A DNA stretch of 64,000 nucleotides, from positions 65,720,001 to 65,784,000 of the forward strand of contig NC_091997.1 of NCBI RefSeq assembly GCF_044704955.1, given 5' to 3'. This document shows, piece by piece, positions 1 to 64,000 of the stretch. The position numbers and the translations under genes are program-made. The DNA is from Pristiophorus japonicus. Its lineage: Eukaryota. The first letter of the stretch is position 1; the number at the start of each line of letters is the position of its first letter. The notes beneath the pieces were generated by a model that worked only from the letters and a program-made list of their open reading frames with translations, searched no databases and was not told where the DNA came from.

Positions 1-285
1 AGCCCCCTCTACACTGTCCCATCAAACACTCCCAGGGCAGGTACAGCACGGGTTAGATACAGAGTAAAGCCCCCTCTACACTGTCCCATCAAACACTCCC
101 AGGGCAGGTACAGCACGGGTTAGATACAGAGTAAAGCTCCCCCTACACTGTCCCATCAAACACTCCCAGGGCAGGTACAGGGGGTTAGATACAGAGTAAA
201 GCCCCCTCTACACTGTCCCATCAAACACTCCCAGGGCAGGTACAGCACGGGTTAGATACAGAGTAAAGCTCCCTCTACACTGTCC
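1..285. repeat. ~67-bp minisatellite (CTACACTGTCCCATCAAACACTCCCAGGGCAGGTACAGCACGGGTTAGATACAGAGTAAAG...)
   Basis: Four or more tandem copies with periods 67/67/65; runs off the window start. Confidence 0.92.
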
Positions 286-418
286 TAACATTGTGCCTCA
301 GCCTCTACCTCAGGAAAGTTTCTCTAACATGACCAGTGCAATACTTTCCATATCCAAGTCTCCCCTGGGCTCACTGAGTGAGTTTGCTCATTTTGTGCTG
401 AAATGAGCTCAAGATCTT

Positions 419-845
419 AGAATCATAGAATGATAGAAACTTACGGCACAGGATGAAGCCATGTGGCTCATCGTGTCTGTACTGGCTGATGAGGGTTTCT
501 CCTCAACTCCTCTCTAATCCTTTTACCAATTACTTTCAATCTATGCCCCCTGGTTATTGACCTCTCTGCTAAGGGAAATAGGTCCTTCCTATCCACTCTA
601 TCTGGGCCCCTCATAATTTTATAGACCTCTATTAAATCTCCCCTCTGCCTCCTCTGTTCCAAAGAAAACAACCCCAGCCTATCCAATCTTTCCTCAAAGC
701 TAAAATTCTCCAGTCCAAGCAATATCCTCGTAAGTCTCCTCTGTACCCTCTCTAGTGCAAACACATCTTTTCTGTAATGTGGTGACCAGAACTGCATGCA
801 GTACTCCAGCTGTGGTCGAACTAATGGTTTATACAGTTCAAGCAT
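419..845 (-). mobile_element. CR1 LINE 3' fragment
   Basis: LVRPQLEYCMQFWSPH...[18 protein letters not shown]...TRGH CR1 ORF2 C-terminus with a TTCTATGA-type tail. Confidence 0.88.
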
Positions 846-929
846 TTTATTTTAACTATGAGGAAAGAGGGGTGTCGGTCGGGGCCTGTGGAATTGAACC
901 CCATAGAGAGAGACAACTAACAAAGAGTT

Positions 930-1380
930 TGAGCTATGGCTCAGTGGGTAGCACTCTCGACTCTGAGTCTGAAAGTTATGGATTCAAGTCCCACTCCAGG
1001 GACTTGAGTACAAAAAAAAATTGAGGCTGACACTCCAGTGCAGTACTGAGGGAGTGCTGCACTGTTGGAGGTGCCATCTTCTGGATGAGAGGTTAAATGG
1101 AGACCCTGTCTGGTCTCTCAGGTGGACATAAAAATCACATGACAAGAGCAGGGAAGGTATCCCTGGTGTCCTGGCCAATATTTATCCCTCAATCAACATT
1201 ACAAAAACAGATTATCTGGTCATTATCACAGTGCTGTTTCTGGAAGCTTGCTGTGTGCAAATTGGCTGCTGCATTTCCTACATTACAACAGACATTACAC
1301 TTCAAAAGTACTTCATTGATGTAAAGCGCTTTGAGACATTCGGTGGTTGTGAAAGGCGCTAAAGAAGTGCAAGTCTTTTT
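930..1380 (+). mobile_element. tRNA-derived DeuSINE (SacSINE1-like)
   Basis: A box TGGCTCAGTGG, B-box-like GATTCAAGTCC, Deu-like core (GTCCTGGCCAATATTTATCCCTC) and an L2-like tail. Confidence 0.75.
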
Positions 1381-1635
1381 CCTTCGGGAGAGCTGGGGAG
1401 GAAATGGGGTTACAAAGCATTTAGATATTGTAGTAATGTTAATCCGAGTCTGTAAACGCAGTGAGATTAGAGCCTGCTCCGACTTGGAACCAGCCATCTG
1501 TTTCTCACACACCAGGGCAGTAAATGCATAGATTAGAGTGGATTAATGTTAATCCAATTTCATTCTGCACTGTGAGGGATGTTTTTACATCTACAATGAA
1601 TTCAGCTAGCTCAATCACTTATTTTCTTCTCTCCT

Positions 1636-2452
1636 GAAGGTGTTGCCTCTCAATGGGGTACAGTCCCTGAAGGTGCTGACTCTCCCTGGGGTACAGTTGC
1701 TGAAGGTGCTGACACTCCCTGGGGTACAGTTCCTGAAGGTGCTGACTCTCCCTGGGGTAAAGTTCCTGAAGGTGCTGACTCTCCCTGGGGTACAGTCCCT
1801 GAAGGTGCTGACTCTCATTGGGGTACAGTTCCTGAAGGTGCTGACTCTCCCTGAGGTACAGTCCCAGAAGGTGCTGACTCTCCCTGGGGTACAGTTCCTG
1901 AAGGTGCTGACTCTCTCTAGGGTACAGTTCCTGAAGGTGCTGACTCTCTGAGGTACAGTCCCTGAAGGTGCTGACTCTCCCCGAGGTATAGTTCCTGAAG
2001 GTGCTGACTCTCACTGGGATACAGTTCCTAAAGACAATGACTCGCCCTGGGGTACAGTCCCTGAAGGTGCTGACTCTCCCCGAGGTACAGTTCCTGAAGG
2101 TGCTGACTCTCCCTGGGGTACAGTCCCTGAAGGTGCTGACTCTCCCTGGGGTACAGTCCCTGAAGGTGCTGACTCTCCCTGGAGTACAGTTCCTGAAGGT
2201 GCTGACTCTCCTTGGGATACAGTTCCTGAAGGTGCTGACTCACTGGGGTACAGTTCCTGAAGGTGCTGACTCTCACTGGGGTACAGTTCCTGAAGGTGCT
2301 GACTCTCCCCAGGGTACAGTTCCTGAAGGTGCTGACTCTCCCTGGAGTACAGTTCCTGAAGGTGCTGACTCTCCCCAGGGTACAGTTCCTGAAGGTGCTG
2401 ACTCTCCCTGGTGTACAGTTCCTGAAGGTGCTGACTCTCACTGGGGCACAGT
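1636..2452. repeat. 33-bp minisatellite A (GGTACAGTTCCTGAAGGTGCTGACTCTCCCTGG)
   Basis: About 24 tandem units, two of them with 2-bp deletions. Confidence 0.95.
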
Positions 2453-3349
2453 TTCCGTGGCCACTGATAACTCGAGTTGTGTACCTTCCTCTGTGGGATG
2501 AGACAGCAAATGCTGGAAAGACTATTTGAGCATCGATGGACCCCGGTGTGGTGTGTTCCTACCTCACCCCACATGCTGGAGCGAGAACCACAGCAAACGC
2601 CCCTCCCTCGCCCTGGGGCGCTGCCCCTAACACCGCAGCGCCCTAATGCTGCATTGGCTGGGACCAGCTCACTCAGTGATTGAAGCTGGGCCTTTCAGTC
2701 TGTCTGCCTGCGCTGGAAGACACACTATCCCATTCAGCCACCAGATGGAGTGAACCAGCCGACGTTAACGAAAGAATTGTCACTGTCATAAACTAGAGAC
2801 TCTACAAAGAAATTAAGAAGTTACACAGAAGTACACAGTATTTACAGCACAGAAACAGGCCATTCAGCCCAACGGGTCTGTGCCGGTGTTTATGCTCCAC
2901 ACAATCCTCCTCCCACCCCTCTTTATCTCACCCTATCAGCATAACCTTCTATTCCTTTCTCCCTCATGTGTTTATCCAGTTTCCCCTTAAATGTTATTGC
3001 TATTCGCCTCAACCCCTCCCTGTGGGAGTGAGTTCCACATTCTCACCACTCTCTGGGTAAAGAAGCTTTTCCTGAATTCCCTATTGGGTTTATTAGTGAC
3101 TATCTTATATTGATGGCCCCTTGTTCTGGGGAAACAAGTGGAAATATCTTCTCTACGCCTACCACAGCATACCCCTTCATCATTTTAAAGACTCCATCAG
3201 GTCCTCAGCTTTCTCCTCTAGAAAAAAGAGCCTCAGCCTGTTCAATCTTTCTTGACAGTTATAACCTCTCAGTTCTGGTATCATCCTTGTAAATCTTTTT
3301 TTTTTGCACCTTCTCCAGTGCCACTTTTTGTAGCATGGAGACCAGAACC

Positions 3350-3930
3350 ACTGGACGTCCCAAAGTGCTTTACAGCCAATGAAGTACTTTTGGAGTGCAG
3401 TCTCTGTTGTAATGTGGGAAACGCGGCAGTCAACTTGCGCACAGCAAGCTCCCACAAACAGTAATATAATAATGACCAAATAATTTGTTTTTAGTGATGA
3501 TGATTGAAGGACAAATATTGGCCAGGACACCGAGGAGAACTCCCCTGCTCTTCTTCGAAATAGTGCCATAGAATCTTTTACGTCCACCTGGGAGGTTAGA
3601 TAGGGCCTCGGTTTAATGTCTCATCCGAAAGATGGCACCTCCGACAATGCAGCGCTCCCTCAGTACTGCCCCTCTGACAATGTGGCACTCCCTCAGTACT
3701 GCCCCTCCGACACTGCGGCGCTCCCTCAGTACTGCCCCTCCGACAGTGCAGCGCTCCCTCAGTACTGCCCCTCCGACAGTGCGGCGTTCCCTCAGTACTA
3801 CCCCTCCGACAGTGCGGCTCTCCCTCAGTACTGTCCCTCCGACAGTGCAGAGCTCCCTCAGTACTGCCCCTCTGAAAATGTGGCGCTCCCTCAGTACTGC
3901 ACTGTGAGTGTCAGCTTGGATTATGGGCTA
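3350..3930 (-). mobile_element. DeuSINE with an internal 33-bp tandem expansion (3637-3903)
   Basis: Reverse-strand SINE body whose segment CCTCCGACAGTGCAGCGCTCCCTCAGTACTGCC is repeated about 8 times. Confidence 0.8.
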
Positions 3931-4389
3931 AACACAGAGAAAGCTAAAAATGTTATGGGTGACAGCAGAACTCAGTGTGACCCTGAACCTCAGAGACCAG
4001 GACACAGCCCCGAGCAGTACATACGGTCACTCTCCACGGATGTTAGGGACAGGATTTCCACTCATGGTCAGTGTCCAGTGACCGCAGCTGGAAAAGGCTT
4101 GCATGCATGGTTGCCTGGCAACGGGATTGGGTTTATCTGGGATGCCAGCTATTATAGGTGTCTCTCTGACACTTATTTAGATGAGATATTAGGGAGTGGC
4201 TGGTGCTGGGGGAGCTGTGCACCAGTACACACCCTCTCTCCATGGTAACTCTCATTTTGACCATTTGTCAATTCCATTATTAGCTCCTCTGGAACATTCC
4301 TCACTTGTTCCCCCTAAGCTCCAAATCCCTCATCCTACTTACACTCCCTTCTCCCTCACTGTATTGAAATCCAGACTCATCGCACCATA

Positions 4390-5104
4390 AAATCATAGAA
4401 ATTTACAGCACAGAAGGAGGCCATTTTGGCCCATCATGTCCGCACCGGCCGGCAAGGAGCTATCCAGCTTAATCCCACTTTCCAGCTCTCGGTCCGTAGC
4501 CCTGTAGGTTACGGCACTTCAAGTGCACATCCAAGTACTTTTTAAATGTGATGAAGGTTTCTGCCTCTACCACCCTTTCAGGCAGTGAGTTCCAGACCCC
4601 CACCGCCCTCTGGGTGAAAAAGGTTCTCCTCAACTTCCCTCTAATCCTTCTACCAATGACTTTAAATCTATGCCCCCTGGTTATTGATCCCTCTGCTAAA
4701 GGAAATAGGTCCTTCCTATCCACTCTAGGCACCTCATAATTTTATACACCTCTATTAAATCTCCCCTCAGCCTCCTCTGTTCCAAAGAAAACAACCCCAG
4801 CCTATCCAATCTTTCCTCGTAGCTAAAATTCTCCAGTCCTGGCAACACCCTCGTAAATCTTCTTTGTACCCTCTCTAGTACAATCATATCTTTCCTGTAA
4901 CGTGGTGACCAGAACTGCACGCAGTACCCCAGCTGTGGCCTAACTAAGTGTTTTATACAGTTCAAGCATGACCTCCCTGCTCTTGTATTCTATGCCTCAG
5001 CTAATAAAGGAAAGTATCCCGAATGCCCTCTTAACCACCTTATCTACCTGTCCTGCTACCTTCAGGGATCTGTGGACATGCACTCCGAGGTCCCTCTGTT
5101 TCTT
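4390..5104 (-). mobile_element. CR1 LINE 3' part
   Basis: ORFs 4469-4732 and 4696-4965 encode the CR1 RT C-terminus ([14 protein letters not shown]); tail near 4390. Confidence 0.88.
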
Positions 5105-5400
5105 GTAAAAAAATGCAACATCCCCACCGACACCTGGGAGTCCCTGGCCAAAGACCGCCCTAAGTGGAGAAAGCGCATCCGGGAGGGCGCTGAGCACCTC
5201 GAGTCTCGTCGCCAAGAGCATGCAGAAAACAAGCACAGGCTGTGGTAGGAGCGTGCGGCAAACCAGTCCCACCCACCCTTTCCTTCAACTACAGTCTGCC
5301 CCACCTGTGACAGACCGTAATTCCCATATTGGACTGTACAGTCACCTAAAAACTCGTTTTTAGAGTGGAAGCAAGTCTCCGAGGGACTGCCTATGATGAT
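5105..5400 (+). mobile_element. RTE (BovB-like) LINE 3' end inserted in CR1
   Basis: KCNIPTDTWESLAKDRPKWRKRIREG..., a C-terminal CxxC...SH motif and an (ATG)n tail; second copy at 57270-57515. Confidence 0.7.
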
Positions 5401-6289
5401 CCTCTACACTTCTCAGCGTCTCTGACTCTAGCCCATTGTTTTCCAAGATTATGGTCTCGTCACCATCCTCTGACCCTTGTTCCTCCTAACCCTTTGTACC
5501 CGATCTCCTCCTCCCTCCTCTCTCCAATCTCGGTGCTGACCCGCACTATGGGTCATTTCACCCAACTGCTCCATGAAGCTGCTCCCCTCCGAGCGCACCA
5601 TCCAGCCCGAGGTCCTCACCTGCGCTCGGACACTGCGCTCACACATTCCTCCACAGGCTGGAGCGGCCCGAGATCAGGGCACCCACAGGTCGAACGCACC
5701 TCGAACAAGCCCCTGACTCCTCGGTAACGGGACATGCAGTCGCGGGAATGCCAACAGCATGCTGCAGTGAAGCACCGCAAAATCCACAATCTTTTCAAAT
5801 TAGACTTCAAACTCCGGTTAACGAGACGCAACTTTCGATGGAAAGGTTTTCTGGCTGGACGCGTTTGTGGTCAGTGAAGATGTGATGTGGACACATCCTG
5901 ATCTTTCAGCTGGAATGTCAAACTATGCCAAACCAGCATTAAAAAGTGATTATCTGCAAATCCTTTGAGGCTCTTTAAACCCGATTAACGGATGGAAATA
6001 GACCTTGGAACAAACACCTTAAAACCCTCACTGCAGCCGTGACCTGGAGGCTGATTAATAGACAACACATGGGAGGAATCGATCCTCAAATCACGTCGTT
6101 CTGCCCCTGGTCTTACTTGCCCCTCCCCCCCCGTCTGTCTGGGCCCCTCCTCCCCCAGTCTGTCTGGCCCCTCCTCCCCCAGTCTGTCTCACGCCTGGAC
6201 AGGAAATTTTCTGGACAACTCCATTTTAAAACCGCATGCACAAGGGGTCCCATCTATGACTTAGACAAGGCAATCTATCTTTTTAAAAT

Positions 6290-7075
6290 TCATTCTCAGT
6301 ATCTCTGGGGTCATTGGTAAGGCCGGCATTTATTGCTCATCCCTCACTGCCTTTGAGAAGGTGGTGGTGAGCCGCCTTCTTGAACCACTGCAGTCTGTGT
6401 GGTGAAGGTGCTCCCACAGTGCTGTTAGGGAGGGAGTTCCAGCATTTTGACCGAGCGACAATGAAGGAACGTCCCATGCGCCTTCTCCTTCTAGGCCGTA
6501 GAGGTCGGGGGTTTGGGAGGTGCTGCAGAAGAAGCCTTGGCGAGTTGCTGCAGTGCATCTTGTAGTTGGTGCACACTGCAGCCACGGTGCGCCAGTGGTG
6601 GAGGGAGTGAAAGTTGAAGGTGGTGGATGGGCTACCAATCAAGCGGGCTGCTTTGTCCTGGATGGTATCAAGCTTCTTGAGTGTTGTTGGAGCTGCACTC
6701 ATCCAGGCAAGTGGAGAGTATACCATCACATTCCTGACTTGTGCCTTGTAGCTGGTGGAGAAGTTGTGGGGAGTCAGTAGTTGAGTCTCTTGCTGCAGAA
6801 TACCCAGTCTCTGACTTGCTCTTGTAGGCATTTATGGTCCAGTTGGGTTTCTGGTCAATGGTGACCCCCAGGATGTTAATGGTGGGAGATTTAGCAATGG
6901 TAATGTTATTGAATGTCATGGGGAGGTGGTTAGACTCTCACTTGTTGTAGATAGTCATTGCTTGGCACTTGTGTGGCACAAATGTTAATGGCCAATTATC
7001 AGTACAATTCTGGATGTTGTCCAGGTCTTGCTGCATGCAGGCATGGACTACTTTATTATCTGAGGAATTGCAAAT
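6290..7075 (-). mobile_element. Decayed non-LTR retrotransposon RT C-terminus (CR1/L2 group)
   Basis: INILGVTIDQK...YKAQVRNVMVYSPLAWMSAAPTTLKKLDTIQDKAARLIG; a related fragment lies on the plus strand at about 25930-26220. Confidence 0.75.
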
Positions 7076-7874
7076 GGATATGCACACATATCTATGATTG
7101 AAAGACTTGCATTTATATAGCACCTTTCACAACCAGTGGACATCTCTTAAATGTTGACAGGCTCTGCTTCAATCACTAACTCCAGTAATGCATGCCACAG
7201 CCTCTCGAACTTCTGTGAAGGATGTTTTTCCTGCTCTCTGTCCTCGGTCTTTACCTTTCATCTTGTACCTCGCTCCCCTTGTCCTAGAACCCTTGATCAC
7301 TAGAAACAGTGTATTTCCATCTCCTAATTTTAAACACTTCGATCAAATCACTTCCCTCTGTTCTAATTTTCTTTCATCATAATTGGAAAATTCCTCAGCC
7401 CACCGACCCTGCATCGTACCCTCTCTAATGCACAATACTCCAGTTGTGGCCTTACTGAGGTTTTATATTATTAATATTTATCCCTTAATCAACATCACTG
7501 AAAAAAACATTATCAGGTCATTATCACATTGCTGTTTGTGGGAGCTTGCTGTGCGCAAATTGACTGCCGCGTTTCCTAAATTACAAGTGACTACACTTCA
7601 AAAGTACTTCATTGGCTGTAAAGCGCTTTGGGACGTCCAGTGGTCATGAAAGGTGCTACAGAAATGCAAGTTTTTTTAATATATAGATTCCTCATGACAG
7701 CCCGACTTTTGTACTCTACCTCTCGCCACAAAACCCAGTGTTCCATCAGCTTTTTTATGGCCTTATCCACTTGAGGCGCCCACTTCTGACAAGGAAAATA
7801 TTCAAGCTCTAGACGCAGTGTCGAGAGGAGCCATGGGACTGATCCTTAGTATTTGACAGACCAAGTCACAAAAA

Positions 7875-8450
7875 CTTGTATTAATATAGCACCTTTAACG
7901 TAGTAAAACGTCTGAAAGCGCTTCACAGGAGTGTTACAAGACAAAAAATAAATTTGACACCGAGCCAGAAAAGAAATTATGGCAGATAACCGAAAGCTTG
8001 GTCAATGAGGTAGGTTTTAAGGAACGTCTTGAAAGAGGAAAGAGAGGTAGAGAGGCGGAGAGGTTTTGGGAGGGAATTCCAGAGCTTGGGGCCCAGGCAG
8101 CTCAAGGCATGGCCACTGATGGTTGAGCGATTATTATCAGGGATGCTCAAGAGGGCAGAATTAGAGGACACAGACATCTCAGGGGGGTCTGGGCCTGGAG
8201 GAGATTACAGAGATAGGGTCGGGGCCATGGAGGGATTTGTAAACCAGGATGAGAATTTTGAAATTGAGGCGTTGCTTAACCAGGAGCCAATGTAGGTCAG
8301 CGAGCACAGGGGTGATGGGTGAGCGGGACTCGGTGCGAGTTAGGACACGGGGCAGTGAGCACAGGGGTGATGGGTGAACGGGACTCGGTGCGAGTTAGGA
8401 CACGAGCAGCCAAGTTTTAGATCATCTCAAAATTTACATAGGGTAGAATG
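7875..8450 (-). mobile_element. L2 LINE 3' end
   Basis: GPKLWNSLPKPLRLSTSLSSFKTFLKTYL L2-type C-terminus; a 55-bp segment is duplicated at about 8300-8410. Confidence 0.75.
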
Positions 8451-8639
8451 TTCGAAAACCAGAGAAACCAGCCTGAATAGGAGGCGACTTTAATAAATGT
8501 ATAAAATAAACAGTGAAGTGGAAAAGGAGAACCCAGAATCTTACATTAAATTGTTAAGAGATTAACCAGGAGTCACGGTTTCAAACTGCTAATAGGCAAA
8601 TTTAGAACTGATATCAGGGAATCCTTCACAGAGAGGTGT

Positions 8640-9505
8640 GAGAACACAAAGCATCTGCAAAGGATATAGTTAGACTAAGGGAGTGGGCAGTAAAGTGTCA
8701 AATGGAGTATAATGTGGGGAAATGTGAGGTTATTCACTTTGGCAGAAAGAATAGAAAAACTGAATATTTTTTAAATGGTGAGAAACTTTTAAATATTGGT
8801 GTTCAGAGATTTGGGTGTATTTGTTCAAGAAACAGAAAGCTCGCATGCAGGTACAGCAAATAATAAGGCAAATGGCACGTTGTCCTTTATTGCAAGGGGG
8901 TTGGAGTATAAGACTAAGGAAGTCTTGCTACTATTCTACAGGGCTTTGGTGAGACCACACCTGGAGTACTGTGCAGTTTTTGTCTCCTTATCTAAGGAAG
9001 GATATACTTGCCTTGGAGGCGGTGCAATGGAGGTTCACAAGATTGATTCCTGGAATGAGAGGGTTGTCTTGTGATGAGAGACTGTGTAGAATGGGCCTAT
9101 ACTCTCTGGAGTTTAGAAGAATGAGAGGTGATCTCATTGAAACATAAAATATTCTGAAGAGGATTGACAGGGTAGATGCTGAGATTGCTTCCCCTGGCTG
9201 GGGAGTCTAGAACCAGGGGGCATAGTCTCAGGATAAGGGGTCGGCCATTTAGGACTGAGATAAGGAAGAATTTCTTCACTCAGAGGGTGGTGAATCTTTG
9301 GAATTCTCTGCCCCAGAGGGCTGTGGATGCTGAGTCTCTGAGTATATTCAAGGCTGAGAAAGATAGATTTTTGGAGTCTAGGAGAATCGAGGGATTTGAA
9401 GATCGGGCGGGAAAGTGGAGATGAGGTCAAAGATCAGCCATGGTCTTATTGAATGGCGGAGCAGGCTCGATGGGCTGTAGGGCCGACTCCTGCTCCTATT
9501 TCTTA
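8640..9505 (+). mobile_element. CR1 LINE 3' part, frameshifted
   Basis: KANGTLSFIARG...LVRPHLEYC...TRGHSLRIRG...[14 protein letters not shown]. Confidence 0.88.
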
Positions 9506-9773
9506 TAATACACGGACTGGACTGAGGGTAGGGGAGGGGGAACGCTGGAATCAAATGGTTGGGTGATGGAATGGTGATCGGAGGCTGGTTTTAGATGAGC
9601 AAAACGACTGTCCCCATCCCCAGTGATTTTGTGTACAAGGAAAGACTGGTGTGGAGCGGTCACCGCAGGCAGGTCTGCGTTACACTCAACATCGCCATGG
9701 AAACCTTCCTCCCCACACTGCAAACACCCCAAAGTTACACAGCGAGGCCAGGTTTGAGTCAGTGAGCTTGGAT

Positions 9774-9779
9774 TTTATT
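9774..9779 (-). terminator. Probable HYPK polyadenylation signal AATAAA
   Basis: tttatt on the plus strand about 300 nt downstream of the HYPK stop codon. Confidence 0.6.
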
Positions 9780-10074
9780 GTTTCAAGTTCTGAGTCCTTT
9801 CAATCTTTTCCGTTTGGAAGGCTGTGCCCATCTTCAGGATTCATCGCTGGGGCACAACGAGAAACTCTTGCACAAGCAAAGCATTCGTTTCACGGAGACC
9901 GCCCCAATCCTACCCCCAAACAGCAGGCAGCGTTAAACAGACACGCCTGCCCAGGTCCCATCCTACTCACGTCTTGCCCCCAGTCTCTTAGCTTTCCTGC
10001 TTTCCTTCTCCCGCCCCCACCCCCCTGCTCCCCCCGAACATCTCCGAGACAGTCCCAAGGAACACTCGATGGCT

Positions 10075-10170
10075 TCAGTCAGTAAGAGCAATCAAGGCTT
10101 CGACGACATTTCCCAGATGCTCCCGGAGACCACGCTCTGCTGCACTTCGAGGAATCTCCATCTCATTCAT
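10075..10170 (-). CDS. HYPK: HYPK coding exon 4 (UBA-like C-terminus, stop TGA)
   Basis: ACAG acceptor after a T-rich tract; MNEMEIPRSAAERGLREHLGNVVEALIALTD*. Confidence 0.93.
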   Translation of the reverse strand: MNEMEIPRSAAERGLREHLGNVVEALIALTD

Positions 10171-13100
10171 CTGTGATAGAAAAATAAAAGTTGAAAATAA
10201 ATCTTTGTGAAGGTGATTTCCATCTGGGTGCCCCTCACCATCAGAGGCTTGACCTTGACATGTTACGCGGAGACATTTTTTTAAAAACGCAGTGAGTTGT
10301 TACGATCAGGTGATTGAAGCAGATTCTGTTAAGTATGGAAGAACTCCACAAGACTGAGTACTGTGAGATAAAACTGATGTGACCTTAGTATCTTTAATAC
10401 AACTCCAGAGTGCCTAAGCAGCATGGCAGACAACCTTTTATACTCTCTTGCACGAGGTGTGCAGGTGACCCTTGGGCCTCCAACAGTTGCGCCCTCTGGT
10501 GACAAGTCTTACACAGTTACAATGTTTACATACATAACAGATTCAATAACAACTTTCAAAAGGGAATTGGAAAAAATTTGCAGGGCTGTGAGGAAAGAGC
10601 AGGGGGGAGTGGGCCCAGCTAGATAACTCTTTCAAAGAGACGGCACAGGCACGATGGGCTGAATGGACTCCTGTTTTATTGGATTCTATAAAGCTAAGAA
10701 ATCCCTGTGTTTATCTAATGCTTTTAACACCTCAAAACAGTGCACACCTTTTTAATTAACTGAATATTGGCATGCACAGATTGCTATTTAGGCAAACCCT
10801 GCAGCCACTCTGCTCCAGAAACAGCAATGGGATGAATGACCAGTTAAGTTGTTTAGCAGGTACTGGCTGAAAGAGTGGAATCTCCCTGCGTGTCATGGAT
10901 TCTTAACATCCACCTGAATCGGCAGTTTAATGTTGTACACGAAAGTCAGCATCTCTAAGAAATCATCAGTCCCTCAGTACTGCAGTGAAAAGGTTAGTCT
11001 AGACATGGGCTCAAGTCCTGGAGTGGTGCATGAACCCACGACCTCCTGACGCGCGAGTGCACACAAGAACAGATGAGCGATTTTGTTCTGATCCCCAGCT
11101 ATCAATGTGAATCATTAGGACTGGGTGTGAATGCACGATCCCTGGGTAACACAGCCAACACCCCAAACCCTGGGATACGCAACGAACTGAGTACACGCCC
11201 AACTGCAAAAAATGCTTTATACATTTACGTAGAATGTACAGCACAGAAACAGGCTATTCGGACTAACGGGTCCATGCCGGTGTTTATGCTCCACACAAGC
11301 CTCTTCCCACCCCTCTTCATCTCACCCCATCAGCATATCCTTCTATTCCTTTTTCACTCATGTTTATCCAGCTTCCCCTTAAATGCATTTGCTCTGTTGA
11401 AAGCTCTGACTCTTGCAGGAGCCTTTGTGTGCCCAGAGAGTGAGTACTGAGCAGGAACCTCAGCTATTTTTATTATGAATGGACAGCGCTGACAGAGGAT
11501 TATTTTTTTGCCCAACCCAAAGGGACCTCAGAGAGCAGGAATCTCCTATGTTTGATATGGCTCGGTAGCATGTTGGGGAGCTAAGAGTTAAAGCTGCCTT
11601 GATTCGCAAAGAAATGCTTCGTATGGTTGCAAACATGACTTACAATGAGTTCGACATCTTCCTTCTTGATGATCACTTTTGCCAGCTCCTTCTCCCTGCA
11701 GATCAGAGGAAAATAAATCATTCCCAGTTCTTTACCAGGCTCAGTTATGCAAGGCACAGTTTACCGCAATGATGTGCTTTCACCTCTGGGATCATATCCC
11801 AAGTGATGGGAAAAAAGGTTTTAAATACTTGTAACAGCGAGATATCCCAAGGGCTGGGTCAGGAAATTCAGTCAGGGGAAGTGGATGAGTTTTGAGGGCG
11901 CTTTTGATCATGTGGGGCATAAGAACATAAGAATTAGGAGCAGGAGTTGACCATTCGGCCCCTCGTGCCTGCTCTGCCATTTAATAAGATCATGGCTGAT
12001 CTTCCAGTTCAACTCACATACCTGCACTGTCCTCATATCCCTGGATTCCCTTAATATCCAAAAATGTATCGACCTGTCTTGAATATACTCAGGTGACTGA
12101 GCCTCCACAGCCCTCTGGGGCAGAGAATTCCAAAGATTCATCAGCCTCTAAGTGAAGAACTTTCTCATCTCAGTCCTAAATGAACAAACTCACAGGACAA
12201 TCCCCCCATCACAGGAATCAATCTGGTGAACCTTCATTGCACTCCCTCAATGGCAAGTATATTCTTCCTTAGGTAAGGAGACCAAAACTGTACACAATAC
12301 TCCAATGAGGGGGGGGGGGGGGGGAGGGGTGGGTGGGTGGGCATGTTAGTGTGGCAAGGAGTTCCTGAGTGCAAGACCATAATGGCTGAAGTTCTACCAT
12401 TGACGGTGAGATGGAGGCCAGATTCAAACACGATCTAGGAGGTAAAACTACAGGGGTTCAGAGGTTGGTTGGGGCAAGGCCTTGGAGAGATCTGTAAACA
12501 ACGATGAGGCTATTGAAATCGATGCTCTGAAGCTTTGGGAGTCAGCAGGGGCCGGGGGCTGTTAGGGAACAGGAAGCAGGCGGTGAAGGAGCCGAGGGTA
12601 GGAGAGAGCTCGGAATGCGAGGGACAGGGAGATCACGAAAACGCGACGGTGGTGGGATTGAGCTGGGGGGGGGGGGGGAGGTTGGAGGCAGTCGGTGTTT
12701 GGGGTGGAAATCAACTGCGCTGAGGCTGAGCCGATCAGCTTCAGCCCGAGCGAGCGGCTGTGGAGGGAGGTGGAACCAAGGGCTGAGGTTTGTGGCAGGA
12801 GCCGGACTGAAAGGTGAAAGTGCTGCGCTCCCCGGTGACCTCAGCACAAGTTATTTGCGGCGCAGCACAACCTGCACAGAGTCAGCTGGAGATTCAGACC
12901 TTTCTTGTTTGGCTTTCTGTTCCCGGGATCGCCTGTCTCCAATAACGGACATTGCCTGGGGACAAAAACACAGAGATCTCAATCCACGCTCACTGCCGCA
13001 AAATAATCCCACCTCCCCTCATCACCACCATACCCTCCCCCGTCATTCGCCACCCTTGCATCCATCTCCCCACCACCCTATCCCCACCGTTATCATACTC

Positions 13101-14121
13101 TCCCACCTTCCCACTCACCCTTCATCCCAACACCCCTTTCCTACATTACAAGTGACTATACTTCAAAAGTACTTCATTGGCTATAAAGCACTTTGAGACA
13201 TGTTGAGGTTATGAAAGGCACTATATAAATGCAAGTCTTTCTTTATCCAATTCTATTCCTTCCATACCATCCCACTTTCCCCTCTCCTCCTCTGTCTCCC
13301 AATATACCCTCCTTTACCCACTCATCACCATTTAGCTCCCTGCCCGTCACTATCCCTTCCCCTTTATCTCTCTCCCCACCCCCACTCCACATTCCCCTCT
13401 CCCTTTCCCCATCCCCTCCCTCCATACTCTCCCACCTTCCCCCCTTCATTCTACATCTCCCCTCTCTCATTCCTCCTGGACATCTCCCCTCTGCCATCAG
13501 ACCCTCTTACCTCATTCTCTATCCCAACACCGCTCAGACCTTTACAGGAGATGGCCATTCGGCCCCTCGAGCCTGTTCCACCATTCAATTAGATCATTGC
13601 TGATCCCTCATTCTCCTTCTCCCCACCATCCCCATCCACACCCTCCAACCTCTCCCTTGATACCCTCCTTCACCATCCTCCCCCTTCCCCTCTACAATCA
13701 TGTGTACAATTGTACTCAGCCTTGTACTCCAGCCCCCACTTTGCAATAAAAGCCAAAATCCCCCATCCCTTTTCCTCCTCCTTCCACAACCTCCCCCTTA
13801 TTCTCCCCTTCCCTTCACCCCCATTCCCCCCTGCACAAACCCTGCACAATGGCAGTGAGCCTTCCTCAGCCTTCTACAACACCCTCATTATTCTCTTCCT
13901 TCACAATCAAGGCCACCATGCTCCTGCCCCTTCGGGCCTCCCCCACACTGCCACCCCTGGGGCCGCACCGTCTCCAGGTCCGAGCTCAGGATCTCCTTCT
14001 CCTCCGCATAGTCGGTCACCCGCTCCAGGTCCGCCGCGCCGCTGTCGTGTTTGCGGGGTTTCTCGGCCGGCCGTTCCGCCTCCTCGCTCTCCAGATCCAG
14101 GTCGCCATCAGCCTCTGCCAT
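10075..14121 (-). CDS. HYPK: Huntingtin-interacting protein K (NatA regulator), complete 4-exon CDS, 118 aa
   Basis: Exons 13969-14121, 12900-12955, 11644-11695 and 10075-10170 total 357 nt, with GT-AG introns and consistent phases. The protein MAEADGDLDLE...KPRKHDSGAADLERVTDYAEEKEI...AMSVIGDRRSREQKAKQEREKELAKVIIKKEDVELIMNEMEIPRSAAERGLREHLGNVVEALIALTD matches vertebrate HYPK. Confidence 0.96.
10327..10539 (-). mobile_element. Solo LTR in HYPK intron 3
   Basis: TGTTA...TAACA termini; 5-bp TSD GATTC (10322-10326 and 10540-10544); TATAAAA and ATTAAA on the minus strand; interrupts a CR1 tail. Confidence 0.8.
11644..11695 (-). CDS. HYPK: HYPK coding exon 3
   Basis: TGCAG acceptor; (R)EKELAKVIIKKEDVELI; donor GTAAGT. 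Confidence 0.93.
11918..12305 (-). mobile_element. CR1 3' fragments in HYPK intron 2
   Basis: [23 protein letters not shown] and [13 protein letters not shown]; tail CATAAGAACATAAGAA. Confidence 0.8.
12900..12955 (-). CDS. HYPK: HYPK coding exon 2
   Basis: CCCAG acceptor; AMSVIGDRRSREQKAKQE+AG; donor GTCTGA. Confidence 0.93.
13969..14121 (-). CDS. HYPK: HYPK coding exon 1
   Basis: ATG at 14121 in context GCGGCGATGG; 51 codons ending DLET; donor GTGCGG. Confidence 0.93.
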
Positions 14122-14345
14122 CGCCGCGCCGCGCCGCGCCGCGCTGCCGGAACTCACGCCTGCGCGTACACCCACCCGCCGGAAACTGCGTCACCGCATA
14201 CACCCCGCTGCGGCGGGACGTACGTCACCACGTACATCGGCTGACCCAGAGGAGCCAAGGAACTCGAGTCTCAATTGGCCATTCCTTGATTGAGACTGGC
14301 TCCTGGTCCCAGCCAGGGGAGCAAAGCCAATTGGACCATAGTGTC
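14122..14345 (-). promoter_or_regulatory. HYPK CpG-rich promoter and 5' UTR
   Basis: CpG-dense; ETS-type CCGGAA sites, CRE-like TACGTCA and CCAAT/ATTGG boxes just upstream of the ATG. Confidence 0.65.
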
Positions 14346-15442
14346 AGGAGGCTGGGTTAGGGAGTCAAGGGGTATGGAGAGAAAGCAAGAAAGGGGTACT
14401 GAGGTGAATGATCAGCCATGAACTCATTGAATGGTGGTGCAGACTCGAAGGGCCGAATGGCCTACTCCTGCACCTATTTTCTATGTTTTTATGTAAGGGT
14501 TATGGGATCGGGCGAGGAAGTGGAGCTGAGCCCAAGATCAGATCAGCCATTGAATGGTGGAGCAGGCTCGAGGGGCCGAATGGCCAATTCCTGCTCCTAT
14601 TTCTTATGTTATTTCCACCCAGGCAAATGTGATGGAAAAGGTTTATCTGCAAGATTTAAATTAAATTGTGGGACTAGGACAAGGAGACAATAATTATTAT
14701 CAAGACTGGTTTCAGAAAGTTCTTTCGAGAGTGACCAGCAAATGACAGTTTTCCAGATTGAGTGAAAACAAAAAACTCTGGAAACATTTCTGAAGCAATT
14801 GGATGCTGAGATGTGAAAGGGTAGAGAGTTTTTCCTGAATGAATGAGATTGGCCAATTGGCTTTCCTCATCTGGATGTGTCCCCCTGGCTGGAGAGTCTA
14901 GAACTAGGCATCACAGCCTCAGGATAAAGGGTCGGCCACTTAAGACTGGAGATGAGGAGGAATTTCTTCATTCAGAGAGTTGTGAATCTTTGGAATTCTC
15001 TACCCTGGAGGGCTGTGGATGCTGAGTCATTGAGTATACTCAAGGCAGAGATCGATAGATTTTGGATACTAAGAGAACCAAAGGATATGGGGATAGTGCA
15101 GGAAAGGAGTTGAAGTCGAAGATAAACAATGATCTTTTATTGAATGGCGGAGCAGGCTTGAGGGGCCATATGACCTACACCTGCTCCTATTTCTTGTGAG
15201 GATCCAAGCATCTTCCCCATTAGAAATCCCCAATATTTCATGAACTAATAAGCATGGCTGCACCAGACAGATTAAAATAAAAACAAATGGATCCAAATTT
15301 TGATCACTGACAAAATGGACATTTTAAGCTACTGTGCTTTAACACTAGTTTCATGACCCTAGTGTAAAATGTTCCTGGGTATTGTCCTTCCAGACCTTGA
15401 ACACCTACTGGTCAGTTCCCAGTGCAGTGATCCAGCAGGGCG

Positions 15443-15902
15443 ACATCAGCGAAAAGTGGCGTCATCAAGGTCTAGGTCAGTGATTGGAGCATGGGCAGAT
15501 ACAGCAGGAGCGGCGAGGTTGGGGCGAAGGAGCGGTGAGAGACTGTAGAGGGATGTGATCGCGGCCCAGGGGAGGCGTGAGTTCGGGGCCGGGGCCCAGG
15601 GGCAGCACGGGCCAGCCCACACTGTGATGTGTGTGTGCACTGGGTCCGTGCAGCAGAGCTGGTCTCCAGTCGTCTTGGTTAACCCTTGCCACTGGACCAA
15701 GCCCTAGCTCTGTCAAACCCATGTGGTGGCTGGTGTGCAACGGCCACCACACATTAAAAAAATCCATGCACAGGCATCTTCCATCCTTCAGGATGTAGTT
15801 CAGGACCTGGAATATTGGGTCCTTCATTGAAACACCTGTGAACTCATCCTTTTTTGGCGTGGAAGCAAGTCATCCTCGATACGAGGGACTGACTATGATG
15901 AG
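15443..15902 (+). mobile_element. Non-autonomous element with RTE-type 3' tail
   Basis: Ends GTGGAAGCAAGTCATCCTCGATACGAGGGACTGACTATGATGA, matching the tails at 5366-5400 and 57468-57515; no RTE ORF upstream. Confidence 0.55.
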
Positions 15903-16624
15903 GTCCCATGGTGTTTAATTGTGAGTTCCCTGTGCAGAGTCCCAAGATGTGAATGATCTACCTGTGTGTTCCCCGTGCAGTGTTTACCTGCTTGGCTCTC
16001 TGTGATCTTTCCTCCACCTCTGCCTGTCACACTCACCTTTACTGGCCTCCTGAAACATTCGCTTTGCTGAGCTCATTTCCTTGGCTTGCTGCCGATAATT
16101 TGACTTCATTTTCTCAATCTCGCTCTGGGTGTTCTGTAAATCACAGGACACACTTCAAACACATGATTCCACAACAGGAAGCAAAACCGCCATTCTGGAG
16201 AAACTAAACCAATATTTTTACTGAGAGACTCAGATGAAAAATCTGAGGAAAATCCCAGTGAGAACACCACTAAAGTTGAAAAGACCAGAAAGACAAGATG
16301 CATCGAACCGGTGGTTACAGCACGCGATTGATAAGGATGTGGATTGTGGAGGGGGGGCGGGGGTGGAGGATGGAGGACTGAGGGAAGTGAGGAGTTCCTA
16401 AGAAAGAAAAAGTTAGAGTAGGAGACAGCGTAATGTGCCTTGATCGCAACACAATGAGGATGTGGGGAGAAAAGATCGTTAAATGAGGCTGCATTGATTC
16501 GCTCAAAAGGAGCAGGGTAAATGGGAAAGAGATTGGAGGGTTAGGGTATACGTGGGCTGTGAGAGGAGATTAAATGTGTGGGGAGAGTCCATGATAGGGG
16601 AGAGTGTACACGGGCTGTGGGAGG

Positions 16625-17396
16625 GGATTAAGTGGGTGGGCAGAGTGGATGTGATGTACTTGGATTTCCAGAAGGCATTCAATAAGGTGCCATATAAAAG
16701 GTTACTGCACAAGATAAAAGCTCACGAGACTGGGGGTAATATATTGGCATGCACAGAGGATTGGCTAACTAACAGAAAACAGAGAGTCGGGATAAATGGG
16801 TCGTTTTCCAGTTGGCAAACAGTAACTAGTGGGGTGCCGCAAGGATCGGTGCTGGGGCCTCAACTATTTACAATCTATATTAATGATTTGGATGAAGGGA
16901 CAGAGTGTAACGTAGCCAAGTTTGCTGATGATACAAAGATGGGTGGGAAAGCAAGTTGTGAGGAGGACACACAAAATCTGCAAAAGGATATAGACAGGCT
17001 AAGTGAATGGGCAAAAATGTGGAAAATGGAGTATAATGTGGGAAAAAGGTTATCCACTTTGCAGAAAAAATAAAAAAGCAAATTATTATTTAAATGGAGA
17101 AAAATTACAAAATGCTGCAGTACACAGGGACCTAGGGGTCCTTATGCATGAAACACAAAGCGTTAGTATGCAGGTACAGCAGGTAATCAGGAAGGCAAAT
17201 GGAATGTTAGCCTTTATTGCAAGGGGGATAGAGTATAAAAACAGAGAAGTCCTGCTACAACTGTACAGGGTGAGGCCACATCTGGAGTAATGCGTACAGT
17301 TTTGGTCTCTGTATTTAAGGAGGGATACACTTGCATTGGAGGCTGTTCAGAGAAGGTTCACTAGGTTGATTCCTGAGATGAAAGGGTTTGACTTAT
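16625..17396 (+). mobile_element. CR1 RT fragment cut off by the Gypsy insertion
   Basis: [16 protein letters not shown]...SGVPQGSVLGP...KFADDTK. Confidence 0.9.
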
Positions 17397-20290
17397 TGTA
17401 ATGTCTGTAGCTCCACACTGTGGACGCCTGTGTTACTGCAGCTAGTGCTGTTTAATAAAGAGCAGGTCACCTGACCACCTCCGAAACCTGCAGCCATCTT
17501 ACAGGTTATGTGTTAGTGTGCTCGCTGAAACTATCACATTTGGCGGCGAGAATGGGATGTAATTGGATAATACAAAGCTGAAATTTTTGTGGGTGAAGGA
17601 TTCAGCCAGCCGACAGAGAGACTTTGAGAGCTTCTCTGTTTTTGAAAACAGCTACAAATCCGAGGTAAATTACGAGCACACTTTGTTAAACTGCCAGAGT
17701 CAAAATGGCTGCCCCTATGGGAGTTATAGGGTATTTGGGGGAATTGCAATGCGACCGAGAAAGTTTCAGAGCGTATGTGGATCGGCTAGAAATGTTTTTC
17801 ACTGCAAATAATATAATCGAAATCCCCGGTAATGAAGACAATAACCGGGCGAAGTTGGAACGAAAAAGAGCTATATTCTTAACTGAGGCCGGGCCAGAAT
17901 TGTATGAAACGCTGATAAATTTGCTTGTGCCCGACAAGCCAAAGAATACAATACTAAAACAGATTCTAACTAAGTTAGAACAACATTAGAGCCCCGTTCC
18001 GTTCGAAATTGCTAAAAATTATTGTTTCGGAATACGAAATCAGAAAGCCGAAGAAAATATCAGAGTACATTGTAGCATTAAAAAAGCTATCTATTCAATG
18101 TCATTTCGGAGACTTTCGGAACCGAGCATTGCGAGACCGCTTTGTTTGTGGGATGAAAAATGATGCAATCAGAAGTTATTGACAACGCCTAACTTGACTT
18201 TTGATTTAGCTTGTCAGACAGCTAGGCCGATGAGCATGGCTGACCAATATTCCCAAGAATTTCATACTAATTTTCGTTATCAGACAGCCAAGGTGAATCA
18301 TCTGCAGGTTCAAAGTAAAAGGCGGTGGGGCCCCAAAGTCTCAGAAACTGGAAATGGGAACAGAGCATTGACATCCTGCTATCGGTGCCTGGGACAACAC
18401 ATTGCTCATATTTGTCCATATGTGAAGGCAGAGTGTTTATTCTGCAGGAAAACTGTAATCTTGCGAAGTCATGCCGACTGAAGGGTAAACTAGCTTTCAA
18501 AGCTATGAGTAGAAATCCCCAGAGACTACATAGCATGGAAGAACAACAGGACGAGGAGATGTTAGAGCTAAACGTCATCAGGAGCACGAGGTCAATGGAC
18601 AGCGATTCAAAAAGTATCATAATCCACATAGATGTTGCGGGATTCAAGATACCCATGGAAATCGATACTGGTGCATCCGTGAGTGTAGTACCGGAGTCGC
18701 TATACCTCGACAAATTGCGGGATTTCCCATTGGAGAAAGCCAAGATAGAGCTGCTAGGCTACTCGGGAGAGAACATTCCGGTGGTAGGTTGTTTCACCGT
18801 ACTGGTGAAATACAAGGATCAAGTTCAGAGCTTGCCTCTAATAGTAGTGGCAGGAGACAAGCCTGCCATAGTAGGAAGAAATTGGTTAGGATCACTAAAA
18901 CTGGATTGGAGTAAGATTTTTCGTGTTGAAACAAGATTTGCATCAAAGAATGATTCACCAAGAATTATCCGACGGTGTTCTGCGAAACGGGCAGTCCGAT
19001 CCAAGGCTTCAAGTGTCAGGGTATAGAAGGATGCTAGATCAGTTTACTGCAAGCCATGTTCCGTACCATATGCACTCAAGGAGATAGTTGAGCAAGAACT
19101 CAAAAGACTAGAGACTGAGAACATTATTTCTAAAATAGATCGATGTAATTGGACTACACCCATTGTTGTTGTACCTAAATCCGATGGTAAGGTAAGATTG
19201 TGTGGTGATTATAAAGTAACCGTAAACCAAGTTCGAGAGGGTAATGTCCCCAATACATTGCCAAATATAGATGATTTGTTCACAACACTGACAGATTTTT
19301 TCAAAGTTGAATCTTATGAATGCCTATTTACAGCTTGAACTAGATGACGAGTCCAAGTCATGGTTGCCTATACTCATCTGGGCCTTTGTCAATTTAATAG
19401 GCTACCATTTGGAGTGTCTTCCGCCCCTGCCATAGTCCAAGGAGTAATGATCCAGATTTTGCAAGGTATTGAAGGGGTAGTATGTTATTTAGATGACATA
19501 CTAATTTCAGCACCAAATAGGCAAATTCCTAATATATTGAATTAAGTCCTCAAACTGCTGGGGAAGCACAAAGTAAGAGTGGCTGCTCGCAAGTGTGAGT
19601 TATTTCAAAACTCCGTGGAGTACTTAGGGTACAGAGTAGACAAAGATGGTTTACATCCAACCAAGGAAAAACTGGATACAATCAGAAATGCACCCACTCC
19701 CAAGAATGTCACTGAACTTCGATCATTTTTGGGTCTTTTGAACTATTATGGGAAATTCCGACCAAATTTGGCTACAGTATTACATACACTGAATGAACTA
19801 TTGTAAAAACAGGTCCATTGGAAATGGTCAAAAGAATGCGATACAGCATTCAAGGAGTGTAAAAGCAACTTGGTAGAGAGCACTATGTTAGTTAACTATG
19901 AAGTATCTCAGGAGATCAAGCTAGCATGTGATGCCTCTCCGTATGGAGTCTCATGTATTACGTAGTGGAGAGGAGAGACCAATTGCTTTTGCTTCACGCA
20001 CTCTCACTGCCAGTGAGCATAATTATGTGCAAATCGAAAGGGAAGCTTTGGCATTAATTTTTGGGGTCAAGAAGTTCCACAAACACTTGTATGGTCCTAA
20101 GTTTACTCTCGTTACGGACCATAAGCCCGACAGCAATCCTCCATCCAAAGTCCCCAGTTCCAACATTAGCTGCAGAGATGGGCTTTTATTTTGTCAGCAT
20201 ATACATATGATATTGAATACAGACGATTAGCTGATCACAGTAATGCTGATGCAATGTCTAGATTGCCTTCCCCATCATAAGTTACACCCA
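17397..20290 (+). mobile_element. Decayed Ty3/Gypsy LTR retrotransposon: 5' LTR, PBS, gag, PR, RT, RNase H; integrase and 3' LTR absent
   Basis: LTR TGTAA...TCACA 17397-17538 with AATAAA; PBS TGGCGGCGAGAATGGGAT 17541-17558; gag from 17705; protease IDTGAS; RT YLDDILI; RNase H ERPIAFASRTL and EREALALIFGVKKFH; many stops and frameshifts. Confidence 0.92.
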
Positions 20291-21234
20291 AGCTCCCTAC
20301 ACCTGCAGGAGATGGCATGCCTTTCATCTCAGCCACACAACAGCACAAATCTGGCCAGGTGCTGGCAACATCAGAACTATTGAAATATCAGGCCTATAAC
20401 AATAACAGCACTGTACAGCACAGGAGGCCATTCGGCCCATCGTACCTGCACCAGCTTTGAAAGAGCTATCCAATTAGTCCCAGAGTCCTATGCTCTGTCC
20501 CCCACAGCCCTGCAAATTTTTCCTTTTCAAATATTTACAGTAGAGAAGCAGGCCATTCGGACCATCTGGTCCATGCCGGTGTTTCTGCCCCACATAAGTC
20601 TCCTCCCACCCCTCTTCATCTAACCCCATCAAAATGTCCTATTCCTTTCTCCCTCATTTGTTTATCTACCTTCCCCTTAATTGCATCTGACCCAATTTCC
20701 TTTTGAAAGTCCATCGCCCTTTCAGGCACCGCATTCCAGATCACAACAACTCACTCTGATAAACTTTCTTGATTCTTTGATGTTTTTGTGTTATAATTTC
20801 TATGCATTGTTGAAGGGAGGGGTGGATCGAATCCCAGGTACTAATTCACTGTACAATGTGCAGGGTTACACCATGTTGCTCCCAGAACATAATGTCCCTT
20901 CCTCAGGAGAGTGTCTGCAGCCCATTCCCTGATAATGAAGGCAGGAGATTATAAATTTGCTAACTTGTGGTTTTTATCTTACTCGGCAATAACCAGAAGG
21001 GAAGAGGATACACAATTACACAGATGTAAACACTTCAGAAAATATGTTTTTCTTTAGAAAACAGGTTTAAATTACAGATGAACAGCATTTTCATCGGGGG
21101 AAAACATAAAGAGTTTTACAAAGTCTTTAAACTCCGCGCGCAGCTGGAAACGGAGGCGGTAAGGTTCATGGTGCGAGAGCTCCGACGCTGGCCGTGAAGC
21201 ACGCAGTCTGTGCGGCTGGAACTCGCCCTCGCCA

Positions 21235-21417
21235 TTACGTGGTCTTCCTCTTCTTGGCCGAGGGCCGCTCGAAGACATCGCGAACGCCGGCCGCTCGCTG
21301 CTTGAAGAACTTGCTGTTCTGGGCCGATTCCTGTGCCCAGGCCGAGTCGAATGAGGTGGTATCTTGGTCGACCAAGTGAGTGTATTTGGTCCGGCCTGAA
21401 CGGCCAAAGTTTTTGAC
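21235..21417 (-). CDS. MFAP1: MFAP1 exon 9 (stop TAA)
   Basis: [60 protein letters not shown]. Confidence 0.95.
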
Positions 21418-24400
21418 CTGGTGGAGAATGAAATAAAACCCACATTCAGTTTAAACAGGTAACCACTTCCGTTCAAACAGCAGCAAGGCTAATTTTAGGC
21501 AAAAGGAAAGTGCTGGGAATATGCAGCACATTGGTCATAGAATCTCACAGCAGAGGAGGCCGCCATTCGGCCCATCGTGCCTGTGCCGACTCTGTGAAAA
21601 AGTTATCCAATTAGTCCCACTTCCCCATCTCTTTCCCCATAGCCCGGCACATTTTCCTTTTCAAGTATTTATCCAATTCTCTTTTGAAAGTTACTATTGA
21701 ATCTGCTTCCACCGCCATTTCAGGCAGAGTGTTCCAGATCACAACAACTCGCTGTGTAAATTTTCAGCGCTGAGGGAGCACTGCACTGTTGGAGGCCCCG
21801 TCTGCTCTCTCAGGTGAACATCAAAGATCTCATGGCACTATTTCAAAGTAGAGCAGGGGTGTTATCCTGTGTGTCCTCGGCCATTATTTATCCCTCAATC
21901 AACATCAGTAAAACAAATTATCTGGTCATTATCACAATGCTCTTTGTGGGAGTTTGACAACACTTCAAAAATACTTCACTGGCTGTAAGGCTTTGGGGTG
22001 TTCGGAGGTCGTGAAAGACACTGTAGAAATGAAAGTCTTAACTTTCTATTGCCACAGGCTCCCCCACCCCACCTTTTGCATTATCCCTTTCCTCTGCGAG
22101 GAGCACGCAGCCTTTATTCCACCCTGCCGAGTGCTCGGAGGCGCCCGTTTATCCGTGCCACTGCTAGGCAGATGTTTGTTGAGCAGCACCTGTTGGGCAC
22201 ATGACCTCTGGTGACCCCGGGGCACAGTACCTGCATGACTTTGGGCAGGATGGTCTTGTTGAAATGGTCCTCCAGCGTCGGAGAACTGAAGTCCCGTTTG
22301 TACAGATCCTCTTCTTCATCCTGTTAAACGGGAAACAAGAGGGTCACTCAGTCTGACACACTACATGGCGGGGTTCACACCGATTAACGAGTAGTGTATT
22401 CTCAGGACAGACTAAACATAGTTTTATAACAAAAAGCACATCAAACTCCCTCGATGGCCCAGTGTATGCAGGAATCAGCCCTTGCTCGAGCACCCCTCAG
22501 GAGATCAGGGCTGTCCTCTCCATCTCCCAAAGGTGTTGCCTCTCACTGGGGCCTGCTTCCACAGGCATTGGTAGCCTTTCTGTAACTCGTCCGAGTGACC
22601 ATTACTTTTGGGTGATACCAGGCAGCGGACTATCCCACTGTGGAAGGCATCACAGCGGATGCCCAATCCTGACCCCACGTACCTATCGTGACCAGGAGTG
22701 TGAACATGGGCTGGTGCATCTGCCAACTGAGCCACCAGGGAACCCCAAAATATTGGAGTTTGTGTTTTGTGTCGGCCTCACTCACCATGAAGAAGGCGCC
22801 TCTGTGGTAGTATTTCTGCAGGAACTTGTATTTTCCTTTGTTGGCCTTGTTGGTGATGGCTTTGCTGTTGGCTCGAAGCTCCGCTCGCCTCTCCTCCTCC
22901 GTCAGATTATGCATCCGGTCAATCTCAGCCTTTTCTTTCTCCATGCTGCAAAACGGGGAGACCATCAAACAAGACAAGAACTTTCACAATGATAAATAAT
23001 CACCTCATCCACGCAGTCAGATAGAGAGAGGGAAAGCGAGATTAAGTTTACTCAGAGTCCGAATTACTGTATTGACTCGTATATAGGTCGCACACTGAGC
23101 AGAGTACCATACTGACTCATGTAGACGTACACTACTCAGAAATGCTCTAACTTGTAAATAGGGTAGCCTTTCAGCAAAAAAATGAGTTGGGTATGTGGCT
23201 TATATGCCAACTGATTATTTTTCTGCGGGGCGTGGGGGTGCAGCCTTTATGAAGAACTGGTATACTTGTGATTAAATACAGTAGGGACAGATGAAACACA
23301 GATAGCACAAGTACTCACGACTCCCGCTCCTCTCGGTCCCGTTTGATGCGTTTAAGTTCCCGCACTTTCCACGACTCGTACTCCTCTTCATCGTTCTCGT
23401 CATCGGTGTTCAGTGCGTCGAGAGCGGACAGTGTTCTCCTCGACTCCTCGATCTCCCGTCTGGCCTCCTCCTCCACAATCTGAAAAATACTGCTCATGTA
23501 CCATGGAACCACCGGTACTGCTCTCGCCGCCCCGTCCCGCATACTGCTCTATCCATCCCCCCCCACCCCACTGCCCCGTCCCGCATACTGCTCTATCCAT
23601 CCCCCCCCCCACCTCACTGCCCCGTCCCGCATACTGCTCTATCCATCCCCCCCCCCACCCCACTGCCCCGTCCCGCATACTGCTCTATCCAACCCCGCAC
23701 CCCTGCACTCCCCCACACCCACCCCTACTCATCTCCCGACCCCCCCACTGCCCTCCCCCTCATCTCCCCCCCCCCACCCCACTGCCCCGTCCTGCATACT
23801 GCTCTATCCACCCCCCACACCCACAGCCCCGTCCCGCATTCTGCTCTATCCATCCCCCCCCACCCCACTGCCCCGTCCCGCATACTGCTCTATCCATCCC
23901 CCCACACCCCACAGCCCCGTCCCGCATACTGCTCTATCCATCCCCCCCCCCACCCCACTGCCCCGTCCCGCATACTGCTCTATCCAACCCCGCACCCCTG
24001 CACTCCCCCACACCCACCCCTACTCATCTCCCGCCCCCCCCACTGCCCTCCCCCTCATCTCCCCCCCCCCACCCCACTGCCCCGTCCTGCATACTGCTCT
24101 ATCCACCCCCCACACCCACAGCCCCGTCCCGCATTCTGCTCTATCCATCCCCCCCCACCCCACTGCCCCGTCCCGCATACTGCTCTATCCATCCCCACCC
24201 CACCCCACAGCCCCGTCCTGCATACTGCTCTATCCATCGCCCCCCCCCCCACCCCACTGCCCCGTCCTGCATACTGCTCTATCCATCCCCCACACCCACT
24301 GCCCCGTCCCGCATACTGCTCTATCCATCCCCCCCCACCCCACTGCCCCGTCCCGCATACTGCTCTATCCATCCCCCCCACCCCACTGCCCCGTCCCGCA

Positions 24401-27400
24401 TACTGCTCTATCCATCCCCCCCCCCCCCACCCCACTGCCCCGTCCCGCATACTGCTCTATCCATTCCCCCCCCCCCCCCCCACCCCACTGCCCCGTCCCG
24501 CATACTGCTCTATCCATCCCCCCCCCCCCCCCCACCCCACTGCCCCGTCCCGCATACTGCTCTATCCATCCCCCCCCCCCCCACCCCACTGCCCCGTCCC
24601 GCATACTGCTCTATCCATCCCCCCCCCACCCCACTGCCCCGTCCCGCATACTGCTCTATCCAACCCCGTACCCCTGCACTCCCCCACACCCACCCCTACT
24701 CATCTCCCCCCCCCCCCCCCTGCCCTCTCCCACACCCACCCCCTCATCTCCCCCCCCCCCCAACTGCCCTCCCCCACCCCTACTCTTCCCCCCACCCCCA
24801 GGCCTACTCTTTTCTCCCCCACCGCCCCAGCCCCATCCCCCAGTCTGTTCCCCATCCCCCAGTCTGCTCAACCCACACCCCCACCAAAATCGAACTATCG
24901 AACTTCCCCTCCCATTCCCCACAAATCACCCCACTGCCTGTTCAAAAAAAAAATCCCTGCAGTGCCCCCGAGCTGGGAGAGTGGGTGAAAGCAGCCAGTG
25001 CGCCCACTCCTGATCCCTATCCAGGGACCTGTGCTGGAATGGGTGCAGGAGGACTGGGTCCCACACACACAGCAGTGAAGCGCTGCGCCCTGCAGACTGC
25101 AATCGCTACCTTCAATGTGTACTTGCGCTGCTCCTCGCTCAAGCGCTTTGCCTCTTGGTCCAGCTCCTTCTGCTTGACAGCCTCAGCCTCACGTTCCTGC
25201 ACAGTAACTCGGTCCTTCCTGGGGAAAGTCAGACGCTGGAGTTAGTCAAGGGACCTGCACACGGGCTCATGGTACAAACATCAGATGAAAGGAATATAGC
25301 TCCCATCATGACTTCAGGATGCCTCAAAGCACTTTACAGCCAATTAAGTACTTTTGCAGTGCAGTCATTGTTGTAATGTGGTAAACGTAACAGCCAATTG
25401 CACACAGCAAGCTCCCACAAACAGCAATGTGATAATGACAAGATAATCTGTTTTAGGGATGTTGGCTGAGGGATAAATATTGGCCCCAGGGAGAACTCCT
25501 TTCATCTTCTTCGAAATATTGGCCATGGCATCTTTATCGTCTGAGAGGGCAGATGGGGCCTCGGTTTAACATCTGATCCGAAACACGCCATCTCCAACAG
25601 TGCAGCACTCCCTCAGCACTACACTGGAGTGTCAACCTGGATCATGGGCTCAAGCCTTTGGGGTGGGACTTGAACCCACGACCTTGTGTCTCAGAGGTGA
25701 GAGAGTGCTACACACTGAGCTACCGCTGACAACAGGAACTACAACCACTGGTGCTCTTACTGCTTCCAACTGTGACCAGCTAATCCAACACAGGTCAGGT
25801 ACCGAACCCAAGGTCGCCTTGGTCGGATCCCATTGCCGTGACCAGCTGGGCCTCGAGAGGAGCCATCCGTCCAATTAAAAAGCCTCTAATGCATTTAATT
25901 ATCAGCTGGCCAACAGGCTAGCTCATCGACAAGATGCACTGCAGCAACTTGCCAAGGCTTCTTCTACGGCGCCTCCCAAACCCGCGACCTCTACCGCCTA
26001 GAAGGACAAGGGCAGAAGGCGCAAAGGAACACCAACACCTCCACGTTCCCGTCCAAGTTACACACCAACCTGACTGGGAAATATATCGGCCGTTCCTTTA
26101 TCGTCACTGGGTCACAATCCTGGAACCCCCTCCCTGACAGCACTGTGGGAGCACCTTCGCCACACGGACTGCAGCGATTCTCAAGGGGCAATTAGGGATG
26201 GGCAATAAATGCTGGCCATGAACGAGTACAAAAAACACAGCAGGGCACAGATGACAACCCCTCCCTTTCAGTCTCCCCACAACTGCTGAGCTCCCAATCA
26301 ACAGCACCTCCCTGCACAAACTAGCGAGCAGGGGGTCAGAGGTAAAGATAAGACCTGCGGCAGCTGGTCACTGCAGGATCTGTCAGCTCGGAGCACTGCT
26401 CGGAGATGTCTGGGAGCCAGTCCCAGCGCACAGCTGCTGTGTTGCCTAGGGGAAAACAACAGCAAACACCTCAAATGACATCAAACAGATTCAATAACTT
26501 CCAATTACAACTCTTGGGAAATTGCCTGCCAATGTCCCTGGGCCCGCAGCTTACAGGTCTGCACTGAATATACCGAGCACGCGGTACGGCACAGCTCAGA
26601 GGCTAGTTTAAAAAAAAGATCCTATGTGCTCATCAAGATGAAGTATGTTGGGTTAGGAATGGAAAATTTTCCACTTTAGACTCCCGGTGTCAGCATCAAA
26701 CACTCCCAGGGCGGGTACAGCACGGGTTAGATACAGCGTAAAGCTCCCTCTCTACACTGTCCCATCAAACACTCCCAGGGCGGGTACAGCACGGGTTAGA
26801 TACAGCGTAAAGCTCCTTCTCTACACTGTCCCATCAAACACTCCCAGGGCGGGTACAGCACGGGTTAGATACAGCGTAAAGCTCCCTCTCTACACTGTCC
26901 CATCAAACACTCCCAGGGCAGGTACAGCACAGCTGAATAGAGTCAATCTCCCTCTACGCTACTCAAAATGTCTTCGCTTCATTCCCAGAAGAGCGTCTCT
27001 CACTACACTCGATTGACAAGGTTTCTATTTTGGCACCAGCCAGCCTGTGGGTGAGCGAGATTGCCAATTTTATCCCGAGTGCTGGTAATGTTAGGGTGGT
27101 GTTGTGCTGCGTGTTCAGACACTGCAGATTGTTTCCACTCTCCCGACTTTGCAAGTCACTCACGAGAAAGGCTGTGGGTGAGCCAGCTTTACAGATGAAT
27201 CATACCTTCTGATGAAGACAGGCTTTAGCCTGGGTTCAGTCTCGTCCTCGCTGTCCGTATATTCCTCGTACTCCGACTCCTCCTCCGACTCCTCCCCAGA
27301 CCTGCCTTCGTCCTCCAGTTCCAGTAGCTCCATCTCCTCGTTCTCTCTTTCCTGAGCCCGCTGCCTCATCATGGCGCGCCGACGTTCGATTTCCTGCCGG

Positions 27401-30400
27401 AGCACAAGGGGGAGACGGCTGTAAATCTGCCTGGGCTCGTTAACCCCAACAACTCACCCCCATTGTTACAACGGTATTTCCACTCACGGGGGGTGGGGAG
27501 AGACCAGAACGAGGGGCCAAAAATATGATAGTCACCAATAAATGCGATGGGGAATTCAGGAGAAACTTCTCTACCCAGAGAGTGGCGAGAATGTGGAACT
27601 CACTGCCACAGGGAGTGGTTGAGGTGAATAGTATCGATGCATTTAAGATGAATTAAAGCTAGATAAGCGTGTGAGGAAGAAAGGAATAGAAGGATATAGC
27701 TAACCAAACTGGAAACAATACGGTGGAGGAGGATTTCCTGGAGTGCATAAGGGATGGTTTTCTAGACCAATATGTTGAGGAACCAACTGGGGGGAGGGGG
27801 GGGGGGGGGGAGCCATCTTAGACTGAGTGTTGTGTAATGAGAGAGGATTAATTAGGAATCTCGTTGTGCAAGGCCCTTTGGGGAAGAGTGACCATAATAT
27901 GGTGGAATTCTACATTAGGATGGAGAATGAAACAGTTAATTCAGAGACCATGGTCCAGAACTTAAAGAAGGGTAACTTTGAAGGTGTGAGGCGTGAATTG
28001 GCTAGGATAGATTGCCGAATGATGCTTAAGGGGTTGACAGTGGATGGGCAATGGCAGACATTTAGAGACCACATGGATGAACTACATCCTCTATAGATAT
28101 GTAAAGAGAAAAAGGTTAGTAAAGACAAACGTAGGTCCCCTGCAGTCAGAATCAGGGGAAGTCATAACTGGGAACAAAGAAATGGCAGACCAATTGAACA
28201 AGTACTTTGGTTCGGTATTCACTGAGGAGGACACAAACAACCTTCCGGATATAAAAGGGGTCAGAGGGTCTAGTAAGAAGGAGGAACTGAGGGAAATCCT
28301 TATTAGTTGGGAAATTGTGTTGGGGAAATTGATGGGATTGAAGGCCGATAAATCCCCAGGGCCTGATGGACTGCATCCCAGAGTACTTAAAGAGGTGGCC
28401 TTGGAAATAGCGGATGCATTGACAGTCATTTTCCAACATTCCATTGACTCTGGATCAGTTCCTATGGAGTGGAGGGTAGCCAATGTAACCCCACTTTTTA
28501 AAAAAGGAGGGAGAGAGAAAACAGGGAATTATAGACCGGTCAGCCTGACATCGGTAGTGGGTAAAATGATGGAATCAATTATTAAGGATGTCATAGCAGC
28601 GCATTTGGAAAGAGGTGACAGGATAGGTCCAAGTCAGCATGGATTTGTGAAAGGGAAACCATGCTTGACAAATCTTCTGGAATTTTTTGAGGATGTTTCC
28701 AGTAGAGTGGACAAGGGAGAACCAGTTGATGTGGTGTATTTGGACTTTCAGAAGGCTTTCGACAAGGTCCCACACAAGAGATTAATGTGCAAAGTTAAAG
28801 CACATGGGATTGGGGGTAGTGTGCTGACGTGGATTGAGAACTGGTTGGCAGACAGGAAGCAACGAGTAGGAGTAAATGGGTACTTTTCAGAATGGCAGGC
28901 AGTGACTAGTGGGGTACCGCAAGGTTCTGCGCTGGGGCCCCAGCTGTTTACACTGTACATTAATGATTTAGACGAGGGGACTAAATGTAGTATCCCCAAA
29001 TTTGCGGATGACACCAAGTTGGGTGGCAGTGTGAGCTGCGAGGAGAATGCTATGAGGCTGCAGAGTGACTTGGATAGGTTAGGTGAGTGGGCAAATGCAT
29101 GGCAGATGAAGTATAATGTGGATAAATGTGAGGTTATCCACTTTGGTGGTAAAAACAGAGAGACAGACTATTATCTGAATGGTGACAGATTAGGAAAAAG
29201 GGAGGTGCAACGAGACCTGGGTGTCATGGTACATCAATCATTGAAGGTTGGCATGCAGGTACAGCAGGCGGTTAAGAAAGAAAATGGCGTGTTGGCCTTC
29301 ATAGCGAGGGGATTTGAGTACAGGGGCAGGGATGTGTTACTACAGTTGTACAGGGCCTTGGTGAGGCCACACCTTGAATATTGTGTACAGTTTTGGTCTC
29401 CTAACTTGAGGAAGGACATTCTTGCTATTGAGGGAGTGCAGCGAAGGTTCACCAGACTGATTCCCGGGATGGCGGGACTGACCTATCAAGAAAGACTGGA
29501 TCAACTGGGCTTGTATTCACTGGAGTTCAGAAGAATGAGAGGGGATCGCATAGAAACGTTTAAAATTCTGACGGGTTTAGACAGGTTAGATGCAGGAAGA
29601 ATGTTCCCAATGTTGGGGAAGTCCAGAACCAGGGGTCACAGTCTAAGGGTAAGGGGTAAGCCATTTAGGACCGAGATGAGGAGAAACTTCTTCACCCAGA
29701 GAGTGGTGAACCTGTGGAATTCTCTACCACAGAAAGTTGTTGAGGCCAATTCACTAAATATATTCAAAAAGGAGTTACGAGTGGGATCAAGGGGTATGGC
29801 GAGAAAGCAGGAATGGAGCAGGACTGAAGTTGCATGTTCAGCCATGAACTCACTGAATGGCAGTGCAGGCTAGAAGGGCCGAATGACCTACTCCTACACC
29901 TATTTTCTATGTTTCTATGATATGTTGCTGGGGTGAGATGAGAGGGATGGGAGGAGACTGTTGCGGAGTACAAACACAGCATGGACCCGTTGTGCCAAAC
30001 GGCTTGTTTCTGTGCTGTAAATACGCTGTAAAGAGCCCCTCCCACCAGATCCAATGAGCAATAAATCAGTTCCTCCTACCCGCCACCCCCGGCTCAGCCA
30101 GCATTATCCATATTGCACGCTGTTCTGCAGGCACTGACCGTCTCCTGCTCCCTCGCTCAAACGACCTTCCTTTGTGTGTTAATGCGATGAGTGTGTACAG
30201 GCTATTTAAATGTGGGAGGCATCGCATCACAGTAGAGCCCGATCATGTCCTCAGCACATCGCGCACACACGTGCTTTACAGCAGGGTCACAAGATAGTGG
30301 TCCGGATCCCTGGCTCGTCTTTGCTCAAGGGAGGCTGAAGTTAACTGCAGTATATCGACTTGCACCTCAGCTGCGATTGGCTAACGTGCCGGGACCTTCC

Positions 30401-33400
30401 CATTCTGGGCTGGGCTCCTCATCTTCACACTGGGCGTCTACATCTTGGGATTTTTCCCCAAGTAGTATTTAACTGGGGAGACAAAGTTAAAGAATGCAGG
30501 GTCATTGCCCCGCAAACCCGAAGGGTAAACGATGTTACCAGTTGGATTCCGTCATGCTGTTTTATATTCAACTTGTACCATGCAATCTAACTTGAAATGT
30601 TAATAGTATTTGCAACACAGAAACGGGCCATTCGGCCCAACAGGTCCATCCTGGAGTTTGCACTCCACACAGGCTCTTTCCTCCCTACATCAGCATAACC
30701 TTTGATTCCTTTCTCCCTCATGTGTTTGTCTGGCTTTCCCTTAAATGACTCTACACTAGTCGCCTCAGCCACTCTTGTGTTGCCTTTCCTCAGCTGCCAT
30801 CACCGGATAAAATAAGTCCAGACGGGTCAGCGCCTGCGAGAGAGATAAGAGGGTCTCGGGACTGGGGCGAGAATCTGCACCAGGCCTGTGACTCAGAGTC
30901 TCCACCCAATCCGTAACCGCTCTCTTCACTGCCGACGCACTGCCGTGGACCTTCCCGCTTTTAGTTTAAAGTTTCCAGCGCTCGCTGTTCCCCGCCCAGT
31001 GCTATCTGTGCGATGCCCGTGCGCACCTCGTCGTCCACTTCCTCCTCCTCCTCCTCGCTGCTGTCCTCCCGATCCACATGCCACGGCTCGTCCTCGTCCT
31101 CCGACTCCGCCTCCATCACCACCTCCGGCTCGACGATCATCCGGTGGCGGGCCAACCTAGGGAAGGCCAGAGCAAACCCGTCAGTCACGTCCCCGAAGAG
31201 CAACAACCACGCTAAACATTGGACATCACTTCACAAAATATCAAGAACTTGTGTTTATGCAGTGCCTTTCAACATCCTCAGAACGTCCCAAAGTGCTTCA
31301 CAATCAATGAATTAGGTGGGGTGCAGTCACTGATGTTAAGGAGGTAAATGCAACTGCCAATTTGTACGCCCCTCAAGTAGCAATGAAATAAGAGATCAGT
31401 TAGTCCGTTTTTTGGAGATATTTGGGATAAATATCGGCCAGGAGATCTCTGCTGCTCTTCTTTGAATAGTGCCACGAGATCTTTTACATCCACTTGAGAG
31501 AGCAGACAGAAATTTGGTTTGTCGTTGCACCTGAAAGACGGCACCTCCGACAGTGCAGCACTCCCTCAGTACCATACCGAGTCAGCCGTGGGTAGCATTC
31601 TCGCATCTCCGAGTCAGAAGGCTGTGGGTTCAAGTTCCACTCCAGGGACTTGAGCACATAAATCCAGGCTGACACTCCCAGCGCAGTACTGAGGGAGCGC
31701 TGCACTTCCACAACCGGTGGGCACTGGATGGACTGGAATGCTTCATCACCACCAGAAATAGAATTTTAATTTAATTTGTTATGGTTCATTTAAACTTTTC
31801 TCGTTAATGTACAGGTTTTATTGGTTGTTCCCCTTTAACAAGGGGGCAACATGGTTGACTTTAAGTAATGAAAGAGTCAGCAGTCCCCAACTGAGGGGCA
31901 GTGGAACCACTAATCAGCTCCGCCAATACCTTCAGCTGAGCCCAGGCACTTCAACTGGGACTTTCCCTGCTGTGTGGCTTGGGACCGGGCAGTATGTTTA
32001 AGCAGGGAGCTCTGTAATTTTGTAAACAGACCACAAACAATTAAAAGTAAATGCGGATCCCCCTGGCAGACCCCGGGTGCCCGAGACCCTGTGTGTCTGC
32101 CCAGAGGTCCCAGATTCTCTCACCTTTCCTCTACATCCTCGGAGAGCCGGTTCTGGAGACGCTTCAGACGAGGGTCATTCGCCAGCTCCTCCTTCACCTC
32201 GGGCTCTGCCTCCGGATCCTTCTGTTTCTTGACGAACTGGAAATCCTCGTCCTCCTCGTCCGAGGACTCCATCGGCGCATAATCGGGTCGCTTACCAGAG
32301 ACATAGCGCTTCACCTTCACCTTTTCCATCGACACCTCACCTGGGAACAGAAGGCAGCGACGTTCAGTCAAGGGCGCTTCCACAGTTACCGAAGGATCAG
32401 CAACAACTGACCGAAAGGGGCCGGAGTTCCAGGGCTCTCATCCCAGCTACATTGCGGCTGCGCTGAGAGAGAGATTGAAATCACCATGGACGAGGAGCCA
32501 CTCAGTGCAGTGAAGAGCAGGAGGCTATCCCTGGAAGAACGTTGGGATGGGGATGGGTGTGGTCAACAATGAGAATTTTAAAGGAGATGCACAAGGGCTG
32601 AAACAGCTGAGGGGCTCGAAAGAGAGGGTCAAAGGAGTAGAGAGACCAAGGTGTGATTTTGTGATTATTATAGAACAGTCATAGATATTTACAGCACAGA
32701 AGGAGGCCATTTGACCCGTTGTGTCCATCCCGGCCGACAAAGAACTATCCAGCCTAATCCCACTCTCCAGCTCTTGGTCCGTAGCCCTGTAGGTTGCAAC
32801 ACTTCAGGTGCACATCAAAGTGCTTTTTAAATGCGATGAGGGTTTCTGCCTTTACCACCCTTTCAGGCAGTGAGTTCCAGACCCCCACCGCCCTCTGGGT
32901 GAAAACAGTTCTCCTCAACTCCCCTCTAAACCTTCTACCAATTACTTTAAATCTATGCCCCCTGGTTATTGACCTCCCTGCTAAGGTACACAGTCCCCAC
33001 AGCAGTTTGGGTGAGCCAGGTGATGGAAAGTATAGACAGGTGGGAAGGCTGCAGTAAGGGGCAACTTCCAGTCAAAGCCAGATATCCATGCAATCTTCCA
33101 CAGCAACGACATGAATGCCAAGGGCAGAGTTTGTGACTGAGCGAACATTCTGGAGGAATATACGCAGAGGGATGGCGTTCGCTGGTCTGTTGTGGACAGG
33201 TTGCGGTAAGCAGGATTAATCGTCAGCCAGCATGCTGGGCAGGACGGTCGGAGAGAGGAGGATGGGGCAGATGGGGTTGTTTCATGCAAGAATTTATAAT
33301 GGGGAACAAAGAAATGGCAGACCAATTGAACAAATACTTTGGTTCTGTCTTCACGAAGACAGACACAAATAACCTTCCGAAAGTACTAGGGAACCAAGGG

Positions 33401-36025
33401 TCTAGTGAGAAGGAGGAACTGAAGGATATCCTTATTAGGCGTGAAATTGTGTTAGGGAAATTGATGGGATTGAAGGCCGATAAATCCCCAGGGCCTGATA
33501 GTCTACATCCCAGAGTACTTAAGGAAGTGGCCCTAGAAATAGTGGATGCATTGGTGATCATTTTCCAACAGTCTATCGACTCTGGATCAGTTCCTATGGA
33601 CTGGAGGGTAGCTAATGTAACACCACTTTTTGAAAAGGGAGGGCGAGAGAAAGCAAGTAATTATAGACTGGTTAGCCTGACATCCATGGTGGGGAAAGTG
33701 TTGGAATCAATTATTAAGGATGAAATAGCAGTGCATTTGGAAAGCAGTGACAGGATCGGTCCAAGTCAGCATGGATTTATGAAGGGGAAATCATGCTTGA
33801 CAAATCTTCTGGAATTTTCTGAAGATGTAACTAGCAAAGTGGACAAGGGAGAACCAGTGGATGTGGTGTATTTGGACTTTCAAAAGGCTTTTGACAAGGT
33901 CCTACACAAGAGATTGGTGTGCAAAATCAGAGCACATGGTATTGGGGGTAATATACTGACGTGGAGAGAACTGGTTGGCAGACAGGAAGCAGAGAGTCGG
34001 GATAAACGGGTCCTTTTCAGAATGACAGGCAGTGACTAGTGGGGTGCCGCAGGTCTCAGTACTGGGACCCCAGTTCTTTACAATATAAATCAATGATTTC
34101 GATGAAGGAATTGAGTGTAATATCTCCAAGCTTGCAGATGACCCTAAACTGGGTGGCGGTGTGAGCTGTGAGGGGGACGCTAAGAGGCTGCAGGGCAGGG
34201 TGACTTAGACAGGTTAGGTGAGTGGGCAAATGCATGGCAGATGCAGTATAATGTGGATAAATGTGAGGTTATCCACTTTGGGGGCAAAAACACGAAGACA
34301 GAATATTATCTGAATGGTGGCAGATTAGGAAAAGGGGAGGTGCAACGAGACCTGTGTGTCATGGTTCATCAATCATTTAAAGTTGGCATACAGGTGCAGC
34401 AGGCAGTAAAGGCGGCAAATGGTATGTTGGCCTTCATAGCTAGGGGATTTGAGTATAGGAGCAGGGAGGTCTTACTGCAGTTGTACAGGACCTTGGTAAG
34501 GCCTCACCTGGAATATTGTGTTCAATTTTGGTCTCCTAATCTGAGGAAGGACGTTCTTGCTATTGAGGGAGTGCAGCGAAGGTTCACCAGACTGATTCCT
34601 GGGATGGCCGGACTGACATATGAGGCGGGACTGGATCAACTGGGCCTTTATACATTGGAGTTTCTATGAGGGGATCTCATCGAAACATACAAGATTCTGA
34701 TGGGACGGGACAGGTTAGATGCGGGTAGATTGTTCCCGATGTTGGGGAAGTCCAGAACCAGGGGACACAGTCTTAGGAAAAGGGGTAGGCCATTTAGGAC
34801 TGAGATGAGGAGAAACTTCTTCACTCAGCGTTGTTAACCTGCGGAATTCCCTACCGCAGAGAGTTGTTGATGCCAGTTCATTGGATATATTCAAGAGGGA
34901 GTTAGATATGGCCCTAACGGCTAAAGCGATCAAGGGGTATGGGGAGAAAGCAGGAAAGGGGTACTGAGGGAAAGATCAGCCATGATCTTATCGAACGGTG
35001 GTGCAGGCTCGAATGACCTACTCCTGCACCTATTTTCCATGTTTGTATGTAGGCGGTGATGTTTTACTTGTCAAGCCACTCGGAGAATGTTAGGACGGAA
35101 AGCTATAGGATATACGGCACAGAAACAGGCCATTCGGCCCAACCAGTCCATGCCGCCATTTATGCTCCACTCAAGCTTCCTCCAGTCTTTCCTCATCTAT
35201 CAGCATGACCCTCTATTCCCTTCTTCCTCAAATGCTTGTCTAGCCTACCTTTAAAAGGCATCGATACTATTCGCTTCAACCACTCCCTGTGATAGCAAGT
35301 TCCACATTCTCACCACTCTCTTCTGAATTCCCTATTTGATTTCTTGGTGGCTATCTTATACTTGGTGGCCTCTACTTTTTCTCTTCCCCACAAGTGGAAA
35401 CATTCTCTCGGTAGCCACTCAATCAAAACCTCATAACTTTAAAGACCTCTATTAGGTCACCCTTCTTTTTTCGAGAAAAGAGACCCAGTCTGTTCATCCT
35501 TTCCTGATATGTATACCCTCGCATTTCTGGTATCATCCTTGTAAATCTTCTCAGCACCCTCTCCAGTGCCTCTATGTGCTTTCTTTAATACAGCGACCAG
35601 AACGGTATACGGTACTCTGTGTGGTCTAACCAAGGTTCGATACAGGTTTAGGATAACTTCCCTACTCTTCAATTCAATCCCTCTGAGGGATTCACGGCGG
35701 GGAGGGCAGCAGGAGTCCGGGAAGGGGTAAAGGTGCCCGAAGGGGGCGCGACTGATGGGCTCAACGGCCTCCCTGTCATGGAGCAAAGAGTCCCTGGGGG
35801 TTTCACCAGACAGACAAAGGGCAAAGCAAGATCCCGGGAGGGTGGGCAGCGGCCGGGTCCCGCAATCCCTACCCCTGGCCTCCCTCATAACCACAGCCGA
35901 GGCTCCAGGCCCGGCCTAGGCCGCAGTCCCCGAGCTCCCTTACCTTTCTCATTGAGCACGGGCACGGCTCCGGCCGTGGACTGGATGGGCGGCTGCTTGG
36001 CGCTCAGGCTGATCGGGGCCGCCAT
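21235..36025 (-). CDS. MFAP1: Microfibrillar-associated protein 1 (spliceosomal B-complex factor), complete 9-exon CDS, 439 aa
   Basis: Exons 35944-36025, 32124-32340, 31027-31156, 27206-27393, 25110-25218, 23319-23479, 22786-22945, 22231-22320 and 21235-21417 total 1320 nt, all GT-AG with consistent phases. Motifs: [80 protein letters not shown]. Confidence 0.97.
22231..22320 (-). CDS. MFAP1: MFAP1 exon 8
   Basis: [30 protein letters not shown]; CAG and GTACTG boundaries. Confidence 0.94.
22505..22750 (-). mobile_element. Old tRNA-derived SINE in MFAP1 intron 7, holding a single copy of the 33-bp minisatellite source segment
   Basis: A-box-like GGTGGCTCAGTTGG head; the 3' part reads CAATGCCTGTGGAAGCAGGCCCCAGTGAGAGGCAACACCTTTGGGAGA. 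Confidence 0.55.
22786..22945 (-). CDS. MFAP1: MFAP1 exon 7
   Basis: [26 protein letters not shown]...[16 protein letters not shown]; CAG and GTGAGT boundaries. Confidence 0.94.
23319..23479 (-). CDS. MFAP1: MFAP1 exon 6
   Basis: [12 protein letters not shown]...[31 protein letters not shown]; TTTCAG and GTGAGT boundaries. Confidence 0.94.
23525..24830. repeat. ~45-50 bp C-rich minisatellite in MFAP1 intron 5
   Basis: Unit CCCCACTGCCCCGTCCCGCATACTGCTCTATCCAT(C)n, about 20 copies, with a larger ~300-bp duplicated block. Confidence 0.93.
25110..25218 (-). CDS. MFAP1: MFAP1 exon 5
   Basis: [36 protein letters not shown]; CAG and GTAGCG boundaries. Confidence 0.94.
25290..25730 (-). mobile_element. 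DeuSINE (SacSINE1-like)
   Basis: Head near 25680-25725 (GGTAGCTCAGTG...GGTTCAAGTCCC on the minus strand), Deu core and tail. Confidence 0.72.
26695..26932. repeat. 69-bp minisatellite, same family as 1-285
   Basis: About 3.5 units of CATCAAACACTCCCAGGGCGGGTACAGCACGGGTTAGATACAGCGTAAAGCTCCCTCTCTACACTGTCC. Confidence 0.9.
27206..27393 (-). CDS. MFAP1: MFAP1 exon 4
   Basis: [17 protein letters not shown]...[21 protein letters not shown]; CAG and GTATGA boundaries. Confidence 0.94.
27705..29920 (+). mobile_element. CR1 LINE, 5'-truncated, with an open RT region (ORF 28044-29873), antisense in MFAP1 intron 3
   Basis: [50 protein letters not shown]; tail TTCTATGTTTCTATG; endonuclease remnant (SDHN) at the 5' end. 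Confidence 0.95.
31027..31156 (-). CDS. MFAP1: MFAP1 exon 3
   Basis: [13 protein letters not shown]...[13 protein letters not shown]; TAG and GTGCGC boundaries. Confidence 0.93.
31240..31710 (-). mobile_element. DeuSINE pieces in opposite orientations (body on minus strand, extra head on plus strand at about 31583-31710)
   Basis: Deu core on the minus strand followed by GCCGTGGGTAGCA...GGTTCAAGTTCC on the plus strand. Confidence 0.6.
32124..32340 (-). CDS. MFAP1: MFAP1 exon 2
   Basis: [31 protein letters not shown]...RLSEDVEE; CAG and GTGAGA boundaries. Confidence 0.95.
33285..35050 (+). mobile_element. CR1 LINE, 5'-truncated and frameshifted, antisense in MFAP1 intron 1
   Basis: ORFs 33284-34039 and 34241-34669 are CR1 RT segments; 3' tail near 35030-35050. 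Confidence 0.93.
35944..36025 (-). CDS. MFAP1: MFAP1 coding exon 1
   Basis: Kozak GCCATGG; [27 protein letters not shown]+G; donor GTAAGG. Confidence 0.93.
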
Positions 36026-36310
36026 GGCTGCGCCGCTCCCGGGGACAAAACTCGGGCGAGAAACAAAAATAAAGGCGACAGAATATCACAAGATGGGGGC
36101 GGCCGGCGCGCGGTGAAGATATCATCAAGATGCGCCCGGCCCCGCCCCTCGATCCTATTGGTTGTTGGCGCGGCGGGAGGGCGTGACCAGCGCGAGGGGT
36201 GGGGCTTCGTTGAATAATGACAGAAATTGGGGCGGGGCCAGTGGGCGGGGTTTCGAGAAGGGGCGGGACCTGTAGGAAGGGGCGGTCTCTCACACCCACC
36301 GTACGCACCA
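36026..36310 (-). promoter_or_regulatory. MFAP1 CpG-island promoter
   Basis: CpG-rich; cluster of GC boxes (GGGGCGGGGC, TGGGCGGGG, GGGGCGGGA), ATTGG boxes and a YY1-like AAGATGG. Confidence 0.7.
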
Positions 36311-36379
36311 GGAGCAACGCCATGGGGGACGGCCAGTGGTTTAAATGTTGGGCTCTGCGCTCAGAGGCACTGATGGACA

Positions 36380-37265
36380 AGCAAAGCGCTTCACAACCAC
36401 TGAAAGAGAAAGACTTGCATTTATATAGTGCCTTTCACGACCACCGAACGTCGCAATGCGCTTTACAGCCAATGAAGTACTTTTTGAAGTGTGGTCACTG
36501 TTGGTAATGTAGGAAACGCAGCAGCCAACTTGCGCACAGCAAGCTCCCACAAACAGCAATGTGATAATCACCAGATCATCTGCCTTTAGTGATGCTGGAG
36601 GGATAAATATTGGCCAGGACACCGGGGATAACTCCCCTGCTCTTCCTCGAAATAGTGTCTGGGATCTGATACGTCCATCTGAGGAGGCAGACAGGGCCTC
36701 GGTTTATTGTCTCATCTGAAAAATGGGTACTTGAAATCCCAACCTTCTAACTCAGAGGTGAGAGTGCTAGCACTCAACCACAGTGGACACTTCATCACAT
36801 GTGGATCCTGGATATGGTAGAGCGAGTAGGGAGAAACTCTTTGCTCTGGCAAGTGGGTCAATAAAATAATGAGGAGAAATATTTGCACACAGATGATTGT
36901 TAAGATCTGGAATGCACGATCCAACATCCTAATTTTCAAATCCCTCCAGGGCTCTCGCCCATCCCTATCTCTGTAATCTCTTCCAGCCCCACAACCTCCC
37001 AAGATGTCTGCGCTCCTCTATTTCTGCCCTCTTGGGCATCCCTGATTATCATTACTCAACCATTGGTGGCCGTGCCTTCTGTAACCTTGGCCCCAAGCTC
37101 TAAAACTCCCTGCCTAAGCCTCTCCACCTCTCTACCTCTCGTTCCTCCTTCAAGGCGCTCCTTAAAACCTACCTCTTTGACCAAACTTTTGGTCACCTAT
37201 GCTAATTTCTAGTTATGCAGCTTGGTGTCAAATTTTTTATCTCATAATATTCCTCTGAAGCACAT
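36380..37265. mobile_element. DeuSINE (minus strand, about 36380-36785) plus L2 3' end (plus strand, about 36920-37265)
   Basis: Same motifs as 930-1380 and 7875-8450. Confidence 0.68.
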
Positions 37266-37274
37266 GGGACATAA

Positions 37275-38676
37275 CACCAGTGAGAGTAAGTGACTGTGGA
37301 ATCCGTACCCCAGTGAGAGTCAGTGCCTGTGAAACACGTCACTCAGTGAGAGTCAGTGTGTGTGGGACCCGTACACCATTGAGAGTCAGTGTGTGTAGGA
37401 CCCGTACCCCAGTGAGAGTCAGTGTGTGTAGGACCTGTACCCCAGTGAGAGTCAGTAACTGTGCGACCCATACCCCAGTGAGAGTCACTATCTGTGGGAC
37501 CCGTATCCCAGTGAGAGTCAGTGTGTGTGGGACCCGTACCCCAGGTGAGTCAGTGTGTGTGGGACCTGTACCCAAGTGAGAGTCAGTGTGTGTGGGACCC
37601 GTACCCCAGTGAGAGTCATTGTCTGTGGAACCCGTACCCCAGTGAGAGTCTGTGTGTGTGGAATCCATACCCCAGTGAGAGTCAGTGTGTATGGGACCTG
37701 TACCCCAGTGAGAGTCAGTGTGTGTGGGACCCGTACCGCAGTGAGAGTCAGTGTGTGTGGGACCCGTACCCCAATGAGAGTCAGTGTGTGTAGGACCCGT
37801 ACCCCAGTGAGAGTCAGTGTTCGTAGGACCTGTACCCCAGTGAGAGTCAGTAACTGTGGGACCCATACCCCAGTGAGAGTCAGTGTGTGTAGGACCTGTA
37901 CCCCAGTGAGAGTCAGTAACTGTGGGACCCATAACCCAGTGAGAGTCACTGTCTGTGGGACCCGTATCCCAGTGAGAGTCAATGTGTGTGGGACACATAC
38001 CACAGTGAGAGTCAGTGTGTGTGGGACCCATACCCCATTGAGAGTCAGTGTGTGTGGGACCCGTACCCCAGTGAGAGTCAATGTGTGTGGGACCCGTACC
38101 CCAGTGAGAGTCAGTGTGTGTGGGACCCGTACCTCAGTGAGAGTCAGTGTGTGTGGAACTGTACCCCAGTGAGAGTCAGTGTGTGTGGGACCCGTACCCC
38201 AGTGAGAGTCAGTGTTTGTGGGACCCGTACCCCAGTGAGAGTCAGTGTGTGTGGAACTGTACCCCAATGAGAGTCAGTGTGCGTGGGACCAGTACCCCAG
38301 TGAGAGTCAGTGTGTGTGGGACTATACCCCAGTGAGAGTCAGTGTGTGTGGGATCCGTACCCCAGTGAGAGTCAGTGTGTGTGGGACCAGTACCCCAGTG
38401 AGAGTCAGTGTGTGTGGGACCTGTACCCCAGTGAGAGTCAGTGTGTGTGGGACCCGTACCCCATTGAGAGTCAGTGTGTGTGGGACCCGTACCCCAGTGA
38501 GAATCAATGTGTGTGGGACCAATACCCCAGTGAGAGTCAGTGTGTGTGGGACCCGTATCCCATTGAGAGTCAGTGTGTGTGGGACCCGTACCCCAGTGAG
38601 AGTCAGTGTGTGTGTGACCCGTACCCCAGTAAGAATCAATGTGTGTGGGACCCGTACCCCAGTGAGAGTCAGTGTC
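37275..38676. repeat. 33-bp minisatellite B, block 1 (CCCCAGTGAGAGTCAGTGTGTGTGGGACCCGTA)
   Basis: About 42 tandem units. Confidence 0.96.
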
Positions 38677-39624
38677 TGAGGCTCTATATAAATACAAGTT
38701 GTTGTTGTTGTTGGTGGTGGTGGAAGCAGATTCAACAGGAACTTTCAAAAGATAATTGGACATGTACTTGCAGAGGACTAATTTGCAAGACTATGGGCAA
38801 ATAGCTGAGAAGTCGGCACAAAGAGCTGGAACCACGGTGCATGTCGGGCAGAGAGGCCTCCTTCTCTGTTTTCATGTCAGCTGTGGCTCAGTTGATAAAC
38901 CGTGCCCCAGAGACGAGCACAAAAATCCAGGCTGACATGCCAGTACATTGCAGGACTGAGTGGGTATTGCACTGTCGAAGATGCTGGCATTCAGGTGAGA
39001 TGTTAAACCGAGATCCCTCTGCCTATAAAGACACCATGACGCAATTTTGAAGAAGAGCAGGGGAGCTATCCCCGTAGTCCTCAAGCCAATATTTATCCCT
39101 TAATCAACATCACAAAAACAGATTGTCTGGTCATTGCTATTTGTGGGAGCTTACAGTGCGCAAATTGATTGCTGTGCCTCCAACAATACAATAGTGAATG
39201 CACTTTAAAATTAGTTGTAAAGCGATTTGGAATGTTGTTACTTTTGTTGATGAGGAGCGTTGGTGCTGATTTTAAAAATTATTTATTGAGAAATTGGGGT
39301 GACAGATGCAGGACACCTCCAAGGATAGGAGGAATAGGACAGAAGGTGAGATAAGACAAGATTGGGACCCTGACACTCCATCTGGGGGAGCTCCATCACC
39401 ATGTAATACATAGCAACTCACAGTAGGTGGGGCTAGCACATTACTATGTTAAAATATAATATCAAAGATTGAAGGATGATATATCCTGGGCATTGAAGAC
39501 CTGTAGGATTTTGTCAGTATGCTATGAAATAAAGACTGCCCCATTTGTGGTTGGGAGAACTCTACAGCTAGTTTATTTGCAACAAAAGACTAGGTTTGTT
39601 GTGCTTTAAATCTGCAAACAGGCA

Positions 39625-42600
39625 CCTGTACCCCAGTGAAAGTCAGTGTGTGTGGGACCCGTACCCCAGTGTGTGTGGGACCCATACCCCAGTGAGAGTC
39701 AGTGTGTGTGGGACTGTACCCCAGTGAGAGTCAATGTCTGTGGAACCCGTACCCCAGTGAGAGTCAGTGTGTGTGGGACCCGTACCCCAGTGAGAGTCAG
39801 TGTGTGTGAGACCTGTACCCCAGTGAGAATCAGTGTGTGTGGGACCTGTACCCCAGTGAGAGTCAGTGTGTGTGGGACCCGTACCCCAGTGAGAGTCAGT
39901 GTCCGTGGAACCTGTACCTAGTGAGAGTCAGTGTGTGTTGGACCTGAAGCCCAGTGAGAGTCAATGTGTGTGGGATCGTACCCCAGTGAGAGTCAGTGTC
40001 TATGGAACCCGTACCCCAGTGATAGTCAGTGTGTGAGGGACCCGTACCCCAGTGAGAGTCAGTGTGTGTGGGACCCGTACCCCAGTGAGAGTCAGTGTGT
40101 GTGAGACCTGTACCCCAGTAAGAATCAGTGTGTGTGGGACCTGTACCCCAGTGAGAGTCAGTGTCTGTGGGAGCCGTACCCCAGTGTGTGTGGAACCCGT
40201 ACCCCAGTGATAGTCAGTGTGTGAGGGACCCGTACCCCAGTGAGAGTCAGTGTCTGTGGGATCCGTACCCCAGTGAGAGACAGTGTGTGTGGGACCCGTA
40301 CCCCAGTGAGAGTCAGTGTGTGTGGGACCTGTACCCCAGTGAGTGTCAGTGTGTGTGGGACCCGTACCCCAGTGAGAGTCAGTGTCTGTGGGACCCATAC
40401 CCCTCTAAGAGTCAGTATGTGTGGAACCGTACCCCAGTGAGAGTCAGTGTGTGTGGGACCTGTACCCCAGTGAGAGTTAGTGTCTGTTGGACCTGTACCC
40501 CAGTGAGAGTCAGTGTGTGTGGGACCCGTACCCCAGTGAGAGTCAATGTCTGTGGGACCTGTACCCCAGTGAGTGTCAGTGTGTGTGGGACCCGTACCCC
40601 AGTGAGAGTCAGTGTCTGTGGGACCCATACCCCTCTAAGAGTCAGTATGTGTGGAACCGTACCCCAGTGAGAGTCAGTGTGTGTGGGACCTGTACCCCAG
40701 TGAGAGTTAGTGTCTGTCGGACCTGTACCCCAGTGAGAGTCAGTGAGTGTGTGAGAACCCGTACCCCAGTGAGAGTCAGTGTCTGTGGAACCCGTACACC
40801 GGTGAGAGTCAGTATGTATGGTATCAGTACCCCATTGAGAATCAATGTCTGTGGGACCCATACCCCAGTGTGTGTGGGACCCATACCCCAGTGAGAGTCA
40901 GTGTGTGTGGGACTGTACCCCAGTGAGAGTCAATGTCTGTGGGACCCGTACCCCAGTGAGAATCAGTGTGTGTGGGACCCGTACCCCAGTGAGAGTCAGT
41001 GTGTGTGGGACCCGTACCCCAGTGAGAGTCAGTGTGTGTGGGACCCATACCCCAGTGAGAGTCAGTGTCCGTGGAACCTGTACCTAGTGAGAGTCAGTGT
41101 GTGTTGGACCTGAACCCCAGTGAGAGTCAATGTGTGTGGGATCGTACCCCAGTGAGAGTCAGTGTCTATGGAACCCGTACCCCAGTGATAGTCAGTGTGT
41201 GAGAACCCGTACCCCAGTGAGAGTCAGTGTCTGTGGAACCCATACACCAGTGAGAGTCAGTATGTATGGTATCAGTACCCCAGTGAGAATCAGTGTATGT
41301 GGAACTGTACCCCAGTGAGAGTCAATGTCTGTCGGATCTGTGTCACAGTGAGAGTCAGTGTGTGTGGAACCCATATTCCAGTGAGAGTCGGTGTGTGTGA
41401 AGCCCATACCCCAGTGAGTGTCAGTGTCTGTGGGACCCGTACCCCAGTGAGAGACAGTGTGTGTGGGATCCGTACCCCAGTGAGAGTCAGTGTGTGTGGG
41501 ACCCGTACCCCAGTGTGTGTGGGACCCATACCCCAGTGAGAGTCAGTGTGTGTGGGACTGTACCCCAGTGAGAGTCAATGTCTGTGGAACCCGTACCCTA
41601 GTGAGAGTCAGTGTGTGTGGGACCCGTACCCCAGTGAGAGTCAGTGTGTGTGAGACCTGTACCCCAGTGAGAATCAGTGTGTGTGGGACCTGTACCCCAG
41701 TGAGAGTCAGTGTGTGTGGGACCCGTACCCCAGTGAGAGTCAGTGTCCGTGGAACCTGTACCGAGTGAGAGTCAGTGTGTGTTGGACCTGAAGCCCAGTG
41801 AGAGTCAATGTGTGTGGGATCGTACCCCAGTGAGAGTCAGTGTCTATGGAACCCGTACCCCAGTGATAGTCAGTGTGTGAGGGACCCGTACCCCAGTGAG
41901 AGTCAGTGTGTGTGGGACCCGTACCCCAGTGAGAGTCAGTGTGTGTGAGACCTGTACCCCAGTAAGAATCAGTGTGTGTGGGACCTGTACCCCAGTGAGA
42001 GTCAGTGTCTGTGGGAGCCGTACCCCAGTGTGTGTGGAACCCGTACCCCAGTGATAGTCAGTGTGTGAGGGACCCGTACCCCAGTGAGAGTCAGTGTCTG
42101 TGGGACCCGTACCCCAGTGAGAGACAGTGTGTGTGGGACCCGTACCCCAGTGAGAGTCAGTGTGTGTGGGACCTGTACCCCAGTGAGTGTCAGTGTGTGT
42201 GGGACCCGTACCCCAGTGAGAGTCAGTGTCTGTGGGACCCATACCCCTCTAAGAGTCAGTATGTGTGGAACCGTACCCCAGTGAGAGTTAGTGTCTGTCG
42301 GACCTGTACCCCAGTGAGAGTCAGTGAGTGTGTGAGAACCCGTACCCCAGTGAGAGTCAGTGTCTGTGGAACCCGTACACCGGTGAGAGTCAGTATGTAT
42401 GGTATCAGTACCCCAGTGAGAATCAGTGTCTGTGGGACCCGTACCCCAGTGTGTGTGGGACCCATACCCCAGTGAGAGTCAGTGTGTGTGGGACTGTATC
42501 CCAGTGAGAGTCAATGTCTGTGGGACCCATACCCCAGTGAGAATCAGTGTGTGTGGGACCTGTACCCCAGTGAGAGTCAGTGTATGTGGGACCCGTACCC

Positions 42601-45600
42601 CAGTGAGAGTCAGTGTGTGTGGGACCCATACCCCAGTGAGAGTCAGTGTCCGTGGAACCTGTACCTAGTGAGAGTCAGTGTGTGTTGGACCTGAACCCCA
42701 GTGAGAGTCAATGTGTGTGGGATCGTACCCCAGTGAGAGTCAGTGTCTATGGAACCCGTACCCCAGTGATAGTCAGTGTGTGAGAACCCGTACCCCAGTG
42801 AGAGTCAGTGTCTGTGGAACCCGTACACCAGTGAGAGTCAGTATGTATGGTATCAGTACCCCAGTGAGAATCAGTGTATGTGGAACTGTACCCCAGTGAG
42901 AGTCAATGTCTGTCGGATCTGTGTCACAGTGAGAGTCAGTGTGTGTGGAACCCATACTCCAGTGAGAGTCGGTGTGTGTGAAGCCCATACCCCAGTGAGT
43001 GTCAGTGTCTGTGGGACCCGTACCCCAGTGAGAGACAGTGTGAGTGGGATCCGTACCCCAGTGAGAGTCAGTGTGTGTGGGACCCGTACCCCAGTGTGTG
43101 TGGGACCCATACCCCAGTGAGAGTCAGTGTGTGTGGGACTGTACCCCAGTGAGAGTCAATGTCTGTGGAACCCGTACCCCAGTGAGAGTCAGTGTGTGTG
43201 GGACCCGTACCCCAGTGAGAGTCAGTGTGTGTGAGACCTGTACCCCAGTGAGAATCAGTGTGTGTGGGACCTGTACCCCAGTGAGAGTCAGTGTGTGTGG
43301 GACCCGTACCCCAGTGAGAGTCAGTGTCCGTGGAACCTGTACCGAGTGAGAGTCAGTGTGTGTTGGACCTGAACCCCAGTGAGATTCAATGTGTGTGGGA
43401 TCGTACCCCAGTGAGAGTCAGTGTCTATGGAACCCGTACCCCAGTGATAGTCAGTGTGTGAGGGACCCGTACCCCAGTGAGAGTCAGTGTGTGTGGGACC
43501 TGTACCCCAGTGAGATTCAGTGTGTGTGAGACCTGTACCCCAGTGAGAATCAGTGTGTGTGGGACCTGTACCCCAGTGAGAGTCAGTGTCTGTGGGAGCC
43601 GTACCCCAGTGTGTGTGGAACCCGTACCCCAGTGATAGTCAGTGTGTGAGGGACCCGTACCCCAGTGAGAGTCAGTGTCTGTGGGACCCGTACCCCAGTG
43701 AGAGACAGTGTGTGTGGGACCCGTACCCCAGTGAGAGTCAATGTCTGTGGGACCTGTACCCCAGTGAGTGTCAGTGTGTGTGGGACCCGTACCCCAGTGA
43801 GAGTCAGTGTCTGTGGGACCCATACCCCTCTAAGAGTCAGTATGTGTGGGACCTGTACCCCAGTGAGAGTTAGTGTCTGTCGGACCTGTACCCCAGTGAG
43901 AGTCAGTGAGTGTGTGAGAACCCGTACCCCAGTGAGAGTCAGTGTCTGTGGAACCCGTACACCGGTGAGAGTCAGTATGTATGGTATCAGTACCCCAGTG
44001 AGAATCAGTGTCTGTGGGACCCGTACCCCAGTGTGTGTGGGACCCATACCCCAGTGAGAGTCAGTGTGTGTGGGTCGGTACCCCAGTGAGAGTCAATGTC
44101 TGTGGGACCCGTACCCCAGTGAGAATCAGTGTGTGTGGGACCTGTACCCCAGTGAGAGTCAGTGTGTGTGGGACCCGTACCCCAGTGAGAGTCAGTGTGT
44201 GTGGGACCCATACCCCAGTGAGAGTCAGTGTCCGTGGAACCTGTACCTAGTGAGAGTCAGTGTATGTTGGACCTGAACCCCAGTGAGAGTCAATGTGTGT
44301 GGGATCGTACCCCAGTGAGAGTCAGTGTCTATGGAACCCGTACCCCAGTGATAGTCAGTGTGTGAGGGACCCGTACCCTAGTGAGAGTCAGTGTCTGTGG
44401 GACCCATACCCCTCTAAGAGTCAGTATGTGTGGAACCGTACCCCAGTGAGAGTCAGTGTCTGTTGGACCCCTGCCATAGTGAGAGTCAGTGTGTGTGGGT
44501 ACCCCAGTGAGAGTCAGTGTGTGTGTGACCTATACCTCAGTGCGAGTCAGTGTCCATGGAACCTGTACCCAAGTGAGAGTGAGTGTGTGTGGGACCTGTA
44601 TCCCAGTGAGAGTCAGAGGGACCTGTACCCCAGTGAGAGTCATTGTGTGTGGGACCCGTACCCCAGTGAGAGTCAGTGTGTGAGGGACCTGTACCCCAGT
44701 GAGAGTCAGTGTGTGTGGGACCCATACCCCAGTGAGAGTCAGTGTCTGTGGAACCATACCCCAGTGAGAGTCAGTGTGTGTGGGACCTGTACCCCAGTGG
44801 GAGTCAATGTCTGTGGGACCCATACCCCAGTGAGAATCAGTGTGTGTGGGACCTGTACCCCAGTGAGAGTCAGTGTGTGTGGGACCCGTACCCCAGTGAG
44901 AGTCAGTGTGTGTGGGACCCATACCCCAGTGAGAGTCAGTGTCCGTGGAACCTGTACCTAGTGAGAGTCAGTGTGTGTTGGACCTGAACCCCAGTGAGAG
45001 TCAATGTGTGTGGGATCGTACCCCAGTGAGAGTCAGTGTCTATGGAACCCGTACCCCAGTGATAGTCAGTGTGTGAGAACCCGTACCCCAGTGAGAGTCA
45101 GTGTCTGTGGAACCCATACACCAGTGAGAGTCAGTATGTATGGTATCAGTACCCCAGTGAGAATCAGTGTATGTGGAACTGTACCCCAGTGAGAGTCAAT
45201 GTCTGTCGGATCTGTGTCACAGTGAGAGTCAGTGTGTGTGGAACCCATACTCCAGTGAGAGTCGGTGTGTGTGAAGCCCATACCCCAGTGAGTGTCAGTG
45301 TCTGTGGGACCCGTACCCCAGTGAGAGACAGTGTGTGTGGGATCCGTACCCCAGTGAGAGTCAGTGTGTGTGGGACCCGTACCCCAGTGTGTGTGGGACC
45401 CATACCCCAGTGAGAGTCAGTGTGTGTGGGACTGTACCCCAGTGAGAGTCAATGTCTGTGGAACCCGTACCCCAGTGAGAGTCAGTGTGTGTGGGACCCG
45501 TACCCCAGTGAGAGTCAGTGTGTGTGAGACCTGTACCCCAGTGAGAATCAGTGTGTGTGGGACCTGTACCCCAGTGAGAGTCAGTGTGTGTGGGACCCGT

Positions 45601-47506
45601 ACCCCAGTGAGAGTCAGTGTCCGTGGAACCTGTACCGAGTGAGAGTCAGTGTGTGTTGGACCTGAACCCCAGTGAGAGTCAATGTGTGTGGGATCGTACC
45701 CCAGTGAGAGTCAGTGTCTATGGAACCCGTACCCCAGTGATAGTCAGTGTGTGAGGGACCCGTACCCCAGTGAGAGTCAGTGTGTGTGGGACCCGTGCCC
45801 CAGTGAGATTCAGTGTGTGTGAGACCTGTACCCCAGTGAGAATCAGTGTGTGTGGGACCTGTACCCCAGTGAGAGTCAGTGTCTGTGGGAGCTGTACCCC
45901 AGTGTGTGTGGAACCCGTACCCCAGTGATAGTCAGTGTGTGAGGGACCCGTACCCCAGTGAGAGTCAGTGTCTGTGGGACCCGTACCCCAGTGAGAGACA
46001 GTGTGTGTGGGACCCGTACCCCAGTGAGAGTCAATGTCTGTGGGACCTGTACCCCAGTGAGTGTCAGTGTGTGTGGGACCCGTACCCCAGTGAGAGTCAG
46101 TGTCTGTGGGACCCATACCCCTCTAAGAGTCAGTATGTGTGGAACCGTACCCCAGTGAGAGTCAGTGTGTGTGGGACCTGTACCCCAGTGAGAGTTAGTG
46201 TCTGTCGGACCTGTACCCCAGTGAGAGTCAGTGAGTGTGTGAGAACCCGTACCCCAGTGAGAGTCAGTGTCTGTGGAACCCGTACACCGGTGAGAGTCAG
46301 TATGTATGGTATCAGTACCCCAGTGAGAATCAGTGTCTGTGGGACCCGTACCCCAGTGTGTGTGGGACCCATACCCCAGTGAGAGTCAGTGTGTGTGGGT
46401 CGGTACCCCAGTGAGAGTCAATGTCTGTGGGACCCGTACCCCAGTGAGAATCAGTGTGTGTGGGACCTGTACCCCAGTGAGAGTCAGTGTGTGTGGGACC
46501 CGTACCCCAGTGAGAGTCAGTGTGTGTGGGACCCATACCCCAGTGAGAGTCAGTGTCCGTGGAACCTGTACCTAGTGAGAGTCAGTGTGTGTTGGACCTG
46601 AACCCCAGTGAGAGTCAATGTGTGTGGGATCGTACCCCAGTGAGAGTCAGTGTCTATGGAACCCGTACCCCAGTGATAGTCAGTGTGTGAGGGACCCGTA
46701 CCCTAGTGAGAGTCAGTGTCTGTGGGACCCATACCCCTCTAAGAGTCAGTATGTGTGGAACCGTACCCCAGTGAGAGTCAGTGTCTGTTGGACCCCTGCC
46801 ATAGTGAGAGTCAGTGTGTGTGGGTACCCCAGTGAGAGTCAGTGTGTGTGTGACCTATACCTCAGTGCGAGTCAGTGTCCATGGAACCTGTACCCAAGTG
46901 AGAGTGAGTGTGTGTGGGACCTGTATGCCAGTGAGAGTCAGAGGGACCTGTACCCCAGTGAGAGTCATTGTGTGTGGGACCCGTACCCCAGTGAGAGTCA
47001 GTGTGTGAGGGACCTGTACCCCAGTGAGAGTCAGTGTGTGTGGGACCCATACCCCAGTGAGAGTCAGTGTCTGTGGAACCCATACCCCAGTGAGAGTCAG
47101 TGTGTGTGGGATCTTTACCCCAGTGAGAGTCAGTGTCTGTGGAACCTGTACCCCAGTGGGAGTCAGTGTGTATGGGACCCGTAACCCAGTGAGAGTCAGT
47201 GTCTGTGGAACTGCACCCCAGTGAGAGTCAGTGTCTGTTGGACCCCTGCCATAGTGAGAGTCAGTGTGTGTGGGTACCCCAGTGAGAGTCAGTGTGTGTG
47301 TGACCTATACCTCAGTGCGAGTCAGTGTCCATGGAACCTGTACCCAAGTGAGAGTGAGTGTGTGAGGGACCCGTACCCCAGTGAGTCAGTGTGTGTGGGA
47401 CCCGTACCCCAGTGAGAGTCAGGGTGTGTGGGACCCGTACCCCAGTGAGAGTCAGTGTGTGTGGGACCTGTACCCCAGTGATGTGACAGTGTCTTTGGAA
47501 CCTGTA
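39625..47506. repeat. 33-bp minisatellite B, block 2, with higher-order repeat structure
   Basis: Roughly 240 units; diagnostic variant units recur at offsets of 1581, 1844, 2293 and 2325 bp. Confidence 0.96.
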
Positions 47507-47829
47507 TCAGCACCTTTAGGCAAGGTGGTTAGAGGAAACTGGGGGAAGTCCATTTACATCAATCAGAAAAAACAACAAATTCTCGCTACAGAAGAAACCG
47601 ACACGGCAGGAAATTAGGTTGCAGAATATTTTATAGCTTTTCCAGGAACCAAGTCTGACCACAGCGTACTTTCTAGAATAGTGATAACAGGGTATCTTGG
47701 TGAGACATTCAGCCAGATGTCAGGACTGTCAAAACCACAGAGAGAACCAGCTGGGAGATTACGCCCAGTTTTGATGTTGGTTCCCATCCACTGCCTCGAC
47801 CTCAATATCTCCCCGTTCCCTGTGACCTT

Positions 47830-48295
47830 AGAGAGAGTGCAGAAAAGTCCCAGGTATGAGGGACTTCAGTGACGTGGATAGATTGGAGAAGTTGGGGTTG
47901 TTCTCCTTAGAACAGAGAAGGTTGAGAGGAGATTTGATAGAGGTGTTCAAAATCATGAGGGGATCTGGACAGAGAAACTGTTCCCATTGGCGGAAGGGTC
48001 AAGAACCAGAGGACACAGATTTAAGATGATTGGTGAAAGAAACAAAGGCGACATAAGAAAAATATTTTTTACGCAGTGAGTGGTTAGGATCTGGAATGCA
48101 CGGCCCGAAAGGGTAGTGGAGGCAGACTCAGTGAAGGCTTTCAAAGAGGAATTGGAAAAGTGCCTGAAAGAAAAAAATTGCAGGGCTACGGGAAAAGGTC
48201 AGGGGAGTGGGACCGGCTGAGGTGCTCTTACAAAGAGTCGGCACGGGCTCGACGGGCCGAATAGCCTCCTTCCGTGCTGTAACTATTCGATGATT
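47830..48295 (+). mobile_element. CR1 3' fragment
   Basis: [27 protein letters not shown]...RTRGHRFK and a CR1 tail. Confidence 0.8.
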
Positions 48296-48927
48296 TTATC
48301 TCCTCAACCATCGCGAATGACTAGGACAGCAACAACATCACTTCCAGGTTGGCCTCCAAGTCACGGCCCACCGAAGGTGGTGGGTCTTCTCTTCGTGGTG
48401 ACGGTGCTACACAATGCAGTTGGAGCAGGAAATTGACTCAGTGACATTGACGGAATGGCAATATATGTCCAAGTCTGGATGGTGTGTGACTTGATGGGGA
48501 ACCTGTAGTTGATTTTAAAATTCTCTCATCCTTGTGTTCAAATCCCTATGTCTGTAACCTCCCCCAGTGCTATAATCTTCTGAGAACTCTCTGTTCATCC
48601 AGTTCTGGCCTCTTGCACATCCCCCACTCCCTTCACTCCACCATTGGCAACCATGTCTTCAACTGCATTAACTCCTAAACCCTACCTTTTCTGACCAAGC
48701 TTTTAGGCACCCATCCTAATACCACCATCTTTGGCTCAGTGTCAATTTTTATCTGATTACACTCTTGTGAAGCACCTTGGAACATTTTACTTAGCCGTGG
48801 CTCAGTGGGTAGCACTCTCTCACCTCTGAGTCAGAAGGTTGTGGGTTCAAGCCCCACAAAAAATATCTAGGCCGACAGTCCAGTGCAGTGCTGCACTGTC
48901 GGAGGTGGCGTCTTTCGGGTGTGACGT

Positions 48928-49793
48928 TGTAAGGGGGAAAAAAGTACACTTGAGTAAGAAGGTTAAAGGGAATTAGGAGGTTCTGAGGAATAGGGAGTTC
49001 CTCTGTCTTACGGTATGGATTATTGCCTATTGTATGTAACACTTGCTTATGTCGGTAAAGCACACTTATAACGAATTAAGCCTGATGGTTAATTCATCCT
49101 TAACCTTAGTAACACATAACAAAGACAGTCAAGGTCAGTAGTTACAATAATAACATTTTGGCTAGAAATATCTGAGCAAGAGATAAGAAAGTTAGTATTT
49201 TGGAACAGAGCTACTAAGGGACTAAGGCAAAGATTACATCACTGAACAACATGATTAACATTGCATGTACCACTCAGAGCCAGTCTGATCAGAGACGACA
49301 AATCAATGTAACTTCGCTGATAGCAGTAGACCTGTTATGTCTTGTATAAAGAGTCAGACAAGATACTGCAAGCTCAAAGTAAGTGTGACCATAGTCCTTT
49401 ATTACAGATCTCAGAGTGCCTCTCCAGCCTGTGAGGCCTCCTTATATACAGGTGCTCCCAAGGGATTGTGGGATCCCTTGGGACTCCAGGGGTTAAGCCC
49501 TTTGGTGGTTAGACATGGTAATTACAGGTTTATATACATAACAAGACCTATTGATGATTTTGTAGGAGGGTAGCTCCCCTCAAAAACCTGTATAATTGTA
49601 CTTGAACCCTCTTGTACTCTGAGAGTTCACGTTTGAATTTCTCCCTTGCATGTGTTCGTATAATAAAGCCGGTTGAACCGAAGGTTTCGTTTGTTTGATT
49701 CCGTGGTCGTTATACGGAGGGCAAGGGCAGGTGTCGACTTCTTATATCAGGGAGTCCGCCTCGAAGAAGAGAAGTCTTTCTATTACCCCAACA
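48928..49793 (+). mobile_element. Solo LTR (about 650 bp without the nested insert)
   Basis: TGTAAGGGG...CCCCAACA termini; 5-bp TSD GACGT; AATAAA near 49662. Confidence 0.8.
49333..49543 (-). mobile_element. Short solo LTR nested in the previous LTR; related to 10327-10539
   Basis: TGTTATGT...ACATAACA inverted termini; 5-bp TSD AGACC. Confidence 0.82.
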
Positions 49794-50389
49794 GACGTTA
49801 AACCAAGGTCCCATCTGCCCTCTCAAGTGGACATAAAAGATTCCATGGCATTATTTCCAAGAAGAACAGAAGAGTTATCTTCAGTGTTCTGGCCAATATT
49901 TATCCTTGAATCAGCATAACAAAAAAAAACAGATTATCTGGTTATTGTCACATTGCTGTGTGTGGGAGCTTGATGTACACAAATTAACTGCCGCATTTCC
50001 TTCATTGCAACAGTGACTACACTCCAAAAAGTACTTCATTGGCTGTAAAGCACTTTGAGACATCTGGTGGTCGTGAAAGGCACTATATAAATCCAAGTCT
50101 CTCTTTCTTTCTTAAAGATGCTATATAAATGCAAGTTGTTTTTGTTGATTTGGTAGCCGAATCCATGTGTGCTGTCTGTAACTGTAGTTCTGTGAGTCAG
50201 TGTGGAGGCGAAATGGAATAGGATACAGGGGATAAAGAAAACCAGGATGTAATTCAGGTCCAGTTTCATGTTGTATCCTCACTGCTTGGATTTTATATAA
50301 TTAGTTGCAGTCCAGCTGTAGATGAGAGAGGAATCTGGGAGTGGCCACCTGGATCTGAAGCTGGATCGTTCTCAAACAAGATTGGACAC

Positions 50390-52376
50390 TGAATGTATGC
50401 ACCTGTGAGTGTGCTCACTGTTTGTTGTAGAGCTGTGGGGCACTTGTAAATTATAAGATTTTAATGCCCAAAAAAAAATCACAAAAAAAACCCACAAAAA
50501 AAAAACAAAACCCCCCAAAAAATAAAAAAAATATGAAAAAAGAGGGCAGTTAAAAGTATCTGGAGTGTTCCCCAGATCGGGGGGCACTCGATTTAATGTT
50601 TATTTTGCCTCCCCCCCAAAAGAGTTGTGGAGCTGTTGCGAGAGGTGGGCGCCGGAGGGACTGGAGTGCATCATCACCCCCGGCAACCAAATTTTAATTT
50701 GACTTGATATGTTTTAAAGTTTAATTTGTTTTAATTGCCAGGCTTTAGTGTCCCCCCTCCCCTTTTATAGGGGGTACTTGTAAATTATAAGATTTTAATG
50801 CCCCAAAAAAATCACAAAAAAAAAACACCACAAAAAAAGAGGGCAGTTAAAAGTGTCTGGAGTGTTCCCCAGATCGGGGGGCACTCGATTTAATGTTTAT
50901 TTTGTCTCCCCAAAAGAGTTGTTGTCGAGCTGTTGAGTGTCCACTGGTACGCTCGGGACCTTCCGCGAGAGGTGGGCGCTGGAGGGACTGGAGTGCATCA
51001 TCACCCCCGGCAACCAAATTTTAATTTGATTTTATATGTTTTAAAGTTTAATTTTTTTTATTGCCGGTTTTAGTGTCCCCCACCTTTTAGCCAGGGGGCA
51101 CTTGTAAAATTTGTGTTTTTCAGTACCAAAAAAAAATCACTGAAAAAAAAACAAAAATTAACCACAAAAAAAAGGGCACTTAAAGTGTTTGGAGTGTCCC
51201 CCAGATCAGGGGGCACCTGATTTAACTGTTTAATTTTGTTGACAACAAAAAGAGTTGTAGAGCTGTTGAGTGTCCACTGGTACGCTCGGGACCTTCCGCG
51301 AGAGGTGGGCGCCGGAGGGACTGGAGTACATCATCACCCCCGGCAACCAAATTTTAATTTGATTTTATATGTTTTAAAGTTTAATTTGTTTACTGTGCCG
51401 GGTTTTAGTGTCCCCCTCCCCTTTTAGCCAGGAGGCACTTGTATAATTTGTGCTTTTAGTGCCCCCAAAAAAATCCCCCAAAAAACAAAAAAGGCACTTG
51501 AAAAGTGTTTTGTGTGTCCCCCTCTTTTAGTCAAGTGGCACTTGATTTAACGTTTATTTTTGTTCACAACGAAAAGAGTTGTCGAGCTGTTGAGTGACCA
51601 CCGGTATGCTTGCGGCCTTCTGCGAGAGGTGGGCGCTGGAGGGACTGGAATGCATCATCACCCCCAGCAACCAAATTTTAATTTGAACCACTTGTCTAAA
51701 GGTTACTTTGACTATGTTTGTCGGTTTTAATGCTCCCCCCACCCCCCCCCCCCACCTTTTAGCCAGGGATCACTTGTATAATTTTTCTTTTGGTGCCCTC
51801 AGGAAAAAAAACAACAAAACAAAAAAGAAACAAGGGGGCACCTGAAAAGGTTTAGGAGTGTGAGCCCCCCCCCCCACTTTAATCAGGGGGCACTTGATTA
51901 AAGTATACAATATACAACAAAATAGTTGTAGAACTGTTGATATGTTCGCGCCAGGGTGACCCTGGAGATGGAGTACACGGTGTCCACCGGTACGCTCGCG
52001 GCTTCCGCGAGAGGTGGGCGCCGGAGGGACTGGAGTGCATCATCACCCCCGGCAACCAAATTTGAATTTGACCGTTTAAGCTCTACAAAGTTTTATTTGT
52101 TAATTTGTCGGTTTAATAAGGGGGCACTCGGCTTAAAGTTCTATCTAAAATAGTTGTGGAGCTGTTGAATTCTAAGTGGCTTAGCCAGTCACGTGATGTT
52201 CACAAGACTCAATAAAATCCCAGCCAGTTGGCTTCAAGGGATCCACGACGAGGCAGGTGGTTGTGAGCCTGGTGGATGAACTGGTAATGTGTAGTGTGAT
52301 TGTTAAACCTTTGCTAGTTCTTAATAGCAATGTGTTGCTATGAATGCTTAAGCAAAGAACCCACAGAGCAAATACA
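50390..52376 (+). mobile_element. LTR-like repeat (50390-50436 plus 52153-52376) hosting the Tx1-like stack
   Basis: Removing the inserts joins ...CACTGTTTGTTGTAGAGCTGT to TGAATTCTAAGTGGC...CTCAATAAAA...GCAAATACA; the ends TGAATGTATGC and GCAAATACA are imperfect inverted repeats. Confidence 0.5.
50424..52168 (+). mobile_element. Six tandem 5'-truncated L1/Tx1-clade retrotransposon 3' ends separated by a repeated target motif
   Basis: Units encode (YVRARVTLEMEYT)VSTGTLxxFRERWAPEGLECIITPGNQILI*, followed by hairpins and A-rich tracts. The motif GTTGT[A/G/C]GAGCTGT(TGA) starts at 50424, 50624, 50921, 51254, 51578, 51925 and 52153. Confidence 0.72.
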
Positions 52377-52393
52377 GACACCGAGCCACATAA

Positions 52394-55300
52394 ACATAGA
52401 AATATAGAAACATAGAAAATAGGTGCAGGAGTAGGCCATTTGGCCCTTCGAGCCTGCACCACCATTCAATAAGATCATGGCTGATCATTCCCTCAGTACC
52501 CCTTTTCTGCTTTCTCTCCATACCTCTTGATCCCTTTAGCCGTAAGGGCCATATCTAACTCCCTCTTGAATATATCCAATGAGCTGGCATCAATAACTCT
52601 CTGCAGCAGGGAATTCCACTTGTTAATAACTCTCTGAGTGAAGATGTTTCGCCTCATCTCAGTCCTAAATGGCCTGCCCCTTATCCTAAGACTGTGCTCC
52701 CTGGTTCTGGCCTTCCTCAATATCTAATCCGTCCAGTCCCGTCAGAATCTTATACGTTTTTATGAGATCCCCTCTCATCCTTCTAAACTCCAGTGTATAA
52801 AGGCCCAGTTGATCCAGTCTCTCTTCATATGTCAGTCCAGCCATCCCAGGAATCAGTCTGGTGAACCTTCGTTGCACTCCCTTAATAGCAAGAACGTCCT
52901 TCCTCAGATTAGGAGACCAAAACTGAACACAGTATTCCAGGTGAGGCCTCACCAAGGCCCTGTACAACTACAGTAAGACTCTCTGCTCCTATACTCAAAT
53001 CCCCTAGCTATGAAGGCCAACATACCATTTGCCTTCTTCACTGCCTGCTGTACCTGCATGCCAACTTTCAATGACTGATGAACCATGACACCCAGGTCTC
53101 GTTGCACCTCCCCTTTTCCTAACCTGCCGTCATTCAGATAATATTCTGCCTTCGTGTTTTTGCCCCCAAAGTGGATAACCTCACATTTATCCACATTATA
53201 CTGCATCTGCCATCAGTTGCCCACTCATCTAACCTGTCCAAGTAACCCTGCAGCCTCTCAGCGTCCTCCTCACAGCTCATGCTGCCACCCAGCTTAGTGT
53301 CATCTGCAAACTTGAAGATATTACACTCAATTCCTTCATCTAAATCATTAATGTATATTGTAAAGAGCTGGGGTCCCAGCACTGAGCCCTGCGGCACCCC
53401 ACTAGTCACTGCCTGCCATTCTGAAAAGGACCCGTTTATCCCGACTCTCTGCTTCCTGTCTGCCAAGCAGTTCTCTATCCACGTCAGTACATTACCCCCA
53501 ATACTCTGTGCTTTGATTTTGCACATCAATCTCTTGTGTGGGACCTTGTCAAAAACCTTTTGAAAGTCCAAATACACCACATCCACTGGTTCTCCCTTGT
53601 CCACTCTACTAGTTACATCCTCAAAAAATTCCAGAAGATTTGTCAAGCATGATTTCCCTTTCATAAATCCATGCTGACTTGGACCGATCCTGTCACTGCT
53701 TTCCAAATGCACTGCTATTTCATCCTTAATGATTGATTCCAACATTTTCCCCACTACTGATGTCAGGCTAACCGGTCTATAATTACCCGTTTTCTTTCTC
53801 CCTCCCTTTTTAAAAAGTGGTGTTACATTAGCTACCCTCCAATCAATAGGGACTGATCCAGAGTCGATAGACTGTTGGAAAATGATCACCAATGCATCTA
53901 CTATTTCTAGGGCCACTTCCTTAAGTACTCTGGGATGCAGACTATCAGGCCCCGGGGATTTATCGGCCTTCAATCCCATCAATTCCTCTAACACAATTTC
54001 CCACTTAATAAGGATATCCTTCCGTTCCTCCTTCTCACTAGACCCTAGTACTTCCGGAAGGTTATTTGTGTCTTCCTTCGTGAAGACAGAACGAAAGTAT
54101 TTGTTCAACTGGTCTGTTATTTCTTTGTTCCCCATTATAAATTCACCTGAATCTGACTGCAAGGGACCTACGTTTGTCTTCACGAATCTTTTTCTCCTCA
54201 CATATCTACAGAAGCTTTTGCTGTCAGTTTTTATGTTCCTGGCAACTTCCTCTCGTACTCCATTTTCCCCTCTTAATTAAACCCTTTTTCCTCCTCTGCT
54301 GAATTCTAAATTTCTCCCAGTCCTCAGGTTTGCTGCTTTTTCTGGCCAATTAATATGCCTCTTCCTTGGATTTAACACTATCTTTAATTTCCCTTGTTAG
54401 CCACGGTTGAGCCACCTTTCCCGTTTTGTTTTTACTCTGGACAGGGATGTACAATTGTTGAAGTTCATCCATGTAATCTTTAAATGTTTGCCATTGCCTA
54501 TCCACCGTCAACCCTTTAAGTATCATTTGCCAGTCTATTCTAGCCAAATCACGCCTCATACCATTGAAGTTACCTTTCCTTAAGTTCAGGACCCTAGTCT
54601 CTGAATTAACTGTGTCACTCTCCATCTTAATAAAGAATTCTACCATATTATGATCACTCTTCCCCAAGGGGCCTCGCACAACAAGATTGTTAATTAGTCC
54701 TTTCTCATTACACATCACCCAGTCTAGGATGGCCAGCTCTCTAGTTGGTTCCTCGACATATTGGTCTGGAAAACCATCCCTAATACATTCCAGGAAATCC
54801 TCCTCCACCGCATTGCTACCAGTTTGGTTAGCCCAATCAATATGTAGATTAAAGTTGCCCATGATAACTGCTGTTCCTTTATTGCACGCATCCCTAATTT
54901 TTTGTTTGATGCTGTCCCCAACATCACTACCAATGTTTGGCGGTCTGTACACAACTCCCATTAGTGTTTTCTGCCCTTTGCTATTCCGCAGCTCCACCCA
55001 TACCAATTCCACATAATCCAAGCTAATGTCCTTCCTTATTATTGCATTAATTTCCTCTTTAACCAGTAATGCCACCCCACCTCCTTTTCCTTTCTGTCTA
55101 TCCTTCTTAAATGTTGAATACCCCTGGATGTTGAGTTCCCAGCCTTGGTCACCCTGGAGCCATGTCTCCGTGATGCCAATTACATCATATCCGTTAACTG
55201 CTATCTGCACAGTTAATTCGTCCACCTTATTCCGAATACTCCTCGCATTGAGGCACAGAGCCTTCAGGCTTGTCTTTTAACACACTTTGCCCCTTTAGAA

Positions 55301-56600
55301 TTTTGCTGTCCTATGGCCCTTTTTACTTTTTGCCTTAGGTTTCTCTGCCCTCCACTTTTTACTTTTCTTCTTTCTATCTTTTGCTTCTGCCCCCATTCTA
55401 CTTCCCTCTGTCTCCCTGCATACTGCATAGGTTCCCATCGCCCTGCCATATTAGTTTAACTCCTCCCCAACAGCACTAGCAAATACTCCCCCTAGGACAT
55501 TGGTTCCGGTCCTGCCCAGGTGCAGACTGTCCAGTTTGTACTGGTCCCACCTCCCCCAGAACCAGTTCCAATGTCCCAGGAATTTGAATCCCTCCCTTCT
55601 ACACCACTCCTCAAGCCATGTATTCATCTGAGCTATCCTGCGATTCCTACCCTGACTGGCACATGTCACTGGTAGCAATCCTGAGATTACAACCTTTGAG
55701 GTCCTAGTTTTTAATTTAATTCCTAGCTCCCTAAATTCAGCTTGTAGGACCTCATCCCGTTTTTTACCTATATCGTTGGTACATATATGCACCACGAGAA
55801 CTGGCTGTTCACCCTCCCTTTTCAAAATGTCCTGCACCTGCTCCGAGATATCCTTGACCCTTGCATCAGGGAGGCAACATACCATCCTGGAGTCTCGGTT
55901 GCGGCCGCAGAAACGTCTATCTATTCCCCTTACAATCGAATCCCCTATCACTATCGCTCTCCCACTCTTTTTCCTGCCCTCCTGTGCAGCAGAGCCACCC
56001 ACGGTGCTATGAACTTGACTGCTGCTGCTCTCCCCTGATGAGTCATCTCCCCCAACAGTACCCAAAATGGTGTATCTGTTTTCAGGGGGATGACCACAGG
56101 GGATCCCTGCACTACCTTCCTTGCACTGCTCTTCCTGTTGGTCATCCATTCCCTATCTGGCTGTGTACTCTTTATTTGCAATAAGACCAACTCACTAAAC
56201 GTGCTATTCACGTCATTCTCAGCATCGTGGATGCTCCAGAGTGAATCCATCCGCAGCTCCAATGCCGCAATGCGATCTGTCAGGCGGACACACTTCCCGT
56301 ACATGTCGTCATCAGGGACACCGGAAGCGTCCCTGTCCGAGCTCTCCTGCCATGACTTAACCCCTAGATTAACTTAATTTGGCAACAACAATGCTAAAAG
56401 CTTACTTACTGATAGAAGAAAAAAGGAAAACAACTCACCAATCACCAGCCAATCACTTACCCCCTTGGCTGTGACGTCACCTTTCGATTTCTTTCTACTT
56501 CTTTTTTGCCTTCTCCCTGCAGCTGCACCAGCTGGCCTCCTCTCCGAACTCCCGACTGCTGAACTCACGGCCTTTTTATAGGCCTCCGACCCCTAAGGGG
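52394..56600 (-). mobile_element. Near full-length CR1 LINE: 5' UTR, ORF1 with SGNH esterase domain, ORF2 APE endonuclease and RT; disabled by stops and frameshifts
   Basis: ORF1 55451-56304 (IVIGDSIVRG, HICTND, DSLHL); endonuclease 54350-55225 (GITETW, VYRPP, SDHN); RT 53134-54201 onward; tail (TTTCTATG)n near 52394-52420. Confidence 0.95.
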
Positions 56601-56631
56601 ATAAGGAGATATTTTGGCAGGTGATCAAAAG

Positions 56632-57159
56632 AACAGAAGAAATAGGAGCAGGAGTCGGCCATTTGACCCCTCGAGCCTGCTTCGCCATTTAATAAGATCA
56701 TGGCTGATCTGATCATGGACTCAGTCCCACTTCCCTGCCCGCTCCCCATAATCCCTCACTCCCTTATCGCTCAAAAATCTGTCGCTCTCCGCCTTAAATA
56801 TATTCAATGACCCAGCCTCCACAGCTCCCTGGGGCAGAGAATTCCACGGATTTACAACCCTCTCAGAGAAGAAATTCCTCCTCATCTCAGTTTTAAACAG
56901 GCGCCCCCTTATTCCAAGACTATGTCCCCTAGTTTTAGTTTCTCCTATGAGTGGAAATATCCTCTCTGCATCCACCTTGTCAAGCCCCCTCATTATCTTA
57001 TATGTTTCGATAAGATCACCTCTCATTCTTCTGAACTCCAATGAGTATAGGCCCAAGCTACTCAACCTATCTTCATAAGTCAACCCCTTCATCTCCGGAA
57101 TCAACCTAATGAACCTTCTCTGACTAGCCTCCAATGCCAATATATACTTCTTTAAATAC
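56632..57159 (-). mobile_element. CR1 3' fragment inserted in an L2 tail
   Basis: ORF 56721-57140 encodes the CR1 C-terminus; near-TSD GATCAAAAG (56623-56631) and GACCAAAAG (57160-57168). Confidence 0.85.
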
Positions 57160-57269
57160 GACCAAAAGCTTGGTCAAAGAGGTAGGTTTTAAAGGAGAGA
57201 GGTGGAGAGACGAAGGGAATTCCAGAGTTTAGGGCCTTGTCAGCTGAAGGTACGACTGCTAATGGTGGA

Positions 57270-57515
57270 GCCCCAAGTGGAGGAAGGGCGCTGAGCACCT
57301 TGAGTCTTGTCGCCGAGAACATGCAGAAAACAAGCGCAGGCAGCGGAAAGAGCGTGCGGCAAACCAGTCCCACCCACCCACCCTTTCCTTTTTCCTTCAC
57401 GACTGTCTATCTCACCTGTGACAGAGACTGTAATTTTCATTCAGTCACCTAAGAACTCACTTTTAGAGCGGAAGCAAGTCTTCCTCGATTTCCAGGGATT
57501 GCCTATGAAGATGAT
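57270..57515 (+). mobile_element. RTE LINE 3' end
   Basis: Aligns by eye with 5160-5400; TVYLTCDRDC...HSVT region and ATGAAGATGAT tail. Confidence 0.7.
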
Positions 57516-57664
57516 ATAATTAGAGATGGTCAAGAGGCCAGAATTGGGTATTGGGGGACTGGAGGAGATTACAGAGATAGGGAGGGGCGAGAGCCATGGA
57601 GGGATTTGAACACAAGGATGAGAATTTTGAAATCGAGGCGTTTTTTAACCAGGAGCGAGTAGGT

Positions 57665-58102
57665 CGGCGAGCACAGGGGGTGATGGGTGAGCGGGACTTG
57701 TTGCGAGTTAGGACATGGGGCAGCGGGCACAGGGGGTGATGGGTGAGCGGGACTTGTTGCGAGTTAGGACATGGGGCAGCGGGCACAGGGGGTGATGGGT
57801 GAGCGGGACTTGTTGCGAGTTAGGACATGGGGCAGCGGGCACAGGGGGTGATGGGTGAGCGGGACTTGGTGCGAGTTAGGACACGGGGCACAGGGGGTGG
57901 TGGGTGAGTGGGACTTGGCGCGAGTTAGAACACGGGTCAGTGAGCACAGGGGGCGATGGGTGAGCGGGACTTGGCGCGAGTTAGAACACGGGGCAGTGAG
58001 CACAGGGGGCGATGGGTGAGCAGGACTGGGTGCGAGTTAGGACACGGGGCACAGGAGGTGATGGGTGAGTGGGACTTGGCGCGAGTTAGGACACGGGGCA
58101 GC
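57665..58102. repeat. ~56-bp minisatellite expanded inside an L2 ORF2 fragment
   Basis: About 8 units of GGCACAGGGGGTGATGGGTGAGCGGGACTTGGTGCGAGTTAGGACACGGGGCAGC; the minus strand encodes L2 VLTRxKSRSPITP. Confidence 0.85.
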
Positions 58103-58266
58103 CGAGTTTCGGATGAGCTGAAGTTTACGTCAAAGATTAGTCATTTTTGAAATCTTATTTTCTGCTGAAACTTGACAAGCCTGTTAAATGAGCTATTTGC
58201 TCTGTTGCCATGGCAGCTCAATGTTAATCAGGTGGCAGCAATGTTTGGGAGAAAGGGGGGCGGGCA

Positions 58267-58407
58267 CAAAAAAAAAACCAAAAAAGAAAAACACAAAAAA
58301 AAACAAAAAAAAGGGGAAAAAAAAAAAGGGCCTTGTAAATGTCTGGAGTGTCACCCAGGTCGGGTGGCACCGTTTAATGTTTTATGTTTTGCAGGTGAAC
58401 TCAAAAA
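58267..58407 (+). mobile_element. Short Tx1-like 3' UTR insertion in the FURIN promoter
   Basis: 15-bp TSD AAAGGGGGGCGGGCA (58252-58266 and 58408-58422); body homologous to the tails at 50.5-51.5 kb; poly(A) end. Confidence 0.75.
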
Positions 58408-59217
58408 AAAGGGGGGCGGGCAAGGCCCTGACGTCACTGCGCCGGCTGGGGGGGGCGGGGCTACGAAGACACGAAGTTGGGAACGAGGCGGGGCTACGAA
58501 GCTGAACGGGGCGGGGTTACGAAGGCAGGAACGAAGCCGGGGATCGGGGCGAGGTCTCGGGCTCGGGTGTTATTTTCAATATAATCAGGACTGTATTTGG
58601 TGCGCGCGGCTGACGCGTTTCCGGCGTGTACGCGCGCGGGGCCGGGGAGAGAGCGCGTGCGCGCGCGCGGGGCCGGGGAGAGAGCGCGTGCGCGCGCGGG
58701 GGGGGGGGAAAGGAAGGGGGCGGAGTTTAGTGTTGCGCGCACGCGCGGGGCCAGCGAGCGGACGATAATCGGAGCGGCGGCGGGCGGCGGCGAGCCTGGG
58801 CCGGCCTGCAGCCTCTCCCCGCCTCCTTCCTTCCCTCACACACACACACAGCCCGGCGCCATGGACAGCCGGCGCACCGACTGAGCGCCTCAAAGTCCGG
58901 CCCAACTTCCTTTCAGTTTTAAAAAATTTTTTTTATTTAGAATTTTTTTTACCTCGGGGGAACATCCCTGAGGGCCGTCCCGTGTGTGTGTGTGTGAGGG
59001 GGTCGGTCGTTTTCCCCCTTTTCCTCTCCCCACACACTCTCTGCTCCTGAGGGACAACCGAGGCTGACCGGCCGAGCCCGGTGCTCCCCCCGCCTCTCCC
59101 TCCGGCCGGTGAGCGGACAGCCTTCCTCCCGCCTGTGTGTGTGTGGGGGGGGGGGGGAAACGTGAGGTGACCGGAGCCGGAGAGCGGCGGGCGGCCAGCT
59201 GACCAGCGCGCACGGAC

Positions 59218-59394
59218 ATGGGTTGGGGGCCGGAGGCCGCACTCGCCCTCTGGACACTGCTGGCCCTGAGCGCCGGGCAGCAGGCGGCCGAGTCGCGCAA
59301 AGTTTACAGCAACACCTGGGCGGTGCGCATCGCCGGGGGCCGACGGGCGGCCGACAGCATCGCCCGGCAGCACGGCTTCGTCAACCTGGGCCAG
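59218..59394 (+). CDS. FURIN: Furin (PCSK3) first coding exon: signal peptide and start of prodomain; the gene continues beyond the window
   Basis: MGWGPEAALALWTLLALSAGQQAAESRKVYSNTWAVRIAGGRRAADSIARQHGFVNLGQ then donor GTGAGC. It aligns with the furin N-terminus (KVFTNTWAVRIPGG...ARKHGFLNLGQ) and has the same 59-codon length as the recalled human segment. Confidence 0.88.
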
Positions 59395-62300
59395 GTGAGC
59401 AAGGGGCGGGCGGGCAGACCCTGTCTCTCTCTCTCTCTCTCTCTGCATCTCACCTCAAGCTGCATTGCACTTCATTACACCTTGACCAAAAGCTTTGCAA
59501 ATATATCTGAGCGAACGAGTAACTTTTATTTGCACCGTCTCTCCCGTGCAAATTGCAAGGCATTTTTGTTTACAAATCCACCATGCAACAACAACAACTT
59601 GTCTTTTATATAGCGCCTTTAACGGCGCTTCTTCGGAGTGTTTTTAAGTCAAATTTGACAAATACATGAAGTGCAATGCAGCAAGTTGTCATTGTGGTGT
59701 CGGTATTACCTTTTTTAAAAAAATGCTGCACACTCTCTTTTTCTTCAAAGCGACATTTTTGCTCTTAGTTTCACCAAGAAAAAATTCATTGGAAAAACAT
59801 TGAAGTTTCAACACCGGGGGAAGCCGGTTCTGTCCCATTGTATTTGTCTCCGCCTTTCTCTCTCCATCGGGAGCGGGTTGCTCCCGTGTTGTTTACCCTT
59901 CAATACGCTCCGGATGATACGAACGGAATCCATAATAACTTTTAAACAGGGACTTTTTGACATTTGAAAAAATATATAATTAGAATGGAATGGGGCAAGG
60001 GAATGTAATTTGACTCAAACGATGGGTTGATTGGCTTCCGTGTGTGTTGTAACATTATCATTGATTCTGCTTCAAGTAGTCATTTGTACTGCCTTCTTTA
60101 TTATAATCCTTTGTATGAAACTTTTTTTAGTCTCCCCCAATTTGTTTTGATTTTAATAACGTGTCATTTAGTTATGGAAATAATTATAGCCGAGTATGAG
60201 TTCCATTTCTCTCTGTCCTTTTCTATAACTACCAAGGCGAACATTTGCTACGTAAAGAGGAAGCTGTGAGCAAGGGATTTCTGCAATTAATTGTGGTCCA
60301 TTTTAGAGTTTTTATCGTTGAGTCCTGGGGCTGTAATTCGGGATCTGCGTTGGAAATTGTCTCAACCCTTTCTGGTATTGCATCTGGACAAAAAAATGTT
60401 GTTGGTTCCCACTGCCTTTGTGCTCGTGTCCTACATGTTTCATCTACTGATTCTTTCTTAAGTGGCTTCCCTCACCTGCCCTTAAATTATGGATGTACAT
60501 TTTATTTGCATGTTCAGAATTTTAAAAATATGTCAGTCATAGTAGACTTGGGTTGAGGAGGGTGAAAGATAGTGGAAATTAAATTTTATAATGTGTGTCT
60601 GAATAGGCTTTGGGATCAATAGACCTGCTGCTTGGTTGGGTCTCTGGATACTAATTTGGAGTATGAATCATGTCTTGTAACAAGATAAGCCCTTGTATGA
60701 TTTTTGACTCCTTTTACCACTGTTAATTTTGCTGCCACATCGAATCTGTGAAGACAATGTTGTTGCATACTTTGCTGCTGTGTGTTTCCACTTGTTCCTA
60801 TCTTGTAATACAAGTGTGCAACAAATTAGCATTCCTGGACCTCAACAGAACTGACTTTCCCAGACTATGGGACAAAGCGTTTCACAGCACGGTGTATGGG
60901 TTACATACTTCTACATGTTAACTAATATTTAATACACCCGAGTTCAGTATTATGTTGTAGTTACAGATTTGGGGGTGTGGGGGAAGTTCACAAGTGAACA
61001 ATCCTGCGATACTCTTGCATACCATTTGAACTTCAGATTGAGTGAGAGATAGCAGGAGTTTGTCTGCGATTGTCAGGCAGAGAAGTGAATGCGAAACGCA
61101 GTAAATGCATCATTGTAACGTCAGTAAACTAAATGGAAGGTTCAGATGACAATCTAAACTACATGAGTTTTGCTCTTTTTTAAAAAAAAATCTCATGAAT
61201 CTGGGGAAGCATTATTGGTGATCCACAATCTCTCTTTACTTTAGCTGGTGTTGCCGCTCTGGAGACCTGTTTGGAGCGAGCAATCCGCAATAAAAGGGGG
61301 CAGTGAATCTGGCTCCACGGGTTTAGTTATAGATGGGGGAGCATGATGGCAGCTCATGAAAATCTTGAGAATGTATGTCTCTGGTGATGTTGGGTCCTCC
61401 TTTATTTTATTGCGGATTGCTATCAGCAGCAGGCGCATTTGGTCAAATAGCACTCCTGGCATTTTAGTTTGATGTCAGAGCTCCTTGAGTACAATAGTTG
61501 TTTGATTCCACTTGAGACTATTCCATACAGTAATTTTGTATTGTTTGTATGAAAACCATATTCATCATACTACTTCCTGCTGAAATAGTCAGCCTGCATT
61601 GGGGTTAAAGCAGAAATACTGTTGCAGCAGAAGTGGTTACTGATTAATGCCATCATTCTGTACCGTGATCTTGAACACCTGATACACCCTAAGGCAATTT
61701 GTTGGTCGTGCTATTGAGTCATTTCTATATAATCCAAACTGAGTGAGTAATTTTCAAGAGTGAGCTTAATGAAAAATTCAAGGGTTGAATTCTGCCCCAG
61801 GCTACATTTGACCTTTTCATAAAACACGACAATCACTTCTAATGGTTTGCTTTTTGCAATAGTAACGAGGAGGCCATTCAGCCCCTCGAGCCTGTTCCGC
61901 CATTCAATGAGATCATGGCTGATCTACATCCTAACTACATCCACCATTAATGGCTGCATAATCCCATAAAAGGCAGAAGCAAGACCCACAAAAATAAGAT
62001 CCAATTTGCAATAGTTCTCGCGGTTCATGTACAGATTCAGAATGTACCTTGTTTTTAAAGTTGGGCAATGGTTTCTTAAACACCACAACTGAAACACGTT
62101 AAATGATCTAGATCAATCAGTGCATTTAAAATTTATTCGAAGAATATATCTGTTTAGTTACAATTAAAGAGTAATGTTGAATATTTGAGCAAGTGCTTAC
62201 AAAAGTCTAGAAAACAAAGTTGTGACGTGAGGTGAATCTGATATTAAACTACGTTATCCATCTATTTGATTTGGTCAAAATATGATTTCTTAGCGAACAC

Positions 62301-62918
62301 CTTTAGTACTTTTCCATCAAAATGCTTGATGCATTGTTTTAGTACAACTATTCCTAAGCAATTTGATTAAAAATTTGTGAGCAGAGGTGAGGAAACATTT
62401 TGTTCCTGAATACGGCAGGATTTATGTGCCATTGCAAAACACCATTGCCTATTTATAAGGAAGCTTGCACCTGTTTTCAGCGTCAGGAATGTTTAAATAT
62501 TAAAGATTGGATATATGTGTGAATCCCTGTTAGTTGCCAGATGTTCTGAAGATTAAAATCTCTTGATTATACTGGATAGTTTTTTTTGGTGTGTTGGATC
62601 CAGGTAAAAATCCATTGGAGTTGCCCCATCCCACCCCTGTCTTTCCCCTGTTGACTCTAAATTGCAGTGTCTCGGACATGGTGCAGAGAAGCCCTTCAGT
62701 AACTTGCCCAAGTGTTTTTCCCCCACACAAAGCTCTACAGTAAGTGTCATCTGACAATTTGATGAGAATGAGGAAGTCATTGCTGAGATCGAATATTGGA
62801 GCACTGCAATTGAATTTGTGACTTGCTGGTCGGTATATCCATGTACATGCCCCTTAATCAAGTTATTTATTGAGTTATTGTGGAAATCCTGTTACAAGTT
62901 GTCTTGATGCTATTTCTT

Positions 62919-63560
62919 TGGGCCCAAGTTTCGAGCTGCGCCTAGAACGGCGCAGTCCCGACCTGGATGCCCGTTTTTTGCGCCACAAAGTGCGCCTAAA
63001 AAAACCCTCCAGATTCTCCACCTTCCTGCAGGTCCTCTGGCCCTCGGCGCAGCGCAGCAGGAGCTGTAGGGGGCGGAGCCAGGTCCCTGTGCTGAAAACA
63101 GTGCCGGGACCACTGCACACGCGCGCTACAGTGGGCGCGCATGTGCAGTAGCTCCAGGCGCCCAAAACTCTGTGGGAGGGGCCAAAGCACGCAGCCCCTG
63201 GCCGAATGGCCTCACTGGGGCTGCGTGGATCAGGCTGCCTCCCACGCTCAGCTCCTGCGTCCACCCGACCCGACTCGACTCCCGCTTCCAGCCTCCGGAC
63301 CGGACCCGACACCGACCCGACTCCCGCTCCCCCCCGCCTCCGGAACGGACCCGACACTGACCTGACTCCCGCTCCTCCCCCCAGCCCCTGGACTGGATCC
63401 GACCTGACCTCCCTCCCCCTGACCTGACCTCCCTCTCCCTCCCTCCCCCCGAGCCGACCTTCCTCCCACCACCCCCCCAACGCGCGCTCCCCCCGACCCG
63501 ACCCAACGCCACATACCTGTAAATCTGGTGCTGGGGACGGGCCCGGACCGTTCAGACTCC
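62919..63560. mobile_element. GC-rich interspersed-repeat-like element starting GGGCCCAAGTTTC (possibly a non-autonomous DNA element) in the FURIN intron
   Basis: Abrupt switch from AT-rich intron to CpG-rich sequence with internal (CCGAC)n microsatellites; the other end lies outside the window. Confidence 0.4.
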
Positions 63561-64000
63561 CTCCCCCATCTCCTCCCCCCCCCCCCTCCTTCCTTCCCCC
63601 CCCCCCCCCCACACCCCCATCTCCTTCCTTTCCCCCCCGTCTCCTTCCCCTGCTCCCCTGTCTCCTTCCCCCCCCCCCCACACCCCCATCTCCTTCCTTT
63701 CCCCCCCGTCTCCTTCCCCTGCCCCCCTCCCCCGTCTCCTTCCTCTGCCCCCCTCCCCCGTCTCCTTCCCCTGCCCCCCTCCCCCGTCTCCTTCCCCTGC
63801 CCCCCTCCCCCGTCTCCTTCCCCTGCCCCCCTCCCCCGTCTCCTTCCCCTGCCCCCCTCCCCCGTCTCCTTCCCCTGCCCCCCTCCCCCGTCTCCTTCCC
63901 CTGCCCCCCTCCCCCGTCTCCTTCCCCTGCCCCCCTCCCCCGTCTCCTTCCCCTGCCCCCCTCCCCCGTCTCCTTCCCCTGCCCCCCTCCCCCGTCTCCT
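63560..64000. repeat. C-rich tandem repeat, 27-bp unit CCCCTGCCCCCCTCCCCCGTCTCCTT(C)
   Basis: Ten or more near-perfect copies running off the window end. Confidence 0.92.

Follow-up and report, generated by a model that had tools for sequence, protein, structure and literature searches.

The LTR and its inserts

The DNA examined in the present work is a stretch of 64,000 nucleotides from Pristiophorus japonicus, called the window in the following; the features of the locus described here all lie on its forward strand. At positions 50390–52376 there is a solo LTR that holds six 5′-truncated copies of a LINE of the Tx1L lineage, arranged nose-to-tail and on the same strand at a single 14-base site. 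An earlier reading made from the letters alone (the sequence-only reading) had claimed that a continuous LTR-like sequence is left once the inserts are removed, and this is the case. The left part (50390–50424) and the right part (52168–52376, with AATAAA at 52211) join into one element of the LTR-retrotransposon type, ca 265–275 bp long when empty, and a perfect 5-bp duplication, GACAC, bounds it at 50385–50389 and 52377–52381.

The inserts are delimited by seven copies of a short target motif, compared to 0.29 expected in shuffled sequences, and the six units are separated by 13–14-bp target duplications. The earlier claims that seven motif copies delimit six same-strand inserts and that the site is regenerated at each insertion are both borne out. 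The motif as originally defined, with copies at 50424, 50624, 50921, 51254, 51578, 51925 (one mismatch) and 52153, has to be corrected: its leading G is the final base of the element tail and its trailing A is outside the target, the duplicated sequence being 13–14 nt long and ending in ..GTTG. In the corrected form, the 5′-most copy is at 50425–50436 and the 3′-most one, with G at position 5, at 52154–52167. Between them are the copies at 50625–50638 (G at position 5), 50922–50935 (C at position 5), 51255–51268, 51579–51592 (C at position 5) and 51926–51939 (the one with the mismatch).

Unit 1 (50437–50624) consists only of Tx1 3′ UTR, of the long, AAAAGAG-tailed (younger) type, without the ORF2 end. 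The five other units carry the C-terminus of ORF2, as had been proposed, with peptides that vary slightly and also differ slightly from the one quoted in the sequence-only reading. In unit 2 (50639–50921, stop at 50702) the ORF2 end is followed by a long UTR and an extra TTG, while units 3 (50936–51254, stop at 51029), 4 (51269–51578, stop at 51362) and 5 (51593–51925, stop at 51686, AAAATAG tail) consist of the ORF2 end and UTR and have the same 5′ breakpoint. Unit 6 (51940–52153, stop at 52071) has a short UTR of the oldest type and was presumably the first to insert. The four different 5′ start points noticed previously are thus those of unit 1, unit 2, units 3–5 and unit 6.

Other parts of the window also contain repeats. 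At 58268–58406 there are ca 140 nt of young (CR1-type, see below) Tx1 3′ UTR, which match an intact copy at 96% identity; this piece lacks the target motif, has an A-run at its end and a flanking duplication of ca 17 nt, and is an atypical, L1-like insertion of the Tx1 family. An old, diverged Tx1 ORF2 end with a short UTR lies at 31705–31870 without an LTR, and a 10-kb minisatellite with a 33-bp unit in ca 314 copies occupies 37277–47481. Upstream of the array, at ca 49500–49792, the end of another LTR-like sequence can be seen by eye, with AATAAA at ca 49662 and the terminus ..CCCCAACA. An RNA gene as the target was also considered, and was rejected after an Rfam scan of 48000–55000 gave only a chance match far below threshold.

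The element, its host and its target in the genome

Full-length relatives of the six copies are ca 7.2 kb long, with an ORF1 of ca 702 aa and an ORF2 open frame of 1306 aa that contains APE endonuclease and RT domains (Pfam Exo_endo_phos and RVT_1, above cutoff). ORF2 is 49% identical to that of Xenopus Tx1L at 100% cover, and in a quick tree of 22 proteins the RT falls into a four-member clade with Tx1L (SH 100). The full-length element, whose recovery and placement had been suggested as a check, belongs to the Tx1 clade and to its Tx1L lineage; the copies of the family are 5′-truncated, with a fixed 3′ end and a TSD. The TSD of Tx1L is 23 bp, whereas that of the shark element is 13–14 bp, and the endonuclease hairpin loop of the latter is shorter. 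In Xenopus laevis, Tx1L is likewise an APE-RT element with a specific site inside another transposon, the Tx1D DNA transposon (PMC1950540, PMC4494074), while the hosts in the shark are an LTR and, later, a CR1-like LINE.

In the 5.9-Gb genome searched, the right flank of the LTR gave 3,154 first-look candidates, and a 32-nt probe from its left end gave 1,035 exact matches. Empty copies have TG..CA inverted ends and 5-bp TSDs. The TSD is kept (at least four of five bases) in 32 of the 43 LTRs with both ends available, and by the same measure in 25 of the 32 occupied LTRs with both ends available. With a probe made of the LTR end and a primer-binding-like site, 5 of 12 matches have downstream sequence in common, and downstream of single LTRs there are a gag-like remnant (Pfam Retrotrans_gag, E=0.003) and an integrase-like remnant (Pfam rve, E=1.7e-6), both below the curated cutoff. 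The host can be classed as the solo LTR of an LTR retrotransposon, possibly a Gypsy-like (Ty3/Gypsy) one, of which only decayed fragments are present here. Scoring of empty against occupied host sites had been called for, and both states are found: among the first 70 LTR left ends, classed by eye, 54 are independently occupied, 11 are empty and 5 are otherwise damaged. With a second probe, counted by hand, about half of the 100 intact 5′ motifs listed continue as LTR. Roughly half to three quarters of the sampled LTRs are occupied.

Exact junctions of element tail and motif number 10,564 genome-wide (control 0), and the same array pattern occurs at thousands of places. Together with the empty and occupied LTRs, these junctions uphold the proposal that a Tx1 family homes to a motif in an LTR family. 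Most of the samples used here were drawn from contig C1 and by exact-match patterns. For the ORF2 ends, the sample consists of the first 50 loci examined on contig C1, out of 3,980 matches (two listed matches were skipped as covered by other loci, and two pairs share arrays). By script 28 of these are on the motif, and by eye 36 are LTR-associated, 12 lie elsewhere, 1 is at a third site and 1 is undetermined. By Kojima's criterion a Tx1 family is target-specific when more than 20% of its flanks lie in one repeat; here 36 of 50 do, and other copies indeed share their flanks, which was another check proposed. The family is real, genome-wide and transposon-targeting. Its specificity is leaky, with 12 of the 50 sampled ends off target, and the overall picture of a site-homing, LTR-targeting Tx1 that stacks is largely supported, except that the specificity is not absolute.

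Among 30 off-motif insertions, a 5′ TSD copy of ca 13 nt was found in 19, and the host has the TGT core in 17 of 19 off-target cases. Position 1 of the 3′ copy is T, yet in 12 of 19 hosts it is not; the first TSD base is supplied by the element. The independent off-target insertions L246, L324 and L333 have a flank in common, and L144, L314 and L332 are likewise independent with a recurring flank, which points to secondary multicopy sites, or hot spots, in other repeat families. Ultra-short insertions, with only 11–15 nt of element tail between two full TSDs, are present at L217, L222, L273 and L286.

These data also bear on the option that an LTR carrying Tx1 pieces moves as one, without any targeting by Tx1. 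Such hitchhiking would fit the presence of Tx1 in one LTR that continues into internal sequence (L252) and the existence of segmental duplicates of single loci. However, empty LTRs are common and off-target insertions have TSDs of their own. Since occupied LTRs keep their own TSD and the breakpoints differ between loci (1.6% shared), hitchhiking can be ruled out for practical purposes, its probability being close to negligible.

Order of insertion and shared breakpoints

Each unit of the window has its best match at another locus, the best mate within the window ranking only 4th to 103rd, and the UTRs of array mates fall into different genome-wide subtypes. In 86 adjacent pairs, a GAG-tailed copy is upstream of a TAG-tailed one 18 times and the reverse order occurs 0 times, and the longer UTR is upstream by 33:12, with 21 ties. 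Long-UTR copies are placed higher on a ladder-like, midpoint-rooted tree of 83 copies, have shorter tip branches, and nearest-neighbour identity also makes them younger, if weakly (rho 0.23, p 0.03). The arrays were likely built by sequential insertion, mostly 5′ of the resident copy; the pattern at L153 requires internal insertions as well.

We now consider the 5′ ends of the units. Both starts could be mapped in 70 adjacent pairs, and in 48 of these they coincide within 4 nt (46 of them exactly; 28 of 35 loci), compared to 201 of 12,901 pairs across loci. The sharing amounts to 48 of 57 pairs when the upstream unit is at least as long as its neighbour; a longer upstream unit is found in 9 of the 70 pairs, and capture of the breakpoint is hence not obligatory. 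Shared starts are seen in units 3–5 of the window, in the off-target arrays L319, L325 and L339–342, and in the young branch (L288–289). Site specificity, TSDs, the independence of the units, the younger-upstream order and the shared breakpoints are all plain in the data.

Local tandem duplication of one insertion, by slippage or unequal crossover and followed by drift, would account for shared 5′ breakpoints, and it is also favored by the L122 pair, which are sisters on the tree, and by the third L199 pair, which shares variants throughout. For most pairs it is contradicted by the bodies of the mates, which diverge nearly as much as those of unrelated copies do, by their different UTR subtypes, and by the 18:0 polarity. 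In the window, where an origin of all six units from one local duplication had been named as a possible objection, every unit best-matches another locus. Local duplication applies to a small minority, one or two pairs, and is very improbable as the origin of the arrays.

The similarity of mates with a shared breakpoint is concentrated at their 5′ ends. Beyond the first 30 nt they differ by 9–13%, compared to 10–13% for unrelated copies, and in the 44 scorable shared pairs the frequency of shared rare variants is 4.2% in the first 30 nt, 1.2–1.5% at 30–120 nt and 0.5–0.7% beyond 240 nt (control 0.3–0.5%). The last 25 nt are identical in only 1 of 48 such pairs, and the crossover positions vary among them. 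An excess of internal deletions in the upstream units of these pairs was considered and rejected (3 vs 3 of 48). This pattern suggests that newcomers usually start where the resident starts, the new cDNA likely annealing to the 5′ end of the resident. The newcomer would inherit the breakpoint because the annealing takes place before the top-strand cut, with the duplication extending into the resident.

Another option is that the insertion is site-specific, as described above, and that the sharing of breakpoints is due to repair by the host. A unit might first be duplicated and then have its 3′ part replaced through cDNA-mediated gene conversion, or the cDNA might invade the resident copy on the sister chromatid in an SDSA-like manner. 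Host repair yields an identical chimeric product and is compatible with variable crossover positions, and recombination of L1 cDNA with resident L1 copies is a known process, which Gilbert et al. are said to have described in 2005. Under conversion after duplication, however, there is no reason to expect the younger tail invariably on the upstream side or an exact TSD between the units, while invasion of the sister chromatid would leave the same sequence signature as annealing of the cDNA. We judge host repair to be an unlikely source of the shared breakpoints, and annealing of the new cDNA to the resident remains our preferred reading.

A comparison with R1 of Drosophila is useful here. R1, an APE LINE of the R1 clade with its target in 28S rDNA and a 14-bp TSD, forms tandem arrays via insertion into the 5′ TSD (PMC2718515), and the shark arrays likewise grow at the 5′ TSD. 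In the accessible part of that work, identical junctions in tandem R1 copies are ascribed to amplification (PMC2718515), whereas the shark arrays are read here as newcomers copying the breakpoint of the resident. The order of events that breakpoint inheritance would need is found in the 4-way-junction model for R2Bm, an RLE element studied in vitro, in which second-strand cleavage takes place only after the cDNA has paired with the top strand; for APE LINEs this order is stated to be undetermined in the accessible text of the same source (PMC6895275). A search of open-access text gave no report of breakpoint inheritance. The sequence-only reading contained neither this feature nor the target switch discussed below.

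The second target and the ends of the RNA

Twenty copies were chosen because their ORF2 is intact. Of these, 19 terminate in TTTCATGCACAAGG or in a variant differing by one base, 1 is at a third site and 0 are in the LTR; two of the 19, L103 and L104, seem to represent the same locus. The TTTCATGCACAAGG site lies antisense in the RT region of a LINE, for which the nearest named proteins are LINE RTs of birds, turtles and cartilaginous fish. The LINEs of birds are CR1, and the second host is accordingly called a CR1-like LINE here. Junctions with this target number 15,664, and exact empty sites 24,152. The CR1-targeted copies are at the top of the ladder tree and have the shortest tips, with 3 label changes compared to 27.7 in shuffles, the tree being midpoint-rooted and the node uniting these copies weakly supported. 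At their 5′ head, the LTR motif is still present in degenerate form. On the basis of the position on the tree, the short tips and this relic, the switch likely went from the LTR to the CR1-like site. The users of the CR1 site are the youngest branch, with intact ORFs. A search of open-access text gave no report of a target switch within a lineage or of the targets of shark Tx1.

The hairpin loop of the endonuclease, which matters in L1-EN (PMC1950540), is unchanged between LTR-type and CR1-type copies. Elsewhere in the endonuclease, about eight positions have a residue that is near-fixed among 18 CR1-type copies and a minority variant among 17 LTR-type copies. A single diagnostic residue was sought and rejected, since each of the CR1-type residues can be found among the LTR-targeted copies as well. 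Either the enzyme or the RNA may explain the change of target.

Two further observations concern the sites used. At L105 and L151 the tail is followed by a third target, TTCTGTGGA.., and on the tree these copies are intermediate between the LTR-type group and the CR1-type one; a role of this target as a stepping stone between the LTR and CR1-like sites is possible. At G000:C1:9.71–9.77 Mb, CR1-type junctions follow each other at a distance of ca 7.2 kb eight times in succession and represent a head-to-tail array of apparently full-length copies.

Full-length LTR-targeted copies begin with the target motif (137 exact head junctions) and also carry it partly at their 3′ end. A full-length head follows 13 of 28 junctions that have an extra G in front of the motif and 1 of 100 listed normal junctions. 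Position 5 of the motif differs between the first and last copies in 12 of 44 arrays, compared to 32 of 396 for positions 6–14 (p=4.5e-4), and it tracks the UTR subtype (G in 10/43 vs 7/185) more than the host, the host letter being G in 2 of 8 hosts found. At off-target sites, position 5 is the host letter in 19 of 19 cases, and host variants at positions 2–5 and at positions 6–14 recur with similar frequency in the 3′ copy (by eye), which argues that templating by the RNA beyond position 1 is only partial. A read-through RNA, as for R1, is likely in view of these patterns. For R1, downstream target sequence in the RNA, a flexible top-strand cut and off-target sites with partial identity have been described (PMC2718515). 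Covariation of the last UTR hairpin with the target was considered as well. A stem from this hairpin reaching into the motif is found for TAG-tailed ends (z −1.05, 66/82) and CR1-type ends (z −1.9, 52/54), and is not seen for GAG-tailed LTR-type ends (z +0.38). The arms of the CR1-type hairpin pair with their own motif no better than shuffles.

We consider it probable that the six units are independently derived copies of the Tx1L lineage that arose by serial target-primed reverse transcription at a self-duplicated site, with capture of breakpoints and a later move of the target. In this mechanism, one insertion after another would take place at the 13–14-bp site that each of them duplicates. 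The APE endonuclease would nick the bottom strand just before TGT. The element RNA has the end ..AAAA(T/G)AG-T, to which target motif is probably appended by read-through, and could hence pair with the primer. With a resident downstream, the cDNA growing past the 5′ end of the resident would anneal to its uncut top strand; the duplication would then take in ca 30–120 nt of the resident, whose breakpoint would pass to the newcomer. A late branch of the lineage would finally have moved to a different 13–14-bp site, which lies antisense in a CR1-like LINE.

In a bolder version, which we find rather doubtful, the target would be found, time and again, partly via target sequence at both ends of the RNA. 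The 5′ end would be joined through annealing of the cDNA to a top strand that is still uncut, truncated residents would in this way trap and truncate newcomers, and saturation of the LTR would have driven the jump to the fresh, more abundant CR1-like site while the endonuclease stayed nearly as it was. If true, this would be an RNA-assisted, reprogrammable APE retrotransposon caught in the middle of a switch, with intact copies at hand for testing.

Transposon-targeting Tx1 families are as a class already known, including LTR targets and tandems that sandwich a TSD (PMC4494074). The crocodilian families Tx1-8_Crp, Tx1-4_AMi and Tx1-Mar, which group with Keno, prefer LTR retrotransposons or Mariner-N4, and tandem copies of SINEU-3 sandwiching a TSD have been read as sequential insertions (PMC4494074). 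The shark family resembles these in its transposon targets, LTR elements included, and in its tandems around the TSD. Unlike in the accessible passages on the crocodilian elements, breakpoint inheritance and a switch to a LINE within the lineage are described for the shark family. What goes beyond the known systems is the inheritance of breakpoints, the target switch in the youngest branch and the target motif at the element's own 5′ end.

Identical 5′ truncation in adjoining LINE copies is usually read as duplication after insertion, while here it marks separate insertions. The shared breakpoints provide genome-scale natural support for the proposed pairing of APE LINE cDNA with the top strand before second-strand cleavage. 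With more than 26,000 exact junctions, targeting of transposons by a transposon shapes a vertebrate genome. One lineage with intact ORFs uses two unrelated 13–14-bp targets; its RNA ends have changed and its endonuclease differs at about eight positions. What underlies the target specificity of Tx1/APE elements is an old question, which this lineage makes directly testable by swaps and which bears on retrotransposon-based gene insertion.
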